This document shows positions 1 through 32,000 of a stretch of DNA of 32,000 bases, piece after piece. This DNA comes from Candidatus Saccharimonadota bacterium. GTDB lineage: Bacteria > Patescibacteriota > Saccharimonadia > Saccharimonadales > UBA4665. The translations under genes were made by a program, and so were the position numbers. The notes beneath the pieces were generated by a model. That model was given only the letters and a program-made list of their open reading frames with translations. It searched no databases and was not told where the DNA came from. The stretch is from the NCBI GenBank assembly GCA_963716945.1, contig OY970322.1, forward strand, positions 750,001 through 782,000, in the 5' to 3' direction. Positions within the stretch are counted from its first letter, which is position 1. Every line of letters begins with the position of its first letter.

Positions 1-297
1 CTCGTCCAAGCCGAAGTGCCGGACTTTCTGCAGGTAGCTCATGATGTAGATATCCGTGTCGACACCCTGTTGGCGGGCCGTTTTAATCAGCTTGAAGCTG
101 CCGGCCGTGGTCATACCGGCCGCTAGGGCGGTGTCATTAGCCCGCATGATGGTTTCGCCGTCGGCGATCGGGTCCGAGAAGGGTATCTGGACTTCGATGG
201 CCGCGACGCCGGCCCGGTTCAGGCCGGCGAGCAGCTCCAGGCAGGACTTCTCATTAGGAAAACCGGCTACGACATGGCACATCAACGCTTTACTCAT
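1..297 (-). CDS. trpA: tryptophan synthase alpha subunit, N-terminal 99 codons (gene runs off the left edge)
   Basis: ATG at 297 overlaps the trpB stop by 8 nt. My translation MSKALMCHVVAGFPNEKSCLELLAGLNRAGVAAIEVQIPFSDPIADGETIMRAN... carries the TrpA PFSDP-x-ADG motif. Frame is open to position 1. Not in the ORF track because it is truncated. Confidence 0.85.
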   Translation of the reverse strand, partial: MSKALMCHVVAGFPNEKSCLELLAGLNRAGVAAIEVQIPFSDPIADGETIMRANDTALAAGMTTAGSFKLIKTARQQGVDTDIYIMSYLQKVRHFGLDE

Positions 298-1492
298 AGC
301 CTTTAACCTCCCGCTTCAGGAATTCGCCGAACTCCTCCCGGCTAAAATGCTTGGCCAGCGTGAAAAGGTCCTTGTCGCCCCGGCCGGAAACGTTGATTAC
401 GACCGTTTGGCCGGCATTGAGCCGCTTGGCCAGCTTCATGCCGTGAGCTACGGCATGGGCCGATTCCAAGGCCGGAATTATGCCTTCGCTGCGGGCTAAT
501 GCCTCGACGGCCGCCAGGGCTTCCTTATCGCTGGCCCGGTCGAACTTTACCCGCCCCGTATCCTTAAGCTGGGCCAGTTCGGGACCGATCCCGACGTAGT
601 CGAGGCCGGCCGCGACGCTGCTGGTCGGTGCCGTGTTACCGTCGGCATCCTGCAGAAAGTAGGACTTGTAGCCCTCCATGATGCCGGTTTCGGCGTCCGG
701 AAAGCGGGCCGCATGCTGGCCTAGCTTCTTGCCCTTGCCGCCGGCCTCGACGCCGACCAGTTCGACTGCCGGCTCATCTACAAAAGCATAAAACGCGCCC
801 AGCGCATTGCTGCCGCCGCCAACGCACGCCACAACGTAGTCGGGGTTGCGGCCCAGCTGCGAACGGATCTCCCGGCCGACGATTGACTGGAAGTCCCGGT
901 TCATTCTCGGATAGGGATCAGGGCCCAGACAAGAACCAATAATATAGTGCGTGTCCTGGGAATTCTGCAGCCAGTCCCGGATAGTAGCGCTAACGGCGTC
1001 CTTAAGGGTCTTGGAGCCATGTGTCACCGGCACGACTTTGGCGCCCAGCAATTCCATCAGAACGACGTTGGGCCGCTGGCGCTTCATATCGACCTCGCCC
1101 ATGTAAATAGTGCAATCGAAGCCGAATTTGGCGGCCACGGTAGCTGTCGCCACCCCATGTTGCCCGGCACCGGTTTCGGCAATTAGCCGGGTCTTGCCAA
1201 GGTTCTTGGCTACCAGGGCTTGCCCGAGACAATGGTTAATCTTGTGAGCGCCGGTGTGGTTTAGCCCTTCGTTCTTGAGGTAAATCTGAGCGCCGCCGAC
1301 GGCCGCCGTTAAGTTTTTAGCAAATGTCAGAGGTGTCGGACGGCTGTTGTAGGCGGTTTGGAGTTCATGCAGCTCGGCTTTGAAGGCCGGGTCGTTCTTG
1401 AGACGGTCGTAGGCTTCGGCTACCGCTTCCAGCTCGCCTTGGAGCATTTCCGGCACGTAACGGCCGCCGTAATCGCCGAAGTAGCCTTTCAT
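290..1492 (-). CDS. trpB: tryptophan synthase beta subunit
   Basis: 400-aa ORF, MKGYFGDYGGRYVPEMLQ... with HTGAHKINH PLP-lysine region and GGGSNA motif. 4-nt overlap with trpC. Confidence 0.97.
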   Translation of the reverse strand: MKGYFGDYGGRYVPEMLQGELEAVAEAYDRLKNDPAFKAELHELQTAYNSRPTPLTFAKNLTAAVGGAQIYLKNEGLNHTGAHKINHCLGQALVAKNLGKTRLIAETGAGQHGVATATVAAKFGFDCTIYMGEVDMKRQRPNVVLMELLGAKVVPVTHGSKTLKDAVSATIRDWLQNSQDTHYIIGSCLGPDPYPRMNRDFQSIVGREIRSQLGRNPDYVVACVGGGSNALGAFYAFVDEPAVELVGVEAGGKGKKLGQHAARFPDAETGIMEGYKSYFLQDADGNTAPTSSVAAGLDYVGIGPELAQLKDTGRVKFDRASDKEALAAVEALARSEGIIPALESAHAVAHGMKLAKRLNAGQTVVINVSGRGDKDLFTLAKHFSREEFGEFLKREVKGYE

Positions 1493-2310
1493 GACTTTGC
1501 CGCCTCTTTGGGCGTTACCAGTTTCGTGATTGAGGCCTCAATACTGCCGGCCTCCATAAAATGGCTGCCGACCAAGGCCGCATCGGCAAAGTCCGATAAC
1601 GCGGCCAGGTATTCGGGACTGTCTATACCCGACTCCGCCACGCGGGCGTAATGGGTGTCAACTTCGCGCAATAATTCGTGGCGCTTGACGTCGACCTGGA
1701 ATGTCTTCAAGTCGCGGCTGTTAACGCCGATGCAGCGGGCCTTGGTCTTAAGCGCCAGCGCCAGCTCTTGGCGGTTATGGACTTCGACCAGCGGTTCGAT
1801 GCCAAGCTCCAGCCCCAGGTTTACCAGCTCGTTGAGCTCGTTTAGCTCAAACAAGGAGACGATTAACAGGTAAGCCTGGGCGCCCAGCAGCTTAGACTCA
1901 ACGATCTGGTACGGGTCAAAGATGAAATCTTTTCTAAGCAGGGGCTTGTTGTTAGGGTTATGCCGAGCAAAAAATTCCAGGGTATCGTCGCTGCCGAGAA
2001 AATGGTCGCTTTCCGTCAGGATCGAGATGGCTGCCACCTGAGGAGCGGCCTGATAAGCCTGGTTGATAGCGGCCGGGGAAAAGTCTTGCCGCAGCACGCC
2101 GCGGCTGGGCGAGGCCTGCTTGACCTCGGCGATAAGCTTCACACTGGGCGGCCCGGCTTTGAGCGCCTCGAAAAAGCCCGGACCGGCAAACGGTTTTTGG
2201 CGCCGCAGCTCGGCTTCCAAGGCCGTCAAGGGCCTTAGCGGCTGCTGACGCTTCAGGTGCCGCTTCTTGCTGGCTACGATTTTATCCAGGATGGTGTCAG
2301 TGCGCTTCAT
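1489..2310 (-). CDS. trpC: indole-3-glycerol-phosphate synthase
   Basis: 273-aa ORF of typical IGPS length and sequence (ILDKIV...KASPSRGVLR...RKDFI), directly upstream of trpB. Confidence 0.9.
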   Translation of the reverse strand: MKRTDTILDKIVASKKRHLKRQQPLRPLTALEAELRRQKPFAGPGFFEALKAGPPSVKLIAEVKQASPSRGVLRQDFSPAAINQAYQAAPQVAAISILTESDHFLGSDDTLEFFARHNPNNKPLLRKDFIFDPYQIVESKLLGAQAYLLIVSLFELNELNELVNLGLELGIEPLVEVHNRQELALALKTKARCIGVNSRDLKTFQVDVKRHELLREVDTHYARVAESGIDSPEYLAALSDFADAALVGSHFMEAGSIEASITKLVTPKEAAKS

Positions 2311-2563
2311 GGTCCCGCCTCAAGACTTTAAACCTACCGGCATTCAGCTCTTTGGAGCCGCGCGTAACGGTTGCGATTCCGACACCCAGGTCATGGGCTA
2401 TCTTGTGCTGCGGCTCGCCTGCCAGCAAGCGCTTGATTATCTCTAGGCGCTGCCCGATTTCCGCCCGTTCTTTGGCCGTCGTGATACCGGCCAGAAAGTC
2501 TTCCAGCAGCCGCTTGTCGCCAATCGAATTGACCAGCTCTATAAAGTCATTAAAATCAGCCAT
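2297..2563 (-). CDS. trpR: TrpR-family (Trp repressor-like) helix-turn-helix protein
   Basis: 88-aa ORF. HTH segment HDLGVGIATVTRGSKELN closely matches E. coli TrpR LGAGIATITRGSNSLK. First gene of the trpC-trpB-trpA unit, overlapping trpC by 14 nt. Confidence 0.8.
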   Translation of the reverse strand: MADFNDFIELVNSIGDKRLLEDFLAGITTAKERAEIGQRLEIIKRLLAGEPQHKIAHDLGVGIATVTRGSKELNAGRFKVLRRDHEAH

Positions 2564-2569
2564 TATGCC

Positions 2570-2598
2570 ATACTAGCATACTAGTACACTGTGGGCAA
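2570..2598 (-). promoter_or_regulatory. sigma70-type promoter (TTGCCC-17 nt-TAGTAT) with embedded TrpR-type operator TACTAG-TATG-CTAGTA (2571-2586). The -10 ends 6 nt before the trpR ATG, so the mRNA is likely leaderless.
   Basis: Minus strand reads ccTTGCCCacagtgTACTAGTATGCTAGTATggcataATG. Perfect 6+6 inverted repeat with two CTAG cores 4 nt apart, as in the E. coli trp operator ACTAGTTAACTAGT. Confidence 0.65.
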
Positions 2599-2600
2599 GG

Positions 2601-3833
2601 TTATTTTTGGCGGCTGGCAGCGGCTTCGGCTAACAGGGCCAGCATGGCTTCGGTCTCGGCCAGGCCGGCGCATTCGTCGGTGATGCTTTGGCCGTAAACC
2701 AGGTCGGCCGGGTCGCCGAGTTCCTGCCGTCCGGCAACCAGATTGCTCTCTATCATGACGCCGCAAACGGCCGCTTCGCCACCGGCGACCTGCCGGGCGA
2801 CATCCTCGGCTACCAGTTTCTGACGCGCGGCCTGCCGCAGGCTATTGCCATGCGAGGCGTCGATAATAATCGATGGCAGCAATGATTTGCGGGCCAGAAT
2901 CTGTTTGGTCTTGGCTATATGTTCGGCCGAGTAATTGGGCCCGCTGGCATCGCCGCGCAAAATGACGTGGGCCGTGTCGTTGCCCGTACTGTTAACCTGG
3001 GTCGGAGCGCCGTTCATGCCCATGCCGAGGAAGGCATGGCCGCCCCTGGCCGACACTACTGCCTGGGCGGCGGCTTCGATACTGCCTTCGGGCGTATTCT
3101 TGAAACCGACCGGTGAAGAAGTGCCGGAAGCGTATTCCCGCGCCTTTTGGTCGGTCGTGTTGCGGGCGCCGATGGTGTCGTAAGCCACAAGGGCATTAAC
3201 GTACTGGGGGGTTAAGGCATTAAGGCGTTCCATGGCAACCGGCACGCCGAGTTCGGTAATCCGGCAGGCCAGCAGCCTGGTAGCCGTCACTCCAAGGTTG
3301 ATGTCGTCGGACCCGTCAAGCAAGGGGTCGTAAATGAAACCTTTCCAGCCCAGTTCGGTGCGGGGCTTCTCCATGTAGGCCCGCATGATAATCTCCAGAT
3401 TGCCGCCGTAGCGTTCGCGCCACTTGGCGACCTGGCCAGCATACTCCAGGGCCGACTTCGGGTCATGGACGGAACAAGGGCCGACTATGGCCAGGAGTTT
3501 TGACGATTTATGGTTTAGGATATCGGTAATGGCCTGGCGGCCCCGGCTAGTGGTGGCGGCCGAGGCGGCCGAAACCGGTACGACAGCCGTCAACATTTTA
3601 GGCGTGATAACCGGCGTGACGGTAGCTATCCGGGTGTCGACCAGGTTTTTTATACCGGCGGCCTCCTTGACAGTACCGTTGCCGTCCAGCCGTTTCCGGC
3701 AGGCCTCCAATAACTCGGATTCGGCAGCCGAGGCCGCGGCCTCAACACCGGCCTGCACCTTCAGCAAGGCATCTTTAATCTTTCCTGCTTCGGCCAGGAT
3801 GTCAGAGTCAGATAGGTTTGTCGGTTGGGGCAT
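2601..3833 (-). CDS. aroG: 3-deoxy-7-phosphoheptulonate (DAHP) synthase, class I-alpha (AroF/G/H family), with about 60-aa N-terminal extension
   Basis: 410-aa ORF. LLAIVGPCSVHD, KPRTELGWKGFIYDP, SPVGFKN and IDASHGNS align along the length of E. coli AroG. Confidence 0.92.
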   Translation of the reverse strand: MPQPTNLSDSDILAEAGKIKDALLKVQAGVEAAASAAESELLEACRKRLDGNGTVKEAAGIKNLVDTRIATVTPVITPKMLTAVVPVSAASAATTSRGRQAITDILNHKSSKLLAIVGPCSVHDPKSALEYAGQVAKWRERYGGNLEIIMRAYMEKPRTELGWKGFIYDPLLDGSDDINLGVTATRLLACRITELGVPVAMERLNALTPQYVNALVAYDTIGARNTTDQKAREYASGTSSPVGFKNTPEGSIEAAAQAVVSARGGHAFLGMGMNGAPTQVNSTGNDTAHVILRGDASGPNYSAEHIAKTKQILARKSLLPSIIIDASHGNSLRQAARQKLVAEDVARQVAGGEAAVCGVMIESNLVAGRQELGDPADLVYGQSITDECAGLAETEAMLALLAEAAASRQK

Positions 3834-3862
3834 ACGTTCAAGTCTCGCTCTTTATGGTATTT

Positions 3863-3886
3863 AAAAACCGCCTCAGGCGGCGGTTT
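3863..3886 (-). terminator. intrinsic terminator / attenuator hairpin
   Basis: Minus strand AAACCGCC-GCCUGA-GGCGGUUU followed by UU AAAU. 8-bp stem, 6-nt loop, run of 5 U. Lies 30 nt upstream of the DAHP synthase ATG and 145 nt downstream of the rpsI stop. Confidence 0.65.
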
Positions 3887-3909
3887 GGTTAATGCTTGGT
3901 TCAAGTGAT

Positions 3910-3987
3910 TCAGGCATTAAGGCGCAACCGTCCGCCGCGGGCCGAGCCGCTAAACCAATACGGGCTGCCGTCCTGGAATCTTGACAT
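3910..3987 (-). CDS. candidate 25-aa leader peptide MSRFQDGSPYWFSGSARGGRLRLNA with consecutive Tyr-Trp-Phe codons
   Basis: ATG at 3987 sits 7 nt downstream of a TATATT -10 box. Codons 10-12 are UAU UGG UUU (3960-3952) and the UGA stop is at 3912-3910. Sits between a promoter and a terminator upstream of the first common aromatic-pathway gene. Equals the last 25 codons of track ORF 3910..4107. Confidence 0.6.
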   Translation of the reverse strand: MSRFQDGSPYWFSGSARGGRLRLNA

Positions 3988-3994
3988 GAGGGGT

Positions 3995-4023
3995 AATATA
4001 GCATGCCGAATTAGGCGAGTCAA
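3995..4023 (-). promoter_or_regulatory. sigma70-type promoter TTGACT-17 nt-(TGc)TATATT driving the leader peptide and DAHP synthase
   Basis: Minus strand TTGACTcgcctaattcggcaTGcTATATTacccctcATG. Near-consensus -35, 17-nt spacer, extended -10. Begins 8 nt after the rpsI stop. Confidence 0.6.
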
Positions 4024-4030
4024 ATAAGGC

Positions 4031-4432
4031 TTAGCGCTTGGTGAATTGGCGCTGCTTACGGGCGCCCTTGAGGCCGAACTTCTTTCGTTCCTTTTCGCGG
4101 GAGTCACGGCTTAGGAGGTTGGCCCGCTTAAGGGTGCTCTTGAGCTCGTCGTTCATCACCGTCAGGGCTTTGGCGATACCCAAGCGGATAGCTTCGGTCT
4201 GGCCTTCGTGGCCGCCGCCGGAAACCACGGCGCTGACATCGAACTTGTTAACCTGGTCGAGCACTACGAAGGGCTGCTGAAGCTTGGTCAACAGGTATTT
4301 ACTGTCCGAGAAATACTCAGCGGCCGGCTGGCCGTTGATGGTTATAGCACCCTTGCCGGTTTGCAGGCGGACGCGGGCGGTGGCGCTTTTGCGGCGGCCG
4401 AGGGCATAGAAGTAGTTATTCTTAGTGGCCAT
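4031..4432 (-). CDS. rpsI: 30S ribosomal protein S9
   Basis: 133-aa ORF ending ...ARKQRQFTKR. TAATG junction with rplM. Confidence 0.97.
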   Translation of the reverse strand: MATKNNYFYALGRRKSATARVRLQTGKGAITINGQPAAEYFSDSKYLLTKLQQPFVVLDQVNKFDVSAVVSGGGHEGQTEAIRLGIAKALTVMNDELKSTLKRANLLSRDSREKERKKFGLKGARKQRQFTKR

Positions 4433-4872
4433 TATTTGGTGTCCTTTACTGATATGGGCATTGGTTTCTGAGCTGCGTGCTGGTGTTCGGAACCGGCGTA
4501 GACTTTGAGGCGCTGCAAACGGCCGTCGCGCAGACGGTTGGCCGGCAGCATGCCGCGGACAGCCTGCGTGATGGCAAAAGCCGGATCCTTGGCCATCTTT
4601 TCGGCCAGGGTCGTCTCCTTGAGGCCGCCCGGGTAGCCGCTGTGGTGGTAGTACATCTTCTTGTCTGCTTTGTCGCCGGTAGTAACCAGATTGGCGGCGT
4701 TAATTATAACGACGAAATCACCGCAATCGATATGCTTGGTGAACTGCGGTTTGCCTTTGCCGGTTAGCAAGGTGGCTACTTTGGTAGCAACGCGGCCGAG
4801 CGGGGCTTCGGCGGCATCAACGACGTACCACTGGCGGGTAACATCGGCTGGCTTGGCGCTGTAGGTCTTCAT
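4432..4872 (-). CDS. rplM: 50S ribosomal protein L13
   Basis: 146-aa ORF MKTYSAKPADVTRQWYVVDA..., typical L13. Confidence 0.97.
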   Translation of the reverse strand: MKTYSAKPADVTRQWYVVDAAEAPLGRVATKVATLLTGKGKPQFTKHIDCGDFVVIINAANLVTTGDKADKKMYYHHSGYPGGLKETTLAEKMAKDPAFAITQAVRGMLPANRLRDGRLQRLKVYAGSEHQHAAQKPMPISVKDTK

Positions 4873-5375
4873 TATTTGGGCTCCTTGGCTTTGGCAGGTT
4901 TGGCGGCCGAAGGCTTGGTCTTGGCGGCCGGTTTTGGTTTGGCGGCGGCAGGCTTGGCAGCCGTAGTTTCAGGCTTGGGAGCGGCGGCGGCCGGACGGGC
5001 GACGGGGGCGGATTTGAGGTCGTCAACAAAGCTGACCCGGGCCAGCTGGGCATTGTCGCCGCGGCGCAAACCGGTTTTATCGATCCGGAGGTGGCCGCTG
5101 ACCCGGCCCGACAGCTTAGGCGCGATCTCGTCGACCAGCTTGTGGGCGCTGGCAACCGTCTGCAGGCCGCTTAAGACCTGGCGGCGGTTGTGCAGGTCGC
5201 CTTTCTTGGCTTTGGTAATCAGCTTCTCGACGTAGGGCACGACTTCTTTAGCCTTGGGCAAGGTAGTCTCAATCGACTCATATTTAACCAGCGAATCGGC
5301 CAGGCCTTTGATTAAGGCGCGGCGTTGGTCGCGTTCGCGGTGCAGTTTTCTGCCCTGGTAGCCGTGGCGATGCAT
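4872..5375 (-). CDS. rplQ: 50S ribosomal protein L17 with Ala/Lys/Pro-rich C-terminal tail
   Basis: 167-aa ORF MHRHGYQGRKLHRERDQRRALIKGLADSL...; follows rpoA. Confidence 0.96.
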   Translation of the reverse strand: MHRHGYQGRKLHRERDQRRALIKGLADSLVKYESIETTLPKAKEVVPYVEKLITKAKKGDLHNRRQVLSGLQTVASAHKLVDEIAPKLSGRVSGHLRIDKTGLRRGDNAQLARVSFVDDLKSAPVARPAAAAPKPETTAAKPAAAKPKPAAKTKPSAAKPAKAKEPK

Positions 5376-5377
5376 GC

Positions 5378-6335
5378 TTAAAGCTCCAGCTCCGCCAGTT
5401 TATCTTTGACTTCGTCCAGGGCTTTGCTGCCAAAACCTTTGAGGTCGCGCAGTTCGGCGTCATTGAGGGCGAACAGGTCGCGGATAGTGTGGATATCGTT
5501 GTTAATCAAGGCGTTGGTGGTGCGGGCCGACAGGTTCAGGTCTTCGATTGAAGTACTGAGGGCAGTCGCCTCTTCGCCCATCATGTCATTGCTGAAACCG
5601 CTGTCCTGGGCGGCGGAGCTGTCGGCAACCGGTTCGTTGCTGGCCACGCGGGTTTTGCCGGCCAGGGCCGTGTACTGGTTAACCAGGATGGCGGCGGCTT
5701 CTTCGAAAGCGTCTTGCGGCGTGATTGAGCCGTCGGTGTCAACGGTCAGCAGCAAGCGGTCAAGGTCGGTAGCCTGGCCGACACGGGTGTTCTCGACCTT
5801 GTAGCGGACACGGAGAACCGGGCTGAAAATGGCGTCGAGAGCGATCATATCGCTGGCCTTGCTTGGCCGTACCTTCTTCGATGGTGCGGTAGCCGCGGCC
5901 GACTTCGACGGTCAGGTCGATGACCAGTTTGGCCTTGGCGTCGTCGATGGTGGCGATAACGTGCTCCGGGTTGACGATTTCGACGTCGGCGTTGGTCTGG
6001 ATGTCTTTGGCCGTGACGGCGCCCTTGCCCTGTTTGACGATGCGCAGCGTCTGAGGTTCGTTGCCGTAAACGCGGAACCGGACGCTCTTGAGGTTCAGCA
6101 TGATGTCAACGACGTCTTCTTTGACACCGGGAACGCTGGTGAACTCGTGGGTGACGCCTTCGATCTTGAATGCCGTGACGGCGGCACCGGCGATGCTGGA
6201 GAGCAGCACCCGGCGCAGGCTGTTGCCCAGAGTCATGCCGTAGCCGTTATGCAGCGGCTCAATCACGAAGGAAGCGCTGGTGGCACTGTGGTCGTCGACT
6301 TTGACGAGACCTGGGGTGTGAATAATATTTGACAT
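5378..6335 (-). CDS. rpoA: DNA-directed RNA polymerase alpha subunit, interrupted by one frameshift near 5850-5868
   Basis: Track ORFs 5760..6335 (N-terminal domain, ...[17 protein letters not shown]) and 5378..5848 (..[24 protein letters not shown]... plus C-terminal domain) are contiguous RpoA in two frames. Confidence 0.92.
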
Positions 6336-6352
6336 TGGGCGTTGCTCCTTAT

Positions 6353-6977
6353 TTAGCGTGAGTAATACTCAACAATTAATTGCTCATTAATATCAGGCTC
6401 GGCGTCGTCGCGGGACGGCGAACCAGTGATTGACACGGTAACTTTCTTGCGGTCAACTTTTAGCCAGCCGGGAATTTCGCCAGGGGCGGGGCTGGTTTCG
6501 TCAAGCTTCTTGAAATACTCGGTTTTCTGGCTGTGCGGACGGACTGCCAGGGTATCGCCGGGTTTCAGGCGAATCGAAGGCACGTCGACACGGGTTTCGT
6601 TCAACAGGAAATGGCCATGGGTGACCAGCTGCCGGGCGGCCCGGCGGCTGGGCGCGAAACCGGCCCGGTAAATAGCGTTATCGGCACGCTGCTCAAGGAA
6701 TTGAAGCAGGATCTGGCCGGACTGGCCCTGGCGGCGTGACGCTTCTTTCATCAGGTTGCTGAACTGCTTTTCGAGCAGGCCGTAGAGCCGTTTGACTTTT
6801 TGCTTCTCGCGCAACTGCAGCGCGTACTGGCTGGCTTTGCCGCCGCGCGGGCCGCGGGCGTTGGGCCCCTGCCCGGGCTTGGAGGTCCGTTTGACCAGTG
6901 CCTTGTGGGCCTTGGGGTGGAGAGCGTAGCCTTCACGGCGGCTCATTTTGACGATAGAACTGTCTGTCTCTTGCCAT
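6353..6977 (-). CDS. rpsD: 30S ribosomal protein S4; start probably at 6977 with a 1-nt indel near 6960-6968 (the track ORF starts at 6946)
   Basis: 197-aa ORF has the S4 core ([13 protein letters not shown]...). 8 nt after the rpsK stop, ATG GCA AGA (MAR, the canonical S4 start) sits behind an AAGGAA RBS. Removing one base gives [16 protein letters not shown], colinear with consensus MARYTGPxxKxxRREG. Confidence 0.88.
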
Positions 6978-6985
6978 ATGATTCC

Positions 6986-7498
6986 TTAAATCCTTCTCGC
7001 CTTGCGCGGGCGGACACCGCCATGCGGCACGCCCGTAACGTCGGTAATGCTATCGACAGCTATGTCCAGGGTCCCCAGGACACGGACCGCAGCGTCGCGG
7101 CCCAGACCGATACCTTTGATAAAGACATCCGCCTTGGCAAAGCCGTATTGCTGCTTGGCAGCTTGGGCGGCCCGTTCGGCAGCCACTTGGGCGGCATAGG
7201 CCGTGCCCTTCTTGGATCCGCGGAAGCCGCAAGCACCGGCGCTGCAGGTAGTCAGAACATTGCCGCTGCCGTCCGTGAAGGTCACGATGGTGTTGTTAAA
7301 GGTCGCCAGGACGTGCACCTGGCCGCTGGGAACGCTGCGCTTGGACTTCTTGCGCTTGGCTGGCTTGGCGGCGGTAGCGGTAGCGGTTTCGGCCGGGGCT
7401 GCCGTATCGGCAGCAGCTTTGGCGCCAGCCTCAGCCGCCGGCGCAACAGCTTGCTCGGCTTTAGTTTCTTCGGTGGTAGTTGTAGTGTCTTCTGCCAT
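6986..7498 (-). CDS. rpsK: 30S ribosomal protein S11 with about 40-aa Ala/Thr-rich N-terminal extension
   Basis: 170-aa ORF; core ...VHVLATFNNTIVTFTD..GN...GFRGSKKGT... Confidence 0.96.
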   Translation of the reverse strand: MAEDTTTTTEETKAEQAVAPAAEAGAKAAADTAAPAETATATAAKPAKRKKSKRSVPSGQVHVLATFNNTIVTFTDGSGNVLTTCSAGACGFRGSKKGTAYAAQVAAERAAQAAKQQYGFAKADVFIKGIGLGRDAAVRVLGTLDIAVDSITDVTGVPHGGVRPRKARRI

Positions 7499-7507
7499 AT
7501 ATAAATC

Positions 7508-7893
7508 CTAAGTCTTAGAGGCTACCTTCTTAGCCGTGCCGCCGACGGTAACCTTCTTGCCGCGGCGGGTACGGGCGTTGGTCTTGGTGCGCTGGCCCCT
7601 GGACGGCAAGTTGGCGGTGTGGCGGTAGCCGCGGTAGGATTTGATGTCCTTAAGCCGCTTGATGTTGCCGCTGACTATGCGCTGCAGTTCGCCTTCGACC
7701 ACGTAATCGGCGTTGATAACGTCCTGGATCTGGGAAATTTCGGCGTCGGTCAGGTTCTTAACGCGGGTGGTCGGTTCAACCTTGGCCTGGTCAGGATGTC
7801 ATTGGCGCTCTTCGGGCCGATGCCGTATACGTAAGTCAAAGCCACCCAGACTTGTTTTTCAGCGGGAATAGTAACACCGGAAATTCTTGCCAT
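7508..7893 (-). CDS. rpsM: 30S ribosomal protein S13, interrupted by a 1-nt deletion near 7788
   Basis: ATG at 7893 gives [35 protein letters not shown], then the frame breaks at ACC-AGGCC. The next frame continues [36 protein letters not shown]... into track ORF 7508..7702. Confidence 0.92.
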
Positions 7894-7896
7894 GAG

Positions 7897-8013
7897 CTAA
7901 CCTTGCCTCTGCTTATGCTTAGGCTTAAGCTTGTTGATAACATAAACCCGGCCTTTGCGGCGGACAATTTTATCATCTGGACTGATCTTCTTGACACTGG
8001 CACGCACTTTCAT
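7897..8013 (-). CDS. rpmJ: 50S ribosomal protein L36, cysteine-free (C-minus) form
   Basis: My translation is [38 protein letters not shown] (38 aa), below the track length cutoff. Canonical position between infA and rpsM. Confidence 0.93.
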
Positions 8014-8019
8014 GCGGAT

Positions 8020-8042
8020 CATTGCTCCTTCCGGGAGCAATG
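8020..8042 (-). promoter_or_regulatory. perfect 9-bp hairpin in the infA-rpmJ spacer that includes the rpmJ AAGGAG Shine-Dalgarno
   Basis: Minus strand CATTGCTCC-cggaa-GGAGCAATG, then gatccgc ATG(rpmJ). Confidence 0.5.
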
Positions 8043-8062
8043 ACTCACTGCTCTTAATATAG

Positions 8063-8284
8063 TTAACCTTTGCGATAGGTGATTCTGCCCTTAGTGAGAT
8101 CGTAAGGGGTCAACTCGACCGTAACGCTGTCCCCGGGGACGATGCGGATGAAATGTTTCCGCATCTTGCCGGCGACATGAGCTATAATTTGATGGCCGTT
8201 CTCGAGCTCGACCCGAAATTGAGTCCCTGGAAGGGTCTCGATGATGGTGCCCGTTAGCTCGATTACTTCCTTATTGACTGCCAT
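8063..8284 (-). CDS. infA: translation initiation factor IF-1
   Basis: 73-aa ORF ...[60 protein letters not shown]. Confidence 0.97.
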
Positions 8285-8302
8285 AAATATAACTAAGGTG
8301 TA

Positions 8303-8332
8303 ATTATAGCAGCCCGTACAACGGTTTGTAAA
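8303..8332 (-). promoter_or_regulatory. sigma70-type promoter TTTACA-18 nt-TATAAT upstream of infA
   Basis: Minus strand cccTTTACAaaccgttgtacgggctgcTATAATtacacc...; the -10 ends 18 nt before the infA ATG. Confidence 0.55.
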
Positions 8333-8404
8333 GGGTTTTTATTAACTCTAGCAGTTCCGGCCGCCCACGTGTCGGATCATCTATTTTTATGATACCACAA
8401 ACGT

Positions 8405-9925
8405 CTACGTTTTGTCAGGCTTGCCGGACTTCAGCCGGTTCTTCAGGCGCCCTCCGAAACGCAGCCGCCCGCCGCCAGGAGGCGCCCCGGCCCCGCTAAT
8501 GTCGGTATCGTAAAAGAAGTCAGGCTGCGAGTACTGGTCATAGGTAACCATCAAGGCCCGTGACTCGACGGCCCGGAGCGTCTGCAGCGCGACCGAAACC
8601 AGGATCAGGACACTGGTGCCGCCGATAGTGATACTGGTACTGATAAATACCTGGGCGATGATTGGCAGCACCGCCAGCAGGCCCAGGCTAAGGGCGCCGA
8701 AGAAGGTCAGGCGGTTAACGATCTTGCTAAGGTACTTCTCGGTCTGCTCGCCGCCGCGGACACCTTCGATGAAACCGCCCTGCTTATGGAGGTTCTCGGC
8801 TATTTCTTTGGAGTTAAAGGTAATACTGGTGTAGAAAAAGGTGAAGATGAAGACCAGCAGGAAATACGTTACCGGATAGATGTAAGCTTTCAGCCCCTCG
8901 GTCGCGAAAGTCGTGGCCGACGGCGGCTGGAACCAGCTGACAAGATTGGAGCCAAGGTGCGCCCAATGGGCGGTATGGCTGCCGCTAAGCAGCTGGCCGA
9001 CGAAACTGGGCACGCTCAGAAAAGCGACGGCAAAGATAATCGGCACCACGCCGGCGGTGATCAGTTTGACCGGCAAGACGGTGGTTATGCCGCCGTAAGT
9101 CCGGTTGCCCTGGACGCGTTTGGCATAATTGACCGTCAGGTTGCGGGCCGCTTCGTTGAGCATCACCACTAACCAGGTAACTATCAGGATTACCACCAGC
9201 ATTACCGCGCCGGCGATTACGGCATCGCGGTTGATCGGCAGCTTGTGGCCCTTGTACACCCAGTGGTGTCCGGTGTTGAGCGCGGCCCCGATAATTTGTG
9301 AAATTGTTGACGGCAGACGGCTGACGATACCGACGGTAATTATGAGCGATATACCGTTACCGATACTTTGTTCGGTTACTAGTTCGCCCAGCCACATCAG
9401 CAGCATCGAACCGCCGGTCAGGGCCGAAACCATCAGCACCCACTGCATGAGCGAGGCGTTGGCGGTAATATCGCCGATACCGCCGATCGATTGGGCGGCT
9501 TGCCGGATCAGGTAAATCGAGCCGATCGATTGGATGATAGCCAAGGGAAACGTCAGGATACGGGTATACTGGTTGATCTTCTTCTGGCCGAACTCGCCTT
9601 CTTTGTGCAGAGCTTCGAGTTGGGGGATAGCCTTGGTCAACAGCTGCATAATAATCGAAGCGTTAATGTACGGCCCCATACCGGCGATCATAATCGAGAA
9701 ATTGGCCAGAGCGCCGCCGCTCAGAACGTTGATGAAGCTCAAGAGCTGAGGAGTGTTGTTAGAATTAAACAGGTTTTGCAGGACCTGGTGGAGGGTCTGG
9801 GGATTGCTGAGAGGGACCGGAATATGAGCCAGGATACGGAAAATCAACAGAATGGCCAAAACGGCTAAGATACGTCCTCGCATATCTTTATGCGTCAGCG
9901 AGCGCATAATTATTTTCCAGTTCAT
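8405..9925 (-). CDS. secY: preprotein translocase subunit SecY with extended basic/Gly-rich C-terminus
   Basis: 506-aa polytopic ORF (…GALANFSIMIAGMGPYINASIIMQLL…) in the canonical position after rplO. Confidence 0.96.
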   Translation of the reverse strand: MNWKIIMRSLTHKDMRGRILAVLAILLIFRILAHIPVPLSNPQTLHQVLQNLFNSNNTPQLLSFINVLSGGALANFSIMIAGMGPYINASIIMQLLTKAIPQLEALHKEGEFGQKKINQYTRILTFPLAIIQSIGSIYLIRQAAQSIGGIGDITANASLMQWVLMVSALTGGSMLLMWLGELVTEQSIGNGISLIITVGIVSRLPSTISQIIGAALNTGHHWVYKGHKLPINRDAVIAGAVMLVVILIVTWLVVMLNEAARNLTVNYAKRVQGNRTYGGITTVLPVKLITAGVVPIIFAVAFLSVPSFVGQLLSGSHTAHWAHLGSNLVSWFQPPSATTFATEGLKAYIYPVTYFLLVFIFTFFYTSITFNSKEIAENLHKQGGFIEGVRGGEQTEKYLSKIVNRLTFFGALSLGLLAVLPIIAQVFISTSITIGGTSVLILVSVALQTLRAVESRALMVTYDQYSQPDFFYDTDISGAGAPPGGGRLRFGGRLKNRLKSGKPDKT

Positions 9926-9960
9926 GGCTGTCTTTTACCCTCTTTAAATGTCTCCGCTTA

Positions 9961-9980
9961 ACTTACATTATACAGTAAGT
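9961..9980 (-). promoter_or_regulatory. 6-bp inverted repeat ACTTAC/GTAAGT enclosing an extended -10 (TGTATAAT); possible internal promoter for secY
   Basis: Minus strand ACTTACTGTATAATGTAAGT, 35 nt upstream of the secY ATG. No good -35. Confidence 0.35.
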
Positions 9981-9996
9981 GCCGGCGGTTGATTGA

Positions 9997-10473
9997 TTAC
10001 TTTTTGGCTTTTTTGGTTGAAGTTTTGGGCCGCGCCAGCCGGGCGGTCGGCTCGAAGGTGCCGCCGGCAGCCTGAATAGCGGCAATGGCCGATTCGCTGG
10101 CAGACGTGAGCTTGACGTTAACTTTCTTAGTCAGTTCGCCCTTGCTGATCAGTTTGACCTTAACGTAGGGGCTGCTTATCAGTTTGGCTTCGGCCAGCAG
10201 CGTGGCGTCAACCGTCTTGCCGCCGAAGCGTTCGAGCTGGCCGGTGTAGACGTTTTCCGGGGCCGGGCGGTGGCTGCGAAAACCGGGCAGCTTGGGCAGC
10301 TTCTGCATCAGCGGGTTGGAGCCGCCGGCAAAACCCGGCTTGGCGCTGGAACCGGTACGGGCCTTTTGGCCTTTGGTACCGCGGCCGGCGGTCTTACCCT
10401 TGCCGGCGGCGATGCCGCGGCCGACACGCTTGCTTGACTTATCTTTGGCGAGTTGTAGTTCGTGGTATTTCAT
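9997..10473 (-). CDS. rplO: 50S ribosomal protein L15
   Basis: 158-aa ORF MKYHELQLAKDKSSKRVGRGIAAGKGKTAGRGTKGQKAR... Confidence 0.96.
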   Translation of the reverse strand: MKYHELQLAKDKSSKRVGRGIAAGKGKTAGRGTKGQKARTGSSAKPGFAGGSNPLMQKLPKLPGFRSHRPAPENVYTGQLERFGGKTVDATLLAEAKLISSPYVKVKLISKGELTKKVNVKLTSASESAIAAIQAAGGTFEPTARLARPKTSTKKAKK

Positions 10474-10475
10474 AG

Positions 10476-11055
10476 TTAGACCTTAGCCTTGGCTTTCTTG
10501 GGAGCGGCCGGTTTTTTGGCGGCCGCGGGTTTAGCGGCCTTGGGGGTCTTGGCAGTTACCCAATCTTTGGCCGGTACCAGGCTCTGGAGCGCCTCGATGG
10601 TCGCGTAGGCAGTATTGGTCTTGTTGGACGAGCCAAGCGATTTGCTGAGGGCGTTGTGGACGCCGGCAACTTCCAGGATCGTACGGACCACGCCGCCGGC
10701 AATCAAGCCGGTACCGGGACTGGCCGGTTTGAGCAGGATGTGGGCGCCGCTAACCTTGCGCTTCGACTTCGTGCGGCAGCGTGCCTTTGTATAGCGATAC
10801 GGTAACGAAATTCTTTTTGGCGACTTCGGTAGCCTTGGTGACGGCGGCAGTAACGTCAGCGCCTTTGGCGCTGCCGATGCCGACTTTGTGCTTGCGGTCG
10901 CCGACCACGACCAGGGCTCGGAAGCGGAAGCGGCGGCCGCCTTTAACGACGCGGGCAACCCGGTCAATGTGCAGCGTCCGTTCGTCGAACTGCTTCTCTT
11001 CCTGTTGAATTTCGGGGCGGCGGTTGCGCCGTTCCTGGGGTTTCGTATCTGGCAT
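10476..11055 (-). CDS. rpsE: 30S ribosomal protein S5 with Ala/Lys/Pro-rich tail, interrupted by a 1-nt insertion near 10758
   Basis: Track ORF 10750..11055 (...[22 protein letters not shown]...TLPHEVEA) continues in another frame as [33 protein letters not shown]... (ORF 10476..10967). Removing one base restores consensus spacing. Confidence 0.92.
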
Positions 11056-11056
11056 G

Positions 11057-11416
11057 CTAGAACTCCAATCCTGCTTTACGGGCGGCGTCGGCCAGGGCGG
11101 CTACGCGGCCGTGGTATAGTTTGCCGCCCCTGTCGAAAACGACGGTTTTGATCTTGGCGGCTTTGGCTTGGGCGGCGATTTCGGTACCGACCCAGGCGGC
11201 TTTTTCGGTCATGGTGCCTTTGGCGGCTTTCTGGCCGACGGTCGTGGCGTAGCCAAGGCTCTTGTGCGAAGTGTCATCAACGAGCTGCGCGGTAACGTGC
11301 AGGTTGCTGATGAAAACACTCAGGCGCGGCCGCTTGGCCGTGCCGCTGACGACCGACCGGATGCGGCCTTGTCGCCGGGCGCGGTTATTTAATTTGTGGG
11401 CTAGTTGTTTACTCAT
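11057..11416 (-). CDS. rplR: 50S ribosomal protein L18
   Basis: 119-aa ORF ending ...[26 protein letters not shown]. Confidence 0.96.
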
Positions 11417-11424
11417 GATGCTTC

Positions 11425-11964
11425 CTATTTGTCCTTGCCGCTTTTACCGCTCTTGCGGATAAGGCGTTCGCCTTCGTATTTGATGCCTTTGCCCTTGTAG
11501 GGTTCGGGTTTCTTAAGGGCCCGGATTTCGGCCGCGACCTGGCCGACTTGCTGACGGCTAATGCCGCTGACGGTGATAGTATTCTGTTCAGCCGAGGCCG
11601 TAATACCGGCCGGGACCTTATAGATGACGTCGTGCGAAAACCCGAGGTTGAGCTTCAGATCGGTCCCTTGGGCGGCCACGCGGTAACCGACGCCGTTGAT
11701 TTCCAGCTTTTTGCTGAAGCCCTGGCTGACGCCGGTAACCATATTGTTCAGCAGCGCGCGCATCAGGCCGTGCTTGGCTCTGATCTTAGGCTCGTCATTG
11801 GCGCGGGTGACGATCAGCTCGTCACCTTCTTGTTTGACGGCGATACCGGGCATCGTGAATTGCTTGAGCGTGCCCTTGCCGCCGGCAACGGTAATCTCAT
11901 TGTCGTCGATAGTGATTGTCACACCGCTCGGGATGGCGATCGGCAGTTTTCCTACTCGGCTCAT
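11425..11964 (-). CDS. rplF: 50S ribosomal protein L6
   Basis: 179-aa ORF MSRVGKLPIAIPSGVTITIDDNEITVAGGKGTL... Confidence 0.96.
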   Translation of the reverse strand: MSRVGKLPIAIPSGVTITIDDNEITVAGGKGTLKQFTMPGIAVKQEGDELIVTRANDEPKIRAKHGLMRALLNNMVTGVSQGFSKKLEINGVGYRVAAQGTDLKLNLGFSHDVIYKVPAGITASAEQNTITVSGISRQQVGQVAAEIRALKKPEPYKGKGIKYEGERLIRKSGKSGKDK

Positions 11965-12002
11965 GGATTTATCCTTACTTCTTCCTTAATATACTTTACA
12001 AA

Positions 12003-12386
12003 TTAATTCGCCGCCCAGCCGTTCCGAACGGCTTGCTCGCCGGTCATCAGGCCCTTCGAAGTCGAGATGATGACGATGCCGCGGCCGCGCTTGACGACCG
12101 GGATGTCCTGGGCGCTGACGTAGTAGCGCCGGCCGGGTTTGCTGAGGCGGACAATTTCCGTAATGCGGGCATTGCTGTCGTCAGGGTTAATCCGGACTGT
12201 CAGGGTTTTGCCGATTTCGGCGCCGTCGACGCTGACGCCGTCGACGAAATTGCTCTCTTGGAGCAAACGGGCAACCGATTCCTTAAGCTTGGAATACGGC
12301 AACGTAACCTCGCTCTTGTTCACCATAATGGCGTTGCGGATACGGGTCAGCATGTCGGCTATCGGGTCTGTCGAAGTCTTGCTCAT
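12003..12386 (-). CDS. rpsH: 30S ribosomal protein S8
   Basis: 127-aa ORF MSKTSTDPIADMLTRIRNA... Confidence 0.96.
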   Translation of the reverse strand: MSKTSTDPIADMLTRIRNAIMVNKSEVTLPYSKLKESVARLLQESNFVDGVSVDGAEIGKTLTVRINPDDSNARITEIVRLSKPGRRYYVSAQDIPVVKRGRGIVIISTSKGLMTGEQAVRNGWAAN

Positions 12387-12393
12387 ATATCCC

Positions 12394-12663
12394 CTACCAG
12401 CTGGCTTTCGTTATGCCAGGCACTTCGCCTTTGACGGCATGTTCACGGAAACTGAGGCGGCTCAGGCCGAATTGGCGCATGTAGCCGCGGGAGCGGCCGG
12501 TTTCGATGCAACGGTTGGTCCGCCGGGTCGGCGACGAATTGCGCGGCAGCGTGGCCAGGCCTTCCTGGTCGCCGAGCTCCTTGAGCTCTTTGCGCTTGGC
12601 GGCGTACTGGTTGATCATCTTGATGCGCTTGGCATCGCGGGCGACTATGGATTTCTTGGCCAT
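12394..12663 (-). CDS. rpsN: 30S ribosomal protein S14, long form without a CxxC zinc motif
   Basis: 89-aa [16 protein letters not shown]...[24 protein letters not shown]....KASW. Confidence 0.95.
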
Positions 12664-12664
12664 A

Positions 12665-13312
12665 TTATTTATCCTCCTTCTCGAAAGGCAGGCCGAACTT
12701 TTCTAGCAAAGCCCGGGCATGCGCCTTTTCTTCACAATTAACTACGAAAATCATCTGCAGACCGTGGGCGGTGGTCGTCTCCTCGAAACTAAGCTCCGGG
12801 AAAACCGATTGGTCGGTGAAGCCGAGGCTGTAATTGCCCTGGCGGTCAAAAGCTTTGGCGCTGACGCCATGGAAGTCGCGTAGCCGAGGCAGAACGACGT
12901 TGATGACGCGGTCCATGAATTCGTACATGCGGTCGCCGCGCAGCGTTACTTTAAGGCCGATCTTGTTGCCTTCGCGCAGCTTGAAACCGGCGATGGAATT
13001 CTTGGCGGTAGTCTGGACCGGTTGCTGGCCGGTAATCTTACGCAGGGTGTTGGTGGCTACTTCCATGATTTTTTTGTCGTCTTTGGCTTTGCCGAGACCG
13101 ATGTTAACCACGATCTTCTCGAGCTTCGGCGCCTGGTGGGGATTCTTGAGGCCCAGCTCCTTCCGGAGTTCGGCTGCCAAGGTAGCATTGTACTGAACCC
13201 GCAGGCGGGCGCCGGCTGTGGCAGCCTTAGCGGCCTTGGCCGCAGCCGGCGGCGTACCGCCCGGTTTAGCCGGTTCGGGCTGTTTGGCTGGCTTAGCGGT
13301 AGCGGTGGCCAT
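12665..13312 (-). CDS. rplE: 50S ribosomal protein L5 with about 35-aa Ala/Lys/Pro-rich N-terminal extension
   Basis: 215-aa ORF; core ...[39 protein letters not shown]... Confidence 0.95.
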
Positions 13313-13671
13313 TACTTGATCTCCTTGGAACTGCTCTTATATATACGGACCTTGTTGCCCTTGGCGTCGAGCTTGTAGCCGATGCGGCTGGGTTTCTTGG
13401 TGGTCGGCTCGACAATGCTGACTTTGCTGACCCAGATCGGCTTGGTGATTTCGACGATAGCGCCTTGGGGGTGCTGCTGGTTGGGCTTAACATGTTTTTT
13501 GACAATGTTAATGCCGTCAACCGTGACCTTGTTCTCGCTGGGGTGGGTGGCGGTGATTTTGCCGGTCTTACCCTTGTATTTGCCGGCCCGGACGACAACC
13601 AGGTCACCTTTCTTGAGGCGAATCTTGAAAGGCTTGGCGGCCAACTTGGACTTACGGGTTGAAATACTCAT
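13312..13671 (-). CDS. rplX: 50S ribosomal protein L24
   Basis: 119-aa ORF ...KIRLKKGDLVVVRAGKYKGKTGKI... Confidence 0.95.
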   Translation of the reverse strand: MSISTRKSKLAAKPFKIRLKKGDLVVVRAGKYKGKTGKITATHPSENKVTVDGINIVKKHVKPNQQHPQGAIVEITKPIWVSKVSIVEPTTKKPSRIGYKLDAKGNKVRIYKSSSKEIK

Positions 13672-14039
13672 TATAGTACCTCCGGCGCCAGTGAAATAAT
13701 CTTAGCGTAGCCCTGGTCGCGCAGCTCGCGCGGCACGGGTCCGAAAATGCGGGTAGCGCGGGGCAGCTTGTCATCGCCGATTATGACGGCGGCGTTGTCG
13801 TCGAACTTGATGGTCGAACCGTCTTTGCGCCGGATCTGGTTGCGGGTCCGGACAACAACGGCGCGGACAACCGACTTCTTCTTAACCTGGCCGTTAGGGC
13901 TGGCCTGTTTGACGGTGGCCACGATAGTGTCGCCGACATTGGCGTAACGCCGGCGGGTGCCGCCCAGCACGCGGATGCAAAGAATCTCTTTGGCACCGCT
14001 GTTATCACAGACTACGAGACGTGATTCCTGCTGAATCAT
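13671..14039 (-). CDS. rplN: 50S ribosomal protein L14
   Basis: 122-aa [30 protein letters not shown]... Confidence 0.97.
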
Positions 14040-14437
14040 GAGGCTGCCTCCTCTTCGGTTGCGGGTTGGCTGTCAGCTTTGGCCTTGGGGGCGGGCTTAG
14101 CCGGCTCGGCGGCGTCGGCCGGTTTGTTGGCTTTGGCCTTAGTGGCCGGTTTGTCGGGTTCGTCAGCTTTGGTCACGGCCAGGGAGTCGGCACGCAGCGC
14201 CGGCTTCTCGATGATGCGGGCCAGGACGTGGCGTTTACGGGCGCTCAGGGGCCGGGTTTCGGCGATAGCGACTTTGTCGCCCGGCTGGGCTTCGTTCTGC
14301 TCATCGTGGGCCATGAATTTCTTACTCACCGTGTACTGCTTGCGGTACAGCGGGTGGGTTTTGCGGGTGTGGACGGTCACGACGATAGTTTTATCGCCTT
14401 TGGCTGATGAGACTATACCGATAAGTTGCTTGGCCAT
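14036..14437 (-). CDS. rpsQ: 30S ribosomal protein S17 with Ala/Lys/Pro-rich C-terminal extension
   Basis: 133-aa ORF ...[40 protein letters not shown]... Confidence 0.95.
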
Positions 14438-14637
14438 TAGTTGGTCTCCTTGGTTAAGGCTTCGCCGAGAACGGTCAGCAGGCGGGCCAGATCTTTGCGC
14501 TTGGTGCGGATGAGCCGGTTGTTTTGAATTTCCCCCAGGTAAAGGCGGCGTTTCAGCTCGACGATTTCCTCGCGCAGGCGGGTGGTTTCGGCAGTCAGCT
14601 CGGCAGTTGATAGCTTGCGGATTTCAACGACTTTCAT
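14437..14637 (-). CDS. rpmC: 50S ribosomal protein L29
   Basis: 66-aa ORF in the canonical position between rplP and rpsQ. Confidence 0.93.
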   Translation of the reverse strand: MKVVEIRKLSTAELTAETTRLREEIVELKRRLYLGEIQNNRLIRTKRKDLARLLTVLGEALTKETN

Positions 14638-14641
14638 AGCT

Positions 14642-15055
14642 TTAAGCCTCCTCCCTTGTCAAAAACTTGGTCTTAACCGGCAGCTTGTGGGCGGCCAGGC
14701 GCATAGCCTCGCGGGCGGTCTCTTCGCTGACGCCCTGCATTTCAAACAGGATAGTACCGGGGCGCACCTTGGCGACGAAAAATTCGGGGTTGCCCTTGCC
14801 GCTGCCCATCTTCACGTCCTGGGGTTTGCGGGTCACGGCGATGTGCGGAAAAACCCGGATCCAGATCTTGCCGCCGCGCTTAATGTAGCGGGTCATCGCC
14901 TGGCGGGCAGCCTCGATTTGCCTAGAGGTGATACGCTCCTGGCCTTGGGCCTGTAAGGCGTAATCGCCGAAGGCGATGTAGTGGCCGCTGGTAGCCACGC
15001 CGCGGATGCGGCCCTTGCGCACCTTGCGGTGCTTGGTTCGTTTCGGCATTAACAT
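14642..15055 (-). CDS. rplP: 50S ribosomal protein L16
   Basis: 137-aa [22 protein letters not shown]... Confidence 0.97.
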
Positions 15056-15687
15056 TACGACTGCACCTCGCCTTTGTAAATCCAGACCTTGACGCCGATA
15101 ATACCGGCGACGGTTTGGGCGTTGACCTGGGCGTAATCAATATCGGCGCGCAGGGTGTGAAGCGGTACGCTGCCGGCGACTTCTTTTTCGCGGCGGGACA
15201 TCTCAGCGCCGTTCAGGCGGCCGGAAACTTCGATACGCACGCCCTTGGCGCCGGCCCGCATGGTGGCGGCGGCCGTCGACTTGATAGCCCGGCGGAAGCT
15301 CATACGCCGTTCCAGCTGGTGGGCGATGTTCTCGGCGACCAGCTTGGCGTACATGTCGGGCTTCTTGACTTCTTCGATGTTGACCCGGACCGGGACGCCG
15401 TAAATCTTCTCGATAGCGGCTTTGAGTTCGGTGGCGCCGACGCCGCCGCGGCCGATTACCACGCCGGCTTTGGCGGTCGCGATAGTAACGGTCACCAGAT
15501 TGGGCGTACGGCTGATTTCGACCTTGTTAATCGAAGCCCGGCTGCCGAGCTTGGATGAAATCAAGCGGCGGACCGCCAGGTCGTCTTTGAGGAACTTGGC
15601 GTAGTCGCGCTTATCGACGAACCATTTGCTGGTCCAGTCCTTGTTGACCTGGAGACGCATACTGATTGGATTGACTTTTTGGCCCAT
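15055..15687 (-). CDS. rpsC: 30S ribosomal protein S3
   Basis: 210-aa [26 protein letters not shown]... Confidence 0.97.
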
Positions 15688-16088
15688 TACTTGCTCTCCT
15701 CGGTTTTAGCTGGCTTGGTTTCGGCTTTGGCCTTGGCCGGTTTCTTAACTTCTCGTTTCTCGCCGTCGACGACGACCTTAATGTGCGAGGTTTTACGCTG
15801 GAACGGCAGGGCGCGGCCGTGGGCGGCCGGGCGGTAGCGTTTCAGCCGCGGACCGGGCGTGACGCTGATTTCGGTAATCTGTAAAGTCGCGGGTTTGTAG
15901 CCATGGTTGTGGTCGGCGTTAGCCTGGGCGCTCATAACGGCCTTCTTAACGGCAGTCGCGCTGCGGCGGGGCGTATGCTCCAGGATCGTCAAGGCGTCGG
16001 CCACGCTGCGGCCGCGCACCAGGGCAGCTACCACCGCTACTTTGCGGGGGCTGAGTTGAACGCCTTTAGCTATTGCTTGAACTGCCAT
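15687..16088 (-). CDS. rplV: 50S ribosomal protein L22 with Lys-rich tail
   Basis: 133-aa ORF ...QLSPRKVAVVAALVRGRSVADALTILEHTPRRSA... Confidence 0.96.
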   Translation of the reverse strand: MAVQAIAKGVQLSPRKVAVVAALVRGRSVADALTILEHTPRRSATAVKKAVMSAQANADHNHGYKPATLQITEISVTPGPRLKRYRPAAHGRALPFQRKTSHIKVVVDGEKREVKKPAKAKAETKPAKTEESK

Positions 16089-16096
16089 AGTTATCC

Positions 16097-16369
16097 TTAT
16101 TTACCTTTCGCTAACTTGCCGCCGTGGGAACGGAACTTACGGGTCGGGGCGAACTCGCCGAGCTTGTGGCCAACCATATTTTCGGTGACGAAAACCGGAA
16201 CGTGGACCTTGCCGTTGTGGACGGCGATTGTCTTGCCGACGAATTCCGGCGCGATCGTGCTGGCCCGGGCCCAGGTCTTAATAATCGTGCGGTCATTGTC
16301 ACCAAGGGCATTTACCTTCTTGGCGAGCTTGAAATCTATATGCGGTCCTTTTTTGAGTGAACGGCTCAT
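16097..16369 (-). CDS. rpsS: 30S ribosomal protein S19
   Basis: 90-aa [18 protein letters not shown]...[35 protein letters not shown]. Confidence 0.97.
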
Positions 16370-16372
16370 GGT

Positions 16373-17227
16373 CTATCTCCTCTTGCTCGCGTGACGCGAC
16401 CTTACGATAAATTGGCTGGTGTTCTTGCGGCGGCGGGTCTTAAAGCCAAGCGTCTTCTGGCCCCAAGGGGTCTTCGGCGCGGCACCATGGTTCTTGCCGC
16501 CACCGATACCGTGCCGTCCGCCGTCACCGCCACCATGCGGATGGTCGGCAGCGTTCATAACGACACCCCGGACTGACGGCCGCTTGCCCTTGTGGCGGTT
16601 GCGGCCGGCTTTGCCGATCTTGACGTTCTGGTGCTGTTCGTTACCGATGACGCCCATCGAAGCCTTGCAATTCTCATTAATTAAGCGGACTTCGCCGCTG
16701 GGCAAACGAACCTGGGCGTAGCCGTTGTCACGGCCCATCAGTTGCGCGCTGTTGCCGGCGCTGCGAACCATCTGGGCGCCGCCGCCGACTTTCATCTCAA
16801 TGGCGTGAATAGTGCTGCCGACCGGAATATTCTTGAGCGGCAGCCGGTTGCCGGTTTCGATGGCGGCCTCTTCGCCGCTGACGATTTGCTGGCCGACTTT
16901 CATGCCCTGGGCAGCCAGGATGTAGTGGTAAGTCCCGTTGGCCTCTTTGATGCGGGCGATGCGGGCACTGCGGTTAGGGTCATATTCAATGTGCTCGATA
17001 GTAGCCGTTACGCCGTCGGCCAGCTTGAAGTTGACCAGGCGGTAGAACTTGCGCGCGCCGCCGCCCTTGTGTCGGGTCGTAATGCGGCCCTGGTTGTTGC
17101 GGCCGTTGCCGCGGCGCTTGGGTACCAGCAGCGAACGCAAAGGTTTCTTGGTCGTAATGCTGTCGAAGTCCTGCGTGGTCATGCCGCGCTGGCCGGGAGT
17201 CGTCGGGTTGTAAGTCTTAATAGGCAT
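16373..17227 (-). CDS. rplB: 50S ribosomal protein L2
   Basis: 284-aa ORF MPIKTYNPTTPGQRGMT...VRGVVMNAADHPHGGG.. Confidence 0.97.
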   Translation of the reverse strand: MPIKTYNPTTPGQRGMTTQDFDSITTKKPLRSLLVPKRRGNGRNNQGRITTRHKGGGARKFYRLVNFKLADGVTATIEHIEYDPNRSARIARIKEANGTYHYILAAQGMKVGQQIVSGEEAAIETGNRLPLKNIPVGSTIHAIEMKVGGGAQMVRSAGNSAQLMGRDNGYAQVRLPSGEVRLINENCKASMGVIGNEQHQNVKIGKAGRNRHKGKRPSVRGVVMNAADHPHGGGDGGRHGIGGGKNHGAAPKTPWGQKTLGFKTRRRKNTSQFIVRSRHASKRR

Positions 17228-17691
17228 TACTTGTCATCCTTTTCGGCCCTGGACTTCTTCGGCAAGCGGAAACCCCGGCGCGGCTTGTCGGCTTCCTTGT
17301 CGGCCTTCTTAGCTTGCTTGTCAGCCTGTTTGGCCGCGGCCTTGTCGATTTTCTCCTGGGTAGCCTGTTCTTTTTGCTCTTCTTCCTCAATGGCGTTGAA
17401 GAACGGCAGGCTGTGGCCTTCGGCCAGCGTAACGTAGGCTTTCTTGATGTCGGAGCGGTTACCCTCGGTATTCTTCATCCGCTTGCCGGTAATGCTGATA
17501 ACCCGCTTGGCCTTGCCGCCGATATTGGTGGTGTTGACGGATATGACCTTGACATCGAACTGAGCCTCGACAGCCCGGGCGATGAGGTGCTTGTTGACCG
17601 ACCGCTCGACGTCAAAAACATAGACCCGGCTGGCGGCCAAGCCGTAAGTCTTCTCGTTCAAACGAGGGCGGAGAGCGATAGTCTTACTCAT
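17227..17691 (-). CDS. rplW: 50S ribosomal protein L23 with about 55-aa Glu/Lys/Ala-rich C-terminal extension
   Basis: 154-aa ORF in the canonical position between rplD and rplB, with an L23-like core. Confidence 0.93.
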   Translation of the reverse strand: MSKTIALRPRLNEKTYGLAASRVYVFDVERSVNKHLIARAVEAQFDVKVISVNTTNIGGKAKRVISITGKRMKNTEGNRSDIKKAYVTLAEGHSLPFFNAIEEEEQKEQATQEKIDKAAAKQADKQAKKADKEADKPRRGFRLPKKSRAEKDDK

Positions 17692-18329
17692 TACTTCTTA
17701 CCTCCCAGCCGTTCCGAAACGATGGCTAAAGCTTCGCTGCTGAAAACCAAGCTGTCGGCGTTAACCACGTCATAAACGTTCAAGTAATCGGCAGCTACGG
17801 CCTTGACACCGGGCAGATTGCGCGTCGCCCGCTCGATTAAATCGTCCTTGGCCTTGACGACGATGAGCGTCCGGCCCCGGGCGTCGATCTTCTTCAATAA
17901 CTTGGCCGTTTGAGCGGTCTTGCCGTCTTTGCAATCAAAAGCTTCGATCACCTTGACACGCTTTTCGCCGGCCGACAGGCTTAGGGCCTGGCGCAAAGCC
18001 AAACGCCTGGCCTTGGTATTCATCTGCTTACTGTAATTCTCTTGGCCGGTAGGACCGAAAGTTATACCGCCGCCGCGCCAAATCGGTACGCGCGACGAGC
18101 CGAAACGCGCCCGGCCGGTGCCCTTCTGCTTCCATGGCTTCTTACCGCCGCCGCTGACCAGGCCGCGGGTCTTAGTGACCGCCAGGTTATCGCGGCCGTT
18201 AGCCAGGTACATAGTATAAGCAGCCTTCAACAAGGCATGGTTCTCCGGCGGCACGCCGAAAACCGTGGCGTCCAGCTTAGGCGCGGTGGCCGACTTGGTT
18301 CCGGCTTTGGTGTAGGCTTCGGCTGCCAT
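17691..18329 (-). CDS. rplD: 50S ribosomal protein L4
   Basis: 212-aa ORF ...KKPWKQKGTGRARFGSSRVPIWRGGGITFGP... Confidence 0.96.
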   Translation of the reverse strand: MAAEAYTKAGTKSATAPKLDATVFGVPPENHALLKAAYTMYLANGRDNLAVTKTRGLVSGGGKKPWKQKGTGRARFGSSRVPIWRGGGITFGPTGQENYSKQMNTKARRLALRQALSLSAGEKRVKVIEAFDCKDGKTAQTAKLLKKIDARGRTLIVVKAKDDLIERATRNLPGVKAVAADYLNVYDVVNADSLVFSSEALAIVSERLGGKK

Positions 18330-18943
18330 TATTTGGCCTCCTTAATTACTACGATGCCTTTGCGCGGACCCGGAACGGCACCGGTTACCCCGATGACTCC
18401 CAGTTCGGTGTCGACCAAGGCAACTTTCAGGTTGCGAACGGTGACTTGCTCGTGGCCCAACTGGCCGGCCATTTTGGTCCCTTTGAGGATGTGCTGCGGA
18501 TACATTGACCCGATAGAACCGGGTTTGCGGGTATTGCCCTTACCGCCGTGGGTCTTGCGCTGGCGGTGGAAGTTATGGCGGCGAATCGTGCCGGCCCACC
18601 CCTTGCCCTTGGTCAGGCCCGTCACCTGCACGGTGTCGCCCACATCGAAAACGTCGGCGCTGATTTTGGCGCCGACGTTGAGTTCTTCTGGTATGTCATC
18701 AATGCGGAATTCACGAATGAGCTTGGGCATCACCTTAGCCGTCTTGACATGGCCGGCCACGCTCTTGCTGAGCTTCTTAGCCGTACCGGTGCCGACCTGG
18801 ACGGCGGTGTAGCCTTCCTTGTCAGCGGTCTTGTGGTGCAGCACGGTGTGCTCGTCGACCGCCAGCAGGGTGACGGCTTGAACCGCACCGTCTTCCGCGA
18901 TGGTACTGGTCATGCCGACTTTTCTGGTAATTAATGCTTTCAT
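18329..18943 (-). CDS. rplC: 50S ribosomal protein L3
   Basis: 204-aa ORF MKALITRKVGMTS...TKGKGWAGTIRRHNFHRQRKTHG... Confidence 0.97.
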   Translation of the reverse strand: MKALITRKVGMTSTIAEDGAVQAVTLLAVDEHTVLHHKTADKEGYTAVQVGTGTAKKLSKSVAGHVKTAKVMPKLIREFRIDDIPEELNVGAKISADVFDVGDTVQVTGLTKGKGWAGTIRRHNFHRQRKTHGGKGNTRKPGSIGSMYPQHILKGTKMAGQLGHEQVTVRNLKVALVDTELGVIGVTGAVPGPRKGIVVIKEAK

Positions 18944-19061
18944 ATAGTTTCTTCGTGTCTGAGTTTGACATAAAAAGACCTGGTGGCGAGTGGTTTCTAC
19001 CTCTGTTATCGGTAGACCTACAAGCGCTAACCAAGTACAAGTCTTACTGAGATACCATAAT

Positions 19062-19091
19062 AGATTAACACGCCAAACTTACCCCTGTCAA
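19062..19091 (-). promoter_or_regulatory. possible promoter TTGACA-18 nt-(TGt)TAATCT for rplC and downstream genes
   Basis: Minus strand aggTTGACAggggtaagtttggcgTGtTAATCTatta. Consensus -35 but weak -10. About 110-nt leader before rplC. Confidence 0.35.
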
Positions 19092-19130
19092 CCTGTTGCA
19101 AATTCTACAAACTAAACCGGCCTACTTAGT

Positions 19131-19562
19131 TCAATGGTCTGCCGGTGCATGCGCCCGAGCCAGGGCCGCCCGTCGGCGACGCAAGGCGAAGCCCGCAAAT
19201 TTTGCAGCACCGTAATAAAAGCCGGTGGTTTCTATGAGCTTAGCTACCAGCCATTGAAAACTCTCAGGCTTCGGTGCCGGCTCGGCTTCGGCCCTCGGCG
19301 ACTCGGCTGAATCACGGCTATGGGTATGCTCGAGGTGCTCTGTAGCTGGCGGCTGACCTACATAAACGCTAGGGTCAGAAACAAGATTGACTGTCGTGCT
19401 CGAAACGTCCGCGAGCCTGTCCAGCACGCCAATCTCCACGACCTTGCCGGCTACCGCTACCGGATCGGTGACAGGCCGAAAATGCTCGGCCTCGCCCATT
19501 CCTATTGCCGTACCGCCAGCTGCTATTGAGGCCGCCACAATCGCGACCGTCGAATGCTTCAT
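19131..19562 (-). CDS. hypothetical protein (143 aa) with hydrophobic N-terminal signal/anchor-like segment, inserted between rpsJ and rplC
   Basis: ORF MKHSTVAIVAASIAAGGTAIGMG... with AAGAGGAG RBS 12 nt upstream. I recognise no family. More A/T-ending rare codons (ATA, AGG, GTA) than its neighbours, by eye. Confidence 0.6.
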   Translation of the reverse strand: MKHSTVAIVAASIAAGGTAIGMGEAEHFRPVTDPVAVAGKVVEIGVLDRLADVSSTTVNLVSDPSVYVGQPPATEHLEHTHSRDSAESPRAEAEPAPKPESFQWLVAKLIETTGFYYGAAKFAGFALRRRRAALARAHAPADH

Positions 19563-19604
19563 AACCTAGATTGGCTCCTCTTAGACTGAATATACTATCA
19601 GATT

Positions 19605-19629
19605 TGCTTCAATATAACATATTGAAGCA
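19605..19629. other. perfect 11-bp inverted repeat TGCTTCAATAT-aac-ATATTGAAGCA in the rpsJ-orphan spacer
   Basis: Read directly from the sequence. 37 nt downstream of the rpsJ stop and 43 nt upstream of the orphan ATG. No adjacent U-tract. Confidence 0.7.
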
Positions 19630-19665
19630 GGATGGTCAATTTTAGGTGCTTAATATTGGATTGTT

Positions 19666-19995
19666 TTACATCTTGATTTCGACGTCGCAGCCGGCCGGCA
19701 GAGACAGGTTCATCAGGCTGTCGATAGTCTTGGGGGTGGGCTCGAACACGTCGATCAGGCGCTTGTGAACGCGCATTTCGAACTGTTCGCGGCCCTTCTT
19801 ATATACATGCGGACTTTTGACGACCGTGAAAGTGCTGCGCCGGGTCGGCAACGGAATCGGGCCGGCCAAAGTCGCGCCGGTGCGCAAAGCCGTATCTATA
19901 ATCTGCTTGGCCGCCTGGTCGATGACCTTGTGGTCATAAGCCTTAAGGCGGATCCTGATCCGCTGTTTGACGTCTGGTGTTTTGGCATCTGCCAT
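19666..19995 (-). CDS. rpsJ: 30S ribosomal protein S10
   Basis: 109-aa ORF ...[41 protein letters not shown]... Confidence 0.97.
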
Positions 19996-20089
19996 AGGTG
20001 TTGTTCCTTCCTAGCTGTCGCTAGCCCGCTGTAACATCGATTTGTATTGCAAAAACGACTTTTAGTCAGCGAATTTATTAATAATTTTG

Positions 20090-20118
20090 ATTATAACAGG
20101 GGAAGAAGCTTTTGAAAA
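20090..20118 (-). promoter_or_regulatory. extended -10 promoter (TTTTCA-17 nt-TGtTATAAT) for rpsJ
   Basis: Minus strand cTTTTCAaaagcttcttccccTGtTATAATcaaaa, just after the HD-gene stop. About 95-nt leader to the rpsJ ATG. Confidence 0.5.
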
Positions 20119-20122
20119 GGGC

Positions 20123-20680
20123 TTATGCCGTATGGCGGCGCAGGCTGAGATAGTAGGCTATCTGGTCAGGCGTAGGTACGACACCGAGTTTTGAAAGATA
20201 GCGGGAATACTTAAGAACGGCGCCAAACCTATCCTGGTCAGTGGTGCGATTGGGGTTTTGCAAGGTGGTAGCTATATTATGAGTTGCGTCCAGGGCCTTT
20301 ACTACCCTGCCGACGGGGTGGGCTTTAGCCCGGGCCAGCTTATCATCTTCGTCTTCGCCGGCCCAAGAGGTGACGGCCATAACCGCCTCAACTACTACCA
20401 GGGACGATATCTCGTCTTTCAATTCACTGCCATTGGTGCCCCGGGCTTCCGGTACGTCATGCAGGACACAAGCCGCCATGACCTCCGAAGCGTAGCCTTG
20501 CATGCCGGCTAATCGGGCGACAGTTTCAGGGTGCTGGATATAGGGAGCGCCGCCGTAAGTTTCGCCTTCGTGCACAGCCGCGGCTATCTCACGGGCGGCT
20601 GCAACCAAATCAAGACCGGTCAAACCAGGTAAAGGTTCACTCATACGCCATAGTATATCACGTTTTCGTAATTTAAACAA
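20123..20680 (-). CDS. HD-domain protein of the RelA/SpoT-hydrolase (small alarmone hydrolase-like) type; likely true start is ATG at 20644
   Basis: ORF has GAPYIQHPETVARLAG...AACVLHDVPEA...VKALDATHNI, matching the SpoT/Mesh1 HP..VA / HD..ED / K.aDrlhN layout. The 20680 start is a TTG lying inside the predicted promoter. Confidence 0.75.
   Translation of the reverse strand: MFKLRKRDILWRMSEPLPGLTGLDLVAAAREIAAAVHEGETYGGAPYIQHPETVARLAGMQGYASEVMAACVLHDVPEARGTNGSELKDEISSLVVVEAVMAVTSWAGEDEDDKLARAKAHPVGRVVKALDATHNIATTLQNPNRTTDQDRFGAVLKYSRYLSKLGVVPTPDQIAYYLSLRRHTA
20652..20680 (-). promoter_or_regulatory. promoter TTGTTT-17 nt-(TGa)TATACT placed 7 nt before the HD-gene ATG (leaderless arrangement)
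   Basis: Minus strand TTGTTTaaattacgaaaacgTGaTATACTatggcgtATG. Confidence 0.5.
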
Positions 20681-20714
20681 GCGTATTTTGTGCTTTGGGT
20701 TTCGTACTGGCTAT

Positions 20715-21899
20715 TTACTTGACGATCTTAGTGACGACGCCGGCGCCGACGGTGCGGCCGCCCTCGCGAATAGCGAAGCGCAGGCCCTGTTCCATAGCGA
20801 TCGGAGCCAGCAGCTTAACCTTGAAAGTTATGGTGTCGCCGGGCATGACCATTTCTTTGTCGGCCGGCAGTTCGACTTCACCGGTCACGTCGGTCGTGCG
20901 GAAGTAGAATTGAGGCTTGTAACCCTTGAAGAACGGCGTGTGGCGGCCGCCCTCTTCCTTGGTCAGGATGTAAACTTCGGAATCGAACTCGGTGTGCGGC
21001 GTGATGGTGCCGGGCTTAGCCAGGACCTGGCCGCGCTCGATGTCGTCGCGTTCGATGCCGCGCAGCAGGATGCCGGCGTTGTCGCCCGCCTGGCCCTGGT
21101 CAAGGCTTTTCTTGAAAGCTTCGATACCGGTCACGACGCTTTTCTTGGTGTCGCGGATACCGACGATTTCGACTTCGTCGTTGATTTTGACGATACCGGT
21201 TTCGATACGGCCGGTAGCGACGGTGCCGCGGCCCTTAATCGAGAAGACGTCCTCGATGGGCATCAGGAAAGGCTTGTCGAGTTCGCGCTTGGGCTCGGGA
21301 ATCGATTCGTCCATGGCTTTAACCAAGTCGAGGATAGCCTGTTCGGAATCGGGGTCGCCTTCTAGAGCCTTGGTAGCCGAGCCGCGGATGATCGGGGCAT
21401 TCTTGTCGAAGCCGTTCTTCTCGAGCAGTTCGCGGATTTCCTCTTCGACGAGGTCGACCAGCTCGGGGTCGGCCAGGTCCATCTTGTTCAGGAAGACCAA
21501 GATGTAAGGCACGCCGACCTGGCGGGCCAGCAGGACGTGCTCGCGGGTCTGCGGCAGCGGGCCGTCGTTGGCGCCGACGACAAGAATAGCGCCATCAATT
21601 TGGGCGGCACCGGTAATCATGTTCTTGACGTAGTCGGCGTGGCCGGGCATGTCGACGTGGGCGTAGTGGCGCTTTTCGCTCTCGTATTCCTGGTGGGAAG
21701 TGGCGATGGTAATACCGCGGGCTTTTTCTTCGGGGGCGTTGTCAATTTGGTCGTAAGCGATCGGCTTGTTGACGGCGCTCGGCATTTTTTTTGCCAAGAC
21801 GGCCGTAATCGCTGCCGTGAGGGTGGTTTTGCCGTGGTCGACGTGGCCCATAGTGCCGACGTTCACATGAGGCTTGGTTCTGTCGAATTTGTCTGCCAT
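20715..21899 (-). CDS. tuf: elongation factor Tu
   Basis: 394-aa intact ORF ...[15 protein letters not shown]...DMPGHADY...NKMD... Confidence 0.98.
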
Positions 21900-21988
21900 A
21901 AAATTTACTCCTTAAGATTAGCTGTTTTGTGGCTTACTTATAAATTGTTTTGCATGAGAATAATAGAACTCACGCAAGTTACCGAATA

Positions 21989-22017
21989 ATCTTATCTAAT
22001 ACAAGGGGTTTTGTAAA
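21989..22017 (-). promoter_or_regulatory. promoter TTTACA-17 nt-TAAGAT for tuf
   Basis: Minus strand cacTTTACAaaaccccttgtattagaTAAGATtattc. About 90-nt leader ending in a TAAGGAG RBS. Confidence 0.5.
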
Positions 22018-22034
22018 GTGTCTTAGCGGTTTAA

Positions 22035-22319
22035 TTAGTTGCTGCCCGGATCCGGCGGCCGGCCTTCTTGCATGACTCTTTCGGTCAGGGGCTCGTCATA
22101 AACGACTTCGGCCCCGCGTAAGGCCCGGTCAAGCAAATCCGGCCGCTCGGCAATTACCATACCCGGCTGCACCGGCTTAAACGGCGGTTCGCCGCCCATC
22201 CTCTCGGTCGCCAGGTTAAGCAGGTGCTTGACGGCGCGGGCCCAGGCGGGGCCTTCAAGCCGGCCCTCGCCGGCCAAGGCTTTGGTTAGTTCCGGCGGCT
22301 GCGTCCCAGGACCATGCAT
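22035..22319 (-). CDS. hypothetical protein (94 aa from ATG 22319; track ORF extends to a TTG at 22337)
   Basis: ORF MHGPGTQPPELTKALAGEGRLEG... I recognise no family. Own near-consensus promoter immediately upstream. Confidence 0.55.
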   Translation of the reverse strand: MHGPGTQPPELTKALAGEGRLEGPAWARAVKHLLNLATERMGGEPPFKPVQPGMVIAERPDLLDRALRGAEVVYDEPLTERVMQEGRPPDPGSN

Positions 22320-22328
22320 AATTAATAT

Positions 22329-22357
22329 ATTATACAACTCTTAATTCATTGGGTCAA
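22329..22357 (-). promoter_or_regulatory. near-consensus promoter TTGACC-17 nt-TATAAT placed 9 nt before ATG 22319 (leaderless or nearly so)
   Basis: Minus strand tTTGACCcaatgaattaagagttgTATAATatattaattATG. Confidence 0.6.
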
Positions 22358-22403
22358 AAGATTGAAAGCTTGACGGCCGGACCCTCAAGCCCGTCCGTCC
22401 ACC

Positions 22404-23012
22404 TCAAATTCTTATCGTAACCTCTTCCATTCGTTCCAGAACGGTGCGCACGAGGTCCGGCTCCTGGTCGCGGCGCAAAACGTCATGAAAGCCGACCAGG
22501 AACTCTTGCGGCTCAAAGCCGCCGGTAGTCGCCGTCATATGGCCGAAAGTCCTTCGTTCGACGTTATTTTCGCCCAAAGCTCCCCGGACAGCCTCGTGCA
22601 AGGGCGTCGGTGTCGGTATGGGACCCATAAGAGGTACGGCCACGAACGCCTCGCGCAGGCTTGCCTGTCCGTCGGGGCTCATATCCTCCGTCAAAACCCC
22701 TTCTTCGCGGCCAAAGCCGTCCAGCACCAGCGCCGAAAACATCGGGGCGCGGCCGGCCAGATCCGGAGCGTGAGCCAGGATCTTGCCCAAAGTTACAATT
22801 TCCCGGGCGACCCGCTCGCGCGCCGAGCCCGGGCCCTTCTTCTTAATTCCCAAGGCTGCGTCATGGTCAAGCACCGCGATATGGCCAATGCCGACGGACG
22901 TGAATTCGCCCTGCGGGGCTTGCCTGATCCGGTCGCGGTGCTGGTCGGTTAATCTTAGAGACTGCGCTATTTCAGCGCAGTCTTCGAAATGGTCAATTAT
23001 TTGTCTAGGCAT
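22404..23012 (-). CDS. hypothetical protein (202 aa) inserted directly after fusA
   Basis: ORF MPRQIIDHFEDCAEIAQSLRLTDQHRDRIRQ... I recognise no family. Coding-like codon pattern. A GC-rich hairpin follows the stop (about 22372-22397). Confidence 0.6.
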   Translation of the reverse strand: MPRQIIDHFEDCAEIAQSLRLTDQHRDRIRQAPQGEFTSVGIGHIAVLDHDAALGIKKKGPGSARERVAREIVTLGKILAHAPDLAGRAPMFSALVLDGFGREEGVLTEDMSPDGQASLREAFVAVPLMGPIPTPTPLHEAVRGALGENNVERRTFGHMTATTGGFEPQEFLVGFHDVLRRDQEPDLVRTVLERMEEVTIRI

Positions 23013-23041
23013 TTAAGGGGTCTCTTTGTCCCACCCTTTAT

Positions 23042-23082
23042 GTGACTTATGTCACTATATTACTACTTGGCGTTTTTGGCAA
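23042..23082 (-). promoter_or_regulatory. possible promoter TTGCCA-17 nt-TATAGT (23082-23054) overlapping the fusA stop, with palindrome GTGAC-ATAA-GTCAC (23042-23055) at the predicted start site
   Basis: Minus strand caTTGCCAaaaacgccaagtagtaaTATAGTGACATAAGTCACataaagg. Confidence 0.35.
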
Positions 23083-25156
23083 TGATTGCTTCGGCGACGT
23101 TGCTGGGCACGTCGGCGTAGTGGTCAAGCTCCATGCTGGAACTGGCCCGGCCTTGGGTCGAGCTGCGCAGATTGGTGGTGTAGCCGAACATTTCGCCAAG
23201 AGGCACGAAGGCGGTAATTTCTTTGATGCCGGCGCGTCAGGTCTTCCATGGATTCGATGCGGCCGCGCTTAGAGTTGAGGTCGCCGATGACATCGCCCAT
23301 GAACTCTTCGGGCGTGACGACGACGACTTTCATGATCGGCTCGAGCAGTACCGGATTGGCTTTTTTGACGCCTTCTTGCAGGGCCATCGAACCGGCAATC
23401 TTGAAGGCCATTTCGGAGGAGTCGACTTCGTGGTAGCTGCCGTCATACAGCTCGGCCTTAATATCGACTACCGGGTAGCCGGCAATAACGCCGTTGCTCA
23501 TGGCTTCTTCAATGCCTTGCTGAACCGGCTTGATGTACTCGCCGGGCACGACGCCGCCCTTGATCGAGTTGATGAACTCAAAACCGGCGCCCTGCTTCGT
23601 TTTGGCTGAGGCGCAGCCAGACATCGCCGTATTGGCCGCGGCCGCCGGACTGGCGGATGAACTTGCCTTGGACTTCGACGCCGTCTTTGCGGATAGTTTC
23701 ACGGTAGGCGACTTGCGGCTGGCCGACATTGGCTTCGACGTTGAATTCGCGCTTCATGCGGTCGACGATGATTTCCAGGTGCAGCTCGCCCATGCCGGAG
23801 ATGATAGTTTGGCCGGTTTCGTCGTCGACGTGAATCCGGAAAGTCGGGTCTTCTTCGGCCAGGCGCTGCAAGGCCATGCTCATTTTCTCTTGGTCGGCTT
23901 TGGTTTTCGGTTCAATAGCGATCGAGACCGGCGGTTCCGGGAAAGTAATGCTTTCCAGAACGATCGGGTTGTTCTGGATCGCAGAGCGTATTGCCGGTAG
24001 TCGTGCCTTTGAGGCCGACAATGGCGGCGATATCGCCGGCACCGACTTCGGTCGACGTCTTCACGCTTATCAGCTTGCATGCGGACGATGCGGCCGACAC
24101 GCTCTTTTTCGCCGGTCGAACTGTTCAGGATGTACGAGCCGGCCTGGAGCTTGCCGGAGTAAACCCGGAAATAGGCCAGTTTACCGACAAACGGGTCGGT
24201 AGCGATTTTAAAAGCCAGGCCGGCAAATGGTTCGGCCTTCGTCGGGCTTGCGTTCGATTTCGTCGCCGGTTTTGGGATGGGTGCCCCAAGTGCTGCCGCG
24301 GTCCAGCGGGCTGGGCAGCAGTTCGTTGACGGCGTCAAGAACTTTTTCGACGATCACGCCGCGGCCGTCGCCGCCGGTAACGGCGAAGAATTTACCGGTC
24401 AGCACGGCGGTGCGAATGGCCTGCTTGATTTCTTCTTCGCTCAGGCCTTCTTCGCCGACTTCGAAGTACTTCTCAAGCATGGCTTCGTCTTCGGCGACGG
24501 CGTTTTCAACCAGCAGCTGACGGTATTTCTTGGCTTGGTCCAGCATGTCGGCCGGAATTTCGCCCTCGACCAGTTCGTGATCGGTAAATTCTTTATAGGT
24601 GTAGGCCTTCATGTCAACCAGGTCGATGACGCCATTGATGGACTTGCTCAAAGCCGATCGGCAGGTGGATCGGGAAGGCCCGTTTGCTCAGGCGGTTGTG
24701 GATCGTGTCCAGCGACTTATAGAAGTCGCCGCCGGTCTGGTTGATCTTGTTGATAAAACAAATCCGCGGTACGCCGTACTTGTCGGCTTGGCGCCAGACG
24801 GTTTCGGATTGCGACTCGACACCCATTTTGCCGTCGAAGACCACGACCGCGCCGTCGAGTACGCGCAGCGAGCGTTCGACTTCAACGGTAAAGTCGATGT
24901 GGCCCGGCGTATCGATAATGTTGATCTGATGGTCTTTCCAGTAACAAGTCACGGCGGCCGACACGATGGTAATGCCGCGTTCGCGCTCCTGGGCCATCCA
25001 GTCGGTGGTCGTTTCGCCTTCGTGAACGGCGCCGATTTTATGCTTCAGGCCGGTTCGGTAGAGGATACCCTCGGTCGTGGTGGTCTTACCGGCGTCAATA
25101 TGGGCAATAATGCCGATGTTACGAATCTTGTCCATTGGTGTTTTCTTGGTTGCCAT
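23063..25156 (-). CDS. fusA: elongation factor G, interrupted by about 6 single-base frameshifts
   Basis: Track ORFs 24614..25156, 24208..24651, 23880..24338, 23912..24100, 23578..24042 and 23124..23729 tile a colinear EF-G (AHIDAGKTT...DTPGHIDF...[13 protein letters not shown]...GELHLEI...). My reading of the last frame ends ...[16 protein letters not shown] at 23063. Breaks near 24650, 24235, 24050, 23957, 23591, 23230. Confidence 0.92.
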
Positions 25157-25181
25157 GTATCATCCTATTTACTTCGTAATC

Positions 25182-25724
25182 TTAACCGAACTCGGTCGAG
25201 CGGCGTATCGTTTCAAAGTAATTGTTATCTAGATGAATGTTAACATTGCTGCTGGCGAAGTGGGCAAAGGCGCGGTTGGCATCGGCCATCTTGTGAACGT
25301 CTTCACGCTTCTTAACGGCTGCGCCTTGATTGTTGTATGCGTCGACCAGCTCGGCCGCGATGCGGTCTTGCATGCTCATGCCTTTGCGGGCCCGGCAAGC
25401 GGCCACAAACCACATAGTGGTCAGGTGCTGCTGGCGTTGGCCTTTGACTTCGAAAGGAATCTGGTAGTTGGCCCCGCCGACGCGCCGGCTGCGGGTTTCC
25501 ATGTGCGGCTGGACGTTCTTATAAGCCTGTTCGAAAACGTCTAGAGGATTGTCGACTTTGAGCTTTTGGGCGGCTTTTTCCATACCGCCGTAAACCAGGC
25601 GTTCGGCGACTTGCTTCTTGCCGTTGAGCATGACACGGTTAATCAGGCGCTGGATTTGGACGCTGTTGTACATGCGGTCGGCCGGAATGTCACGGACTAG
25701 CGAGGCGGTTTTTTTGCGCGGCAT
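25182..25724 (-). CDS. rpsG: 30S ribosomal protein S7 (start MPRKKT at 25724); atypical AT-rich 3' tail
   Basis: ORF ...[37 protein letters not shown]...KMADANRAFAHF followed by about 25 extra residues. TAATG junction with rpsL. Confidence 0.93.
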   Translation of the reverse strand: MPRKKTASLVRDIPADRMYNSVQIQRLINRVMLNGKKQVAERLVYGGMEKAAQKLKVDNPLDVFEQAYKNVQPHMETRSRRVGGANYQIPFEVKGQRQQHLTTMWFVAACRARKGMSMQDRIAAELVDAYNNQGAAVKKREDVHKMADANRAFAHFASSNVNIHLDNNYFETIRRSTEFG

Positions 25725-26137
25725 TATTTGCCGCCTTTCTTGGTGCCGTACTTGCAACGGCCTTGTTTGCGGTCATTGACGCCTTGGAGGTCGAGCGAGC
25801 CGCGGACAATGTGATAGCGCACGCCCGGAAGGTCTTTGACGCGGCCGCCGCGGACCAGGACGACGGCGTGTTCCTGCAGGTTGTGGCCTTCGCCGCCGAT
25901 GTAGGCCCAGACTTCGTAGCCATTGCTGAGACGGACACGGGCAACTTTGCGCAAGGCGGAGTTCGGCTTCTTAGGTGTTTTGGTGGTGACTTTGACACAG
26001 ACGCCGCGCTTGAAAGGCGCTGGCTTCTCGTAGTTGCGGGTCTTGAGGTTGTTGGTGACGCGCTGCATGGCCGGCGACTTGCTCTTGCTGGTCACTTTGG
26101 TGCGGGGTTTGCGCACTAACTGGTTAATTGTTGGCAT
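25724..26137 (-). CDS. rpsL: 30S ribosomal protein S12 (start MPTINQL at 26137)
   Basis: ORF ...[12 protein letters not shown]...[23 protein letters not shown]...[21 protein letters not shown]... GAAGGAGAA RBS upstream of 26137. Confidence 0.96.
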
Positions 26138-26239
26138 TGGTTCTCCTTCGTGGATGCGATCTGCTGCTGCGGGGAGCATGCCAACTTCCCTGGCTCGGAT
26201 CGCTTAAATTGACTTAACTTGGGCTTAATTGTAACAGAA

Positions 26240-32000
<5,761 letters not shown>

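Follow-up and report, generated by a model that had tools for sequence, protein, structure and literature searches.

A probable leader-peptide transcription attenuator with Tyr-Trp-Phe codons upstream of the aroG-trp operon in Saccharibacteria

The region 5' of aroG in a Candidatus Saccharibacteria genome (Candidate Phyla Radiation, CPR) probably encodes a ribosome-mediated (leader-peptide) transcription attenuator, which would control aroG, a trpR-like gene, trpC and trpB (and trpA). Based on the sequence and on modelling, we assign this reading a probability of about 0.8. The window, i.e. the whole stretch of DNA analyzed, comprises 32,000 nucleotides, and all elements described here lie on its minus strand. 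Comparison with relatives suggests that the leader belongs to a real family of classical-type leader-peptide attenuators, one apparently not described before. This family appears to be centred on Trp, since the regulated genes are aroG, trpR-like, trpC, trpB and trpA or trpS and the Trp codon of the leader is almost invariant. A focus on Tyr, Trp and Phe alike had been proposed in a preliminary description; the triplet is indeed conserved, but the operon is centred on Trp and the flanking codons are Tyr or Phe.

Organization of the leader and its operon

The first regulated gene is aroG, whose ATG is located at 3833. It is followed in the window by the trpR-like gene, trpC and trpB (Table 1). 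The trpR-like product scored 55.7 bits against the TrpR model TIGR01321, which is below the cut-off of 67. In relatives trpA comes after trpB, or trpS in some of them, and at one locus (L007) pheA follows aroG. Every coordinate proposed earlier for the promoter, leader ORF, aromatic codons, terminator and antiterminator was found to hold on the minus strand.

Table 1. Positions of the leader elements and neighboring genes in the window
Feature	Coordinates	Strand	Basis or remark
rpsI	4031..4432	-	PF00380; last gene of upstream ribosomal-protein unit; stop TAA 4033-4031
-35 box TTGACT	4018..4023	-	Sequence and promoter scan; TTGACA-like, same position in 24-sequence alignment A2
Extended -10 box TGcTATATT	3995..4003	-	Sequence and promoter scan; 17-nt spacer to -35
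Leader ORF MSRFQDGSPYWFSGSARGGRLRLNA, 25 codons + UGA	3910..3987	-	ATG 3987, UGA 3912-3910
Regulatory codons UAU-UGG-UUU (Tyr-Trp-Phe)	3952..3960	-	UGGUUUA almost invariant
Region 1, 5' strand of anti-antiterminator	3940..3951	-	AGCGGC in the window, degenerate compared with ACCGRC of relatives
Region 2, GCGGCGG-AC-GGUU, 5' strand of antiterminator	3926..3938	-	Minimum-free-energy fold
Inner helix UUAAUGC/GCAUUAA, within antiterminator, across UGA stop	3889..3920	-	Minimum-free-energy fold
Region 3, AACC-AAA-CCGCCGC, 3' strand of antiterminator	3877..3890	-	Holds terminator 5' arm 3886-3879
Region 4, GGCGGUUU, terminator 3' arm and U tract	3863..3872	-	Terminator scan, folding, RNAalifold
aroG, class I (AroFGH-type) DAHP synthase, 410 aa	2601..3833	-	PF00793 7e-64; TIGR00034 368 bits
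trpR-like gene, 88 aa	2297..2563	-	PF01371 2.7e-17
trpC	1489-2310	-	PF00218 / PF00291 profile matches for trpC and trpB
trpB	290-1492	-	PF00218 / PF00291 profile matches for trpC and trpB

The proposed promoter TTGACT-17 nt-TGcTATATT is borne out by the sequence and by a promoter scan of the window, which lists it with 10 of 12 matches and the TG upstream. All 24 leaders compared below have a sigma-70-type promoter, and TATATT is almost invariant in their alignment (A2, 24 sequences). In the window, the ATG at 3987 lies exactly 7 nt past the -10 box and is not accompanied by a Shine-Dalgarno sequence. Exactly the same distance separates the end of the -10 box from the start codon (ATG or GTG) in 19 of the 24 leaders. 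This spacing suggests that the leader mRNA is probably leaderless, with a predicted transcription start at the A of the ATG (3987) or 1 nt before it.

The terminator AAACCGCC-GCCUGA-GGCGGUUUUU (3886-3863) has a folding energy of -12.8 kcal/mol and was found by the terminator scan as well. The alternative pairing that had been put forward as antiterminator, 3938-3926 with 3890-3877 enclosing AAUGC/GCAUU, turned out to be the minimum-free-energy fold of 3858-3945 (-32 kcal/mol, z = -2.76, 0 of 200 shuffles as good). Folding of the whole leader (3834-3987) gave no significant result (z = -1.29); significance was confined to the 88-nt switch region.

Conservation and covariation in related genomes

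We compared the window with 24 full leaders from relatives whose AroG proteins are 48-84% identical; these 24 come from a single phylum and are not independent, about 19 being non-redundant. Among the matches listed there were 27 Saccharibacteria aroG loci that bear a leader, 24 complete and three cut by contig ends, and all 27 of these leader-keeping loci show the same architecture 5' of aroG. Genome and metagenome scans contributed at least 7 and at least 10 Saccharibacteria loci among the matches listed. The other 143 listed matches, nearly all of them proteobacterial, are aroG loci from outside this phylum and served as negative controls.

ORF, aromatic codons, antiterminator box and terminator are conserved together in the relatives, which supports the attenuator reading of the preliminary description. 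Relatives that had lost the ORF while keeping the hairpin would have spoken against it. None was seen among the collected loci; the two loci without the ORF (L084 and L085) also lack the hairpin, and with it the whole module. The module is present where aroG does not directly follow rpsI (e.g. L005, L164, L170 and L173-L175). One genome (L007) carries a second, paralogous copy with Tyr-Trp-Tyr, located 5' of a trpS operon.

All 24 leaders contain an ORF of 15-26 codons, which is always in frame with the aromatic triplet. The triplet reads [Tyr/Phe]-Trp-Phe in 22/24; the exceptions are Tyr-Thr-Trp-Phe (L164) and Tyr-Leu-Phe (L163). In the latter, Leu (UUG) replaces Trp, and this is the sole leader with a changed second base of UGG. 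The first position of the triplet is Tyr or Phe in 23 of the 24 leaders; L164 has Thr there, and its Tyr is found one codon further upstream. The Trp codon is thereby almost invariant, and its flanking positions are Tyr or Phe. Aromatic residues make up 20% of the leader peptides vs. 5.7% of six neighboring proteins. Each aromatic amino acid is represented by a single codon, while most proven attenuators have more, a point against the attenuator reading. Start codon and UGG are 21, 27, 30 or 33 nt apart, always a multiple of three, and the Tyr and Thr codons of the leader vary synonymously. Both observations argue that the ORF is read as codons and would be translated.

Region 2 follows a different logic. 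Its GGCGGU core is almost invariant and lies 21-23 nt past the UGG of the Trp codon in 22/24 leaders, yet it falls into all three reading frames (15, 6 and 3 leaders). Because the box occurs in every frame at a near-fixed distance from UGG, it must be conserved as RNA. All 24 leaders are closed by a terminator of the form ACCGCC-loop-GGCGGUUUUU, with GGCGGU as 3' arm followed by a U tract and energies of -6.8 to -14 kcal/mol. The core of the terminator does not vary among 23 sequences. RNAalifold recovered the terminator independently; on the leader alignment it predicted this structure only, and neither the 2:3 nor the 1:2 pairing.

In the 2:3 core (GGCGGU with ACCGCC), 97.8% of the cells are paired. 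Covariation of the antiterminator, which the preliminary description had named as a test, was borne out in part: one compensatory change, from U-A to C-G, was found (L006), but covariation of the flanks is marginal (p ~0.024 with the core, ~0.055 without it). Since both cores are almost invariant, 2:3 and 3:4 can carry little covariation. The spacer of the inner helix is not conserved in sequence among the relatives.

The GGCGGU box has two alternative partners, the 5' arm of the terminator and a segment just past the Phe codon. In relatives, this segment reads ACCGRC and pairs with region 2 to form a 1:2 hairpin. Here covariation is clear. We counted 18 doubly changed cells vs. 8.1 +/- 2.2 in shuffled alignments (0 of 500 shuffles), and the compensatory changes are located in three apical pairs. 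In addition, non-overlapping hairpin halves were exchanged between leaders. Cognate halves gave -7.75 kcal/mol and chimeric ones -5.98 kcal/mol (0 of 20000 permutations). In the window and a few relatives the 1:2 hairpin is weak or absent; other leaders, e.g. L001, have a strong one. This anti-antiterminator, covarying in relatives and degenerate in the window, had been missing from the preliminary description.

Proposed ribosome-dependent switching and competing explanations

The proposed ribosome geometry was evaluated with a masking model on RNA ending before region 4, which is the kinetically relevant species, for the 24 leaders. With the A site on the Tyr, Trp or Phe codon, the probability of the 2:3 pairing was 0.83-1.0 in 24/24 leaders. 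With the ribosome at the stop codon it was 0 in 24/24 leaders, as the ribosome-position model had predicted. In the window, 2:3 forms on this RNA even without a ribosome. Equilibrium folding with region 4 present gave a mixed picture, and in many relatives the terminator dominates despite a stalled ribosome. Thus the switch must be kinetic, like that of classical attenuators. Aromatic-rich short ORF, terminator, mutually exclusive antiterminator, 1:2 hairpin and modelled stall/stop geometry, all expected of a leader-peptide attenuator, are present, the 1:2 hairpin being weak in the window.

These data are consistent with the following course of events. Transcription would start at the AUG or 1 nt before it and yield a leaderless mRNA, onto which a ribosome could load as soon as the 5' end is available. 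With ample charged aromatic tRNAs, this ribosome would reach the stop codon and cover region 2 (GGCGGU), region 3 (ACCGCC) would pair with region 4 (GGCGGU and U tract), and transcription would terminate 5' of aroG. Slow decoding at the adjacent Tyr-Trp-Phe codons would stall the ribosome there, so that it covers region 1 just past them and leaves region 2 free. Region 2 could then pair with region 3 while region 4 is still to be transcribed; no terminator would form and the operon would be transcribed. In most relatives, untranslated RNA is expected to fold into 1:2 and 3:4 and to terminate. In the window, termination would depend on a translating ribosome, because region 1 is degenerate. The operon is most likely switched on when charged aromatic tRNAs are scarce; both this starvation response and the efficiency of termination are predictions of the model. 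Trp would be the almost invariant sensor codon; with Tyr and Phe codons on either side of it, sensitivity probably extends to the whole set of aromatic amino acids.

The same mechanism could sense Trp alone through the single UGG, with Tyr and Phe kept by pairing of UGGUUUA or by ancestry. The regulated genes are mostly trpR-like, trpC, trpB, trpA or trpS, UGG is invariant except in L163, and the Tyr-Trp-Tyr copy before the trpS operon indicates that the third position is not fixed. A predicted trpS leader of Streptomyces likewise has one Trp (PMC8079986). We nevertheless consider sensing of Trp alone unlikely. Apart from L164, every copy has Tyr or Phe at positions 1 and 3, Tyr and Phe occur near Trp in 25/25 leader peptides, the first regulated gene encodes an enzyme of the common aromatic pathway, and at L007 it is followed by pheA. 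Going further, the Saccharibacteria attenuators might be modular devices that simultaneously gauge the charging of all three aromatic tRNAs with one codon each and are reused with a changed triplet, Tyr-Trp-Phe in front of aroG-trp operons and Tyr-Trp-Tyr in front of the trpS operon. They might possibly act together with a TrpR-like repressor, for which the inverted repeat TTGACA-N20/21-TGTCAA that spans the promoter in some relatives would be a candidate site. We put this modular reading forward tentatively, at somewhat below even odds.

Explanations in which tRNA charging plays no role agree less well with the comparative data. The TnaC motif is Trp12-Phe-Asn-Ile-Asp16, with the arrest consensus Trp-x3-Asp-x7-Pro-stop at fixed spacing. 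Many leader copies contain Trp-Phe-Thr-Asp, which recalls this motif by analogy, and [Tyr/Phe]-Trp-Phe is kept in this order more strictly than plain codon sensing needs. A nascent peptide could therefore be imagined to stall the ribosome together with free Trp or another ligand. However, the peptide past the triplet is variable and the GGCGGU box changes frame there, many copies have Gly, Ser, Glu, Asn or Pro in place of the Asp, and length and stop vary (15-26 codons) with no conserved Pro before the stop. Such a switch would also be turned on by excess Trp, the wrong polarity for biosynthetic genes. TnaC-like arrest was rejected on these departures from the consensus (no conserved Pro, no fixed stop, variable peptide), and we regard it as very improbable. 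About equally improbable is control of termination by a protein or small ligand (a TrpR-like or TRAP-like factor or a riboswitch aptamer) with an incidental ORF. The trpR-like gene within the operon speaks for it, as does the inverted repeat at the promoter of some relatives, which would act on DNA and be added to the attenuator, not replace it. Rfam scans of the whole window at gathering thresholds gave no match, including Trp_leader, Phe_leader, His_leader, Leu_leader, Thr_leader and T-box, as the preliminary description had expected. Within 3700-4150, searching with E up to 10 yielded only two spurious matches to Pseudomonas sRNAs (E 1.6-2.5). Outside the short boxes the RNA varies in sequence and length, unlike an aptamer. 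Where it is conserved, it has the properties of a coding sequence: insertions and deletions are multiples of three nucleotides, and the start codon, which is in frame, falls on the predicted +1. On the blank Rfam scans and the variable RNA between the boxes, we rejected a T-box and any other riboswitch. The hairpin might finally be the ordinary terminator of the ribosomal-protein unit followed by an aroG promoter, with the ORF and the alternative pairing arising by chance. The window has no terminator between rpsI and the leader promoter, nor any other after rpsI, and terminator-like sites in the region are not enriched (22 found vs. 18.4 expected). But the promoter precedes the terminator instead of following it, the module also occurs away from rpsI-aroG and before the trpS operon of L007, and at three loci (L003, L007 and L089) it is kept although rpsI is followed by a terminator of its own. 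ORF, triplet and GGCGGU box are conserved in 24/24 leaders. A chance ORF beside an ordinary terminator is contradicted by these comparative data and was rejected; we give it almost no weight. Within the attenuator reading, this terminator may plausibly stop the ribosomal-protein transcript as well, as the window holds no other one after rpsI.

Relation to described leader peptides

In the literature on attenuators and leaderless mRNAs in Saccharibacteria, Patescibacteria and the CPR we found nothing relevant and no description of the module. The novelty supposed earlier for a leaderless Tyr-Trp-Phe leader stands insofar as no published description was found; leaderlessness itself is already usual in attenuator leader peptides of Corynebacterium and Streptomyces (PMC4046766, PMC8079986). 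Corynebacterium glutamicum AroR is described as a leader peptide with Phe-Tyr-Phe located 5' of aroF, a DAHP synthase gene, and is reported to respond to Phe, not Tyr (Neshat et al. 2014, as cited in PMC11802643 and PMC4046766). In C. glutamicum, leader peptides lacking a ribosome-binding site can still be translated (PMC4046766, citing Morbach 2000). As far as these accounts go, both systems combine a short leader peptide, adjacent aromatic codons, a DAHP synthase gene on the 3' side and stalling with transcription attenuation. They differ in that aroR as described there is without Trp, in the phylum of the host, and in the Trp genes and trpR-like gene, which only the Saccharibacteria operon has. 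The comparison with aroR made in the preliminary description is thus right as to an aromatic leader 5' of a DAHP synthase gene, but the peptide there has Phe-Tyr-Phe and the one here Tyr-Trp-Phe, and the likeness, drawn from published descriptions, is functional only.

Leaderless leader peptides of 12-29 aa with a hairpin and U tract downstream are known from Streptomyces lividans (trpL1, trpL2, ilvL, leuL etc.); in some, an amino acid is represented by a single regulatory codon, as is Trp in TrpL2 and as are Val and Ile in IlvL (PMC8079986). The Saccharibacteria leader shares with them the start codon at the (here predicted) transcription start and the very short peptide, and with some of them the single regulatory codons. 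In contrast, none of the S. lividans leaders is reported before a DAHP synthase gene, none has an aromatic triplet, and phylum and sequence differ. A uORF attenuator 5' of aroF, the uORFC-13-1 motif, has been predicted in Acholeplasma (Mollicutes) and environmental sequences (PMC8632094). There, too, the uORF lies directly 5' of an intrinsic terminator before a DAHP synthase gene, but it is described with a ribosome-binding site, a start codon and a Phe-coding U run, and no Trp/Tyr triplet is described. In Rfam 15 nothing relevant matched the window. Simkania negevensis and Coxiella burnetii have trpR and trp genes in one operon with a DAHP synthase gene, and for chlamydial trpR-trpBA joint control by a repressor and an attenuator has been suggested (PMC3937554). 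The DAHP synthase gene is last and of type I-beta in these operons, whereas it is first and AroFGH-type here, and their leader peptides are unrelated to the Saccharibacteria leader.

With trpL, pheL, hisL and ilvL of Proteobacteria the leader shares the logic of 1:2, 2:3 and 3:4 pairing, regulatory codons before or inside region 1, and an intrinsic terminator. The proteobacterial leaders have Shine-Dalgarno sequences, their regulatory codons lie within region 1 and form runs of one codon; the Saccharibacteria leader is leaderless by prediction, has one regulatory codon for each of three amino acids, all located 5' of region 1, and has no Rfam match. Precedents for multivalent sensing are the ilv (Leu, Val, Ile) and thr (Thr, Ile) leaders. 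The mechanism is classical, and DAHP synthase genes preceded by a leader peptide have been found or predicted before, in Corynebacterium and Acholeplasma; a known principle would be extended, not a new one introduced. One codon per amino acid would be a compact sensor design.

The usual picture of CPR bacteria is one of minimal biosynthesis and of gene regulation that is hardly known. A conserved attenuator 5' of aroG-trp suggests that some environmental Saccharibacteria keep and regulate the aromatic pathway, and it would imply coupled transcription and translation on a leaderless mRNA. Should the modular three-tRNA reading be true, this would be, to our knowledge, the first evidence of coupling-dependent regulation in the Candidate Phyla Radiation, and some reduced episymbionts would regulate their own supply of aromatic amino acids. 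A covariance model (R1) was built from the module. On about 150 non-Saccharibacteria aroG loci, almost all proteobacterial (~1.1 Mb listed), no hit exceeded 25 bits. The complete Saccharibacteria copies score 45-93 bits, and R1 can serve as a searchable RNA family for the annotation of Saccharibacteria genomes.

Organization of the aroG leader in the window and its relatives

The element lies on the minus strand between ribosomal protein genes and aroG. Pfam and NCBIfam identified rplQ, rplM and rpsI upstream, and an AroFGH-type DAHP synthase (410 aa), a TrpR-like protein (88 aa), trpC and trpB downstream. The preliminary description had proposed a leaderless Tyr-Trp-Phe attenuator here, and the coordinates of its promoter, leader ORF, regulatory codons and terminator were confirmed on this strand. 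A promoter scan gave 10/12 matches plus an upstream TG. Inspection of the sequence upstream of the window leader ATG revealed no Shine-Dalgarno sequence. A 65-aa GTG ORF (3910-4107, minus strand) is the leader frame, open upstream into rpsI, and not a separate gene.

Features of the aroG leader in the window
Feature	Position	Strand	Basis or remark
rpsI stop TAA	4033-4031	-	sequence
-35 box TTGACT	4023-4018	-	begins seven bases past the rpsI stop
-10 box TGcTATATT	4003-3995	-	17-nt spacer from the -35 box
Leader ORF MSRFQDGSPYWFSGSARGGRLRLNA	ATG 3987, stop 3912-3910	-	ATG exactly 7 nt past the -10 box
Regulatory codons UAU-UGG-UUU	3960-3952	-	sequence
Terminator AAACCGCC-GCCUGA-GGCGGUUUUU	3886-3863	-	-12.8 kcal/mol
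aroG start	3833	-	sequence

Homologues of the window AroG came from Candidatus Saccharibacteria or Saccharimonadales. Loci of relatives (L numbers) were collected by an AroG-alignment scan of a genome collection (at least 7 Saccharibacteria loci), a metagenome scan (at least 10 further Saccharibacteria loci) and exact-protein look-ups (15 additional loci, 11 distinct). Complete leaders numbered 24 including the window, with AroG proteins 48-84% identical to that of the window; the leaders of L086, L087 and L090 are cut by contig ends and stand outside this set. At L084 (1-160) and L085 (1080-1125) aroG lies directly 3' of rpsI, without leader ORF and without hairpin or terminator. A hairpin kept without the ORF, which would have spoken against the proposal, was found at none of the relatives' loci. 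With ORF and hairpin absent together in L084 and L085, the element behaves as a single module. L084 retains a promoter and carries a trpR-like gene and trpC after its aroG; at L085 no promoter is visible before aroG.

Specificity was assessed with R1, a covariance model of the leader element. In the window it found a single site (3863-3963, minus strand, 67 bits). Every complete Saccharibacteria aroG leader scored (45-93 bits), and nothing exceeded 25 bits on about 150 proteobacterial aroG loci. As predicted, no Rfam family matches the leader.

TTGACA and TATATT boxes are conserved among the leaders. The start codon, ATG or once GTG, is preceded by a pyrimidine and stands exactly 7 nt past the -10 box in 19 of the 24. 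Unlike the leader ORF, the aroG start downstream has ordinary AGGAG-type sites. Spacing, pyrimidine and the AGGAG-type sites at aroG instead support an mRNA that would be leaderless or carry a 1-nt leader.

In the promoters of L001, L002, L003, L004, L081, L162 and L166, TTGAC(A) occurs a second time, inside the interval from the -35 to the -10 box. Together with TGTCAA at leader codons 1-3 it forms an inverted repeat that spans roughly -26 to +8, counted from the leader ATG (CTTGACAT...ATGTCAAG in L003, TCTTGACA...TGTCAAGA in L166). Both arms are changed to match in L172 (TAACA...TGTTA); in the window (4023-3980 compared) ATGTCAAG is kept and the upstream arm is missing. The repeat may be an operator across the -10 box and start site, perhaps for a TrpR-like protein. 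Between rpsI and the leader promoter, L003 (3725-3800), L007 (3745-3800) and L089 (about 800-900) have a further, separate hairpin that carries a T run. No such hairpin is present in the window or at most other loci, so that ribosomal-protein read-through there would meet the attenuator's terminator.

Alternative RNA structures and ribosome position

The proposed mechanism is that of a classical four-region leader-peptide attenuator, with pairings 1:2 (anti-antiterminator), 2:3 (antiterminator) and 3:4 (terminator). A terminator is present in 24/24 leaders (-6.8 to -14 kcal/mol). The antiterminator pairing proposed beforehand proved to be the minimum-free-energy fold of 3858-3945, GCGGCGG-AC-GGUU pairing with AACC-AAA-CCGCCGC around an AAUGC/GCAUU helix (-32 kcal/mol, z = -2.76, 0/200 shuffles as good). 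Structure over the entire window leader was not significant against shuffles (z = -1.29).

In the alignment of 23 leader sequences (A3), the OFF structure (1:2 plus 3:4) had 79% of cells paired, and only 32-54% when the partners were slid by one to three columns. It contained 18 doubly changed cells versus 8.1 +/- 2.2 in shuffles (0/500), all within three apical 1:2 pairs using AU, CG, GC and UA. The 1:2 hairpin was also tested alignment-free, with chimeras that combined non-overlapping 5' and 3' halves of different leaders. Cognate halves gave -7.75 versus -5.98 kcal/mol for chimeras (0/20000 permutations as good). The 2:3 core was paired in 97.8% of cells. Since it is invariant apart from L006, it says little about pairing either way. 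In the covariation check suggested at the outset, RNAalifold alone recovered the terminator and returned neither 1:2 nor 2:3, and 2:3 showed one compensatory change (U-A to C-G in L006, G-U at the same position in the terminator), with flanks at only p of about 0.055.

The ribosome was modelled by hiding 13 nt from the first A-site codon base, and the RNA was ended before region 4, mimicking the moment of decision. With the A site on Tyr, Trp or Phe, the modelled 2:3 pairing probability was 0.83-1.0 in 24/24 leaders; with the ribosome at the stop codon it was 0 in 24/24, in agreement with the geometry first proposed. Without a ribosome the modelled values were heterogeneous. Region 1 locks region 2 in L001, L004, L161, L162 and L163. 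By default 2:3 forms in the window and several other leaders, and termination there would depend on translation by a ribosome. When region 4 was included, folding at equilibrium was ambiguous, as would be expected of a kinetic switch, yet this remains a caveat.

Leader codons and a second copy

The leader ORFs have 15-26 codons and vary in sequence outside the triplet. Both the short ORF and its aromatic cluster, whose conservation was to be checked, persist across the 24 leaders: [Tyr/Phe]-Trp-Phe occurs in 22/24, and L164 has Tyr-Thr-Trp-Phe. L163 (2884-2981, MLIADTYLFTETPYGGLLDV) has Tyr-Leu-Phe, UUG replacing UGG. Tyr and Phe are found in every leader peptide, and Trp in all except that of L163. 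The UUG could mean that Trp has truly been lost as an input, or it could stem from an error in sequencing. The closely related L083 has UGG; L163 has no trp genes after aroG. Leader peptides are 20% aromatic versus 5.7% in six neighbouring proteins.

The leader start and UGG are 21, 27, 30 or 33 nt apart; any indel in this interval is thus a multiple of three. UGG lies 21-23 nt from the region 2 GCGG in 22/24 leaders, and the interval between regions 2 and 3 ranges freely (31-53 nt). The nearly invariant GGCGGU of region 2 falls in each of the three reading frames (15, 6 and 3 leaders) and encodes, by frame, Gly-Gly, Ala-Val, Trp-Arg and others. Because it sits in three different frames, its conservation is that of an RNA element and not of a peptide.

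Just upstream of region 3, AACCAA(A) motifs occur in the window (3896-3901 and 3884-3890, minus strand) and in the spacers of L081, L083, L170, L172 and L175. By complementarity they could pair with the invariant UUGGUUU at the Trp-Phe codons. In many leaders a small AACCA/UGGUU hairpin arises from an AACCA placed immediately 5' of the Tyr codon. Such pairing may add a further layer and might account for the invariable UUU at the Phe codon.

R1 detected a second copy at L007 (about 6133-6280, plus strand, 51.8 bits). It has its own promoter, a leader with Tyr-Trp-Tyr (MSTHNIQTQYWYTDTSRGGLFRVFEYRDAS), and the 22-nt spacing, GGCGGU box and terminator of aroG leaders. It is followed by an unknown 290-aa protein, an amino-acid racemase homologue and trpS (TIGR00233, 267 bits). 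Since Tyr replaces Phe before a tRNA-synthetase operon, this paralogous module argues for a codon-reading device.

The conserved ORF, triplet, GGCGGU box and terminator in relatives, together with the masking model, support the original interpretation, and we put the probability that the element is a functional attenuator of the leader-peptide class at roughly 0.8. The transcription start, ORF translation, termination and starvation response are what we infer for it.

Among known systems, Streptomyces lividans has predicted leaderless attenuators, some with a single regulatory codon (PMC8079986), and Acholeplasma a predicted Phe uORF, uORFC-13-1, upstream of aroF (PMC8632094). As described in PMC11802643 and PMC4046766, aroR of Corynebacterium glutamicum lies upstream of aroF, contains Phe-Tyr-Phe and responds to Phe, whereas the window leader has Tyr-Trp-Phe. 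The full-text literature, with incomplete coverage, describes no such attenuator or leader peptide for Saccharibacteria, Patescibacteria or CPR. We regard the elements as an apparently new family of leader-peptide attenuators in Saccharibacteria that are leaderless, aromatic and centred on Trp.

Genes probably regulated by the leader

At most loci aroG is followed by trpR-like, trpC, trpB and trpA. trpS directly follows aroG at L006 and L090, comes after an M20 peptidase gene at L168, and lies further downstream, past the trpR-like gene, at L089. L007 has pheA after aroG, L163 and L174 have unrelated genes, and none of the tested genes matched downstream of aroG at L005. Judged by this gene content, the regulon therefore comprises the common entry step and mostly Trp functions, in keeping with Trp being the invariant codon. 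On either side of it the Tyr and Phe codons are always aromatic, which suggests that they may also serve as inputs; sensing of all three aromatic amino acids is possible, at slightly less than an even chance.

The trp operons of Simkania and Coxiella include both trpR and a gene for DAHP synthase (PMC3937554). The window TrpR-like gene (2297-2563, minus strand) lies inside the operon and overlaps the trpC start; its product matches PF01371 and, with TIGR01321, reaches 55.7 bits, under the cut-off of that model. TrpR-IGPS was called as one 370-aa fusion protein at L162 (4303-5415) and L166/L167 (L166: 4256-5368). At L164 and L165 (4562-5388) trpC was called as two fragments (96 and 129 aa), which could reflect a frameshift or a pseudogene of that lineage. 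Saccharibacteria AroG has an N-terminal extension of 65-100 residues (window 3535-3833, minus strand), uncovered by any Pfam or NCBIfam model, as the models begin at residue 63-104. It is conserved in the group, with Leu23 invariant, and may be a regulatory domain.
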